Source of the DNA: Prorocentrum cordatum
Taxonomy: Eukaryota
Direction of reading: 5' to 3'
DNA length: 64,000 nucleotides
Assembly (NCBI GenBank): GCA_963575745.1
Contig: CAUYUJ010000259.1
Location: 372,001-436,000, forward strand
This document shows, in pieces, positions 1 to 64,000 of the stretch. Position 1 is the first letter of the stretch. The number at the start of each line of letters is the position of its first letter. Under the pieces are notes generated by a model. That model had not been told where the DNA came from and ran no database searches. It was given only the letters and a program-made list of their open reading frames with translations. The position numbers and the translations under genes were made by a program.

Positions 1-14
1 CGACGACGGCGGCC

Positions 15-48
<34 letters not shown>

Positions 49-875
49 TGACCCGCGCCCTCGACCCGCGTCCTCGTGGCCACCTCTCGCCCCCGAACGC
101 CGACGTCATGCTTTTTGTTCCTCGACGCGGACTGCCCCCGAGCTCCCTGGAGGCCTGCGCCCCTCCCGGGGCACCGCGGCTTCTCCTCCCGAGCCTCGGG
201 GGCCCTCAAGAGGGGCGGTGGCCACACCGTTCGGCGAGTCGATGGGGCTTCGGGGTCACCGCACGGTTTTGGGACTCGGGTCGCTCTCCGAGGACGTCTC
301 GGGCGACTGGGGCATCCGAGGTCCCAACACCGTGCGCTGACGGACCGTGCGGTGAGGTCTTGGGGGATTTCGATGTCACCGCACGATCTCTCACCGCACC
401 GTTTCGGGACTCCAAAGAGTCGCTGTTTGACGGTCCCAGGGCACGGTGTCGGCGGGGAGCCCAAGGTGAAGATGAGAAGGAGAAGGCGTTCTCGGAAGGC
501 TCGGAAGTCCCCCGGCCGTTCGAGTATTTTTCAAAGCCTTCCCCGAAGGCACGGACAATATTTAAGAAGGCGCGAGGGTTTCTGAGAAGTCGCGCCGCCA
601 GCTGAGCAGGCCTTCTCCTCATCACTTCCCCCCTCGCTCGCCGAGGACGGTGAGGTCCCCCAGAGGCCGAATACTAAAACCATCCGTCATTGGGAAGGTG
701 CGCAGACATCGTCGATGCGGCTACGCCCCGGACCTTTCGCGGGGTGCGCTCCGACCAAACTTTCGAGGCGAATCCAGCCGTGGCGACGAGGGCCTCAGAG
801 GATGCCCCCCAGGAGCGCAAGCGAGGCGAGGGCAGCGGTATCGGTACCTTCCTCTCCTCTGGGTCATGTGCTTGT

Positions 876-1089
876 TCTGGACGCCCGAAATGGGCACGGA
901 AAGAATGGGTACGATGCCTAACAGCAGTTCTTGTTCATTCTGAACGGGGTTCGCTGTCCGCGCCGCCGCGGCCTGTGCCCATTCGAGACAGAAGGCCGCC
1001 TGCCCAACAGCGGCCGCTGTTGGGTTTGGGACAACATTTGCTGTTGGGCACTGTACCCATTCTTTCGGTACCCATTTCGGGTGTCCAAA
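876..1089. mobile_element. MITE-like element, family D (long TIRs, 5-bp TSD), copy 1
   Basis: Left end TCTGGACGCCCGAAATGGGCACGGAAAGAATGGGTAC.. is near-complementary to right end ..GTACCCATTCTTTCGGTACCCATTTCGGGTGTCCAAA. Flanks are CTTGT/CCTGT. A second copy lies at 60112-60324. Confidence 0.8.
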
Positions 1090-1113
1090 CCTGTCACGAC
1101 GCGAGCGGGTCAG

Positions 1114-1215
1114 GGCCTCGACTTGCCGCCGAGGTGTTGACGACTCCTGCTACTGCGCCGCCATCCGGGCCTGTGGTCGCGGCGGCCGGCCGTTCGCGGC
1201 CCTGCGGCTGCTGAG
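1114..1215 (+). CDS. PPR protein exon (first recognisable; exact acceptor uncertain, 1114 or ~1134)
   Basis: Translates ..GVDDSCYCAAIRACGRGGRPFAALRLL(R). Ends AG|GC in phase 2, matching the next exon. Not in the ORF track in this frame. Confidence 0.75.
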
Positions 1216-1747
1216 GCCCGGGCCTCCCCAACGGGGCCCGAGCAGATCGGGTCGGAGGACAGCGCCACGTCGCCGAGGCACCCGCGACGCGGCGCGGCGT
1301 GGAGCCGGATCTCCTCCGCGCCGCCGCCGCCGGTGCGTGGTCGCCGAAGCATGGGTGACGCATCCGAGGTGCATGTGCGATCCTCCAGCCCTCACCACCC
1401 ACCAAACCATCCCAACCCAACCTGAAGGCTCGAATTTGCCCTCCATGCCCAGCGGGAGGGAGGGGGTCGGAGAACTCTGAAAGAACAGATTTGGAGCCTG
1501 TACCCCCCCCCCCAGCCCGAAATTCGGGCCCTCGGGCAGGGTTGGGGTGGCCTGGTAGGTCCAGTGGGGACCCATGCCAAGAAACACCCTGCTTGCCTAC
1601 ACGGTGTTCTGCATTCCTTGGGCTTCCATGGTTTTGCTATGGACACCGTGACTTCCCAGCACGAAAGATCAGTGGACGTCCTGGGGTCTCAGGGTTGGGT
1701 TTCTTGTGGGAGGTTTCTTGTGGACTGGCCTCAATTCTAGTCAAGCC

Positions 1748-1906
1748 TTATGTCGGGCCTGTCCCTCTACAGCATGAATTTTCCACGATAGTAAAAAATA
1801 GTCTCGGGCCGATTGTTTGAGCATTTGTCTGTCATTTGGGGATATCGTTTGACTATTTTCTAGCTGTCGTCCAAGATCCCCTTGCAGGAAGATAGGCCCG
1901 ACTTAG
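1748..1906. mobile_element. MITE-like element, family A
   Basis: TIRs TTATGTCGGGCCTGTCCCTCTACAG / TTGCAGGAAGATAGGCCCGACTTAG, AT-rich core, 8-bp flanking duplication GTCAAGCC. Confidence 0.75.
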
Positions 1907-1936
1907 GTCAAGCCCCACCTGCTCGAGCCCCTTTTT

Positions 1937-2104
1937 CCGGGGTGGACAGACCTCCTACCCTGACACGTCGATTAGTGAATTGGCCGTTTTCGGTTCGCGA
2001 GAGGGCGTCGTGGCCGTCATTTTTGCGGGTCCAGGCCCGTCGGTTTCGGTCCCAGGCCGTTTTCATTAAAGGGAGGTTTTTCAAGGGAGGTTTGTCCACC
2101 GCCG
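1937..2104. mobile_element. MITE-like element, family F, copy 1
   Basis: TIR GGTGGACAGACCTCC / GGAGGTTTGTCCACC. A highly similar second copy lies at 37565-37733. Confidence 0.75.
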
Positions 2105-2133
2105 TTTTTTGTTTTGGGAGGCTCCTCTGCGAG

Positions 2134-2209
2134 GGAGATGCGGCGCGACGGCCTGGCGCCCAGCGCGGCCAGCCTCAGCGCCGCCATCAGCGCGTGCGCC
2201 GCCGCCGGG
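2134..2209 (+). CDS. PPR protein exon
   Basis: AG acceptor at 2132-2133. Translates (R)EMRRDGLAPSAASLSAAISACAAAG. A GA donor joins it in frame to DWERSL.. Confidence 0.8.
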
Positions 2210-2661
2210 GACAGCTCTCTCCGGGCTTGCTTCGCCGAGAACCGCACGCGCCTCCGTGGCCAGCCGAGGAGGAGGAAGAGGAGCACGAGGAGGAGGAGGC
2301 GGAGGAGGAGGAGGAGGAGGGGGATGAGGAGGAGGAGGAGGAGGAGGAGGAGGAGGAGGACGACGAGAATGAGCATTTTCGGCTGGGGATGCGCAGTGTC
2401 GAGCCTGGGGTGAAGGAGTGCTGTTTTGACTATCTCGAAATGTTTGTTGCTATTTTTAATCCTTCCTCCAAAATCCGCCTGTCGGAGGACATGCCCGACC
2501 TCAGCTTGGTGTGTCGAGAATCGACTCGATCTGGATGTTCCTGGCCCTTCCACGGGGGGTGGCTCCAGAGGCCTCCGAGGGACCTCGGGGGACCCCTTTG
2601 CTATGGCCAGTCCGGACCTGGTTCCATTATGAGTCCGGTGGGCAGTCCTGCATTCGGGGGT

Positions 2662-2838
2662 GGCCAAGAGGGGAGGAGGATTCGGGGGGGGTGGATATCA
2701 TGTCGGGGGCCATGCTATCTCCCCAGATTTCATGGCCCCTCTTCGTATTCCAATGCGTTCCCTGGCCCACCGCGGGGCCGCGCACATGCCGCTGGCCATG
2801 ATTTGCGCCCCCCTCTCGTGGACGCTCCCCTCTAGGCC
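2662..2838. mobile_element. Dispersed ~175-bp element, family E (other copies ~3448-3625, ~3985-4141, ~19575-19754)
   Basis: Shared body GGATATCATG..CCATGATATTTCCTCAGA..GCACATGCC..CCATGATTTGCGCCC..TGGACGCCCCCC with inverted ends GGCCAAGAGGGG / CCCCTCTAGGCC. Confidence 0.7.
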
Positions 2839-5545
2839 GACCTCGATGCATACGGCAGGTCCGTGCCGTGTCGACGCGGCGCCGACCCCAGCGCGAGCTT
2901 ATTCAAGGTGGAACGCCGCCACTGGCCAGGAACCTGCAGTTCCAACGCCATATACCCCCCCCCCAACGTGGATTTCATTTTGGCGACACGCTCGTCTCGG
3001 AACAATGCTCCGGCTTGTGCGCGGGCCACATCTCAGATGACACATGCTGTTGCCGCCTGCCTAGACGCCAGCGACATCCTCCATGGACCGAGAATTTTCT
3101 TTGGGTGGCGGGCAAAGGGTGAAATCTGAAATGCCGTTTCGATGGATGTTCCAGGCTTGAAGTTGCAAAAGGTGATGCACGAGACGGATCGATGCCACCC
3201 TGAGCTCTCCACCCTAAGAAAATGCTCAGGTTGAGCGCGTTGTTCTCGCCGGTGTGTGGGCCACGTCTCTGACTGAACCGACGCGCCGGTCGTCGCGGTA
3301 CGAGCTTGCCGCGCTTTTCATGCAAACCGCGGGGAGGTCGTGCACGTGCATTGCTGCCAGTAGCCGGGGCGGGCCTGCCCCGGGCACGGGGTCCCGCTCG
3401 GCGTCGGCAGCCCGTTCGGCCGTCGAGCGGACTCGAGTATCGGGGGCGGCCAAGAGGGGGTTGAAGAGTAGGGGGGTGGATATCATGGGGTGGGCCATGA
3501 TATTTCCTCAGATCTCATGGCGCCTCTTCTTCTTTCATTGCGCTCCTGGCCCCCCCCCTCCGGGACGCGCACATGCCGCCAGCCATGATTTGCACCCCCC
3601 CGCTTGGACGCCCCCCTCTAGGCCGCCCGCGAGAGTTGTGGAACTCGATCAATGGAGAGGAAGCGTGTGGCCAAATAGTTGCCAGATGTATAAAAATTAT
3701 GTTTAACAAACATGTCTTTAACATGTTCAACACATGTTTAGAACATGTTTCAACCATTTCGAACACATATTCCGTATGTTTGAAGTGTCCAGTGTCGTGG
3801 CATCTACAAGACTCGAGGTGATCCCATCCTCGGGGGCGGTCAGGAGGGGTCGGCCACGCGCAGAGGGGGGTCGGGGGGGGAGGCTTCTTACAAGCACCCC
3901 TGCTGCTTAGAAGGCGTGGGCCTCGCGTGTAGATGTAGGGCCCGCGCCTTCTAAGAAGCAGCCGCCACCTTGTGCGCGCCGCCAATCGGGGGAGCGAATA
4001 TCATGGCCCAGGCAGTGACATCTCCCCAGATGTCATGGCGCTTCTTCTTGTCTCAATGCGTCCCTGGCCCCCCCTGGGCCGCGCACGTGCCGCCGGCCAT
4101 GATTTGCGCCCTCCCATCCTGGACGCCCCCCCCTTGGCCGCCCTCGACATGCGGCCGTCCAGCGGGCTCGTTTCCCAGAGCCCTGTCGGAGCCTGTGCCG
4201 CACGGCTGCTGCAGCGGGGGTGGCCCCATTGGACGGCCCAGCGGGCGTAGACACCCGAACATGGGCCCAGCACGGAGCCGCAGGGCGGCCAGGATGGGTG
4301 TAGTGACTGTGGGCGGGCGGTGGAGAACACATCCAGGAAGCCCGTGACGCAGCAGCGCCCTGGGCGATGAGAAGTGCAGTCAACCCGCATGGCAAGGATG
4401 GGCAGCATTCCCAAGGGTACCCTTGGCATCGTTGCCTTTGGATGCAACTCCTGGGGGTCAAGTTCTGATTTCCCATGGTGCGAGATCCGGCTTAGTCTGG
4501 CTTGATGTAGTTTGATTCGGCTTAGTCACGCTGAATCCCGCTTAATCTGGTTTAATCCAGGGGGGTTGTCTTCCTTGGTCCTTCCGACGAAGCCCTCTCA
4601 GTAGTTGCCTCCTAACTTGCCTCCTTGGCCCATCCGCTTTCGTTGGCCGCGCCCCGCTCGCAAAGTGTCAACATGGCCTTCCAAGGCCCTTGCGTCTTTA
4701 TCGCGAGTCCTTCTGATAGGATCGACTGCACAGTGGCTTCCGCGCCTGCTCGTGGGCGTCGTCGTCATGTCATGACCCCTCCCTTTTTCAAACACACCTC
4801 TCCCCAGCGGTAGAAATTGTTTGTTTCCTATCAAAGAAAATCGACGTAATGTTGAAAGTTCTCGAGCCCCGCGCGGGTTTCTCAGATCGGCATTGGCCCG
4901 TCCTTGGCGGCGCCTTTCGGTGCCGCCCTTGGAGGCGCCGCCAGGGGGCCCAGCTCTGATCCAAGGAATCCGCACGGACCTGCAACAGTTTGTCTTCATA
5001 CGGTCGGATCTGCGTCCAGAGGTATTAATTATGTTGTTTATGTTTGCAGCTCCCCTGTGTTATCATTCCTAACAGAGCATAGCGTATGATGGCTTACCTC
5101 TTTGGTTGATCCCGGAGCTGCCCCCGCTCTTCGGCAGTTTGGTTTAATCGCACAGTTTGTGGTACACCTCACCGGCTTACGTAGGTCATGGAAATGAATG
5201 AAAGCGCATTATTAAAGCAATTGGATGAAGAACAGGCGATGATTTACTAAAGCGAGAAGCGGATCTCTCACATTGCGCGGCCTAATCAAATCAAGACAAG
5301 ACATCATTTAGTAAACGCAAGAACCAGTTTACGAAATTCAACGGATGTTCTAAGTCCGGGGCCGTCTTGCCAAATCCCAGGTCCTATCATTACCCCAGTA
5401 CCGTTTATCCAATCCCCATCCCGACCTTTATTCTCCTTGAGACCCCCACCAAATTACCACCCCAGTTGGGGATACACCCCTCGAAACTCGAAGGGAACGA
5501 CCTATATCCCCATCTAGGGGGTAAATCGGCCAGCGGGGTCTAGGC

Positions 5546-5664
5546 TTAAGTCGGGCCTGTCCCTCTACAGGGGGAATATTCAAAAATAGTAAAACATAGT
5601 CTGGCTTACTATTTTTTGTATTTGTTTCTCATCGTGGCGTATTTTTTTAGCACGCCCGATTGAA
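5546..5664. mobile_element. MITE-like element, family A, with ~34-bp flanking duplication
   Basis: Left TIR TTAAGTCGGGCCTGTCCCTCTACAG, shortened right end CACGCCCGATTGAA. Both flanks read ATCTAGGGGG(G)TAAATCGGCCAGCGGGGTC(T/C)AGGC. Confidence 0.7.
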
Positions 5665-7036
5665 ATCTAGGGGGGTAAATCGGCCAGCGGGGTCCAGGCC
5701 AGATCCCATCATCGCCACGACCCGAGTGGCTCGGTCAACGCCGGTCTCCGGTGCCCTCGGCCGCCTGCGCGCTCCTCGGCGTGGCGAAGGCTCGCGGCGC
5801 CTCCGCGCACGTGCTGCCTCCGCGGCCGCCCTCCTCGTTTCCCTGAGGCGCATTCGTGTGAATTTTACCCTGGCGACGTACCCAAGCCTTGCGGAATGCG
5901 GGGCATAAGTACATCAGGATTGCTACAACGGGGGCGATGACGTAACATGGACGCATGTGGTTTTGCGAGCAGCAATCGGAAGACTCGCAGGCCCCCGGTC
6001 AAGATGTAAGGGCGTCGTGGTGGTTACTAACGCAGCCCACCACAGGGACGGCGTCACTGTGTGAAAACATCAGAGACCCAACGTTTTGAAAAAAAAAGAG
6101 ATACGACGATCAAGGATCTGTGATCAAAACCAGTATCAACAAAAAACCGTCTGTGATCAAAAGCAGAGATCCAACGATCAAAGATCAGGCGTGTTAAGAA
6201 ACGATCTGTCGCTTCCTCCTTCTCTACCCCAGAGATCCAACGTATTGAACAAGTCATGGCGGAGGTTGTTTACAGCTTTCGGCCTCTAGGAGCCCTTACT
6301 GGGCCTCGGGACCGTCAAAAAACGACTCAGGATGGAAAGCCGGTCCTGGGGAATGGGTCGAGACTTTTGGGGACCCCGCATTAAAAAAATCACGACATCG
6401 GATTTCTGGGACAGTCGACCATGATAGCAAGGATGGGGCAACTGTCCAAGGCTACCCTTGCACCCTTGCCCATTCGGTGATCGGCATCCGTCGGCATGCG
6501 GCTGCGCTCTGCACGGAAAACGTCAACACGGCGTTCCCAGGCCCTTGCATCTTTACCGCGCGTCCTTATCATCATGGTCGAGTGTAGTTGCAGCGTGGCC
6601 AGCCGTCTACCCGAACGCGTTGGCGCTCACGTTCGTTCGCTGTTGACCCACGCGTGGATGTGTTCAGTCGTTGCCCCTCGGCTTGTGGGTCATAGCTCGG
6701 CTCTCCTGCTGCCGGTCGGGGCGACCCGAGCACCGCGGCGAGGCGCGGTCGCCAGAAGGCATCCCGAGGCTGGAGAGCCGCCCATCAACTACAAAAACGG
6801 CCGAACATTTCTAGCCGCGCACCTCGAAACCGAAAGCCTCAAACCTCGAACCTAAACTCAAGTCGGGCACGACTTAAGTTTAGGTACGATTTTTCGATGA
6901 GCTTCTGAGTATTGTTTTTTGTCTATGTTATTAGTCCCCAAAAAGTCCGCCTGTGGGGAACATGCCCGACCTAAACCTACACCTCGAACCCGTCAGTTGC
7001 CTTGTCGTCGTCTCGTTTTGCCTGCCCTGCCTTCAG

Positions 7037-7183
7037 GACTGGGAGCGGTCGCTGGCGCTGCTGGCCGCCATGCCGCGCGAGGGGGCCGTGCCCGACGTCG
7101 TGGCCTACAGCGCGGCGATCTCCGCCTGCCGCCTCGGCAGGCAGCCGAGGTGGGCCGAGTGGCTGCTCGAGAAGATGGACCAG
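7037..7183 (+). CDS. PPR protein exon
   Basis: CTTCAG| acceptor. Translates DWERSLALLAAMPREGAVPDVVAYSAAISACRLGRQPRWAEWLLEKMDQ. CAG|GA donor. Confidence 0.9.
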
Positions 7184-7217
7184 GATCGAATCCCAGACGT
7201 GATCGAGTCCCACTCCG

Positions 7218-7465
7218 GCCTCCCAGACGGGGCCGGAGTGGGTGGGGTCGGAGGATCGCGCCGCATATCGCCGATGCATCGCAGATGCATCGCCGATACG
7301 GCTCGGTGTGGAGCCCGACTTGCTTCACGTCGACGTCGCCGACATCGCCGACGTCGCCGTTGCATCGCTGGTGCATCGCCGATGCATCGCCGATAAATCT
7401 TCGATGTGTCGGCGATGCGGCGCGACCATCCGACCCCGTGTACTCGGACCCCATCTGGATCGCAT
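7218..7465. mobile_element. Family B element with CATCGCCGATG palindromic core (others ~1222-1390, ~29545-29735, 60758-61019, 61142-61541)
   Basis: Ends GGCCTCCCAGA(C/T)GGGG..CGGAG and CGGACCCCATCT(G/A)G. The interior is built of GCATCGCCGATGC and GACGTC palindromes. Confidence 0.7.
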
Positions 7466-7980
7466 CCCAGACTCACCGATGAGAAAGGAACTCCTGACCC
7501 TGATTTCACGATGGAGGCCTGGCCTCACGGAGGTCCCCGCCTCTCAGCAGCAAGGATTGGAAGTTTGGGCGGTGTGGTTCGATACATCTGCAGAAACAGA
7601 TCCCCTATCCCGCCTATCCCCCATGCTTTTGGCACTCCTAACGTAGGTCCCCTCCCAAAGGGTCAGGGGTGCTTTCGTTTCTGTTTGCAGACGTGGTCTC
7701 GCTGTGAGAAACCAGGACGGCCGGTTTTTTGTTTGCTAATCTCGGCCTTGGGGGGGGGGTCTCGCCGGGCCCCAGGGCCGTCAAAAGAGGGCCCCGAGAG
7801 ATGGCTCAGGGCTCCGGTGGACCGCGTATTGACCAAATCAGGTGGTCGCATGTCTGGGACAGCACCTTTCGTTATCTCCGACACCGAACCAGGCATCTCG
7901 GACGGTTTTGGAGGTCGCCGCGGAGATCTCTGCGGCCAAAAATCGGGGCAGCGCTCGTGTCAATGAGTTGCATGCCAATG

Positions 7981-8490
7981 TTTGAGCTTACCCACCCGCT
8001 CTACGATGTAGACGTTGCGTACGATCAACACTTAGCAACAGAGAGTTGCCAAGTGATGTCCAACATGGGCAGTCATAGTTTCTGTTGGGGTGTCGATTAT
8101 CACGCAACCAGTAGAGGCGAGCATAGCGAGGAACCGTACTATCTATCAGAAGAGGGTGAGTAGAGAACGGTAGATGGCCTGCGGGGGGAGTCTCATCGCC
8201 ACGGCTGGACGGAGCTCTGACAATTTGTGCGTTCGGACCCTGCAGGGAGTGTTCCGAGGACTTATTTTGAGCTACCCTTGACTCAAGTCGCCTTGCTTCG
8301 GCGTCACCCCAACATAGTTACTAGTACAATGTGTGCGCGCACCCATAAATCTTCTAGTTTATGCGTCGTGGCGGGCGCTTTCTGGCCACACCCCTCGGGA
8401 ACCGATCTACTACAAGATGGGTATTCTAATTATATGTTCGGATATGACGCGCGCCTCCAAAGAGAACATCTAGTACTAGTACGTCGTCCC
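7981..8490 (+). pseudogene. Possible decayed non-LTR retrotransposon endonuclease (EEP/APE-like) fragment
   Basis: ORFs 7729-8163 and 8227-8952 share a frame broken by two stops. Motifs CWGVDYHA (cf. xxGGDFNA) and L*QFV..RTYF..RRHP (cf. L..F..NTFF..TW.HP). Recognition by eye only. Confidence 0.35.
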
Positions 8491-8604
8491 GCTGTTCTGA
8501 ATCAGGCTGCTGGAAGCAGGTCTGGGCACCGTGCCAGCCCAGCATGCTGGGTGGCGACTGTTCTCGCGGTGGCACGGGAGGCCGTGGCGCGTGACACCTC
8601 GTCA

Positions 8605-8856
8605 GAAGGAGGAGGAGGAGGAGGAGGAGGAGGTGTTGGAGGAGGAAGAGGAGGAAAGGGGAGGAGGGGGTGGAGGGGAAGGAGGGGGAAGAGGGGGAGG
8701 AGGAGGAGGAGGAGGAGAAGGAGGAAGAGGAGGAGGAGGAGGAGAAGGAGGAAGAGGAGGAGGAGGAGGAGGAGAAGGAGGAAGAGGAGGAGGAGGATTA
8801 GGAGGAGGAGGAGGAGGAGGAGGAGAGAAGGAGGAGGAGGAGAGGAGGGGGAGGAG
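8605..8856. repeat. (GAG)n / GGA purine microsatellite
   Basis: Direct reading of the sequence. Confidence 0.95.
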
Positions 8857-8960
8857 TCCAAGGTTCTATGCTCTGTCCCGACGTCGCTGGTGCATCGCCG
8901 ATGCTGCTGCGATCCAGTACGATGTTGCGGCCCTCGGAACAAGGCAAGTTGAGACAACGG

Positions 8961-9150
8961 TTAAGTTGGGCGCGTCCCTCTGCAGAAGAAATATTCAAAA
9001 ATAGTAGAAGAATTGTCTGGCGACAATGTTTCGACTATTTTTGGGGGTCTTTTTGAACATTTTGTTGACTATGTGTTTTGAACATTTTGTTTAATATGTT
9101 TGTATGTGTCCTCCAAAATCCGCCTGTCTGTAAGAGGACATGCCCGACCT
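8961..9150. mobile_element. MITE-like element, family A
   Basis: TIRs TTAAGTTGGGCGCGTCCCTCTGCAG / CTGTAAGAGGACATGCCCGACCT. Exact 10-bp duplication GAGACAACGG at 8951-8960 and 9151-9160. Confidence 0.8.
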
Positions 9151-9719
9151 GAGACAACGGCAGCTCTTCGCCGTGCCCACATCCGCTCCAAAAAGCAGAG
9201 CATCTCTTGGGGGTTGAGGGCAAGGGGTGAAATCCGAAATGCCGTCTCGATGGATGTTCGAGGCTTGAGCCTGCAAGAAGTGAATCACAAGACGGATTGA
9301 TGTTCGAGGTGCACCAGCCCCTATGGATTCCACCCTGAGCCCTCCACCCTAAGAACATGCTCAGGAAAAGGCCCCCTCGGAGCCCTCTGGGGGCGCTCGT
9401 TCCCGACCCGCCCGCCGGCGCCGCCCCTCTCCGCCCGTGGCGTCCTCCCCGGCCCCCCTGGCTTCGTTCGCTGTTCGTGTGCACCCGTTCGGTCCCCACT
9501 CGAGTTCCAAACACCTGTCCTGGTTTATACATATATATATGTCTGTATACAGGTCTGTACATGTATCTAGTTATACCCATCTACAAAAATGAAACGGTTG
9601 ACGCGGATCTGTGTACATCTACAATTGTAGACAAATGTTTGTAGGAATGTTGAAGCAGATAGATGCTGCTCTCCAGCGTTGAGCTCGCGCCCGGCAGTCC
9701 CCCCACCCGCCTCCGGCAG

Positions 9720-9835
9720 GAGCTCGTGCCGCCCGACGTGGTGGCCTACAGCGCGGCCATCTCCGCGTGCGCGGAGGGGCGGCGCTGGGCGCAGTCGCTG
9801 CGGCTCCTCGGCACGATGCGCGGCGCGGGCGTGAG
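9720..9835 (+). CDS. PPR protein exon
   Basis: CAG| acceptor. Translates ELVPPDVVAYSAAISACAEGRRWAQSLRLLGTMRGAGV(R). AG|GC donor, phase 2. Confidence 0.9.
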
Positions 9836-9963
9836 GCCCCCTGGGGGCAGCCCCGCGCGGCCCTCACGGCCGAACCTCTCGCCAGCGGGGTCCGAGCAGC
9901 TGTTGGCGAGCGGGCGCCTCGTTGGTTTCATCCCTCGTCTGGGGGTCGGCGGGATGGCGTAAG

Positions 9964-10075
9964 CCTCTCCTCCTCCCCCCCCCTCCTCCTCCTCCTCCTC
10001 CTCCTCCTCATCATATGGTACGTTCACTCCTCCTCCTCCTCCTCCTCCTCCTCCTCCTCCTCCTCCTCCTCCTCC

Positions 10076-10108
<33 letters not shown>

Positions 10109-10190
10109 CCCTCCTCCTCCACCTCATCCTCCTCCTCCTCCTCCTCCTCTTCCTCCTCCTCCCCCTTTCCTCCTCCTCTTCCTCCTCTTC
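9964..10190. repeat. (CCT)n/(CAT)n microsatellite
   Basis: Direct reading of the sequence. Confidence 0.95.
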
Positions 10191-13125
10191 TTCTGGCGAG
10201 CTGGGGGGGGAGAAGGGCGAATTGGACGGGCCTGTTGTTGTCAGAAGGCTCGGGCTGCCCCCGACCTTCTGTGAAGTGTTCTAAGCCTTCCCCGAAGACG
10301 CAGAAAACCTTTCAAAAGGCGCTGGGGCTTCTGATAATCCCCGCCGCCTCCTGAGAAGGCCTTCTCCTTTTCACTTCCCAACCCCGCTCGCCGCCGAAGG
10401 TGGGGTCGGAGGACGGCGCCGCATTGCTGATGCATCGGTGATCTGGTTTGATGTGAGTCAGGAGGGGGAAAACACACACAGACACAATTCATCGTCGATT
10501 CCCATGAATAATGTCGGAAAATATGGGAAGTGGGGGGGAAGACAGAGACCCAGAACATATGGGAAAATATGGGGAATCCTGTTATTTGTGTGTGTATTCA
10601 TTTGTGTGTCCCAGGGCCCCTTCAGTGAGGCGCTCCAGAAAATGCAGCGCCTTTTTCGACGCCCCCCCTTCTTGCACGCCCCCTGTCTTGGACGCCCCGC
10701 TTTTGGGCGCTCCGGAAGCGGGAGCATGACTCGTTTTGCGGCGCTTCCGGTTGGAATGGCTGGGGATTTGAGATGGCCCAGCACGAGGAGGGGAAGAAAC
10801 ACAGGCACAATCAATCCGCGATCCCCTGAAAAACACAGGAAAATATTGGAAGTGGGGGGGGCAGACGGAATTCCAAAACATACTTCACGAAACAATGCGG
10901 GGTACCTTGGGGATTTGTGTCTATCCACTTGTGTGCCCCTAGGCCCCTACGAGCAGGCAAGGGGGGCGAGGGCCGAGGCTTCGGCCTCGAGCAGGTCTGA
11001 GGGGGTCCTGCGAGGTCGCGTGTCGCGGTATGGGTACCTTTCTGCCTCCCCATATACAGCTTTCTTGGAAGTTTTGTTTTGTAGAGACTGAGTTGTGTTT
11101 TGCTCACACCCCGATGCACGTGACCGTGGTGTTTTTCAATTGAATTTCTCCTCCGGGGGATCGCACACCGGTTTCTGGGTACAAGGGGAAAGCGTGCGTT
11201 TCAGAATGGGCTTTGGACCCCGAACTACGTACAGCTCCCGCTTGATAATTCGTTAATTATGTATTCAGAATCGCGCTCGCGCGCTGGATTTTTCTACGGT
11301 TTGTGCAGGAGTCGCGCTCTTGCGTGGGACATCCTCGCAATTGATTCTAGACGCCGCGCCCCCGACCCTCAGGAATTGCGCTTTCGCTTTGGTCTTCCTC
11401 ATGGTTTACGTGACACTCACGCTGTCGCACGAGACGTCCGCGCGATCCATGCATGACTGATGCTTCAGCGACCCGCCCGCTCGACTCGGCCGTCTGGGCC
11501 GGCCCGCGCGGCCCGACCAGAAGGGTCAGCCCGCCCGACCTGCTCGTCTGGTTCTGCCGCTTGTTTTCCTGCTCCTAACCCCTCTCTCGATAGGCTCTCT
11601 CGTCCTCCATCCTTCTCCCTTCCCCTCCCTTCTTCCCTTCTCCTGTCTTAGTGGCCGCGTCAAGTACGCGTGGCAGGTGAGGAAGACGTACCCCCAGGGG
11701 CTGCACGATCGAAGACGAAGATGGCGGGCACCAAGGGTTCGGAATAGACATGTTAAGTGACGCGCGAACAGAGAAGCAAGGAGGGGAAGAGAACATACAG
11801 ACACAAGTAATCGTCGATCCCGAATAATATGTGGGAAACCATGGGAAGCAGGGGGGACGACGAAAACGTGGAAACCATGCGGGACCATGGGGAGTCCTGG
11901 GACCGGTGTTTTTCCTGTGTGCGCCCCTGGCCCCTCTGATGAGATCGAGCAGTCTCGACACGACGGTTTTGGACGTCGCGGCTCCCGCGTCTGCCTGCGC
12001 CGCGGGGAGGGAGGGCCCGGGCCCCCGGCGTCGGTGGCCCGCCGTGGCCGTGCAGCGTGGCTCCCCGTCGTGAGCTGTGCGGAGGTGTAAGTGGCCCCCC
12101 GGCCGCAGGGCTGCACGTTTTTTTTTGTTGTGCAGCGGGGGCACGCTGAGGTTAAAGTCGGGCCTGTCCCCTGCAGGAGGAATGCTCCAAAAATGTCAAA
12201 CAGTAGACTGGGGACGACGATCTCATGAGCACGTTTTGGTATGTTTGTGTATGTTCGTGAGTGCTGTGTCGCCTCGAAGTGGCACATGTCCGACAAAACG
12301 CTACGGACGGAAGTCTTCCGCCGCTGAGTGGCCCCGCCTCTTCCCCCCTCCGCGGCCGCCTTGTCCTTCCTCTCCCTTCTCCTGCACGCTGGCCAGTTCG
12401 CTGTTCGGTGCCCCCGTGTAGCTCTATGCCGCTGGCGCGGCCACTCTGCCTCGCCGCCGACAGAACAAGTTGTTTCCCAGCCATCCTGTGGTGTTGGGTC
12501 CTCGTTTTGAAGAGACAGCGTCCCGCGTTCCTCCTTCCTTCCTCCTCCCCCTCATCCCTCCTCCCGTCAGCCCCCGACTTTAGCACACCCCTCACACGTT
12601 TCGAGGCCCCTGAGCGAGTTCCACCGAAGGTCCCAGTGGCGCAGTCCGCATGTGGTTCCCCCGCCCAGTACAGCGCTTTGTGGCCCCACAGGGAGCTCCA
12701 TGGAAGGTCCCAGTGGCGCAGTTCGCATGCGATTCCCCCGCTTAGTACTGCGCTTTGTGGCCCGAAAGGGAGCTCCACGGAAGACGATGCCCACATCTGC
12801 GGTACTCACTACTGCACATGGTTGGGTTCTTCGCCAGGTTGATTGTTCAACGGGCGCACAATCGGGACGGAAGTCTTCCGCCTCTGAGTGGCCCCGCCTC
12901 TTCCCCCAGCGCGGCCGCCCTGCCCGTCCTCTCTCCCTTCTCTCCTGCGCGGTTGTCAGCTCGCTCTTCGGCGCCCCCGTGTAGCTCCGTGTCGTTGGCG
13001 CGGCCACTCTGCCTCGCCGCCGACGGAACAAGCTTTCCAGCTGGGGGTTGTGCCTCGACTTCGGCTCTCGGGGGCCGCCTCGGGTGCCCGGGGTCGTGCA
13101 GAGTGGATGCGGGGCGAACCTCTGC

Positions 13126-13287
13126 TTCAGTCGGGCACGTCCCTCTACAGGAGGAATGTTCCAAAGTTATCAAACACAAAATAGTCGGAGGACGATGTTT
13201 CTACTATTCTGACTATGGTCGAGCATGTCCTGTCAAGTGTTGCTTTGTCATCCAAGATCCGCCTGCAGGAGGACACGCCCGACCTAG
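13126..13287. mobile_element. MITE-like element, family A (further copies ~6858-6975, 12152-12298, 14677-14835, 27949-28110, 62759-62844; half copies near 2470-2503, 34057, 35300-35336)
   Basis: TIRs TTCAGTCGGGCACGTCCCTCTACAG / CTGCAGGAGGACACGCCCGACCTAG. 8-bp duplication ACCTCTGC. Confidence 0.8.
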
Positions 13288-13491
13288 ACCTCTGCCCCTG
13301 GGGAAGTCGTCGGGACCTTTGGGGCCCGCGGACTGCGAGATTCCTGTCGGCGTGGGTGGGGCTCCGCGTCGTGCGGGCGTGGCGGCAAAGCTCGGCGCTG
13401 GCGAGCTCAAGGCGGAATGCCGCGCGCGGGCCCCGGGGTCGGCCCACACGGAACGGTGCGCGCTGCCGCCGCGACTGGTGAAGGCTGAGCG

Positions 13492-13675
13492 TCCAGGGCC
13501 CCTCGAGTAATGAAAAAGTCATGACGGAAGGTTCTTCTGAATTTTCGGCTTCCGGGGGCCCTCACCGGGCCCCGGTAGCGTCAAACAACGATGCAGGATG
13601 CAAAGTTGGTCATGGGGAGAGGGTCGGGACCTCTGGGGGTCGACGTGATGGCAAGGAAATTACGTCGGGGGTTTG
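13492..13675. mobile_element. Dispersed ~185-bp repeat, family G (second copy ~15005-15190; partial copies ~6290-6410, ~14410-14520)
   Basis: Shared CCCCTCGAGTAATGAAAAA.TCATGAC..CAGGATGCAAAG..GGGTCGGGACCTCTGGGGGTCGACGT..TTACGTCGGGGGT. Confidence 0.75.
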
Positions 13676-14099
13676 AGCGTTCGGGCAAGGATCATATCCA
13701 TATCCAGTGCGTCTTTTACTTTTTGGAAGGGGCGCCGCGAGGCCGAGGCGCACTGGATATGGATAGGAAGCGAGCTTCCAAGGGGCAAATTTGTCTCCAT
13801 GTCCAGTGCGCCTCGGGTTTCTGGGGAAGGGAGCCCGAAACTCCATACTCCATACTGCAGTGGATATAGGCAGAAGTAGTGCCCGCAGTGAAGGCTGAGC
13901 GATCCACGCGTGATGTCAGAGACCAGCGCGCAGGTCAACATGGGACGAGCCGGCCGCACCCCTGCTGGTGCATTCAGCGCCGGGGTTTCTGCCACGCCGG
14001 GGCTCACTCGGCCGCGGGCATCCTTCGGATTCCGCGCCCCCGGCCCGTGTCTGGGGAACCTGACCTGCAGGGGCGGGGTGCACGCGTGCCTGCGCAGAG

Positions 14100-14150
14100 G
14101 CCGAATGTCGTGAGCTACGGGGCGGCGATCAGCGCGTGCGAGAGGTCGAG
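14100..14150 (+). CDS. PPR protein exon
   Basis: AG acceptor at 14098-14099. Translates (R)PNVVSYGAAISACERS(R). AG|GC donor; phases match both neighbours. Confidence 0.85.
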
Positions 14151-14879
14151 GCGCAGAAAGCTGACGGAGTCAAGAGGCGAAAACCCACCTCCACCTGCAG
14201 CTCCGAGAGCCACCCCCGAACCGGCGATCCAAGGGGTCGGGACGGGGGGAGGGGGTGGGTTTTAGCCCTCTCCATGTTCTTTCGGAGGTCCGCGCGGTCT
14301 GAGGTTTCTGGGGGCGTTGAGTTGGAGCCAGGTCTGACGTATGGCCCAGCATTGGTTCCGGCCAGCCACAAGGGCGAGCATGAGAGGTGCGGGGTGTTTC
14401 CAGAGGTTTTCTCACTTTTTAAATATTTGGGGGCCAGAGACGGCCCCCAGAACCGTCAAAAACGAATCCATAGTGAAACATTTGTCCTAAGGGCCCCCGG
14501 GAGGGGTCCCGGGACAGATTTTGAGCAGATTCGGCCTCACCCCCCCTCCTGGCCGATGTCCGGGGTCCCAGTCAGCTCAGATTCCTTGGCCGCCTCCGAC
14601 CTGGCGGCGATTCTGGAGCCGCCTCTGGCGCGCTCCGACCTTGAGCGACGCCGGCGGACCTCCGGAGGCCAGTGGTGAATCGGGCGCGTCCCTCTACAGC
14701 AGGGATATCAACGAATAATCCAAAACCTAGTCTGGGAATCATTGTTTGATAGTTTTGTGTTGTTGTTGTATTTTGTTGTTTTTTATTTTATTTCCTGTCC
14801 ATAGTCCCCCTGTAGGAGGACACGCCCGACCGAAGCCTTGCGCTCACGGCAGCCTTGTTGCTCTCCCCAAGAGGGGCAG

Positions 14880-14928
14880 GCGGTGGCGCGAGGCGCTGCA
14901 CCTGCTGGGCAGCATGGATCGCGACAGG
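14880..14928 (+). CDS. PPR protein exon
   Basis: CAG| acceptor. Translates (R)RWREALHLLGSMDRDR. GT donor, phase 0. Confidence 0.85.
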
Positions 14929-16530
14929 GTGGCCCTCCGGCTCCGTTGACAGGGGAGGTCTCCCGAGTTTTCCTTGGACGGGCAGCGACAGGGGGTGTGG
15001 GGGACCAGGACCCCTCGAGTAATGAAAAAATCATGACAGGAGATTTTTCTTAATCTTCGGCCTCCGGGGGTCCTTCCCGGGCCTCGTGGGCGTCAAAAAA
15101 GGACTCAGGATGCAAAGCCGGTTATGGGGAAAGGGTCGGGACCTCTGGGGGTCGACGTAAAGAAAGATATATTAGTTACGTCGGGGGTCTGGGGATGGGC
15201 ACAGGGACCCCCAATCGCCCATTGATCACCGATAGGGGCCCGATAGCCCCAACCTGCCCAGGAAGGTGCGGGTTCACGATCGCAGGCCTATCGCCGATCT
15301 GTCGGCGACGTGTCGCCGGTTCCAGGTCGATGCATCCCCCCCATGCCAGTTCCCCCCTATCGTCGCCCCTCATCCCCGAGCCATGCATGGGCCCGCCTCC
15401 ATCCCTCCATCGATGGGGGGAGGGCGGTGCTGGTTTGGAGCCGCGTGTCGAAGAGCGAAAATCGGTAAGAGCACAAACTGCAATAGTCCGCGTGATTTCT
15501 TTGGATCGCTGGACCCCCCTGGCGGCGCCTCCTGCGCAGCCCCTGGCGCGCTCCGCGCGCCAGGGAGGGGGTGCCCAGCGCCGATACAGTAAATCCGCGC
15601 GGACCTCCGAGAGTTTACACACGTAGGGCTGGGCCTGGGACAGAAAAACATCCTTCGAGCACATGAGGCCCTCCGCCAGCCAAAGCACCCCAGGATGCAC
15701 AAGAAGACCCAACGAGCGCGACGAGCAGGAGCACACCCTCCTCCAACCGGCCTCGCTCTTCCACCTCGGTCCGACCGTTTGCCTGCTGTGCTCTTCCCCC
15801 GGTCGAGGGGGCACGGCTTGGGGGCCACGTTGGGCCGACCCCCCCGCCTGCCGTCCTCCCGCTGGCCAGGCCCCGGGGATCTCTTGGCGCGGCTGGCTGG
15901 GGCCTGCCGCGTGGCCTCGGCTGACCCACGGGCCCGCGCGCCCCCCGACCCAGGGGCTCCAGAAGCAGGGCAAGAAGGTCAGGCGATCGTGAACATGGAT
16001 CCAGGGGGCCTGGATTAGCGACGGGTCTCGTTTCCGTGGGAAATCGCGGTTTTCCGCCGCCGAACGAAGCGGCATCGGCCGCATTTGGGGGAGGGCACCT
16101 CCCCCGATCCATGGACTTGGCGACCGTGCGCCAAATCAATGGGTCGCTAGTCCAGGTTTGAGCGCCCGCGAGAATGATTGGCTTCTTACACACGGTGCAT
16201 CTTCGATTGGTTTCGAACTGAGATGATCGGTCACACTTGGGCGTGTTCGTAAAGCAACGAGCGCCGATTTCGGGCACACGCGAATGGAGTTTCGGGCAAT
16301 GTTCCGGTCATTGTCGGACGGGGCTTAGGACGATGATAAATCCGTTCCAAGGCGCTCCGGGGCGCTCTCAGAGCGTTCTGGAACTCTCTGAGATGGCCGA
16401 GGCGCCCGAGACATCCTCCAGCGGCGCCGGACCTCAGAGATTCTCGATCTATCTTGATATCCGATGATGTTATCCTCTTCGTGGCTTCGTCTCAGTGGCC
16501 GTCACTTCCGTCGTTGTTTTCGCCGCTCAG

Positions 16531-16608
16531 GTGGCGCCCAACGCCGTCAGCTACGGCGCCGCGATCGTCGCCTGCTCGCGGGCCGACCGCTGGGAGCGGG
16601 CCCTGGAG
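16531..16608 (+). CDS. PPR protein exon
   Basis: CTCAG| acceptor. Translates VAPNAVSYGAAIVACSRADRWERALE. AG|GC donor. Confidence 0.9.
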
Positions 16609-16652
16609 GCCTTGGGGGCAACGGCATGGGGCGGATCGGCACAGGGGAGCGA

Positions 16653-17290
16653 CTCATCGACCACGGATGGTTGCTATACGTAGGTACATCGACGATGCGT
16701 CGTTGATATCAGGGCGATGTATCCACAGCCTCCCCCCCTCTTTCTCCGCCTCCACCTCCTCACTCATCGACCACGGATGCTTGCTATACGTAGGTACATC
16801 GACGATTCGTCGTTGATATCAGGGCGATGTATCCACAGCCTCCTCCTCCTCCGCCTCCACCTCCTCACTCATCGACCACAGATGTTTGATATACGTAGAT
16901 ACATGGACGAGTCGTTGTTGATATCAGGGCGATGTCTCCACAGCCCCACAGCCTCCTCCTCCTCCGTCGCCTCCTCCTCACTCATCGACCACGGATGGTT
17001 TATATACTTAGGTACATCGACGAATCGTCATGGCGATGTATCCACCATCTCCTCCTCCTCCGCCTCCTCCTCACTCTTCGACCAGGGGTGGTAGATACAC
17101 GTAGACACATCGACGATTCAACGTTGATTTCGGGGCGATGTATCCACAATCTCCTCCTCCTCCTCCTCCTCCTCCTCCTCCGCCTCCTCTTCCTCCTCCT
17201 CCGCACTCATCCACCACGGATGGTTAGTAGACGTAGATACTTCGACCATTCGTCGTTAATATCAGGGCGATGTATCCGCAGCCTCCTCCT
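16653..17290. repeat. Tandem array of 6 copies of a ~75-80 bp core separated by variable (CCT)n linkers
   Basis: Core ACTCATCGACCACGGATG..TACGTAGGTACATCGACGA.TCGTCGTTGATATCAGGGCGATGTATCCACAG starts at ~16653, 16762, 16867, 16980, 17073 and 17205. Confidence 0.9.
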
Positions 17291-17930
17291 CGTCCTCCTC
17301 TTCCTCCTCTTCCCCTCCTCCTCCTCGTCCTCCTCCTCCTCCTCCTACTCCTCCTCCTACTCCTCCTTCTCCTCCTCGTCCTCCTCCTCCTCCTCCTCCC
17401 CCGCTGCATCCCGCTCTGTGCCTATCCTTATGATGTTCCAGCCGACTTGAGCCTTGATCACCAGAAAAGGGGTTCGGGCACCAAGAAAGTTTCGAATCTG
17501 GAGCGCGTTTTGGCGTGCGCGGCCCTGGGAAGCGAATTCTCGACCGGTACCTCGCCAGCTTGCCGGGGAGACACTGCTTCGATAATTACTCTCCTGGGTG
17601 CTCGAAATTCTGTCTGGGACGTGGCCCGCAAGTACGATGGGGCCAACTTGCGACCATCCTCCTGGGTGGCCCAACAGGGGGTCCAGCGCAAAGGGGGTGG
17701 CGCAATAGATTTGGTGTAATAGATTTGGGGTCGTAATGGATTTGGAGTGTTTCTGGTGCGCAGATGTATCCCTGGATGTTCGCGTGCGATGCGTTCGTGA
17801 AAATGCAATGCCATACGGTTCTCTGGCGCAGTACTTGCCTGTGCAATACAGCTCCCCGAAGGCTGTTGCACCACCGCCCGTTGCACCTGGCCCCCCTCGT
17901 GGGTCACGAGGCATCTTTTTGCCTCTCCAG

Positions 17931-18029
17931 GTCTGGGCCCAGCTCCGCCGCGGCAGCGCGGCTGCGCCCCGCCGCGCCGGCTACGGCGCTGTGCTGCTGG
18001 CCTGCGCGCGGGGCGGCAGGTGGCAGGAG
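17931..18029 (+). CDS. PPR protein exon
   Basis: Polypyrimidine-CAG acceptor. Translates VWAQLRRGSAAAPRRAGYGAVLLACARGGRWQE. AG|GC donor. Confidence 0.85.
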
Positions 18030-20135
18030 GCCCCGGCGGGGCGCGGAGCCGGGCGGGGCGCGGGGGCCCCCAGACGGTGTGGTGACCACACCGTGTGGCG
18101 AGTCGACGGGGGTTCGGAGTCGCCGCACGGTTTTGGGGCTCGGGTCGTTCGCCGAGGACGTCTCTCGGGTAGCGGGGGCATCCGAGGTCCCAAAGGACCG
18201 TGTGGTGCCCGCCCCCGCGGTGGTGTCTGTTCGGAGTTCGAGGTCATCGCCGGGACTGTCACCTCACGGTTTTGGGACCCCACAGGGGCCACTTGGATCA
18301 CCGCTGGAGCTGCTGAGGGGATGGGGAACGATGTTCCTGATTCTCGGAGGCCCAGAGGTTGAACCCGAACTCCAACAGCGGCGGGCTGCCTCCACCGAGG
18401 AAAGAGGATCTGGATCTCGGGGATGGTGGTAATGTGCAGGCTTCCTGGGTGGCCGAGAGATTTCCACCAGCAGCCAACATCCAGGATCCTCCTCCCCCGT
18501 TGGACGCACCCCCCCGTTTAGGAGTCGGCGGGGGGTCTGGCTCAGTGCCGGTTCTGGCCAGCAGATGCTGGGTTCGACAAGGTTTTTTGGCCTTTCGGGT
18601 TCTCCTGGGGCCGCTTTTTCTGGCACCGGGACCGTCGAACGGGGCCACCAGACGGACCATTGGAGGGGTCCGGGGATTGATTGTCAGGGGATGTGCCTGG
18701 ATCCCCCCGTTTCGAAGAGGCCCATCCAGCTCGGACGCCCTGGCCATCTCCATGGGCGGGGCTACTTGGATCACCGCTGGGGCTGCTGAGAGGATCGACT
18801 TTTGCTACCTCCTGGCGACAATGAGCGTGATCGTTGGGGGTAGGAGGGGCTGGGAGCTGGTCACGTCACAATTGGCGGTGGCCACGTCTGGGGGTGCTTA
18901 CGGATGGCTCATTCCCAGTCGGCGCCGGCGCGAATCGTGACGTGGCCAGGGAGGGGGTCGGAGGGGGGGGCGGGGGCGAGGCAAGTCACGAGCCCAAAGG
19001 TGGAAACATCGGGCGTAGCCTTGCTCATCAATGGGTTACAGCGGCCCGAAGTGGTTTAAAGTGGTCAGCTAACTCTGCCAAGGGGGCTCTGCCCACTTGG
19101 CCCAGATCCTTGCACCGCGTAAGACGCGTAAGGCACTTGCAACGCACTTGCAAGCGAGTTTAGGCCAGATCTATAATTCACATTGGAATCCAATTAGACC
19201 CCCACCCCCCCCATCGGTGATCCAAGTAGGATAGGGATACATCGTTCCAGAGCTGTCTGAACGTTCTGAGAGCGTTCCGGTTCCCGGGGCGGTCTGGAAC
19301 GGCCGCGGCGCCCAGTAAATCCACCAGAACCGCCGAATCTCAGAGATCACCGATTTAGCCTTGTCGAGTTTGTGCCTGTCCAGGCTCCGACTTACAGCCA
19401 TATCATGCCTCTTTGGCGCTGCTGACATAGCTGACGACGAAGGGTTTGAGCCAGTGTGGCCTTCACGGGGCCCTGTGTCCGTAGAAATTTGCTCGGGATG
19501 CAAAGCTGGTCCCGGGGAAGGGGCCCAGACTTCTGGGGTGCGAAAAGAATGACGACGGCGGAGGTCTGTCGGGGGCGGCAAGAGGGGGGTGATGACTATG
19601 GGCGGAGGGATATCATGGCCTGGGGCATGATATTTCCTCAGAATTCATGGCGCCTCTTCTTATTTTATTACGTCCCCAGCCCCCCCCTTGGCCGCGCACA
19701 TGCCTTCGGCCATGATATGCGCCCTCCCCTCTTGGACGCCCCCCTCTTGGCCGCCCACGAGTCTGGGATCGGATGGGGCAGGGCTCACAGGAAAGACGCC
19801 GATATCGCGCCTCGTTCACATTTTTTGGTTTGGCCTCCTTGGCGGCTCTCGTCGCCACGGCTGGATTCGCCGCCAAATTCTAGCCAGAAGGCGCCCAGAA
19901 GGGAGAGGGTATCTCTTCTGCCCGCCCAGCAGGGCCCGCCCAGCAGGGGTCGGTGGGGGAGTGTTCTGAGAATTCGGAGGAAGAAGTTCATTGCTGGGTC
20001 CGTCCGTTAACATCAAGGAAGTCTCTGGCGAGACGCCCAGCCTGCCCTACCGACGTGTCTTGGAGTGCGACAGTGAAGAGCTGTTTCTCAGGAGAAGGGA
20101 CGGGGGGGGACGACGACGACCACGATGAGGAGGAG

Positions 20136-20166
<31 letters not shown>

Positions 20167-20255
20167 ACGACGAGCTGGAGGACAAGAACGAAGAGGAGCC
20201 GGGGGGGAAGGGGCAGGAGGCAGAGGATGACCCCCCCCCGCGCGCGCCGCCACAG

Positions 20256-20348
20256 TCCGTGTCGCTCCTGGAGGAGATGTGGGACGCCAGCGCCCGCCCC
20301 GACGTGATGAGCTACACCGCCGTGCTGAGCGCGTGCGAGAGGGCCAAG
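20256..20348 (+). CDS. PPR protein exon
   Basis: CACAG| acceptor. Translates SVSLLEEMWDASARPDVMSYTAVLSACERAK. AG|GA donor. Confidence 0.9.
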
Positions 20349-21299
20349 GACACGGGCGCACACAACCTGCACCAGCGGGCGCTGTTGCCAGGCGCTCGCA
20401 AACACGGATCAAGGGAGGAGGGAGGACGAGGAGGACGAGGAGGCCTTGGGAATGTCAAAGGGGAGGTCGTGAGGAAGCAGGCCCTGAGTCGAAAGGTAAA
20501 GAACGGCAAAGTTCAGGCGATGGGCGTGGATTAGCGACGGGTCCCGTTTCCCTGGGAAAGCGCCTATCTCCGCCACCGAGCATGGCGGCACCGGTCGCAT
20601 TTTGGGGAGGGCACCTCCCCCGATCCCCGTCGGCGCGCCCCCGTTTTGGGAGGGCCCCGCGCGGACTTCTCGGAGATCGGCGCTCTGCCCCCCTATCCCC
20701 GCGCCCCCCTTCTCGGAGGCGGGCGGGCCAAACCGGGTGTGGTTCGCCATCGGGTGGGGGGGGCCATCGGGTGTGGTTCGCCATCGGGTGGTTCGCCATG
20801 CGCCCCCCTCGTCACCCAGCCGAGGCGACGAGGGCAGGGCAGGTGTGCGCAAGAGCGTGAGTTGCCTGCCCCTTTCGCTCCCAGGCAAAGCCAAGTCATT
20901 TTCACGCGCCTCCTCGTCAAGCGGCCTGACCAGTACAGGCCGTAGTTTGGCATCGCTTGGTATCTCGTGGAAGCGAGGGAGGTCAAAAGCGAGGTAGGTC
21001 TGTTTGCCCCCTAGTGCATGGCTTCGGGGGCACCTTCATCAGCCATGAGCCAGTCAGTCGCCGCCACCGCTGGGCACAGCTCGGACAACTGGCGCGCGTG
21101 GGTCTCAGAAGGGGGCCCAGCGGCAGATTTCTCGAGCCGCTGTGGTCTCTTCCTCGCCCTATCGGGGTTCGTTTTTCGTTTCTTCCGCTTCGATTCGCTT
21201 CGCTGTCGATAGCTCCCGATTCCGATTCGCTTCGGTTTGGGATTCCGATGTGGGTTCCGACTTTTCAAAGGATACAGTCGGCTGGTGGAATACAGTCGA

Positions 21300-21850
21300 T
21301 ACAAGAGAGCCAAGGGACCACCCAAGAGAGCCCAAGCGCGGTCCAAGAGAGCCCAGGACCGCCCAAGAGCGTTCGAAGGTGGCCTAAGATTCAAGACGGT
21401 CCAAGAGGGCCCCAAGACGGCCCCAGAGGCCTTCAAGAGTACCCCCGAAAGGGCCTCAGGATGCCTACAAATTCATGTCCTTGAAGTTTGTGAAGGTTGT
21501 TCGGGTTCCCGCATTCGAGCCAAGAAATGCCCAAGACGGCCCACGAGGCCTCAAGTATCGTCCCATGGCGGCCTCAGGGACCCCGAGATGGCCCAAGAGG
21601 GGCCCAAGACGGCCTAAGAGGGCCAAAAGGGCCCCGAGACGGCCCAAGAAGGCCTCAAGAGGCTCCCAAGAGAGCCCCAGGAGGGCCCCAGGAGGCTCCC
21701 AAGAGGGCCCCATGGGACCCCCAAAAGAGCCCCAAGACGGCCAAGGGCCTCCAAGCCGCCCCAAGACGGCGAAAGAGGGTTCCAAGACGGCCGAAGAGTG
21801 CCCCAAGACGTCCCTAGAGGGCCCCACAAGGACACCCAGGAAGGTTCGGA
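21300..21850. repeat. Degenerate (GGCCCCAAGA)-type low-complexity satellite (reverse-orientation patches ~24590-25140, 37180-37560, 46740-47200, 49430-49980, 50555-50680)
   Basis: Recurrent CCAAGA / TCTTGG at roughly 10-11 bp spacing. Confidence 0.85.
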
Positions 21851-22724
21851 GACGCTGAATAAACGAGGGCCCGAAGAGCTCACAGTGACGTTATAAGTTC
21901 TTCACACCATGGTTCCCAACAGCGAGCGATTACGCCAACTACTCTTAGCACCAAGGGTTCCAAGAGGAATCGGTGACAGAAAAGCGCGCAACGGGGAGCT
22001 AACGAGACGGGGGTTAATGAAAAAGGGGTCAGTCAGCGCGACAGATCTTGCAGGATCCCGCAGAGCCAGGTTTGCATTGACCCGGGTTGAGTGCAGGGTC
22101 CTGCATAATCCTGCAGGATCTTGCAAAGCCTGGCTGACCCCGATCTGGATTGACTGGGGTCAGTAGATCCCCGAGTAACACCAAGGTTGCCCAGACGTCA
22201 CACTGATGTGACAGGCTCTGAACACCAAAGCTTTCAAGAGCGGGCTGTCACGTAACATTATGTTCACAACAAGGCTCAGAAGAGCGAACGGTGCCATAAG
22301 CCATCTGCGGCAAGTGTCTGAAACTGTCTTTCCGTTCTCGTGCCGGCCCAGGTCTACCTCGGCGAGGACCCTCAGGGGGCCTGCCGAATTCAGTCGGTTC
22401 GCTCATTCCGCCGACCAAGATTGCACCACTGTTGGCAAGTGAGCAGGCAGAGGATGAGGAAGAGGAGGGGGAGGAGAAGGAGGAGGAGGAGGAGGAGGAG
22501 GCGGCTGCGACCTCTCGATGGCGTCTTTTGGCACATCTTTTGGCCAAGATGTATCGTGGACAAGACGTTGTCTTGGCATCGCTCGGACGTTTGCATTCTC
22601 AGTCGGCGAGGCCCCTTCGGGAGCTTCCTGGACCATCTGGCAACAACAAGGCACGCACGAAACCGACACGCGCACGGGGGCAATGGACGTCCGAGCGATG
22701 GCGCAAGTTGCTGGTCTCCGACAG

Positions 22725-22790
22725 GAGTGGGAGTGGGCCGTGTGGCTCCTCCGGGACATGCCGCGCCGGCGCGTGTGGCCGGACCTCATC
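22725..22790 (+). CDS. PPR protein exon (3' boundary uncertain)
   Basis: GACAG| acceptor. Translates EWEWAVWLLRDMPRRRVWPDLI, completing the 8th PPR. Confidence 0.85.
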
Positions 22791-24227
22791 TGCGGCTCCA
22801 TCGCGAAGCGCGCGAAGCACGTGGGGCGCCTGGGCCGCAAGAGCCGGAGGGGTCGGTTCGGGGAGGGCGGGAGGAGGCAAGAGCAGGGAGGCAGAGGTGC
22901 AAACGGTACCGATACCGTTGCCTTCGATAGGGGAGCGAAGAAGAACATAAAGCATGAATACTCGGAGGTCAGCACGGATTTCTCGGATCCGCGCTGGGCC
23001 CCCATGGCGGTGCCTCCAGCGCCGCCCCTGGCACGCTCCGCGCGCCAGGGAGGCGCGGACCTTCGAGTTTTTGTGTTTATGTCATTATTCGTTCCCTTAC
23101 TTCCTCGTTTTCGCATTGTTCAGGGCCTCCAGGGAGGCACTCGTCACCACCGCTGGATTCGCCTCGAAGTTCTATTCAGAAGCCCCTCTTGAAGAGGTCT
23201 GGGGAGTGACGGCATCAGTACCTTTTGGTTCCCTAGGGGGGAATACAGAGGAAGGAGGGAGGGAGGGAGGGAGTGAGAGCGCAGGACGTGGGGACGGGTC
23301 CTCTGGTACCTCTCTCTGTCTGTCTGTCTCTGTCTCTCTTTCTCTCTCTGCCATTGCTTTCATTTTTGCCCTTCGGCCTTTGATCTTAGGTTGCGCTTCT
23401 TTGCGCATGTCCCATTGACGACCTTTCGTCTCCCGTGTCGACGCGGGAGGAATGAGGATGCAGATCAGAGGGAAGCGTAAAACGAGTAAGAGGAGAAGGA
23501 GGAGAAGGGAGGAGGAGGAGGAGAAGGACGTGGAGGGTGGACAGTGGTGGCAGACGGCGGATGGTGGACGGCGGCAAGGGGCAGCGATGCAGGGTGCGTT
23601 GTGCCGCTCAGAGTGGACGGGCGGGCGGAGTGGGCACGGCGCCTCCGCCGGCGGAGGAATTCGGGATCCCCAGTGAGGGCATTGCGAATGTTCGCACCGA
23701 GTCCTTCGGGATCATGGCAGACTCCCTGGGATGCCTCGACACCGACCTCTTCGCCCAACGCCACTCCCCCGAACCAAACCCGCACCCGCTGCTTGGGGTA
23801 TGTCCCGCCACCGCCTCTCGAGCACACCCCACAGAGAGCCGCAGGTCGGCACGACAACTTCGCAGAAGGATCGTGCGACACGCAGCCTTCTGCTGCCCCC
23901 ACGAGCACTGCCTCAACTTAACACGGAAGCCAGTGGCTGGGAACCGCCACCTCGACGGTTATACCACGTCAGTGCTCTGGCACTCCCTGACCGAACGACG
24001 CAGGGTCGCCCCCAGCAATTGGCCCATCGCAAGAGCAATGCTCACATGTAGCCAAAGTTCCGCTGCCGATTGCTTCTCCTGATTTGTGATAGAGCCAGGC
24101 CGCTCGCGAAGCGCAAGCGAATGCCTCATTCTACACACATTCCGGGTTGCGACGGTGCGAGGTGGCACGGGTGGCCGTCACCGTTTCCGTCACGGGTGGC
24201 AATTCGTGTCTCCAGGGTTGTCAGAGC

Positions 24228-24360
24228 CGTGATGATCATGTTGATATTGATGCTGATTGCGGTTGATCATGCAGTGATGTTGGGGTGATGATGTCGGTGG
24301 GGATGTTGTTGTTGATGATGATGATGATGTTGATGATGATGATGATGATGATGATGATGT

Positions 24361-24392
<32 letters not shown>

Positions 24393-24540
24393 GTGAGGAG
24401 GAGGACTATGACAACGGTTCTGGGTATGACGGTGGTGGTGATGGTGTTGAGGATGATGATGGTGTTGATGGTGGTGAGGAGGAGGAGGAGGAGCAGGAAG
24501 AGGAAGGGACGGAGGAGGAGGACGAGGAGGAGGAAGAGGA
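24228..24540. repeat. (GAT)n/(GAG)n microsatellite
   Basis: Direct reading of the sequence. Confidence 0.95.
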
Positions 24541-27202
24541 TGGCCGTTACATGTGAAACTTTTCTTCTTCACGATTTGAGGAGCTCTCATGGAAATCCTT
24601 CGGGCTGCCTTGGGGTGGTCTTGGCCTCCTGGGAGGCACGCATGTGGTCCTTTGGGGCCGCCTCGGGCTGTGTGTTGGCCTTCTTGGTCGGATGGTGGGC
24701 GTCTGGGTGCCATCGTGGGGCCGTCCGAGGCAGTCGAAGAGCCTTGTAAGGCCGTCTTGTGTCCCACTGGGGGTCCCCTTTGGCCGGCTTGGGGTCGTCT
24801 TGGATGCCTCTTGGGCGATCGTGAGACCTCTTGGGACATCTTGGGACCGTCTTCGGGGACTTGGGCCGTTTGGGAGCCCTCGTTGAGGCCTCTTGGGCCG
24901 TCTTGAACCGACGGACGCCCGAAAAGGCGAGAATGCGAAAATCATTCAAACACAAAGAATCAATGGGCCTGGCTTCTTCGGGCCATGTTGGAGGTCCTCT
25001 TGTGGCCCTTTAAGATCCTCGTGGAAGTATCGTGGGCTGTCTTGAGGCCATCTTCGGCAGCCTTGGCGCCATCTTGGGCCGTATTCGAGGCATCTTTGGC
25101 CATTTTGGTGTCCTTGGTTGCCTGCATGGGCCGTTTTGGAAGCTCCGGGCGCACATCCATCGTTTCTCTACGCGGGATCGTGGCCTCAGCGCGGCTCCAT
25201 GACCCTAAGCTTAAGAGGGGTCATCGCCTCAGGCGAGGGGGTGCATGCATTTAATGCGGCTACGGGGGCATGACCGATTGCAGAATACACGACCACGACT
25301 AGAAGGCATCACATGTCTGCATCGTTAGCACATGCCAAGGGGCCTCCGGGGTGCTGCCTGTTGTACAAAAGTGACACATTTCGATGACATGCCGTACACA
25401 TACATGCAGGGACAGACGCCACGAGCGCACGTCAAACATAGGCACCACGATCTTGTGTGTATTGTGCAGAATTCAAGGCCGTGCATCAATGACACTTGAG
25501 GAGCCAACGCGACCACCATACACCAACAACGAACACCCACTGCACATTACGACCACACATCTGCAGCATACCCCAAAAACGTACACCCATTGCGTACACC
25601 ACTGCCAGACGCGAAGAGCCCACCCCAATCACACATCAACACCATACACAGATCAACGTCCCGTCGCAATCAAGGGCCACTTACTTGTGTTACTGTTATA
25701 GGGGCAGCATGCACCACGCACCCGCATGCATACCATGCTCCAACATATACCAGGCATCAACAATCGGCGCCACTGCCAAGAACCCATCACGGACATCACG
25801 AACGCGCAGTTCGACGAGCTCCCTTCTTCCAAAGGGGGACGTGGCGCCTCCCCGACGGCGCGCAACGCCAGCCCCTCCACGTCAGCACTGCTCTCCAGGG
25901 GGCGGTGCCCACACTCTCGGCAACGCGCTCCCCTCTCATCCCGCCCCTCCCTCCCAACAGCGGCGGCGACAACACTGTCACGCATGAGCTGCTCACGCGA
26001 GGGAGTTTGTGGCATCGAACTGGTCTGTTCCTTCCTGCTCCTTCCCTCCGCCCACCCACGTCTTCCATCTCCTCCCCCACCGCCCCCTCCCGTCCCCTCC
26101 TAACGGAGGCGTCCAGGGCGTCCAAGACCGCCCCGGCTAGGATTCCCACAGTCGGGCCGTTGAAGGAGGATTTTTTTTGTTTGGGAGGGGCTCGGTGTTC
26201 CTCAATTGTTGTACACTTAGTCTTAGGTTTTTCTTCCGGTTCTCTATATGGGGAAGCGAAGATTCACTTATAGAAAAAAGGACCTCGTTCCTTATTGAGG
26301 GTTCCTTGTGGAAGCGCTTATGATTGTATGCGTGCCCATCCCGCTATGGGCCCTCCTCCCCCTTCTTATCTTCCCCACGGCCCTGGCTGGGCGCAGCGCT
26401 CGTATATTGGACCGAACGAAAGGGGGAATAGGGAAAGGGGGGGGTACGGAATCTGCTGCATGCAGCTGGTTTCGGCCACGCCGCCGGGCCCACTCCTCGA
26501 AACATGGGCGCCTCTTGGCGCCGGGAGGCGCCAGGAGAATCAGCTACGCGAGCTGATTCTCTACCCTACCCTTTGCTATCCTTCCCTTTCGTTCCCCCTG
26601 ATGTTTCTCCTCCCCACGGCCCTGAGCGCAGCGCTCGTGCACCGTGCAGAGGAAGATGCCGCAAGTGCCTCAGCGGCAACGGGCGCCGGCCGTGCGGGCC
26701 GGATGGCCGCGTGGCGGGCGAACAGCCGCGTTTCGCTCGCCATCCGTTCTTCGACAGGGCTTTTAATTCAACACATGCTCCAAATCTGCAGGCTTTTTTT
26801 TATGCATTCAAGCATTAAACAAATCCTAGAAGCCAGATTTTTGTTGGAATCTCGAGAGCCAGGGACAGAGAGAGATCAGGGGCGCTGTTCGGGCGGGAGG
26901 CGGTCGGCAAGTTTGGGTCAGCGTGTCGCTCTGCCGTCCGTGGACCACCACGCTTCGGCGAAACACGTTTCAAGGGAGGAAAAGCCACCCCGACCCCGAC
27001 ATTTGGCGTTAACTAAACGGCCCTGGGCGTTTACTAAACAGCCCTGCCCTGTTCGATTTCTTCCTTGGGTGCGTTTACTAAACGGCCTCGCTTGTCGGGG
27101 TGCTTATTCTGGGGGTGGGTTCTCTGCTCTCTAACGCTATCCACACTTCCCACTCCCAAGCGTCAACGTCCCGAGCTGTTCTCAGCCTCCCGCCCCGCGG
27201 AG

Positions 27203-27251
27203 CGGAGCGGCGCGCTATCTGCTTGCAAGGCACAGCATGTCGCCTGGGCCG
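27203..27251 (+). CDS. Candidate further PPR exon
   Basis: Translates RSGALSACKAQHVAWA and would extend PDLIC into a ninth repeat. No clean GT/GC/GA donor of matching phase was found upstream. Confidence 0.3.
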
Positions 27252-27594
27252 GTGCCGCGACGCGCTAAGCAGACATTCCCGACGATAGGCCCCAAGGGGA
27301 GGGGGGGCTCCGGGCGCCCATTGATCGCCGATTGGGCCCGAGGGCTTACCCCGCCCAGGACGGTGCGGATTCGCCATCGGGGGCCTGTCGCCGATCTGTC
27401 GGCGATGCATCGCCGACTCGCGCTGGATGTTTTATTCCCCTGTGCCTGTCTCCCTCTGGCACCGCCCTGCTCTCGCTCGCAGGAGGAGCGGGTCAGGAGG
27501 AACGTGCGGAAAAATGTAGGAAGTACAGAGGGGAAGACGAACGTCCAGGAAGGATTGAGAAATTTGGGGGGGAACCTCCTCGGAGTAGGGCACG

Positions 27595-27870
27595 GTTCGA
27601 GGATGGAGGATTGAGAATCGGGGAGCGAGGATCGTGGATCGGGGAGCGAGGATCGAGGATCGAGGATCTGGGATCGAGGGTCCAGGATCGAGGATCGCGG
27701 AGCGAGGATCGAGGAGCGAGGATCGGAGAGCGAGGGTCGAGGATCGGGGATCGAGGGTGGAGGATTGAGGATCGGGGAGCGAGGAGTGAGGAGCGAGGAT
27801 AGATTGGCGAGGATCGGGGAGCGAGGATCTAGGAGCCAGGAGCCAGGAGCGAGGAGTTGGGATCGAGCTT
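27595..27870. repeat. (GAGGATC/GAGGAGC)n 7-mer repeat
   Basis: Direct reading. Related patches lie near 30770-31000 (reverse) and 31920-32115. Confidence 0.9.
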
Positions 27871-28347
27871 CCCTCCTGCGAGTCCCCCGTCGCCACCGCC
27901 TCGGCAGTCTGGTCGGAACGCACGACGGGAGAGGTCTGGGGAGCAGTGTTACGTCGGACATGTCCCTCTACAGGGGGAGTGTTGAGCAATGGCCAAAAAG
28001 TGCTCTGCGGACGATTTTTCGACTATCTTTGACAGTTGTTGAGCATGCTTTGACCATGTTCTGCGTTTCGTCCCAAATCCGCCTGAGGGAGGACACGCTC
28101 GACCCCTAAGAGTGGCGGCATCGGCACCTCTTGGTTTCCCCCCTGCCCCTCCCCGCCCCTCCCCTGGCCCTGCCCCCCTCCCCTGCCCCTGCCCTCCCCT
28201 GCCCCTGCCCCCCTCCCCTGCCCTCCCCCGCCCCTACCCTCCCCTCCCCTGCCCCCCTCCCCCCCGCCCCTGCCGGGAGGGCAGGCACCGCCGCCTGCGC
28301 CGGCGGCTCGCGCGCCTGGCGGGAGAGGGCCGTGCTGTTGCGTGCAA

Positions 28348-28586
28348 GTGTGCATGCGTGTGGTGCGTGTGCGTGTGCGTGTGTGTGTGTGTGTGTGCGT
28401 GTGTGCGTGTGTGCGTGTGTGTGTGTCTCTGTGTTTGTGTTTGTGATGGTGTTTGTGTTTGTGTTTGTGTGTGTGTGTGTGTTTGTTTGTGTTTGTGTTT
28501 GTGTTTGTGTGCCTGCGTGCGTGCGTGCGTGCGTGGGTGTGGGTGTGGGTGTGGGTGTGGGTGTGGGTGTGTGTGTGTGTGTGCGT
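28348..28586. repeat. (TG)n microsatellite
   Basis: Direct reading of the sequence. Confidence 0.95.
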
Positions 28587-31500
28587 TAGTGTCGGCCTGT
28601 TCGTCTTCCTCCCTCTTCCTCCTCCTCCTCCTCCGCCCTCCTCCGCCCACCTTGTCCCCATCACCAGCCTGGAACGCATCATGGAGCCCTGAGACTGGCA
28701 TTGCCCTGTTTAGGTTGCCGATCTGAAGGATTCCCAGCTCATCCCTCTTCTTGTCTTCGCCTTGGGAGTGTGAGCAGTGCGGACATGGATCAGATCGAGG
28801 TTGGTAATGTCTACCTCCATCCTCCCTCCCCCCCTCCCGGCGCACGCCCGACCGCACCAAGCGCGGCCAGGGCTGGCTGGGGTCGAGCGCGTCGGGCTCG
28901 TCGCTCTCGCCGCTCTCGTTGCCGTCGTCGCCGTTGCCATCGCCTGCGCCGTCGTCGTCGCCTGCTGGAAGAGGGGAGGAAGAGGATAGCGAGGACAAGT
29001 CGGAGGAGGGAGTGTGGGGCCGAGGAGGTGCGAGGAAGATGACCTCTTGTGCTCTCTTGGGGCCCCCTGGGGCTGTCGTGGGCCGTTTTGGAGTGCTGGG
29101 GCAAGGAAATGGCGAAAAAGCCAAACTCATTCCAACAGCATATGGAAAACTCTTGAATTTTGCCGGGTCTCCTGGGAGGCTGCTTGGACGACTTCGGGAT
29201 ACACTGTGTCAGAGGGTTGTGGGACCTCTTGGAGCCTCGTGGGAACCTCTTGCGGCCGTAATGACCTTGCGGTCGTTCGTACCCGGGCATGGGGGAATCA
29301 ATTGCCATGTGTGGTGGCTATCTTCAACGCTTGGAAACATAGAAGGGGTCGACAGATGTTGTTCACAGCGTGGTCCTTACGCTTTCCGTGGAACCGCTGT
29401 CCTGAGCAGTTTCTTGACGGCCCTGCGGCCCGGCGAGGGCCCCCAGATGCAGACAATGGCATCAACCTCTCGCCGCGACTGCTGTTCACGACGCGAGGAT
29501 GTCAGGGAGGAGGAGCAGCGGAGGAGTCCAGGCTTCCCGGGTGGGCTTCGAGTAGATGGGGTCGGAGGATCGCGCCGCACTGCCGATGCATCCGCGATGT
29601 GGCTCAATGTGGAGCCCGATGGTCTCCACGCCGACGGCGCCGATGCATCGCCGACGTCGCGCTGTGTCGCCGCTGCATCGGCGATGCACGGCGATGCGCC
29701 GCGATCCCTTGACCGCATCTACTTCGACACTATCTGAGCGACGGAAACAACGGGGTCGTCTGCGCCGACATTGGCGCGTGAGTTGCCCGCCTAAGGTCGC
29801 GCGTAAGCGCCCTCGCTTCCGATGTGGCGTGCCGCGCTGGCGGCCCGCGTAATTCAGCTCGTAAGGTCGCTCTGTCATCGCGCGTGCAGTCAACATCCAT
29901 GGTCAGGACGCAGTGCTTCTGCAAGGGTACCCTTGCATCCTTGCCTCCTCGGAAATTCCCTGTTTTGTTTCGACATCCAAGGATGGAAGGTCCAAGGGTC
30001 TTGTGTTCTTACATGGCGTCCTTCCTACCGATGTTGTCTGTGAGACATGTTCTGTCGTCGCTCAGTTGGGGAGACCCTGCTTGGACCACCGCTGGGGATG
30101 CTAAAGGGATATGGGGTTCTCAGAGGTTTTCAAAGCGGTGTACATACCTGGCCTAACTAACCTAGCTTGCAGATGGGCTACACGTGCCAGAAGCGGCTGA
30201 CGGCGGGCAGAAATTCCCCCCTTTGCAAGCCACTCCGGGCAAATGTCCAGCGAGCGGCTTGAATAAGGAACACTTGCTTTTCAAAAGGGGCTCGGCCATT
30301 CCTTATGTTTGCATGCGTTCCGCTACCTTTTTTGGCGGCGAGCCCCCTTGGTGTTTCTTCAGATCTTGGACGGGTGGGTTCGTTTTGTCGATGAGGGTGG
30401 CTGGTCTGAGGAACGAGGCTCCAAGAGGGACTCAACGCCGCTAGAAAGGGGCTCGGCCGTGCCTTGGGACTCCGTAGACTTACCTGGAAAAAAGTTGTTT
30501 CGTTCCTTCTGTATCGTTCCTTTGGTCAGGCCGATGACTGCGTGTAGCCCACTCATATGCTAGGTCAGGCCAGAGGCTGCCCACTTCAGCATCCACTTTT
30601 ACCCCCCCCGTCCCCTCAGCAACCTCGGCGGTGATCAAAGCCTCCTCCCCCGAGGTCCCACGATCCAATCTCATGAGCTGGATCGCTCTGTAAGGGTCCC
30701 TGGGCCCGAAATGGGGCGACAACGCACGTTGTGAAACACGTGCAACGTCTGGACCCGAGGGTCTTCCTCGATCTTCGATCCTCCAACCTCCCCCGCCAAA
30801 CCCTGAGATCCAGCGTTGCAAGACAACTCACGCCACGTCGCAAACGTCGCAAGCCACGCCACTTCCTCGAACTTCCCCCGCAACGTCGCAACAAAAACTC
30901 ACGCCGGGAGCCCTGGACCCCATCTTTCTGCTCCATGTTTCGTTCCGGATCGATCTCTGAGGGTCCCTCGATCCTCCATCCTCCATCCTCCATCCTCGTT
31001 GTTCCCTTGGCAACATTCGCAAGGACGCGGCGGCGCCCTGGGCGGACGGGCGGGTTCGGCGGCAAATCATGGGAGCTTGGCCTACCCTTGAAATTCCGTC
31101 TTTAGCGTCGATGAATGTCTAGGAGCGTCGATGCAGCGTCGATGTAGCGTCGATTTAGCGACCGTGTAGCGTCGATTCGCAAGTAGCGTCGATTCGCAAG
31201 AGCCAAGATGGCCTTGGATTATGACGTTACAACCTACTTTCGCCTGGACCTCCAGAAATAATGTCGAGTACCAGGCATGTACCGAGATTGGAGGGTGCTC
31301 ACGTGCCGGTCCCTGGGAGTCGATACTCGTTCGACACCGCTGCGATGCTCTCCTGGGTGCCCGAAATCATTTCTGAGATGTGCTTCTTCAGTACGACGGG
31401 AACCAGCCTCTGGGGCCGTGTTCGAGCGGTCTCGGGAGCCTCTTGGGCGGTCTCGGAGCGTCGGAAAGCCGAAACAGGGATAATGTCAAAAACATAAAAA

Positions 31501-33703
31501 ACACTAATGAAAATCATCGATTGGGGCCTCTCGGGCCGCTCTAGGGCGGCATCTTGAAGCGTCTTGGGACCTCTTGGGGGGGCCTCCTGGGTAGTTTAAA
31601 ACGCATCGTGGGCGGATGGAGACGCCTGGAGGCGGTCTGGGGAGCGTCCTGGAGGCTCCCGGGAGTTGCCGTCGGAGGAGGGGCAGGCCGCCGGCGCGGG
31701 CCCCCACGCCGCCGCGGGGCCTGCGCGCCGAGTGGGCGCCTCCGCGGTCCCCCCCCCCGTGGGGGGGACCCTCCGCGCGCGGCGGGGTGCGCCGCACGCG
31801 CTCGGGGCGGCGCCCCGAGGGCGCGCGCGGCGCGGAGGCCGCAGCCTGCGCAGCGCTCTCGCTCGGGGGGCGGGAGGGCGAGGGGAGGGCGAGGGGAGGG
31901 CGAGGAGCCGGGGCGCGGGGAGCGAGGAGAGCGAGGCGGTGGGGAGAGAGAGGAGAGCGGGGGCAGCGAGGAGCGAGGAGCGCGGGCAGCGAGGAGCGAG
32001 CTTCGGGGTTCGAGGGGCGAGGATCGGGGGCCGGTCTTTGGCGGCGTTGCATTGTTTCTGAAACGTCAGCTCTCAGGGCCAGAGGGATCGAGCGTCGAGG
32101 ATCGAGGATCGAGAATAGGAACAACCTTCAGATCTGGGCGTTGTTTCGCCACGTTCCAGGCCCATGGGCCCTCACACAGAAGCCTTGCTTCATCCCGCCT
32201 CCTCCCTCAACCTTCTTGCTGATGTTCCTCTCCGTCCTCCGCATCCTTCCGTATCCTTCAGCTCGCCCTTGCCTGGACGACCATCCCTCTCGCCGTCCAC
32301 CATTACGTTGCTACTTAGCCTCCCTCTTCCCTCTCTTCCCTCTTCCCCTCCCGCCGCCTCAGCATGGGGCACTGCATTCACTGGGCGGTGGTCGGTTTGC
32401 GCAGAGATGGGATGGCAAGCTCTGCGGAGAACAGGACGGCTCGTTCTGTGGGTGCACTGCAGCGGGGGAAAAACATCTGGGAGCGGGAGTGCAAGCAGGA
32501 GCACGAGCAGCGTCATCCGGGGGATGGGCAGGAGGGCGCGCAATAAGGGGTATGGGGAGAGAGGGGTGGTGAGCGATGGAGTTGTTTTTGGTGGCAGGGA
32601 TCGCCGGGCCATAGCAGACATGGATCAAGGGGGCGTGGATTGGCGACGGGCCCCGTTTCCATCGGGAACCGCGGAGTTCCGCCGCCGAGCGAGTCGGCAC
32701 CCGCTGCATGTTGGGAAGGACACCTCCCCCGATCCATGCGGATTCGGCGACCGCTTGCCAAATCCACGGATCGTTGATTCATGTCTGCGCGCCCCCGGAG
32801 AAGGGAGGGCGTTGGCGCCACGGGCTTGCTCCCCAGTCAATGTTGCACCGCAGGAGAAGCGGCATGATGCAGGGGGCGAGAGGAGGCGCACGAGGAGAAG
32901 GAGGAGGAGGAGGAGGAGGAGCTGTCCGTTGAGCTTTCCGTAAGTCTTTATGCCCCGCGGGGTAGCGGCCACCCCGCGCCGTGTGTCAACACCCCGCAGG
33001 GCTCATAGGCCATCGGCGCTGGAGTGGGGGCGTTGTGCCTCAGGACTTGGCCCTGCGGGGCAGGCCGCAGCCTGGAAGGGAAGAGAAGGGATGAGAAGGG
33101 AGAACGGGGCTTGAGGAGGAGTGATTGAGAAAGGAGAAACAATTGAGGAGCGATTGAGGACGGAGCGGAGGGATCGTTTGAGGAGTGACGGGCGATGGAG
33201 GAGGAGGAGGAGGAGGAGGAGGAGGAGGAGGAGGAGGAGGAAAACGGTGGCGCGATTCAGGAGGGAGGAGGCGAGGACGCATGGGCACAATGAGAAGGGA
33301 GTACGGAGGGAGGGATGGAGTGGAAGAGAAGGCGCGAGGGAGGAACGGACGATGGGGAGGGGTAACGAATTGGAGGAGGTGGCGGATGACGAGGAGACGT
33401 TGAGAAGGACGACGATGGACATTGAGTGACGAGAAGGACGACGACGACGGCAATGAATGCAGCTGTTACTAGTGTGATGTTAAGGCAAGCATCCTAGAGG
33501 GACCGAGAGAGAGAGAGAGAGACATAACAACACTATCTATACACATACAACGATGTATGACTACAGAGAGATACGTACATGTATAGGGAGATATTGAGAG
33601 CGATAAGGAGGAGAGAGAGAGAGAGAGAGACAGACATCAGGAAAGACAGTGACAGAGAGAGAGAGATGGTCGTGGCCGCTCATCGGGGGTTGCATGGTCA
33701 CGA

Positions 33704-33873
33704 GGATGATGCTGATGAAGATGATGAGGATGATGTTGATGATGATGTTGATGATGTGGTTGATGATGATGACGATGACGATGACGATGATGATGATGAT
33801 GATGATGATGCTGATGATGATGCTGATGATGATGATGACGATGATGACGATGATGACGATGATGACGATGACG
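33704..33873. repeat. (GAT/GAC)n microsatellite
   Basis: Direct reading of the sequence. Confidence 0.95.
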
Positions 33874-34332
33874 GGCGGTAGCCATGAGGAACCCGAGAAG
33901 GAGTTTGCGTATGGAGAGGACGCTGACGTGGGTGGTTCGATCCTGAGTCCTGTGGGCCTCGGAGGAGGCGGGAGCGACGAGCAATTGGGGGGAGGAGGGA
34001 GCAGAACGGATGAATGATGGCGTATGGGTTGGGGGGGCGGGCAGGATGGACGTAAGCTTAAGTCGGGCCTGGCCTCCTACAGGGGGATTTTCGGCCGGAG
34101 GTCGAGACGGTAGGGACGTTGACGATGACGAGAAGATGGTCGAGGTCGAGGTCGAGGTCGGAGTCTCCGACGACGCCGACGCCGACGCCGCCGACGACGA
34201 CGACGACGACGGCCGCGGCGCGCGGCGCGCGGCGCGCGGCGCGCGGTGCGCGCGAGCTCGGGCTCCGCCGGGGGGGCCCGCCTGGGCGGCCACCTCCGCC
34301 CGGCCCCCAGCGGCGGGGGCCCGCCAGCGGCC

Positions 34333-34360
34333 ATGGACATGTTCCCGCCCTTCGGCGGAG
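34333..34360 (+). CDS. Gene 2 first coding exon (Pro/Gly-rich protein of unknown function)
   Basis: GCCATGG start after a very GC-rich leader. Translates MDMFPPFGG(G). AG|GT donor in phase 1 matches the exon at 38905. Confidence 0.65.
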
Positions 34361-35051
34361 GTGCCCGGGGGGAGGGCCCGGGCCCGCCGCCGTGCGCCCG
34401 TGTTCCGCCTGCTGCGCCTGTTCCCCCCTCCTGATCCTTCTGATTCTCCTCCTGATCCTCCTTCTGGTCCTTCTCCTCCTCCTCCTCCTGCTTCTCCACC
34501 TCCTCCTGCTCCTCCTCCTCTTCCCTTCCCCCTCCTCCTCCTCCTCCTCCTCCTCCTCTTCCTCCTTCTCCTCCTCCTCCTCCTCCTCCTCCTCCTTCTC
34601 CTCCTCCTCCTCCTCCTCCTCCTCCTCCTCCCCCTACTCCCCCCGAACCGCCTCCAGGGACGCACGTTTCTCCTCCCCCCCCTCTCCGTAGCGATGTGTT
34701 GGGCTCAGTGTGCAGGCGCAGGGGCCTGTGCTGGAAACGCGGCCGCTCCCGTCGGATTCTCACGTTTGTGCTGCGGTGTCTACTTCCGCTGTCCTCGCAG
34801 ACCTCCAGTCAGAGGAGGAAAAGGTACCCATACCTCTACCCTTGCCTCGTTTTGTTTTTTTCGGGCTTCCTGGGAGGCCCTCGTCGCCACCGCTGGATTC
34901 GCCTCGGAATCCTGGTCAGAAGGCACCCCGGGAGAGGTCCGGGGAGTAGCGGTATCGTTACCTCTCCCCATCCATGGCCAATGTTTGCGATGGTTCCGTG
35001 GGTAGTGCGATGTGGATGCCGAAGGGCTCACGGCCCCAGCGCGCTCCGCCA

Positions 35052-35250
35052 GGCTGGTTGGCGCTCCACCTGCGAGACCATGGGGCGTCTGGACATCGTT
35101 TTAACATCGTGCTCCACGTCAACACTCATATCACCACGGCGAAGTCTGCCAAGTTCGTGAGGCAGATGCGTTGTGAGCTCACTGTTGTGACCGCTGGTAC
35201 GACGCCGGTCGAGCAGTCGGTCGGCGTCGTCGCGCCGATCCTGCAGGAGG
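35052..35250 (+). pseudogene. Decayed pogo/Tigger-type DDE_1 transposase fragment
   Basis: WLALHL..FNIVLHVNTHITTAKSAKFVRQMRCELTVVTAGTTPVEQSVGV aligns by eye to the DDE_1 pattern W......LLxLDxxxxH....V..........L..IPxGxTxxLQPLDV. Both catalytic Asp positions are substituted (H, G). Confidence 0.55.
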
Positions 35251-36051
35251 GTAGGGCTGCAGGGCAAGCTCCAGTGCGACAGTGCTGATGGAGACATGTC
35301 CAGAATCCCCCTGCGCGGTGACATGCCCGACTTAGGTGTGCCCCTTCACTTCGAGGAGCACGTGCGTGTGGCGGAGGCCTCGTCGTACTGCCGGAGGTGG
35401 TGCAGGCTGGGGTCGCCGAGGCCCGGAGCTGGCAGCCGCTGCGCCTCGGGGAAAGGATCTGGCCGCCTCCCGCCTCGCCGTGGCCCGATGGAGCGGCGGA
35501 GCGAAGCAGGAGTGGACCGAGGCCAAGGTCGACGGCCCGAGCCCGAGCCTGGACGAGGGTAATCGCGAAGGCGGTTCAGGGGTCTGCGTGGGACCCCGCT
35601 GTGGTGGCCCCGCCCAGCAGCCCTCGCAAGTGGCGACAGTTGCATACTTCGCAGCCCTCCAGGAAAGGCGAGGTCCCGTTTGGGTCTGCGTGGGACCCCT
35701 TTGTGCTGGCCCCGCCCAGCAACCCTGGAAAGTGGCGACAGGCTCACAGGGGGCGAAGGTTGCGGTCAGCACCGGGGCGTTCGAGACGTCTTTCTCAGGT
35801 AGGTCGAGGCGCCGGATCCCGACGTCGACGCCAACACGGACCACGTGCTGGAGGGCGTCGGCATCCCCGCCATGCGCAACACACATTGCAGGACAAAAAG
35901 TTGCGGGGTGCGTTCACGAACGGTTCGGGGGGGAAGATCGAGAAGGCGATGCTTGAGTATATCGCCACATGCGTTCTGCACACCGTCCCGCTGGAGGTGA
36001 AGCTGCAGGACACGCTCGCGCACGGCTCCAAGGATGAGATCGAGAAGTGCA

Positions 36052-36535
36052 TGAAAGTAAGAAGGCGTTGAAAGTAGAGTGGGAGTCCGCCCGCCCCCTG
36101 CAGAGGACGGAAAATGTGAAGCCTCTCGATCATTGAAGTATGAAGGCGCTTGAAGTAGACTGGGATCTGGGATTCTAGAGATACGTTTTCTCAACGACTG
36201 ATGTGTGGGGAAGGCGGCGCCAGACAGGCAGAGCGAGCACGAGAGCACTGGCGACCCCATCACGAGGAGAACAATACCCACGCGCCGCGCGTGCGGCGGC
36301 GGCCTGCCGTGCTCCCGCCGGCGCCCTCCTCCCCGGACCTTTGGAAGGGCGGCGCCGAGGCCGTCAGCGAGACGACCATACACGCCGGCCGTTGAAAGTA
36401 GGTATTTTTGGATTCCCAGATCCCAATCTACTTCAAGCGCCTTCCTACTTCAAGAATCGGCATGATTTTGCTGGGTTTTGTTGTTCTCTGGGAGGGCCTG
36501 GACCCAATCCGCTTTGTCCGCCTTCCTACTTGATG
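36052..36535. mobile_element. Fold-back element with ~145-bp imperfect inverted arms
   Basis: TTGAAGTATGAAGGCGCTTGAAGTAGACTGGGATCTGGGA (~36133-36172) is near reverse complement of TCCCAGATCCCAATCTACTTCAAGCGCCTTCCTACTTCAA (~36414-36453). Outer ends are AAGTAAGAAGGCG / CGCCTTCCTACTT. Confidence 0.7.
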
Positions 36536-37564
36536 TTTTTACCTGCTTCTTCCGACCGACGTGTATGTGGCACGGCCACAAAAAAAACTACCAGAAGATC
36601 AAGGAGCCGGGGACGGGTGCAATAACTTGTTGGAGTTTCGCATCGGATTCTGATGCCACGGCCTCCACGCCATGCCCTACAGGGCACGGTCGGGCTCCCC
36701 CCAGCGGAGCGCGCACGACTCCGGCGCGCGCGTCTCGTCTCGTCCCAGGGTGATGCCCGTGAGCGGGGGCAACGCCAAGGAGTCTTTCGAGTGCGAGCTC
36801 GAGGACCAGTTGCCGCCCGACGCCCTTGACGAGTCTCGTGCGTTCCTCGAAGCGGCCTCGGCGGCGCGAGAGCCGGCCCATTCGTGTTCTCACGTGCTGT
36901 CGGCGCCGAGCAAAGGCTCGGGGCCCGCCTCAGCTTGGTCGCAGGGGGCTTCGCTGACCTTTTCGGAGCCGTGGTCGGCTCCGGCGGCCTCGTGGGTCCA
37001 GCGTTCCCTTGGTCTCGTGGGGTCTGGGGGGCGTTCGTTTCCCGTGGGGCTTTTGGAATCGGCTCCTGGGTCTCGGGCTCCTTGGGCTTCGGGTTTTCCG
37101 GGATCGGGCAGTCCACGCGAGGGTGGAGCGTGCGTCCTATGAGATCCCCGTCTCGGAGTTTCGGTTCGTGTTCCCCTTTCTTGAGCCCCTCTTGGGGCCG
37201 CTTTTGGGCCCCCTTGGGCCGTTTGGGGCGCCTCTTTGGTCGTGGCGCCTCTTTGGCCGTCTTGGGGCCCTGTTGAGCCGTCTTGGGGCCCTCTTGGGGA
37301 CCTTTGTGGCCGTCTTGGAGCGATGCTGGAGGCCTTGTGGGACATACTGGAGCGTCGGAAGTTGGAGTAGTAGATAACACAACTGTGGGATCTCAATCTG
37401 GGAAACTCAGAGCTGGAACCTGGAAGCACGGTAAAACACAGCAGGGAACTAGTTTGGGCCTTCTCCAGGCCCTCCTGGGAAGGCTCTTAGGGGCTCCCTT
37501 GGGGCGTCTCGAAGGCTTCTTTGGCCGTCTTGAGACCATCTTGGACGTCTTGGAAAGTTCTCGT

Positions 37565-37733
37565 CGGGGGTGGACAGACATCCTACCCTGACACGTCGAT
37601 TAAGGAATTTGCCGTTTTCGGTTCGCGAGAGGGCGTCGCGGCCGTCATTTTTGCGGGTTCAGGTCCGTCGGTTTCGGTCCCAGGCCGTTTTCACTAAAGG
37701 GAGGTTTACTAAAGGGAGGTTTGCCCACCGCCG
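37565..37733. mobile_element. MITE-like element, family F, copy 2
   Basis: Closely matches 1937-2104 along its whole length. Confidence 0.75.
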
Positions 37734-38904
37734 ATCTCGGGCCGTCTCGGAGGCCTCTTGGACCCTCCTGCGGGGCGCTTCGGGGCCGCCTTCGCCTGTC
37801 CTGTGGGCCCCGTTGGGCGGTGCCACCGCCCGAAGAGGTCCAGACAACACCCCGGCAGCACCGGGCAGCGCCCGGGTGCAGCTGTGAGGCCTCTGCAAAC
37901 CTTGGGACAAACCTTGGGAAGCCTCTACAAACCTTCCTGGAAACCCTTACAGACCCTCACAGGGCTGCATTCGCTGCTGAAGGAGGCGATGGCAAATCAT
38001 TTGAGGGCGGACAAGGGTCCAGGAGGATGCTTCACCAGTAGCGGGAGGAGGAGGAGGGAGGCAGGCAGGCGCGCAGGAGCGACGCGACGCGGTGACAGGC
38101 AGTTGGGCCAGGTGGCAGATGATTACGGTGAAGAAATCGGAGGATATGTGAGGGATGAGCAGGAGGAGCAGGAGATGGGTAGGAATTCGGAGGTGGAGGA
38201 GGGCGAAGAGGAGTAGTAGTTGGAGGGCGATCTGATTGAATCGAGTGGGAAGATGAGGATGAGAAGGAGGAGGAGGAAGAGGAACAACAGATACGGCAAG
38301 CGACGCCGAGGTTAAGGGCCGAGGAGCGAGAGGGAAAAGGAGAGTGGATGACGATGATGTTAATGCTGGTGCTGGTGTTAAAGATGATGGCGGTGGTGCT
38401 GATGGTAGTGATGATGGTGGCGGTGATGAGATCGATGATCGGCGATGATGAGGGGGATATCTATCTATACATATATATAATATATATACACAATTAGAAT
38501 CAGGAGGAAGAGGACGAGAAGGACGAGGAGGAGGATGAAGGTGTGGCCGATGTTGCTGCTGAGGAGGAGTAGTAGGAGGAGGAGGAGGAGGAGGAGGAGG
38601 AGGAGGAGGAGGAGGACGGCAGCGTTCGGAGAATAATCAGGGTCTCAGCGTCTCAGGACGAAGACGAGAAGGAGGAAGATGAGAGTGTAGTCAACAAGTA
38701 CCAAGTGAGGACGAGTGAACTGGAGGTGGATGGAGAGAGATGAGGTTGGAGGGCGGATGCAAGGAGGGGAGGTAAAACGATGGTTGCAGGTGTGAAGACA
38801 AGTGGGATGGCGAATGGGAGGTGGAAAGAGGGAGGGACGCATGCTCATGCATGAGGATGCTGGACTGACGAGGGAAGAGGTCGTCTCCACTCCCCCCCCG
38901 ACAG

Positions 38905-39005
38905 GGCTGCCGCCCGGGCTGCCGCTGCCAGGGATGCCCCTCCCGGCGGGGCTGCCTCCGCTGCCGCCGGGGATGGAGGCGCCGGCTGGCATGGTCGGCG
39001 CCTTG
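38905..39005 (+). CDS. Gene 2 exon 2 (3' boundary uncertain, ~38993-39026)
   Basis: Pyrimidine tract plus CAG acceptor, phase 1. Translates (G)LPPGLPLPGMPLPAGLPPLPPGMEAPAGMVGAL with GC3-rich codons. Confidence 0.65.
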
Positions 39006-40319
39006 GTGGCGACGGGCCTGGCGACAGTAATTCAGTGGTTCGAAAATGGGGTCCTGAAGGACGAGGTCCTAGAGGCGAGGTGCTTCCAACTACGTCAATC
39101 CACCCTTGGGTCCATTCCTATCCTTGGGGCCCCATCCCTGAGGAACCCACCTCATAACCACCAAGCGACGTGGAGCGCGAAGGCTTCGTGTCTCAGGGCT
39201 GGCGGTTGCACCGCGCGGGGCTGCCGAGGGTGTGGTGCGCATGAGCGAGTGGGCACCAGGACAAGGGGCGCAGGAAAGGGAGGAGGAGGTGAAGGAGGAG
39301 GTGAAGGAGGAGGAGAAGGAGGAGGAGGAGGGGGAGGGGGAGGAGGAGGAGGAGAAGCAGGGATGGAACAGGAGAGGAGGAGATAAGGAGGAAACGGGGG
39401 AGGAGGAGGAGGAGGAACCCTGGGGGGAGAGTGGCCGCGGATTGGGATTACATCGGGCAGCCGGGGTTGCCCCCGGTGCTGGCCTGCCGGGGCGGGCGAG
39501 CGCAGAGACAAGCGAGATGTCGCGGGGTCTCGTCGACGCCGGTCTTCGCCGCCCGCCAGGCCACCTCAACCCAATCCGAAGGCCCCGATTTGCCCTCCAT
39601 TTCCAGTGGGGGGTTGGTCGGGGAACATTGAAGAAACACATCTGAAGCCCGCACCTCCCCCGAGCGCGAAATTCAGGTCTTCGGGTTGGGTTGGGGGGGT
39701 CTGGTAGGTAGTCAGGGTCGATGCTGGCTGTCGCCGATTCGCGAGGAAGCTCCACGCATGGACGAAGCCGAAGGTGGAAGATGACCAAGACCGACACCCA
39801 CGGCTCCGCATTGTTTATGGGTTGTGGCCGTCGTTTCGTTCCCTCCATGATGTACCGTCCTTACCGTGGCCATCTTATATGCGCGCTGATGCTTATCTCC
39901 AGGCCTCCCATGGAGGATGAGAAGGAGGAGAAGGAGGCGGAGGTGGAGGCGGTGACGGAGGCGGTCCCATCTAGGAAACCTCCATTATCGCGCCGGATAA
40001 TGGCCCTGACCGGGACAGATATGTCTTATTAGCGGCAGTCAAGGCATCCCATATTCATGTTTTCTGCCGCATGCCCCACTCCATGCAGTCGCGGCGTATT
40101 TCTGACGGCCCGTGACTGCGTTAGGGGCAGGCCTGTGATATTCCATTTCCTCCGCCCCTTCCCCTGTCTTCTCTCTATCCCCCTGTCTCTTTTATTCCCT
40201 TCCTAGTATACAGCTGTGTATCTGTGTATATAGATATACGCATATGCCTATGTACTTTTCTGTACACATAAGCATACACCTAATGATATGTATACATTAT
40301 CCCTCCAGTGCCTCCCCAT

Positions 40320-40353
40320 CTTCAGTATCATCATCATAATCAGGATCATCGTT

Positions 40354-40396
<43 letters not shown>

Positions 40397-40553
40397 ATGT
40401 AATACTCGTCACTATCATCACCACCAGCATCGACATACTCGTCATCATGAGTATCTTCATCGTCACCGTCATCATCACCATCGCTATCTTCATCGTCGTG
40501 GTCATGGTCATCGTCGTCGTCCTCATCCTCACCATCTCCATCATCATCGTCAC
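40320..40553. repeat. (CAT)n microsatellite abutting the helicase element
   Basis: Direct reading. It produces the spurious poly-His N-terminus of ORF 40308-41177. Confidence 0.95.
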
Positions 40554-40559
40554 GGCCCC

Positions 40560-43500
40560 CGCCACCTCTGCGGTGTCCTGCGGAATTCCAAGGGTGGCAA
40601 GAAGGGGAAATCAGGCAAGGGAAAAGGCAGCGTTGCTCGCGACGGACAAAACACCCCCGTCCCTGGATCCGACCCCCAAGAGCACACGGTGGACGATCAC
40701 CGATGGGAAACCGTCTTTCGGGAGGACCGCAACGCCCATACAGCCATCGGCACTGCCTTCCCTGGACTCAGGCAGGTTGCGGGCAAGCACATGAAGAGTG
40801 GGGCTCTCAAGCTCACCACCATTGACTCCAGCCAGGGTGGTGAGGCGGACTTCGTAATCGTACTGACCACGAGGAGCAACGGGAATCACAATTGGGGTTT
40901 TGTCGACGACGCCGAACGCCTGAACGTGGCATTCACTAGGGCCAAGCGGAACATCCTGATGTTGGGAGACGGGCGCATGTTCGCCAATGCCACCTGGTCC
41001 CAGCTGCGTGTGCTCTCCGAGTACGGGCGCTTGACCCGCCTCTGGGTTCGATTCGGGGGCGGCGCCCCCGCTGGCCACAGGAGATCCCTGGTCATAGACG
41101 AGAGCTTTGACCCGCTGCCCGCCCTCGCTACCTGGGTACCGTCCCCTGTCGCCTGGAGCTGCGATGCAAAGGGATAGAACGGGCGAAACGAGCTTGATGC
41201 TGCCAAAAAGAAACCACGCGACGCCCAGGCGAGCGGCTTCGCCGAGCGCTACAACACTGCCCTGGATGAGGACTTCGACTGGGACTCCCTGGGTAAGCTC
41301 ATCTCGGCCGGTCTCAACGAGATCCTCTCGACGCCTGCCTTCCACGTGCTCATCTATCTGGTGGCGGGGCTACACCCGCACGAGTTCTCGCTGGCAGAAA
41401 CACCGCGACAACCCGGCAAACTCGACCGCAAGGCTTGGTCGCACCTGGGCTTCCTGTTCGACATGTCCCTGGGTCTAGACGCGACCAATCTAGTCCACAA
41501 CATGCTCTGGGCAGCCATTGTGTGGACGCTCGGCCTTGACGCTCCCCGGGATGACGCGAACTACGCAGTCCACGACGACTCCCTTCCACCGGTGCCGCAC
41601 GTCAAAGGACGGCGTGTAACATTCTATGGGCGGCGCCAGTGCACCCCCAAGGGACTCTTCCGACAGGTCCCCCAGGCGTGGAGCGCAGCAACCAAGGATT
41701 GCTGCAGACACAGGAAACACCTTGGAATGGCTGGCCTACAGGAGATCCTCAGCGGCGCCTTCGCGACCCAAAGTGGGGCCAGCTCCGGAAGGAAATTATA
41801 AACGCAGATGGCCTCCCCATGGAATCCTGCAATACCCGGTCGCTCTTGGTCGTCATGATGTTAATTCTCCGCGAGCCACGCGTGTTCATGTGGCCGTTCT
41901 CTCACGCAGAGCAGGCTGGCGATGTCATCGAAGCCATCCGGGGTTTCTGTGTCCCGTGGCAAGAAGCGCACCGAGGATTCCGACACGACTTCGCAAGGAC
42001 CTGGGGACTCACGCTAGACGACCTAGCCGACCTCCACGGCCGCATCGAGGCGATCCTGCCCCACATCTCCAAGCTCGCAGCGGTGGCGCACCACCGCCCG
42101 GGCGCGCGGGCAGCTGGCTGCCCGCAGACCTGGAGTGAAAGGGACGGACAGGACTTTCAGTTGAAGGCGCCGATGCTCGTCCTCGAGAAGATTGTCCCAG
42201 CCGCCTCCCTGGCTCCCCATGGGTACGCACCGCTGCTCGGCGCGCGCGCTTCACGTCGCGCTTGCGGGTTCCGCCGCCGCCCTGGGCGACGACGATCGGC
42301 TCGCCAGGTTCGCCTACATCGGCGGCGGATTCGCATCATCCAACACCGACCTCAACGCCCCCTTGCCGTCCACCCCCGCCCCAGGCACCAGGCAGGACCC
42401 TCCGCGCATTCCCGACGACAGGCTGACACCCGATCAGAAGAATGGCAGGTTCAAGTGCGACAGGTGCGGTAAGGACCAGCTACGCTCCACAGAAGGCACG
42501 TGGATCTCCGACGACACGCGTCTGATGGTAGCACAGAACAGGCCCCAGGCCTACCTCAACGGTGCGATCGTGGGATGGCACTGCGAGGCCTGCTGGATCC
42601 GATACCTGGAGGAACAGGGCATCCCAGCACCAACCGGCGCAACAATCGCGGGCAAGGTCAAGGCACACGAGCAGCAGAGGACTGGTGCCGCAAGCGACGA
42701 AAAGGCGGACGCCCTCCCCTCCCTGGGTCACCTCCCACTTGGCTTTGGATGCAGCCCCCAGGCGGACACGAGGTCGCTGTCGGACCTCATCATGACGCCG
42801 ACTGGCATGCAGATCCCTGAGCGCGCCCACACCACGATTCCCATCCTACGGGTCAGAGATGAGCGGTTCGGCCTCAAAGCTGCGCAGAGCAAAATCTACT
42901 CCGCACGGTGCGACACATGCCCCCCAGGGGCTCCGCTCCTCGTCTGGAACACAGGAGCCCCTCCCTTGGGATGCTTTATATGGAAGCCAGCGGAGGGGGT
43001 AGGGGTTCCCGAGCAGGCCGGGCTGCCTCCCATCGAGAGGCGAGCCATAGCCTGGTGGGAGCGCAACTGGAACGCCACTTGGTGCTGCCGACGTTGCCTG
43101 GTCCCCGTATGGAATATCGGTCCTGCTACCCTGGACCGCATCCTTGATAGGGACTACACCGCGCTGCACCCAGCCGAGGCCCCTGTCCTCCCGACGCTCA
43201 ACAGCCAGATAGGAGCGGAGGTGCCAGTGGACATCTTCAGTTCTCTCCCATGGATAGGCGCTGACGCCAAGGCCCAAGATCGCTTCGCCAAGGCTGGATC
43301 GGCAAACCTCCCTGGGTCTAGCGCCTCGGGTGGAGCGGCCTCCGCTGCCGAGAGAGCCCCCTGGTCGCTGGCACAGCTCATGGAGCTCCTGCCAGAGCTG
43401 CCAGTCCCGCAGGGCCCGCTCCTGGACAAGAGGGGCGTCAACAACCCCGCGCTGAGCCCAGACGACCCCAGGAGCGGACCGGGCAGCGGAGATGGGGCTG

Positions 43501-44945
43501 TACAGCGACTCCTGGTAACCTACCTCCGGGACTTCCACCCTGGGCTGGACTACGCTTGGCGACAGTTCTGTCTCAGCAACCGCGACAGCAGCATCCCAGA
43601 GCCTAGGAGCGAAGAAGCCTCCTGGCCGGGCGGACGTTTGACGGAGTTTCTCAGGACGGCGTCCGGCGAATGCATCTCGAAGGATTGTGCCCCGCTCAGC
43701 CAGCCCTGGGAAGGCAAACGGCTGGCCGCTGCGCGGGTCGTCTCCCACCTCGCCAACGGCGAGAAACATGGGGAGTCCTTGGAGAAGCACGCCTCGGCCC
43801 TCGCCCCGGCGAGTGGCCTCAGCCCTGTCAGACACGACATGGGCACACTGACGAGTTTCCTACTCAGCCTCGGCGCCGACGCCCTGGCCTCGGCAACCAT
43901 CACTTCCCTGGCCGAGTCGCGCGTGCAGACCATGAGTGGGGACAGACCAAACACCTCTACGGCGGCCGACGCAGACAAACCCCTGGGCACGAGAGACGAC
44001 GACTCGCGTCTTGGCAACCCGGACTTGCCCGACCACGCTGCCAAGGACGAGGGCGGTGAAGACGAGATCCTTCCGACGGAAAAGGTCGATTCACCCGACT
44101 TTGGAACCCCCCACGAGTCTCCTCCTCCTGCATCTTGTTCGGGCTCGGCCACGGATGTCGACGACGACGGCCCTGGCGACAAGGCGCCTCAGCGGAGCCC
44201 AACGGCAGACAGCCTGGATCCCAGCTCTGACCGCGACCCGATAGCTGCCTGGGGTGGCCCTGCCAGCACCGACCAAAATGCCAGTGAAGCCAGGGGGCCA
44301 GATCGCGACGAAGACGCCCGCGACGGGTGGCGCGCAGAGTCGTCGCCCCCCATTGCGCAACCCACAGGTTCCTGGCCATAGGCTTACCTACCCTCGTTCA
44401 GCGGAGCGACGCGCACTCGACCTGCTGACCGACTCACCTGGGGGCCCCATGTACAAGGCCTGGCTGGGCACCGTGGACTCGGGGCGCCGCGGAGAGCCAC
44501 CCGCCAAACGCCTCACCAGACACCAAATGGAGTTGGGTGGAGTATTCATGCGCTCTGTGGACGGCCTACACGCAAGGCATTCGGCCCCCTGGATCCAGGG
44601 AACCCAAGTCAGACCCGAGACTGCGCACGGACGCGACCATCAACAAGTTTTTGGATGACTGGAAGGGCTGCGGATACAACGCCTACTTGATGGACAGGAG
44701 GTTCGACTTCCGCATCGATTGGGCCAAAGTGCGGGCCGAGTGCCTGCGTCGCACACGGCCCGACGGCACGGGCAAGGGCAACCACCAGCAGAGCAGCTGG
44801 CGCGAGCGATCGGCAAGCTCCTGGGACGCCTGGGGCACCTGGCAGAGTGACTGGAGCGCTGGCTGGCACGACGACCGTTGGCAGACGGGAGGCAAGCGTG
44901 GTGGGGGCAGGCCCGACGAACGTGGTGAAAAAAGGCAGCGATGGG
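40560..44945 (+). pseudogene. Intronless, disrupted long ORF: Upf1/DNA2-like SF1 helicase C-terminal (AAA_12-type) domain, duplicated Zn-finger-like module and repeated helical motif
   Basis: TIDSSQGGEADFVIVLTTRSN..GFVDDAERLNVAFTRAKRNILMLGD carries SF1 motifs V/VI. The frame continues through TAG at 41175-41177 into ORF 41346, then by frameshifts via ORFs 41639, 42192 (729 aa), 44254 and 44537. Confidence 0.8.
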
Positions 44946-47900
44946 GAGACTTCGCTCCCTTCCCACCCATCCCGCCACCTAGAGGGATATATTTCGACCT
45001 TGCTACACGCTTCGTGCAGCCTTCAGCTGCCTCCCGTACTCTCTCAACCCGTGTGGCAGCCTTGTTGCCTCCCACTCTGGTACACACACTTCCCGCCTTT
45101 GGACCCAAGTGTGTCGACCAGCAATACCATCTGCATCGCAGCGCGGGGGAGTGCAGCGTGCAGACCCTAGTTGGCCCCTGGCCCCACTGTAGTTGTTCTC
45201 ACCTCTGGCCCGAGCGGCCCCGTGCCCGGCCATGCTGCTTCGTGACCGACCGTGGTGCATTCCCGAGTCGCGCTTATAATCCCTGGGTTTCTCTTTCAAA
45301 CAGCGGCCTTCAGCTGCTCCTTCGACGACAGACTCGCTTGGCGGCATCCCGCCGCCCTCCCTGGCACGTGCACTTCCTGCCTTAGGACCCAAGTGTGTGT
45401 ACCAGCAATACCGTCCGCATTGCAATCACGTGTTGCGTGTGGTCATAGTGGCCCCTGGCCCCGCTGTCGCTTTTTTTACTCTGCCAGGTTCGTCCTGGCC
45501 CGCAGCTCTGAGACCGACGCTTGGGTGGTTTTCGCCCCGTCACGCTCAGATCCACGCTTCTACTCCCTGGGCTTCCCAAGTTACTACGGCCTTCAGCCGT
45601 GCGTCTCTACCCTCCGTGGGAGCGACCCTGGGCCTGGACCCATCGCCCTAGGGTCTCACGGTGTTCGGACAGTCATTTGACGTGGGTCGCCCCGCCGCGA
45701 CGGCGGAATGCCCGCCGGGTCCGCTTGCACCGTTCTCTGACTGGGTCGCTGACGTGCTCCCGTACATTGCTGCTTACCGCGGTTGGCCGTTGCGTGCCAC
45801 CCTGTGGATAGTGATGCATCGCTCCTACGTGTAACGGTGCGCTCAGTCGTCTCCCCATCGTCGCTCCCGCGCGCAACCTGGTTGTGCGACCACTCCCTGG
45901 GACTTTGTGACTTTGAAGGATGTGCTGCTGTGGGCATGCGACAGCTTCGCTTTCTACGAGCGCTCTTCTCTTACTTGCCTTTGCGTGGGTTGAGAGCCGC
46001 TGGGCGTCACTTAGCCGATTCCTGGTACACGCCCACTCCCGATTGACCGCGTGTCTCTCGCCAGGTCGGGTGCAGGTGTACTTCTGCACTGCGGCACACC
46101 ATATCTGTGGTCTCCCGCGTGCAGGCGCATCCCTCCGCAGTTGTTCCGAGGTTGGCCCCAATTGTCTATGACTTCTGGCGTACTCTGTCTGCCGCCGGGT
46201 GCTTTTTCTGAATCTGCGACGGTTCGCTGGCGCTGTCAGGAATCCCCCTCTTTGCTGGACGACGTCGGCTCTACGCCTTCGGTCTGCTCATACCCGATAC
46301 CCGACTGACACCCTTGGCCTTCTGACACCTTTTTGCACGGAGTCTGGTTCCCACCACCATGCGATTGTCGGTCCGACACGATCCATGACTGGGGATGTGC
46401 GGCGCGCCATTTTGGCCGCGACCGCCTTGGTTCCTGGGTGGCTGACCCCTCAGACTCCCTGGGTTGCAGCTTGCACTGCCGCCTGGCCTCTCAGACGCCC
46501 TGGGTTGCAGCTTGCACCGCCGCCTGATCCGCGGCCCCCGCGCGCGCCCGGGTAATTCGTCACGGCCGCAGCCCGACCGTGACCCGCCGCCGCCGGCGCT
46601 TCCGCCTGCGGCTGTAAAAAAAACTCCAAAAGCCCACCAGAAACGATGCCCAGGGGAGTTGTGTGAAGGAGGTGCGTAGGTAAACAGATCGTGAAACAAG
46701 GAGCCCAATTATGGTAAATATCTCTGGGCCCTCGTGGTGCCTCCCTGAGGCTGCTGTCGGAGAGTATCGGAGCCCCCCTGGGGCTCTGTTGGAAGGTATC
46801 GAGGCCCTCCTGGGGACCTCTTTGGGGCTTGTCGGGGGCCCTGGAAAACCTCTTGGGGTAGTTTTGGAGGGCGTCGATCGATACAGAGGGGATCCTTAAC
46901 TTCCCTCCCTCCTCCTGGGGGCACTCTTTGGCGCTCGTGCGGCCGTATCGTAGGCATTTTGGGCCCCTCACGGGGTTCTCCTGGGCAATTTTGGGGCATC
47001 TCGGGCCCCCATGATTCAATCGCAAGCGAAACCGCGAGACGGCAAATATCATTGATGTCCCATCTGGGTTTGAAGGCTTTGAGGATCTTCGGGGATTCCT
47101 GGATGGCCCTAAGGAGGCATGCTGCATGCCATCTCGAACCAGGTCCGGCTGTATTGAGCCATCTTGGAGGCCACCTTGGAGCGTCGAGTGCTCTATTGGA
47201 GCCATCGTCGGCGGGAGGGTCGGCGGGGGGTACCCCTCGCCAAAAGGAAGAGGGTTTGGGAAGAGAACATGCCCATGTTGGCAGACTACCTATGCACCGA
47301 TGGATGGTGGGATTTTCTTACCGGTCTATTCACAATCGGTTTTTTGTCTGCCTTTACTCTTACGCTCCCCCTCCAGTCGTTATCTCTGTCTCTTCTCATC
47401 ATTGTCCTCCTCGGTTTGCGTTCCTTCCTTGTCCTCCTGCCGATCATCTTCATGTCAATCCGTCCTTTTTCCACCTACTCGCAGTCGTTATCCTCTATCA
47501 GCTATTCCGCCATCCTCTTCCTCATCTCTTTCTTATTTTTCTTCTTATTCTTCTTCTTCTTTTTATTATTCTTCCCTCTTTTCAGATGAAAATGTATCAG
47601 GTGTCCAGGCTTTCCTGCGTCCCAGCGTTACACAGAGTTCCACAGCTAGGTCTCTATCTGAACCAACCGAATCATGACATCATGGGCGTCCTCCTCCTGC
47701 TCGGCCCCTAATCATCCAAAGAGCGACGCGGTCACTGTCCGGTCCGCAGAATCAGCTGTCACTTGCCGATCCGCCGAATCGGCTTTCAGTTGTCAGTCTG
47801 CCGTCGGCGTCTGTGGGCATCGGGACGTTTCCTTCTTTCGCTTCCTAGGCTTCCCGCCATCGCCTGGTCTCCTTCAGCGGAGCTGCTCCTCTCTCCATTC

Positions 47901-48259
47901 TCTGGACGGCGTTTCTCGCCCTCACCTTTCTTCTCCTCCTCCCCCTCCTTCACCGTCTCCCCCTCCAGGGAGACAAAACAGGCCCTGGGGGAGGGGGTCA
48001 GGAGGGAGGGAGGGGTGGGGGGAGGAGGAGGAGGAGGAGGAGGAGGAGGAGAAAGGAGGTCCTGGACTGAGATTGGGTGGGCATCCAGGACCGACCGTTT
48101 CGCCGCAGGGTTCACGAAGCAGGGAGGCGGCACGCGCCGAGCTGCGTCCCTCGCGGGCTCCTTCGGGGACGCAGCCACTGCCACTACCGCTACTGCTGCC
48201 GTTTCCTCTTTCCTCTTCCTCTTCCATTAAGCGCCGAGCGTGGCACATAAACCTTGTTC

Positions 48260-48478
48260 TCTTCCTCCTCCTCCTCCGCCTGCCTCCTCCTCCTCCTCCT
48301 CATCCGCCTTCCTCCTAATTATTCCTCCTCCTGCTGCTCGTGCTCCTCCTCCTCCTCCTTTTCCTCCTCCTCCTTTTCCTCCTCCCCCTTTCCTCCTCCT
48401 CCTCCTCCTCCTCCTCCTCCTCCTCCTCCTCCTCTCTGCCCCCTCTCCTCCTCCTCATCCTCCTCCCCCTCCTCCTCT

Positions 48479-48525
<47 letters not shown>

Positions 48526-48535
48526 CTCCTCCTCA
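48260..48535. repeat. (CCT)n microsatellite
   Basis: Direct reading. Similar tracts lie at 34425-34635, 49990-50110 and 50270-50556. Confidence 0.95.
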
Positions 48536-50169
48536 ATCCCTATCCCTTACAAGTAATTTCTCCCTGTCGCACCCTGAGGCCAGTGATTATGGCGGGCCGG
48601 GCGTTTCGCCTGAGGCGTCCTCACCATTCATGAGTCTGAAGCTTGAACATTGACAACCGTTTCACATATGGAGGGCGGATGGTTTTTAATGTGTTGCTCT
48701 CGCCTCAGCGCCGCGCACATTCGTTTCAAGACTTTGCAAGAGTTTCACGGATTGAGGATCACCGTTTTCAACAAGTGGTTCGCGCTTTGGCGCCGCGCAC
48801 GTTCGTTTTTTTATTGTACGATTGTTTTTTAAATTGTGGTTCTCGCCTGAGCGCTGCGATCAACGTGCCAGAATTCGAGTTTGGGAAGGGTTCAGGGTTT
48901 TGGGGGTGCAACAGGCACATAGATTCGCGGTGTTGAATGGCGTTCTGGCACGATCCAGGATGGCCAAGACGCAACATTCAGGTTGCTCCGTTGCTTTGGA
49001 ATTCCGCGAACAATGTTTTGGCATGCTTCCGGGTCTTCAAATGGGTATCTCCCCACGAGGCAGATCCCTCAATGGAGATGAACCATTGTAGGGGCCTATG
49101 AAGAGGGAGTTTGGAGGGAGGGTGTATTCCAACATCGTTGATGGCTCTTGGGTTTACACTGGTCCTCCTCCTTCTCTTCATCCTCTTCTTCCTCCTCCTC
49201 CTTCTCCTCCTACCCCTACTCCTACCCCTCCCTCCCTCCGTCACCCTCCCCCTCACCTCCCCCTTCCCCCCTCTCCTCCCTCCTCCTTACCCTCTCTCTC
49301 TTTTCGGTTGTAACTCTTGGTGGGTATAACTCCGCGTCGGCGCGGATTTACGGCATCGAATGGCCTTCTGCCCATCCCGCCACTGTGCTTGAGTTGTGGG
49401 TAAAAGGCTTTGGAATTTTCGTTGCGATGTCGCGGGAGGCCTCTCGGGGGCTTCTTGTATGCTATTTTGAAGCCTCTGGGGGCCCGTTCTGGGGTTTCTT
49501 GGAGCTTCCTCGGGGCCTCTTGGGAGCCTCTTGGGGGCCTCTTAGGGCCTTCGTGGGGTCTTCCGGGCGCCTCTTGGGGCGGAAGACTCGGATTTTCTGT
49601 TCGTGTTCCCCTTCTTGGGCCCTTCTTGGGGCTGCCGTTGGGCCTTCTTGAGCCTTCTGGGGCGCCTCTGGAGCCATCTTGGAGCTCTTTGGGCACTCCT
49701 TCGGGACTCTTGGGCGTCTTGCGGCTGTCCTGGGGGCCTCTTGGGCCGTTTTGGATGGAGCATCGGGAATTCGAAAAGTCCAGGACACAAAAATCATTGG
49801 AACACCGACGAGAAATCAATGATGTTAGCCTCTCGGGGCCCTCTTAGGAGTGCTCTTGGGGCGTCTTGGAGGCCTCTTGGGATCATCTTGGGCGTCTTGG
49901 TGCGATCGTCGGGCTACTCCAGGCCCTCTTGGACAATCTCGGGGGCCTCTTGGGGCCCGTTTCGGTCCGTCTTGGGTCTTTCCCTGTGCCTCCTCTTCCT
50001 CCTCCTCCTTCTCCCCCTCCTCCCCCTCCTCCTCCTCCTCCTCCTCCTCCTCCTCCTCCTCCTCCTCCTCCTCCTCCTCCTCCTCCTCCTCCTCCTCCTC
50101 CTCCCCCTCCCCCCTTCCCAGGGATCCCTCGAGGGGGAGCCCCTCCGGCCAGAAAGTGCTCATCCCGAG

Positions 50170-50224
50170 GCCGGCGTCGGCCAGGGCATGCTGGATGCCC
50201 TGGGCCTGGGCCAGCAGGCCGCGG
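50170..50224 (+). CDS. Gene 2 exon (acceptor 50170 or 50185)
   Basis: Short GC3-rich island between CCT tracts. Translates AGVGQGMLDALGLGQQAA(G). G|GC donor in phase 1 matches the exon at 60486. Confidence 0.55.
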
Positions 50225-51017
50225 GCAGCGCCCGGCAGACTGCCGTGTCCCTGCCCCGTCCCGTCCTTCCCTCAATCCTCTTCCTCCTCCTCTTCCTCCT
50301 TTTCTTTCTCCTCCCCCTCCTCCTCTTTCTCTTTTTCCTCCCCCTCCTCCTCCTCCTCCTCCTCCTGCGCCTCCTCCTCCTCCCCATCCTCCTCATCTTC
50401 CTATTCCTCCTCCTCCTCGTCCTCCCCCTCCTCGTCCTTCTCTTCCTCCGCCACTCCGTTCTCCTCTTCTTCCTCCTCCTCCTCCTCCTCCTCCTCCTCC
50501 TCCTCCTCCTCCCCCTCCTCCTGCGCCTCCTCCTCCTTCGCCACCTTCTCCTCCTCTTGGGGGCTCCTGAGGCCTCCTCGGGTTTCCTGGGGCCGCTTGG
50601 GATCTCTTTCGGCCTCTTTCTGAGACTTTTGGAGGCGCCCTTGGGCCCAGGAAGTCCGAGGAGGTCCCAAAGCCTTGGGTTGCCCCAGCCTCGCCCTCCA
50701 CCTTCCGCACCTTCCGGAAGGAAGGTCACTTCGTGTATTTTGGGGTATATGTCGATGTCTGCGGATGTCTGTATATGTCTTGCGTGTCTGTGGATGTTTT
50801 TCCCCATATCCTAAGGATTGGGTTTCTTGTTATTACTCTGACGCCTCCCACGCGCGGACTCCTTCCTCCCGCTCGCGCCTCCCGCCTCCCAATGATAATC
50901 ACCAGATAAGACAAGACAATATAGGATACTACAAGATAAGATAAGATAGCACAATATATGATAAGAAGAGATTTCAAGATAAGATAAGATAAGTTAAGCT
51001 CACACTCGCACTCTCTC

Positions 51018-51853
51018 ATGATCACAAAACGCTGCCAGGGGCATCACTTGGGAGCCCCAAGGGGGAGCCACCCTGGCTGATCTCACGAGCCCGTTCGCGC
51101 CGATTTTGGTGGGACGTCTCAGCTAGAATTGCCGTTTGGCGCCCCAACATGTATCTCTTGAGAGCCTCATGGTCACAAAACGCTGCCAGGGGCATCATTT
51201 GGGAGCCCCAAGGGGGAGCCACCCTGGCTGATCTCACGAGCCCGTTCGCGCCGATTTTGGTGGGACGTCTCAGCTAGAATTGCCGTTTGGCGCCCCCAAC
51301 ATGTATCTCTTGAGAGCCTCATGGTCGCAAAACGCTGCCAGGGGCATCATTTGGGAGCCCCAAGGGGGAGCCACCCTGGCTGATCTCACGAGCCCGTTCG
51401 CGCCGATTTTGGTGGGACGTCTCAGCTAGAATTGCCGTTTGGCGCCCCCAACATGTATCTCTTGAGAGCCTCATGGTCACAAAACGCTGCCAGGGGCATC
51501 ATTTGGGAGCCCCAAGGGGGAGCCACCCTGGCTGATCTCACGAGCCCGTTCGCGCCGATTTTGGTGGGACGTCCTCAGCTAGAATTGCCGTTTGGCGCCC
51601 CCAACATGTATCTCTTGAGAGCCTCATGGTCGCAAAACGCTGCCAGGGGCATCATTTGGGAGCCCCAAGGGGGAGCCACCCTGGCTGATCCACGAGCCCG
51701 TTCGCGCCGATTTTGGTGGGACGCCTCAGCTAGAATTGCCGTTTGGCCTCCCCAACATGTATCTCTTGAGAGCCTCATGGTCACAAAACGCTGCCAGGGG
51801 CATCATTTGGGAGCCCCAAGGGGGAGCCACCCTGGCTGATCTCACGAGCCCGT
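51018..51853. repeat. Near-identical 151-153 bp tandem array, ~5.5 copies
   Basis: Anchor C(A/G)CAAAACGCTGCCAGGGG at 51023, 51174, 51326, 51478, 51631 and 51782. Confidence 0.97.
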
Positions 51854-51855
<2 letters not shown>

Positions 51856-51901
<46 letters not shown>

Positions 51902-51903
51902 GG

Positions 51904-51978
<75 letters not shown>

Positions 51979-52013
51979 GAGTTGAGAGAGGAGACAGGCG
52001 AGAGAAAGAGAGA

Positions 52014-52075
<62 letters not shown>

Positions 52076-52112
52076 AGAAGAGAGAAGAGAGAGAGAGAGA
52101 GAGAGAGATAGA

Positions 52113-52186
<74 letters not shown>

Positions 52187-52285
52187 CGAGAGAGAGAGAG
52201 AGAGAGAGAGCAGAGAGAGAGAGAGAGAGAGAGAGAGCGGGAGAGAGCGAGGGAGAGCGAGAGAGAGCGAGAGAGAGCGAGTGAG

Positions 52286-52327
<42 letters not shown>

Positions 52328-52366
52328 CGACAGAGAGCGAGAGAGAGCAAGAGAGAGCGAGAGAGC

Positions 52367-52424
<58 letters not shown>

Positions 52425-52430
52425 GAGAAA

Positions 52431-52464
<34 letters not shown>

Positions 52465-52490
52465 AGAGAAGAGAAGAGAAGAGAGAGAGC

Positions 52491-52523
<33 letters not shown>

Positions 52524-52762
52524 GAGAGAGCAGAGAGAGAATAGAGAGAAGAGAGAGAGGAGAGAGAGAGAGAGAGAGGCAGAGATAGAGGCAGAGAGAG
52601 AGAGGCACAGAGAGAGAGGCAGAGAGAGAGAGAGAGGCAGAGAGACAGAGGCAGAGAGAGAGGCAGAGAGAGAGAGAGAGGCAGGGAAAGAGAGGCAGAG
52701 ACAGAGAGAGGGCAGAGAGAGAGAGAGAGACAGAGAGAGCAGAGAGAGCAGAGAGAGAGGCA
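51856..52762. repeat. ~900-bp (GA)n tract grading into (GGCAGAGA..)n
   Basis: Direct reading of the sequence. Confidence 0.97.
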
Positions 52763-52909
52763 GCTCAGTCACACTTAAATCCAGATTCGTCCTCACCGAG
52801 TCCCACCACCAAGGGAGCGCCAGCAAGGATATGCACAGATGGGGATCCCCACGCAGTGAATAATTGTTGTGTCTGTGTGTAGTTGCGAATTGTCGATGCT
52901 TGTAGAGGG

Positions 52910-53215
52910 TGGCGATGCTGGTGACAATGATGTACATGATGAGGATGACGACGAAAACGACGACGATGATGATGATGATGCTGATGATGGTGGTGATGAT
53001 GATGATAACCATGGCGATAACGGCGATGATGGTGGTGGTAAGAAAGGTGGTGCTGACAGCGATGATGACGAATATGATGGTGGTGATCTTGGTGATCGAC
53101 AGTACTGCGATTCTGGTTATGATGCCCATTCTGACGATGACGATTACGACAACACTGGTGATTATCGCGATGATGGGAACAATGGTGATGACGACGATGA
53201 CGGCGATGATGACGA
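52910..53215. repeat. Degenerate (GAT)n microsatellite
   Basis: Direct reading. A similar tract lies at 57835-58410. Confidence 0.9.
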
Positions 53216-53329
53216 CCCGCCCCCCACAACCCCCCACGACGCGGGCGCCGACGTTCCCACTGTCCCCGCCCGCATGTGTTCGCGCCACAGATTTCCGCAG
53301 ACCCTTCATACGATTCGTTGCCTCCTAGG

Positions 53330-53945
53330 CCCTAGGGAGCTCCACCCATGCGTCCGCGCGACTGCTTGCGGCAACCCTCTGAACAGCGCGGTTTCATGGA
53401 CACTCGGTTCCAGTGGCGCCGCCCGCAAGTGTGCGCGCCGCCCATTTCAGCGCACCCCTCACGCGTTTCGTGGCCCCATAGGGAGCCCCGCCGAAGGTCC
53501 CAGCGGCACCGCCCGCATGTGTCCGCCCTACCTATTTCATCGTCCCCGCTGGCACGCTTGGGGAGTTTCACCGAAGGCTCCCTCACACGTTGCGCGGCGT
53601 CATACGGAACTCCACCGAAAACCCCAGTGCCACCGCCCGCATGCGTCCCCCACGCCAAGTTCGGCACATACTTCACACGCTTCTTGGCCCTGGGGAGCTC
53701 CACAGAAAGCACCAACGCCACCACACACATGCGTACCCCACACCCATTCCGGCAGACCCCTCGCAAGGAGCTCCACCATAGGAACCAGTGCCAAAGTCCG
53801 CATGCGCCCCCCGCACCCATTTCGGCGCACACCTTACACGTTTCGTTTCCCGGGGGGAGCCCCACCGGAAGCTCCAGTGCCACCGCCCGCATGCGCCCCC
53901 GCCCACACCCATGTCGACACATCCCTCACCCGCTTCGTGGCCCCT
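53330..53945. repeat. Degenerate ~80-bp tandem repeat family (also ~12585-12800 forward and ~55920-56300 reverse)
   Basis: Recurrent GGAGCTCCACCGAAGGTCCCAGTG.CACCGCCCGCATGCG..CCCTCACACGTTTCGTGGCCCC. Confidence 0.8.
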
Positions 53946-54520
53946 AGAGAGCGAGAGGGAGAGAAAGACAGAGAGGGAGAGAGAGAGGGAGAGGGAGAGA
54001 TATTGGAGCATGTTGGGTTGTCTTCGGCCATCGTGGGGGCCTTCTTGGGCTCTCCGAGGCACCCTTGGGGCCGCACTGTGCCATCGTAAACGCTCCAACG
54101 TCTCGCCGCCTCCCATCCCCGCTCAGGCAGAAAGGGTTCGGAAAAGGGGAAGCCCCTTTTATACCACCTACGCCCTGAAAGGGCTGGTGGGATGGCGGCC
54201 GCAAGTGCTGGCCATCGTGGACCCCAACCCGTGACTTATTTGGTTATGGGTGTAGATGTTACGTTGTGCGATATATGTGGTCCAACGCGCATGACGGGGG
54301 CTATGGGTGTGAACGCTATTACCATTACGATGGTAACGCAGTCGTGCAACATCTGAGTTTTGAATTGGAATTGACAACAATTCGGCGCGAATAACTGCGG
54401 TACCAGCTACGCGTTGCAAACATGCTATGCTAGCGATGTCGCGCACGTCCTGCTGTGCCCGCTGCAGTCTGGGGGGCGTCACTTGGTTTTCATGTGCCAG
54501 TGTTCGGGCACCTCGGCCGG

Positions 54521-55296
54521 ATGTCTTAGTTTCGGGGCGGCGAAACTCGGACACCGCGACTGGAGTCTCAGTTCCACGCAGCCGAAACTCTGACATCCGA
54601 TCGTGGAGCATGAGCTACGGCCCGCGAAACTCTATCAGTACGTGTGTGCCTTAGGTTCACGCGACGAAACCCGACGCCCTTTACCGAATGTTTGAATTTC
54701 GCGCTGCAAAGTTCAGACTCCGAGACTGGTGTCTTAGTTCCGCGCGCCCGAAGCCCAGACGCCACGACTGGCGTCTGAGTTTCGCGCGCTCGAAACTCAG
54801 ACACCCTGACCGAATGTCTGAGTTTCGCGAGCGAAACTCAGACATCACGGCCGAATGTCTGAGTTCCGTTGGCCGAAACTCAGGCATCGCGGCCCCATAT
54901 CTGAGTTTCGCGAGCCGAAACTCGGACTTCACGGCAGCCTGTCTGAGTTTCGCGGGCCGAAACGCAGGCATCGCCACCAAATGTCTGAGTTTCGCGGCCC
55001 GAAACTCAGACATCGCGGCCCCATGTCTGAGTTCCGCGGGCCGAAACTCGGACATCACGGCCTCATGTCTGAGTTTCGCGGCCCGAAATTCAGACATCGC
55101 CACCGACCGTCCGAGTTTCGCAGCCCGAAATTCAGACATCGCGGCCCCATGTCTGAGTTTCGCGGGCCGAGACTCGGACATCACGGCCCCATGTCTGAGT
55201 TTCGCGGGCCGAAACGCAGACATCGTCACCGAAAGTCCGAGTTTCGCGGCCCGGGACTCAGACATCGCGGCCGCCTGTCTGAGTTTCGCGGCTCGG
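54521..55296. repeat. Array of ~19 x 42-bp palindromic (hairpin) units
   Basis: Unit = ATGTCTGAGTTTCG-N5-CGAAACTCAGACAT-N9. A perfect 14-bp stem occurs at 54981-55013. Starts fall every 42 bp from 54855 to 55275 and are more degenerate leftwards. Confidence 0.95.
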
Positions 55297-58200
55297 CACC
55301 AAAGACATCCAAGGACATCCAAGGACTTTCGCAGCGCGCCCGCAGGCACCCCAGAGACACCGCGCAGACAATTCGCAGACATCCAAAGACACCCGAAGAC
55401 ATAGAAACACATCCCAAGACATCTGCAGACACGCAGAGACACCGAATCGCACCCAGAAGCCCTGGGAAACCTCTTGGAAACGTTTTTAGGAACTTTGGGA
55501 AACCGCTGGAAACAGTTGAACACCAGAATGAAACCTAAGAGAACCTGCATGACACCCTCAAACAAAACTGGACATCCATGCGACACATAGTTCAAAACTT
55601 TGTGAAACTGCTTGAATTCCAAAGAAATGGAACGGAAACTATGGACAACCATTGCAAACTGAAGCAGTGTTTCTCATGTAATATTTACTGCTTTGAATTT
55701 CGGTGTGATTTCAAAGGTTTTGCCATATTCCCGCTGATTGCTCAACAACTTAAATCGGTTTCAGTTGGTTTCATTGAGTTTACGTTTGGATTGCGCTGTT
55801 TCGTTTGGTTTTCGCACGGTAGCGCGGATTTTCGGCGAGATGTGGGCGAGGCGGCCGCGTGGTGAAATTTTAGTTGACTCGTTATGCGCGCCGGGCTCCC
55901 GCGCGGGCCCGCGCTGCGCCTCGGGTCTTAAACGTGTGAGGGGCGTGCACCAGTGGCGAGATGGCGGCGCGAATCATTAGCTCGGGGGAAGGAGGGGTCA
56001 TGATTTTCGGTGTGGCCTCCCTAGCCACGAAACGACGGGGGGCCCGTCACGGGGCCAGGGCACGCGCGAGGGGCGCGCCAGTGGCGGTTTGGGGCATGGT
56101 GGCTTGCCCACTGGAGCCGTAGCGCGGGGGCATGAGAGCGTTCTTGCTGGGGCCTCCGATGGTTCCCCATGGAGCCGCGAGCGCACGAGTGGTGCGCCGC
56201 AGTGGCGGGCTGGGGGCATGGGGTCTCACCGTTGGAACCTCCAATGGAGCTCCCCATGGGTGGCGTGAAACGTGTCAGGGGCGTGCGCGAATGGCGGGGG
56301 CACGATGCTGATGGCGGTGGTGATGTTCATGACGACGAGGGCATGCGGAGGGCATGCGGAGAGCAGGGGGTCAGGGAGGAATGAGGAGACACGGGGCGAT
56401 GCGTGTTCCGTACATCATAAGAGGATCGAGCGCCACTGGATGGTTGGGAACAACGCGGGCCCCCGAGTGCACGCAAACGTTTGGGAGACAGCAAGGGGCG
56501 GGTGTGCGAGTCCATTGCCATTGGCAGCGTATGGCCTGCAGGGCCTGGGGACACCTCCGAGAGGCACCCATGAGGACTCTAGCCCTGTAGCTCGCCCTCC
56601 TCCTCCATCCTCCTCCTCTTTATTCTTTCCTTCCTCATCTTAGTCAGCATCATTCTCCCTCATCCCTCATCAGCCCATCCATACTCCTTTTCCTCCTTCC
56701 CCTCCCCTCCTCTTCCCCCTCTCCACTCCCGCCTATCCGTCCTTTCCCTGTCTTTTCCCCTCCCCTCCTCTTCGAAGCGGCCCGAACCAGCAGCTGGAGC
56801 GGGAACATGGGGATGATGCCCTGGCGGTCGTCCTCCCCACAGAACCGCCAGGGCTCCCCCCCCCCAGCTGGGCAGTGCCCACCGCTCCGCCCACGCGCTT
56901 TTTCGTCCTGCCCACCGTGGGGTTGCCCACCGAGCGCCCGCCATGGGCTGCGCGGCGCGTGTGCATGGGTGGGTTTTGTCCGTGGCCCCTGTGGTGGTTC
57001 TACCCGCCACGTGGGTCGCGCCCGCCCCACTGGTGGCTGCGGCCGCCGTGCTCACCCGCTCACTTCTGGGGGTAGATCGGCACGCCCCACGCGGTCGCGC
57101 TTGTGTGGCTCGAGGCGGACGCGTGCGCCTGGGCAAACCAAAGGCGCGTTGTGGTGTGGTCTGCCCTTTTTCTGTTTTTTTTCAATTTATTCAATGTTTT
57201 TTGTTGGGGGGCCCTTTTTGTGTGGATGTTCCGTATGTGTTTCAACACACATCGCGCATCCCATGTACCACCATGTGTGGTACGACCAGCACGAAGACAA
57301 CGCAATGCTCCGCGCAACGTGAAGGCTTGCCCCGTGCATGCGGGGGGGGAGGGGGGGGGCTTGCTATTTGTGTGCGCGTTCCTCCTCTCCTTCCCTTCTT
57401 CCTCGCCCCCCCCGCCTCCGTTTCTCGCTCCTCTTTCTGTGGCTGGCCGCTCGCGAAGCCACCCGTCCAGGTTCAAGAAGGGGCAGAGATGGGTGAACCC
57501 CTTCCCGAAAAGGGAAGAACGCGGTGCCCTAGACCACCTACGCCCTAAAGAGCTTGTGGGCCGCCCTACCCCTTCCCGCGCCATCTACTCGTGATGACCA
57601 GTCGGGGGGCTCATCCACCGTTTCCTCCTTCGGAGGCCCCGGGGCCACTTGGGCCCGTCTTGGGGTGGTCTTGGGGTATCGCGAAGCATGTTGGAAACCG
57701 TATTGGGTAATATTGGGGTGTCGTGGGCCATATTGTCGTCTCCTTGGGCTGTCATCGCCGTATCAATCCCCGTGTCATTCCCCATCCGTCCTCCGCGTCC
57801 TCCGCGTCCCGCATACCCCCCCATTCAAAGTCGACGGTGGTGACGGGATCGACGATGATGGTGGTGGTGGTGCCGGCGATGAGTAAAAAATGATAGCGGT
57901 GCCGAAGGTGACGATGACACTGATGACGAAAGTGGTGATGGTGACGCTGGCGGTGATGATGGCCACGATTATGCGTGTCATGCTGATGTTAAGTTAATGA
58001 TGGATACGTCGGTGATGGTGAATATGTTGATGATGGCGGCCTTTTTTAATGATGATGGACAGGACGACACAGTTTATACTTGCGATCGGGTGGCAATCGT
58101 GATGGCCGGGCTGATGATGATGATGATGATGATGATAGTGGTGGCCAAGATTGTGGGGACGGCCATGTTGATACACATGATGATGGCGAACCTTATGTTG

Positions 58201-59079
58201 CTGATGAGTGTGGTGAGGACGAAGATGGTGGTTGCCTCATGATTTTTCGGGCGGCTGACCATGGGGATGGCCATGCAGTTGATGATGCGTGTGAATGTGA
58301 TAGTGTTCATGGCGGTGATGCGAACGATGACGATGATAGTAAATTCGACAAATACGATGCCGACGAGCCGAGAGATGCCGGCAACCATAAAGTAAACGGC
58401 GACGATCTATCATAATGTATTCGCGTGTTTTTGGAATTCGTTTGAAATCCAACCAAGTCCGCGAAATTCATGACAACTTTGTGTAATTCTATAGAATGTA
58501 CAAAACATATTTCGCAAAAATGCGGAAGGTCGTGAACGGATGGTGCGCAATGTGGAGGGCGAGGGCAGGAGGTCTTGCGGGCGGTCAGGGGCAGGGGGGA
58601 ATTCGGGCAGAATCCCCCGCGCAAGGGTTTCCAAGTTTTTTTTCGTAGGACGTCTCAACGTTTTTGGGTTTTCGCGGGAGAGACCTGGCATAACCATGCA
58701 GTAACATAAAGTTCAACAAAAAACCTAACAAGAAACCTCCCCCGCACCGCGACGCCTCCGGGACTTCCTGGGGCTTCTGGGGGGGTCCCCAGAATCCCTG
58801 GAACACTGGGATGCCCCAGGGGGCCCCAGGAGGTCCGAGGAGGCCCCAGAAGGCCCCGGGAGGTCCCAGGAGGCCCATGACGTCCCGTGCGGCCCCAGGA
58901 ACCCCCACGACGTTCCCAGAGACCCCAGAAAGTCCTATAAGAGGTCCCGGCGTCCCCAGGAGGCCCCGTGGGCAGCGCCCCTTCTCCCTCCGCCGCCCCG
59001 GGCAGGGGCCCCATCCCACTTCCTCGTCATCCTCCTGTTCCCCCTCGCCCCCCTCCCGGCGTGGAGGCCCTCCCTCGCC

Positions 59080-59910
59080 GCGCCTCGACGGCGGCGGCTG
59101 CGGCGAGGGAGGGGCCTCCACGGCGGGAGGAGGGAGCGGGGGCGGCGTCGACGGCGGCGACGACGACTGCGTGGGCGGCGGGGGCCATGTTGCCGACGGC
59201 AGCGACGACGGGCAACGGCGACGCCGACCGACGGCAGCGACGACGACGGCGACAAAGACGGCGGTGACGGGGGCGGTGGCGACGGCGCCGCTGGCAATGA
59301 CGGCGGCGACGCCCACGACAGCGACGGCTGCGTCGGCGTCGGCGGCGGCGGCGACGCCGACGACGACAGCAGCAACAACGACGCGGACGGCGAAGACGAC
59401 GACGGCGACGACGCTTGTGCGGACGACACTGGCGACAGCAACGGCGGCGGCGACGCTGGTGGGGACGGCGACCGACGGCAGCGGCGACGACGACGGTGAC
59501 GGCGACAAAGACGGCGGCGACAGCAGCGGTGGCGACGGCGCCGCCAGCAGCGGCGACGGCGACGCCGACGATAGCAAAGACGGCGTGCGTCCACGCCGAG
59601 CACGGCGGCGGCGGTAGCGCAGGCGACGGCAGCAACAATGACGCGGACGGCGAAGAAGACGGCAGCGACGGCGACGACGCTTTTGGGGGCGACACCGGCG
59701 ACAGCAACGGCGGCTGCGGCGTCGATGACGGGGACGGCGATCGACGACGGCGACGGCGACAGTGGTGGCGGCGCAGCCGACAGCGACGGCGACGACGGCG
59801 ACGCCGACGGCAACGGCGACGCCGACGGCGACGGTGACGGCGACGACGACGACCCCGACGACGGCAGCAACGTCACCGACCGCGACGACGACGTCGGCGA
59901 CGATTACGAC
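59080..59910. repeat. (GAC/GGC)n degenerate trinucleotide tract
   Basis: Direct reading. It explains the 785-aa minus-strand ORF. Confidence 0.95.
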
Positions 59911-60111
59911 GCTGGCCTCTCCCGGGGCCCAAGTTTCTTGTAGTTCTGCGCTGCTGCAGTCTCCCCAAATGATCTCCAGACGTGCACGTGAAGCTCTGGT
60001 TGTTGGCAGTTCCGTCTGGGTTGCTGTAGTTTTACTGGGCCTGGTCTGGCAGCTCTGTCTGGTCGGTCTGTCTCGCGGGGCCCGGGGCTGCAGGTCGGGT
60101 GTTACTAGAAG

Positions 60112-60324
60112 TCTGGACGCCCGAGATGGGCACTGAAAGAATGGGTGCAATGCCCAACAGCGGATCTTGTTCCTTTTGAGCAGGGCTCGCTGTCCACGCC
60201 GCCGCGGCCTGTGTCCATTCGAGACAGAGGGCCGCCTGCCCAACAGCGGCCGCCGTTGGTTTGGGACAACATTTGCTGTTGGGCATTGTACCCATTTTTT
60301 CGGTATCCATTTCGGGCGTCCAAA
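60112..60324. mobile_element. MITE-like element, family D, copy 2
   Basis: 213 bp and colinear with 876-1089. Exact 5-bp TSD AGAAG at 60107-60111 and 60325-60329. Confidence 0.85.
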
Positions 60325-60485
60325 AGAAGTGCGCCTGGCCCAAGGTGCCCCTTGCTTTTCGCTCAATTTTGGAGCCCCTGGGGCCCTCTGTGCCTCGTGG
60401 TAGGGTGCTCTGGAGGCCGCCTGGGCCACCCCGAGCATCCCGGGGGCACCTTGGGCCAGGGGCACTCCTGGCAGCATCCGAGCAG

Positions 60486-60584
60486 GGGGTGCGCCCGAGG
60501 CGGGCATCAACCCGGCCATGCTGGAGGCCATGCGCCAGCAGGCCGCGTCCGCGCCCGGCGGGCCGAGCGGCGCCGGGCTGCTAG
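60486..60584 (+). CDS. Gene 2 exon
   Basis: CAG acceptor, phase 1. Translates (G)GAPEAGINPAMLEAMRQQAASAPGGPSGAGLL(G). AG|GC donor. Confidence 0.6.
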   Translation, partial: GVRPRRASTRPCWRPCASRPRPRPAGRAAPGC

Positions 60585-60703
60585 GCGGGCCGCCCCCGCG
60601 GCCGTGCCTCGCGCCGCGCCTCGCGCCGCGCGCGGCTTGCGCGGGCCGCCGCGCGCGGCCGCTGCCGCGACGGCGACGACGACGACGACCTCGGCTCGAG
60701 GCC

Positions 60704-61136
60704 CAAGTCGGGCATGTCCCTCTCGAGGGGGAAAACATGCAAGAACGGTACTCTCTGGGCCTCCCAGATTGGGGTCCGAGTGCAGATGGGGTCCGAGGAT
60801 CGCGCCGCATCGCCGATGCATCGGCGGTGCATCGGCGGTGCATCGGCGATGCGGCTCGATGTGGGGCCCAATTTTCTCCCCGCCGACGTCGCCGATGCAC
60901 CGCTGACGTCGCCAGTGCATCGCCGATGCATCGCCGATGCACCAGCGATGCATCGCCGATGTATCGGCGATGCGGCGAGATCCTCCGGCCTGATCTACCC
61001 GGACCCCATCTAGGAGGCCTCTAAGTAAAAAGTTGTCAGAGGACGATTTGTTCGTGCTCCTTTGATTGTTGTTTAGTATACACGTGTTCGACTACCTTTT
61101 ATGTTGCCTCCTGAATCCGCCTGTTGCCCGACCTAA
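60704..61136. mobile_element. Family A element interrupted by a nested family B element (60758-61019)
   Basis: Left TIR CAAGTCGGGCATGTCCCTCT, right end AATCCGCCTG..TGCCCGACCTAA, 9-bp duplication CTCGAGGCC. The internal insert has its own TIRs GGCCTCCCAGATTGGGGTCCG / CGGACCCCATCTAGGAGGCC. Confidence 0.8.
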
Positions 61137-63699
61137 CTCGAGGCCTCCTGGATGTGGTCCGAGTGGACTTCCTAGATGGGGCACGAGGAGATGGGGTCGG
61201 GCGAAGAGAACTATGCACATGCACCGATCCTGGCAAGGCCCATCCTTGACCCAGGATCGGTGCATATGCCTTCCTGGCCAAGGTAGGAGGGCGTATGCAC
61301 CGATCCTGGGCTCAGGATGGGCCTGGCCAGAATCGGTGTATGTGCATAGTTCTTTTTCCTCTAATGGGGTCGGAGGGTCGTGCCGCATCGACGATGCGTG
61401 GCGATGCGGCTCGATGTGGAGCCCGACCTTCTCCACGCCTGCAGCGCCGATGCATCGGCGATGTCGTCGATGCATCGCCGATGGATTGGCGATGCGGTGC
61501 GATCCTCGGACCCCATCTGGTCGGACCCCATCCAAGAGGCCTTGACTGACATCCTTCGAGCATGGGCATTTGTTGCTCGGCGAAGGCCATCCAGGAGCAT
61601 CCATGTTGCGAAAATCAAGCGCGCAAGACCGAAACGCACGGGGAATGGACCTCCGAGCGATGCCGACGACGACGACGACGATGACGACGTCTCGGCCGAT
61701 GTCCGATATCGCGGCCAAGACTGTTCGGTGCGTCATGGGCACCTCAGGGGATCCCAAAGGTTCTAGCGGTTTGTGGGATTTCTTTTGGATTTCGTCAGAT
61801 TTGGTCGACGTCTGGACGAAATTTGGACGAAGTTTGGGCGAAGGGGTGAGGCAGTTGAAATCTGGACGAAGTCCGATCGACATCACGTTTATGATAAGGA
61901 CGTGGAGGGCACAGGGGCTTCCATGAAAGCTTCTCAACCTAGACCCGACCCTGAGATTCCAGACTCAATCATTGGCGAAGCGCCCTGACCCGGCTATATA
62001 GGCCTTCCAAATGATGTTCGAACAATTTATGTGGTTTTGACGAAAGGCTTTTAGAGCACATTTGTTTGAGGCAGTCTTGACTTCATCCATCATTCCTATG
62101 TTCTCAGAAAGTTGATTTTGTGATTCGGAATGTTCTGTTGGTCCAAAAGCATGTTGAGGTTCGCCTATGGACTTTGGGGCGGTGGGTCTCTGCTCATCAA
62201 ACCTCCAACATATTGAACAGACAAGGCTGGTTTTTCCGCTGTTTTTGGCGACCCAGGGCCGTCGCCGGGCCAAGGGAACGTCGAGAAACGATCCGAGACG
62301 AAAAACGGGTCCCCTGATATGGTCCAGAGCTCTGGGGACCCCGCCTTGAAAGAATCCAGACGTCGGAGGATTGGGGAGATCCAGGCGGTGCAATTTTGTT
62401 CGCCGGGTTTCGGGCCACGGCGCCATCACAGGTCCATCCGGTTCGTGAATTGCCTCGTTCCAGTCGGGTTGTCCTGCGATGTTGTTTGTTTGTGACGTCG
62501 GACTTCAGGTCCGAGATCCAGCTTAATCTGCGTCAGTCCCGCTCAGTCCGGCTTCATCCCGCTGGACCCCGCTCAATCCGGCTTAGAGACCCCCCAGCAG
62601 TTGCCTCCTGATGGGTCGGGACTTCCCAGGGTCCGCGTTGTGCAACGGTCGCGGCGGCGTCGAGGTCGGAAGGTTTACTCAGGGCCCACCCCATGGCCAC
62701 CACCGCCAGGCGTGGCTCGAAGTCACCGGGCAGCATGATCTCTGGGAGAGGTTCAGGGTTAAGGCGGGCATGTATCTCTTTGCCTAATATGTTTCAATTT
62801 TATTGTAGTACAATCCGTCTGGAAGAGGACATGCTCGACCTAAGTCGAGCTTCGAAGGTGTTCTGGCTGGGGGAGGGGCATGGGCCCCCATGAGAAGCAG
62901 GGCGGCTTCCAGAGGGCTTTGTTTGCCGTGAAGGACACGTCCGCGGAGGACTTGTGTGCACCCTTCCGCGTCGGCGTTTCCGCAGGCGTCGTCCATCCCT
63001 GGCCCATGAGCGGTGTACTGTATGTGCACAGTCCTGCAGCCCCTGCAGCCAGAAGCTCTGCTCCTGTGTAACGCGCCTCTGGAGCGTGGCCTTGCGGGGA
63101 GTTCGGGCTTGGAGGTGGCATGCGCGGGCGCGTTGTTGTCGCAGGACGGGCCCTGTTGGAAAGGGGCTGGGGCTGTCGTCTCCTCTGAGCAGCGACAGCA
63201 AGAACCCACGTGTGGACACAGTGTCGTGGGTTCGGGACACGAGGCTGGCATCGCGGACTGGGAGATCGCAGGCATGGTACGTGGCTGGGCGCCTGCATCT
63301 GTTGCTTTCTCCGGGTGGAGGAGGGGGATGGGGAGGAGGAAGGTGGTGAGGGGTTGCAGCGTGAGAGCGCCGCTGTCTTTCGGGCCAGTGCCCGTGCAGC
63401 GCAGAAGCAGAAGCAGACGCGAGGGCAGGAGGAGGAGATGGGGGAGCAAGATGGTTAGGAGCAGAAGCAGAGGAGGCGGAGGAGGAGGCGGAGGAGGAGG
63501 AGGAGGAGGAGGAGGAGTTTTCTTGCTGTCACCCCAAGGTCAAATACTGTTTGCTTGTGAGGGCGTCTTTCCTTCCCGCACTCTCTTCGAACTGCTTCGC
63601 TCCGCTTAGCCCGCCAAGGGGATCCGAGAAGGGTTTCTGGTGCTGCCTCCTTACGCAGCGGCCTTCCAGCCAGCGGCGGTCGAACGCAAATGGGATGAC

Positions 63700-64000
63700 G
63701 AGCAGCAGGAGCACACGCAGGAGCAGGAGGAGGAGGAGGAGGAGGAGGAGGAGGAGGAGGAGGAGGAGAGGGAGCAGGAGGAGCAGGAGGAGCAGCAGGA
63801 GGAGCAGGAGGAGGAGGAGGAGAAGGAGCAGCAGGAGGAGGAGGAGGAGGAGAGGGAGCAGGAGGAGCAGAAGCACACGCAGGAGCAGCAGCAGGAGGAG
63901 GAGGAGGAGGAGGAGGAGGAGAGGGAGCAGGAGGAGCAGGAGGAGCAGCAGAGCGGCGGAGGAGGAGCAGGAGCGGGAGGAGGAGCAGGAGGAGGAGCAG
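63700..64000. repeat. (GAG/CAG)n microsatellite
   Basis: Direct reading of the sequence. Confidence 0.95.

Follow-up and report, generated by a model that had tools for sequence, protein, structure and literature searches.

What a stretch of about 4.4 kb of coding-like, intron-free sequence represents in the genome of Prorocentrum cordatum is the question raised by this locus, which lies in a window of 64,000 nucleotides (the whole stretch of DNA analysed; all coordinates refer to it). The initial annotation had described a 5'-truncated insertion with an Upf1-like helicase and had left its nature between a mobile or virus-like element and a retrocopy. We conclude, with a probability of roughly 0.55, that the block is a pseudogene fragment of a lineage-restricted, multi-copy family of giant Upf1-like SF1 helicases and that it originated by retroposition.

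Reading frames and decay of the block

On the + strand, positions 40553-45000 hold about 4.4 kb of coding-derived sequence, which is followed by a non-coding tail of about 1.5 kb. The features of the locus are as follows.

40327-40552, no strand: (ATC)n microsatellite, abrupt 5' boundary of the copy (TRF: period 3, 75 copies)
40553-41174, +: C-terminal end of an Upf1-like SF1 helicase core (end of RecA2), then a family-specific linker (Pfam AAA_12, 2.2e-17)
40818-40850, +: helicase motif V, TIDSSQGGEAD (coordinates read from the sequence)
40917-40946, +: helicase motif VI, RLNVAFTRAK (coordinates read from the sequence)
41175-41177, +: in-frame TAG nonsense codon (ORF map; Glu in the 76%-identical relative P0008)
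41178-41760, +: first half of "domain A" (GLHPHE ... DRKAWSHLGFLFD ... LGLDATNLV), frame 0; aligned with P0004, P0006, P0046, P0011, P0025, P0038 and many fragments
41730-41804, +: first frame change, from 0 to 2 (ORF map, P0006 alignment, GC3 phase switch)
41804-42205, +: second half of "domain A" (REPRVFMWPF ... GDVIEAIRGF ...), frame 2 (tblastn with P0006 aa 1387-1520, 36.6% identity)
42192-42306, +: second frame change, from 2 to 0 (ORF map, P0006 alignment, GC3 phase)
42306-43187, +: pair of zinc-ribbon-like Cys4 modules, pattern CxxC ... WxCxxC[W/L], and their conserved linker (P. cordatum P0001 and P0002 are 65-67% identical)
43305-44375, +: helical domain of the family, then a low-complexity acidic and Ser-Pro-rich stretch (P0006 matches)
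44376-44540, +: third frame change, from 0 to 2, perhaps with two or more indels (ORF map, GC3 phase)
44540-44960, +: conserved C-terminal mini-domain and Trp-rich tail, frame 2 (weak tblastn match to P0006 aa 2762-2819, E 0.10; resemblance by eye)
45000-46530, +: non-coding tail, putative 3' UTR remnant, 3' limit uncertain (no codon periodicity; no Pfam match in its ORFs)
45010-45590, +: tandem duplication of about 285 nt within the tail (repeat searches)
46442-46523, +: 41-nt repeat, two copies, within the tail (repeat searches)

The ORF map gives pieces at 40287-41177, 41178-41801, 41555-42472, 42165-44381 (738 aa) and 44429-45385 on the + strand, and the first two form one frame that is separated by the TAG codon. 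At about 65% GC one stop is expected per about 40 codons, and by our own arithmetic the probability of a 738-codon open frame arising by chance is about 6e-9. The codon-position GC periodicity follows frame 0 (40.8-41.7 and 42.3-44.1 kb) and frame 2 (41.7-42.3 and 44.4-45.0 kb). These phases coincide exactly with the frames of the ORF pieces and the signal is flat beyond 45000, which bears out the coding-like nature previously assigned to the block. The single in-frame stop of the initial annotation was likewise recovered. Frame changes are also present, but three are clear (at about 41.73-41.80, 42.19-42.31 and 44.38-44.54 kb) where about four had been counted, and all three are followed independently by the GC3 phase. 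At the first of them, 41711 to 41804 corresponds to aa 1356 to 1387 of the relative P0006, with the frame switching in between.

Against P0006 aa 1005-2512 the block runs colinearly, any gap being no larger than about 30 aa, and the reported lack of introns holds. Its SSR fraction is 0.0 across 40553-46530, versus 0.04 and 0.087 in the flanks, and DNA shared with the rest of the window is found at the boundary microsatellite only. The interior is free of microsatellites and shared repeats, as had been noted; the tail carries duplications of its own. This absence of microsatellites, the sole hint of age, suggests a recent insertion. The coding-like part has a GC content of 64.0% and a GC3 of 74.7%, a host-like composition, the mean GC of P. 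cordatum CDS being given as 65.9% in a passage of PMC10666404. No host exon could be recognized: Pfam searches with 145 ORFs (140 aa or longer) and with 46 shorter ones from the flanks (70-139 aa) gave only sub-threshold or low-complexity matches.

The abrupt start at a trinucleotide tract was confirmed. Homology to the family begins directly after the (ATC)n tract, at 40569 by tblastn and at about 40551 by eye, and similar tracts recur elsewhere in the window. The copy starts within the last 70 or so residues of an Upf1-type SF1 helicase core, and the helicase piece aligns solely with residues 530-597 of the 623-residue UPF1 chain 2xzo. A tblastn search of the window with 153 helicase-family queries yielded 163 HSPs from 152 queries, all of them inside 40569-43187; thus no N-terminal half of the helicase exists anywhere in the 64 kb, in agreement with the Walker A/B half having been called missing. 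As we read its first residues, the 93%-identical fragment P0007 extends the family sequence beyond the break point on the upstream side, which suggests that the truncation is specific to this locus.

A live gene, or a live exon, is a very improbable reading of the block. The stop and the frameshifts would then be assembly errors or be bypassed by RNA editing or short introns, and expression would perhaps be from an internal start. The open frames are long, helicase motifs V and VI are preserved, and mRNA editing is mentioned for P. cordatum in a passage of PMC10666404. However, the whole ATP-binding half of the helicase is missing, and the nonsense codon is accompanied by three frame changes, the first in a zone where no homopolymer run can be read from the sequence. 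The description as a 5'-truncated, intron-free and decayed copy stands: the helicase is cut, and the stop and the three frame changes disable what is left. The copy is without a mobility enzyme and is now non-functional.

A family of giant Upf1-like helicases

The relative P0006 is a metagenomic protein of 2945 aa encoded by one uninterrupted ORF on contigs of 12.6 and 19.2 kb; P0046 (1730 aa) has the same domain order and a RING finger. The proteins of the family have about 1,700-2,900 aa, and the full-length layout comprises an N-terminal C2H2-like finger, sometimes a RING finger, the helicase, domain A (motifs GLHPHE, DRKxWSH and GDV[IL]EA), two Cys4 modules, a single or double helical domain and a disordered tail rich in Trp. 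The combination of helicase, zinc modules and helical domains proposed earlier is real, with Pfam annotating only the helicase, plus the RING finger in P0046. Domain A had no match in Pfam and PDB searches. The Cys columns of the zinc modules are kept in the alignment with P0006 and P0046, and the sole profile match of these modules is a marginal one to the eL43 zinc-ribbon (E 0.068). The helical domain is present twice in P0006, where aa 10-571 of the long ORF of the copy correspond to 1516-2134 and aa 381-737 to 2151-2512. The 190 residues translated from 44429-44998 contain 7.9% Trp with GW/WG and SW/WS motifs, like the tails of P0006, P0046 and P0002. None of the libraries searched contains a counterpart of the C-terminal domains (about 1,800 aa) or of the roughly 600 aa at the N-terminus.

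A total of 43 cluster representatives were retrieved at E<=1e-10, and 21 of the 152 collected proteins match P0006 outside the helicase core. Sixteen of the 30 matches looked up come from one dataset, and six of these span one 58-aa segment with pairwise identities of 35-81%. Many short, diverged fragments from one EukProt dataset are 44-93% identical to the copy. The closest fragments are labelled as a green alga (EukProt "Pyramimonas sp. CCMP1952") and the named genome matches are dinoflagellate; pieces of the family are also embedded in the chimeric P. cordatum gene models P0001 and P0002. Among predicted proteins, no close full-length relative of the subfamily of the copy was found. Judged from these sequences, the family is multi-copy and diverged, and it appears restricted to Prorocentrum-like marine algae. 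The multi-copy family anticipated by the initial annotation, with fragments in P. cordatum gene models, removes the case of a single parent gene standing alone.

The earlier assignment to the Upf1 type agrees with AAA_12 (2.2e-17) in the copy and with UPF1/NAM7 as the best PDB matches. Pfam places the helicase in AAA_11/AAA_12 and NCBIfam in the IGHMBP2 family. Profile searches with the core of the family gave UPF1 at 3.3e-50, also SMUBP2, SEN1, DNA2 and ZNFX1 (1e-28), and nidovirus nsp13 at 1e-8, so that by profile similarity the core is far closer to cellular UPF1 than to nsp13. Likeness to UPF1/NAM7, SMUBP2/IGHMBP2, SEN1 and DNA2 lies in the helicase core and is best to UPF1, of which the copy covers motifs V-VI; however, the CH domain of UPF1 was not detected in the family, and the copy lacks the ATPase half. 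ZNFX1 resembles the family in having a large Upf1-like helicase followed by Cys-rich zinc modules (PDB 9q9z, 1e-28), but similarity to ZNFX1 and to MOV10/SDE3 is restricted to the helicase core, and Pfam gives no zf-NF-X1 or other zinc finger in the zinc region. SDE3 has been described with Argonaute-binding GW/WG "Ago hooks"; the Trp-rich GW/WG/SW tail of the family resembles them, and Ago binding is putative. The best PADLOC match of the helicase core is MkoA of the Mokosh defence system (3.9e-63 for P0046, 1.2e-17 for the copy), which differs in being prokaryotic, with a match limited to the helicase core and accessory domains that are not common to both.

An endogenous viral element, derived either from a polinton-like virus or from an RNA virus whose polyprotein has an SF1 helicase of nidovirus-like or alpha-like type, is already disfavoured and has a very small chance of being correct. 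SF1 helicases inside giant ORFs are typical of such viruses, and passages in PMC9651163 and PMC12721341 report, for dinoflagellates, insertions of viral helicases as well as an endogenised polinton-like virus that carries a fused SF1 helicase. The cases reported in those passages, however, are Viral_helicase1/beny-like, or Pif1-type PF05970 fused to pPolB in low-GC DNA. In our family Viral_helicase1 is a secondary Pfam match (25.4 bits in P0046; in P0006 15.6 bits, below the cut-off of 21) next to 148 bits for AAA_12, UPF1 far outscores nsp13, RdRp, PolB and capsid were not found, and GC is host-like.

Routes of copying

Retroposition is probably the route by which the copy arose, being the most economical mechanism. 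An mRNA of the family would have been reverse-transcribed with a stop before the 5' end, and the truncated cDNA would have inserted into non-coding DNA beside a microsatellite. Subsequent neutral decay would have added the nonsense codon and at least three frameshifts to a copy that kept its 3' two-thirds (helicase motif V through the C-terminus) and about 1.5 kb of untranslated tail. Retroposition is called rampant in dinoflagellates in part of PMC11453091. The genes of P. cordatum have a mean of 11.7 exons of about 240 bp (from a passage of PMC10666404), and a 4.4-kb intron-free stretch is therefore atypical of an ordinary gene there. P0006, however, is one uninterrupted ORF, and the family may be natively intron-free, in which case the absence of introns is uninformative on the route. 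The copy resembles dinoflagellate retrogenes and processed pseudogenes in being intron-free, dispersed and 5'-truncated with the C-terminus and 3' tail kept, but it has no spliced-leader relic, clear poly(A) or definable target-site duplication. A spliced-leader relic is not expected where the 5' end is truncated, and near the 3' end there is only an A8 run (46616-46623), past 46530.

Segmental duplication, ectopic recombination or capture at the DNA level, with a subsequent deletion or rearrangement that truncated the copy at the microsatellite, is an unlikely origin that nevertheless has several points in its favour. The 5' boundary falls exactly at an (ATC)n tract, and such tracts are common in the window and plausible as breakpoints; neither poly(A) nor a target-site duplication is seen; P0006-type relatives seem natively intron-free, so that intron absence is not diagnostic; and 64.8% of P. 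cordatum genes are dispersed duplicates according to part of PMC10666404. Against it, a complete C-terminus and a long 3' tail with the 5' part missing is the classic polarity of a retrocopy, and the 64 kb contain neither flanking family DNA nor a second fragment.

Many scattered, truncated and diverged copies also resemble a transposable element family. On this reading, a selfish element not yet described, either mobile or derived from a virus, would have the helicase polyprotein as its large ORF, and the block would be one of its insertions, truncated at the 5' end and dead. Such an element would be new, since our literature search gave no relevant report of transposable elements with an Upf1-like helicase. 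The family exists in multiple, often fragmentary copies that have diverged strongly, and pieces of it lie inside unrelated gene models; its ORFs on metagenomic contigs are long and intron-free, about 1,800 aa belong to no known family, and microsatellites are absent inside the copy and present in the flanks. We nonetheless regard this origin as doubtful. No RT, transposase, Rep/HUH, recombinase, protease, capsid or polymerase was found in P0006 or P0046, whose domain matches are to helicase families only, plus the RING finger in P0046. The helicase is of the cellular UPF1 type, and the composition (GC, GC3) is host-like. No relatives came from a phage tblastn search or from pattern scans of IMG/VR and JGI metagenomes, which reach only close relatives, and no terminal repeats were found in the scanned tail region 44800-46800. 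The mobile or virus-like nature proposed initially gained no positive support. Helitrons use Pif1-type helicases. Helitrons and the polinton-like OmPLV share with the family an SF1 helicase in a large ORF of a eukaryotic mobile or viral element, but their helicase is Pif1-type and comes with Rep/HUH or pPolB, none of which was found in the family. For OmPLV, a Pif1-type PF05970 helicase fused to pPolB is described in a passage of PMC12721341.

The retroposed copy favoured here is a relic, yet the giant RNA-helicase proteins that it reveals form a hitherto undescribed family. If UPF1, MOV10/SDE3, ZNFX1 and Mokosh MkoA are taken as models, intact members would most likely be 5'-3' RNA helicases acting in RNA surveillance or silencing.

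Coding traces and limits of the block

Between 40287 and 45385 the forward strand carries a succession of stop-to-stop ORFs (296, 207, 305, 738 and 318 aa) that switch back and forth between two frames and make up an intron-free block with a non-coding tail, which was initially drawn to about 46530. The first two ORFs lie in the same frame and are split solely by a TAG at 41175-41177, a position occupied by Glu in the 76%-identical relative P0008. The base composition of the block predicts roughly one stop per 40 codons, and the 738-codon frame (42165-44381) is thus not a chance opening (about 6e-9 by our own arithmetic). The codon-position GC trace, which is independent of the ORF map, gives a third-position GC of 0.72-0.82 that changes phase along the block, and the codon periodicity ceases altogether at 45000. 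The GC content is 64.0% and GC3 74.7% over 4,083 coding-like nt, compared to 61.9% in the tail and 60.6% in the whole window, the last of which fits the 59.7% given for P. cordatum in an excerpt of PMC10666404.

Coding and helicase features of the block
40.8-41.7 kb, + strand, GC3 phase in frame 0 (codon-position GC)
41.7 to 42.3 kb, + strand, GC3 phase in frame 2 (codon-position GC)
42.3 to 44.1 kb, + strand, GC3 phase in frame 0 (codon-position GC)
44.4-45.0 kb, + strand, GC3 phase in frame 2 (codon-position GC)
40818-40850, + strand, helicase motif V, TxDxxQGxExD (UPF1 2xzo alignment)
40917-40946, + strand, helicase motif VI, RxNVAxTRA (UPF1 2xzo alignment)

One nonsense codon and three frame changes disable the block, which cannot encode a working helicase. 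The decayed coding-like block of the initial annotation is real and was well described. The sole Pfam family among the ORFs of the block is AAA_12 (2.2e-17, residues 167-228 of the first ORF), and the antisense and tail ORFs contain nothing real in Pfam.

The 5' boundary of the block is formed by an (ATC)n tract at 40327-40552 (Tandem Repeats Finder), and protein homology to the relatives starts at 40569 by tblastn or about 40551 by eye. The block aligns to residues 530-597 only of the 623-residue UPF1 chain 2xzo, covering motifs V and VI. All 163 tblastn HSPs, obtained with 152 of 153 helicase-family queries, fall inside 40569-43187, so that the RecA1 half with Walker A/B (motifs I and II) is found neither in the copy nor elsewhere in the 64 kb. 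Since RecA1 with Walker A/B is present in the relatives P0006, P0046 and P0025, the copy is, by sequence comparison, a fragment of an Upf1-like family member and not a working member. The proposed 5' truncation is borne out, with the cut located inside the helicase. The first residues of P0007, a fragment 93% identical to the window, read as a +1-frame translation of the 'DGWPxGP' stretch of the family, which suggests at the protein level that the P0007 copy runs on upstream of the break point.

The other end is different in that the true C-terminus is retained together with a long untranslated tail, so that the copy is truncated at 5' and intact at 3'. The only poly(A)-like run noted is A8 at 46616-46623, approximately 1.6 kb beyond the coding end. 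A tandem duplication of about 285 nt occupies 45010-45590 of the tail, with the cores kept best at 45067-45140/45351-45424 (81%) and 45172-45202/45449-45479 (81%), and a 41-nt repeat in two copies is also found within 45000-46530. The microsatellite fraction is 0.0 within 40553-46530 versus 0.04 and 0.087 in the flanks, and DNA is held in common with the rest of the window only at the boundary microsatellite.

Rfam and tRNA scans of the window were negative. The other window ORFs (145 + 46) gave nothing real by Pfam and no host exon was recognised; our home-made codon-periodicity exon finder responded mainly to trinucleotide microsatellites and was of no use in recognising host exons. Several repeat arrays were observed elsewhere in the window. 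A 152-nt satellite (5.5 copies, 97% identity) at 51015-51853 is directly followed by a (GA)n tract of about 900 bp at 51857-52759, and a complex array with periods of 93-215 nt at 16652-17333 mixes a unique unit of about 70 nt with a CTC-type microsatellite. The 42-nt tandem repeat at 54773-55291 (12.4 copies, alternatively read with a 126-nt period) has a palindrome in its unit (GTCTGAGTTTCG...CGAAACTCAGAC), giving a hairpin-forming array; ORFs across it display only spurious or sub-threshold Pfam matches to DUF3447 and ABCC10_N. The most GC-rich part of the window, 59-60 kb (73.5% GC), holds an 811-aa open frame (58588-61020, - strand) with no Pfam family and rich in GAC/GGC-type triplet repeats, most likely an artefact of composition or else an exon of low complexity.

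Relatives and architecture of the family

An exhaustive HMMER search with the translated 40560-41801 as query, the TAG being read as X, found 4,156 proteins at E<=1e-3, the majority of which are generic Upf1-like helicases; 43 of them reach E<=1e-10 and six E<=1e-30. By tblastn, the window contains roughly the last two-thirds of a gene of the type of P0006, a 2945-aa metagenomic relative, in colinear order and without intron-sized gaps.

Long relatives and tblastn matches of P0006 to the window
P0006/P0154, 2945 aa, single uninterrupted ORF on 12.6- and 19.2-kb ENA contigs
P0046, 1730 aa, informative long HMMER match
P0038, 633 aa, informative long HMMER match
P0004, 513 aa, Logan, informative long HMMER match
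P0011 (878 aa) and P0025 (1200 aa), P. cordatum gene models, informative long HMMER matches
40602-41711, + strand, frame 0, P0006 aa 1005-1356
41804-42205, + strand, frame 2, P0006 aa 1387-1520
42192-44375, + strand, frame 0, P0006 aa 1516-2134 and 2151-2512
44768-44932, + strand, P0006 aa 2762-2819 (weak)

Matches to P0006 outside the helicase core were found for 21 of the 152 proteins compared. Sources were traced for 30 matches, and one dataset, EukProt EP00959, accounts for 16 of them; the remainder are from ENA, Logan, MERC and NCBI P. cordatum. Six EP00959 fragments span the same 58-residue segment of domain A, the conserved region following the helicase, with pairwise identities of 35-81%, and are at least six different loci or transcripts; among such short family fragments, identity to the window runs from 44 to 93% (HMMER). 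The multi-copy family expected in the initial annotation is thus found, which removes the case of a single parent gene without a family. The multi-copy state does not by itself demonstrate mobility. The EP00959 fragments (P0007-P0036), which are closest to the window (up to 93%), are labelled as the green alga 'Pyramimonas sp. CCMP1952', whereas the named genome matches belong to the dinoflagellate P. cordatum. The label has no NCBI taxonomy entry, was found in none of the papers searched, and may result from mislabelling or contamination.

The 738-aa ORF also matches the P. cordatum gene models P0001 (557 aa) and P0002 (1061 aa) at 65-67% identity. Because the match is limited to ORF residues ~95-280 (about 160-175 residues, the zinc region) and the remainder of both models is unrelated, they are regarded as chimeric gene models that have swallowed a family fragment; the published name of P0001 is 'Ion transport domain-containing protein'. 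Searches with the 738-aa ORF and the zinc region found no close intact parent among predicted proteins. Word-indexed protein searches for long relatives returned only a lichen-fungus helicase (4.8e-4) and nothing for the zinc region, and the best ESM Atlas score, 0.80, is at chance level and gave no usable match. Pattern scans of JGI metagenome contigs and of IMG/VR, which reach close relatives only, yielded pattern matches and no relatives, and phage tblastn found none either.

The colinearity of P0006 with P0046 extends over the helicase, the two halves of domain A and the two zinc modules, and the proteins have in common an N-terminal C-x2-C-x7/8-H-x5-H pattern; P0046 also possesses a RING finger (zf-RING_2, 2.7e-6). 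Domain A is marked by the motifs GLHPHE, DRKxWSH, LG[LI]DxxN and GDV[IL]EA, and neither Pfam, with the threshold relaxed to E<=5, nor a PDB sequence search gave a match to it. The zinc region consists of two CxxC...WxCxxC[W/L] modules with conserved Cys columns, and its only PDB match is the marginal one to the eL43 zinc ribbon (E 0.068). A helical domain is present twice in P0006, both copies of which are matched by residues 381-571 of the window ORF. The C-terminal tails of the window, P0006, P0046 and the gene model P0002 contain 6-10% Trp with GW/WG and SW/WS motifs, compared to 2.5-2.8% Trp overall in P0006 and P0046. The earlier outline of helicase, Zn-finger and repeated helical domain is thereby right.

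Beyond the helicase core and the RING of one relative, nothing was recognised by Pfam, NCBIfam, PHROGs, PADLOC and PDB sequence searches, leaving about 2,400 residues without annotation, and these parts could hide a novel enzyme. An RNase III or Dicer-like domain A found no support, the family profile giving an hhalign probability of 0.06 against E. coli RNase III, a weak comparison with a single template sequence, and there was no match to Pfam Ribonuclease_3. HEPN RNases carry the signature R-x4-6-H in an all-alpha domain. The DRKAWSH of domain A fits R-x4-H, with R conserved in 15 and H in 14 of the 17 sequences aligned; the intact P0006 is without the H.

Origin of the copy

The most plausible reading of the locus is a decayed and probably retroposed piece of one member of a giant Upf1-like helicase family that has not been described before. 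Retroposition with incomplete 5' extension would have made the copy, since the kept 3' end, the lost 5' end and the absence of introns fit such an event. Genes of P. cordatum have on average 11.7 exons of about 240 bp, and 83.7% contain introns (PMC10666404, excerpt); dinoflagellate retroposition is called rampant in a passage of PMC11453091. Counting against retroposition, no supporting poly(A), target-site duplication or leader relic was found at the copy. No target-site duplication is readable because the 5' junction is a microsatellite, and a leader relic is not expected at a 5' end that is truncated. Furthermore, the family may be natively intron-free, as the single ORF of P0006 suggests, which also counts against retroposition. 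The main rival is a DNA-level duplication broken at the microsatellite; dispersed duplicates make up 64.8% of the P. cordatum genes in the same excerpt (PMC10666404).

The window was also searched for leader-like stretches. With the 21-nt dinoflagellate spliced leader (DinoSL), no full-length match at <=3 mismatches was found in the whole window. A search with an 11-mer of its core gave four matches at <=1 mismatch versus 1.39 expected, the sole exact one being at 46406-46416 (+), just inside the 3' end first assigned to the block. A second leader-like stretch (14/16 nt by eye) lies about 540 nt further at ~46949-46964 (+). Both may be coincidence because they are situated amid TCTTGGGGCC-type short repeats.

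The initial annotation had placed the helicase in the Upf1 type rather than the Pif1 type, and this agrees with motifs V and VI, the AAA_12 match and UPF1 as best profile match. The family profile best matches cellular helicases, namely UPF1 (3.3e-50), NAM7, SMUBP2, SEN1, DNA2 (2.3e-31), ZNFX1 (1e-28) and Aquarius, compared to 1e-8 to 5e-7 for nidovirus nsp13. NCBIfam assigns the IGHMBP2 family and PADLOC Mokosh MkoA, both for the helicase core only. A ZNFX1-like protein was rejected, given no zf-NF-X1 match even at E<=5 and zinc modules that follow CxxC...WxCxxC.

The mobile or virus-like element first proposed has gained no positive support. Pfam, NCBIfam, PHROGs and PADLOC detected no RT, transposase, Rep, recombinase, protease, polymerase or capsid in P0006, P0046 and the window ORFs, and no transposase, integrase, RT or tyrosine recombinase in the long relatives and window ORFs. 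A Helitron was rejected on the Upf1-type helicase and the absence of Rep (HUH) and Pif1 families from the window ORFs, P0006 and P0046, and an RNA-virus or polinton-like EVE on the profile scores (UPF1 3e-50 versus nsp13 1e-8) and the lack of RdRp, PolB and capsid in these searches. The viral insertions with a helicase that are on record for dinoflagellates do not carry the Upf1 type seen in the block: Symbiodiniaceae have Viral_helicase1/beny-like sequences (PMC9651163, excerpt), and in Oxyrrhis a PF05970 helicase of the Pif1 type forms a fusion with pPolB and lies in low-GC DNA (PMC12721341, excerpt). Literature searches returned no related work on transposable elements with an Upf1-like helicase, and no work on this family under dinoflagellate Upf1-like helicases.

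We consider it improbable that the family is, rather than an ordinary host gene, an undescribed element that propagates itself in Prorocentrum-like dinoflagellates, or else an RNA-targeting system engaged in an arms race and amplified by retroposition. In that case one giant ORF would bring together an Upf1-like helicase, a domain that is possibly HEPN-like (R-x4-H), zinc ribbons in tandem and a Trp-rich tail resembling an Argonaute hook, and the window would contain a single dead insertion of it that lacks its 5' part.

Putative function and significance of the family

By analogy with UPF1, ZNFX1, MOV10/SDE3 and MkoA, and from the Trp-rich tail, we infer that the intact family probably acts as a 5'-3' RNA helicase in RNA surveillance or silencing. 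The tail recalls the Ago-hook concept, and SDE3 carries GW motifs. The locus itself is a relic, ordinary and of little weight; the novelty, with respect to the libraries searched, lies in the family from which it derives. Through the relic, a large family of giant Upf1-like helicases comes to light in marine protists, one that is multi-copy and diverges fast. Dinoflagellate regulation is described as mostly post-transcriptional in PMC12787238. If self-propagating, the family would be a new kind of element; if it acts in RNA surveillance or silencing, it would give access to the study of genome defence at the RNA level in dinoflagellates. Family fragments seem to contaminate published gene models such as P. 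cordatum P0001, and under either reading their masking would improve the annotation of such genomes.
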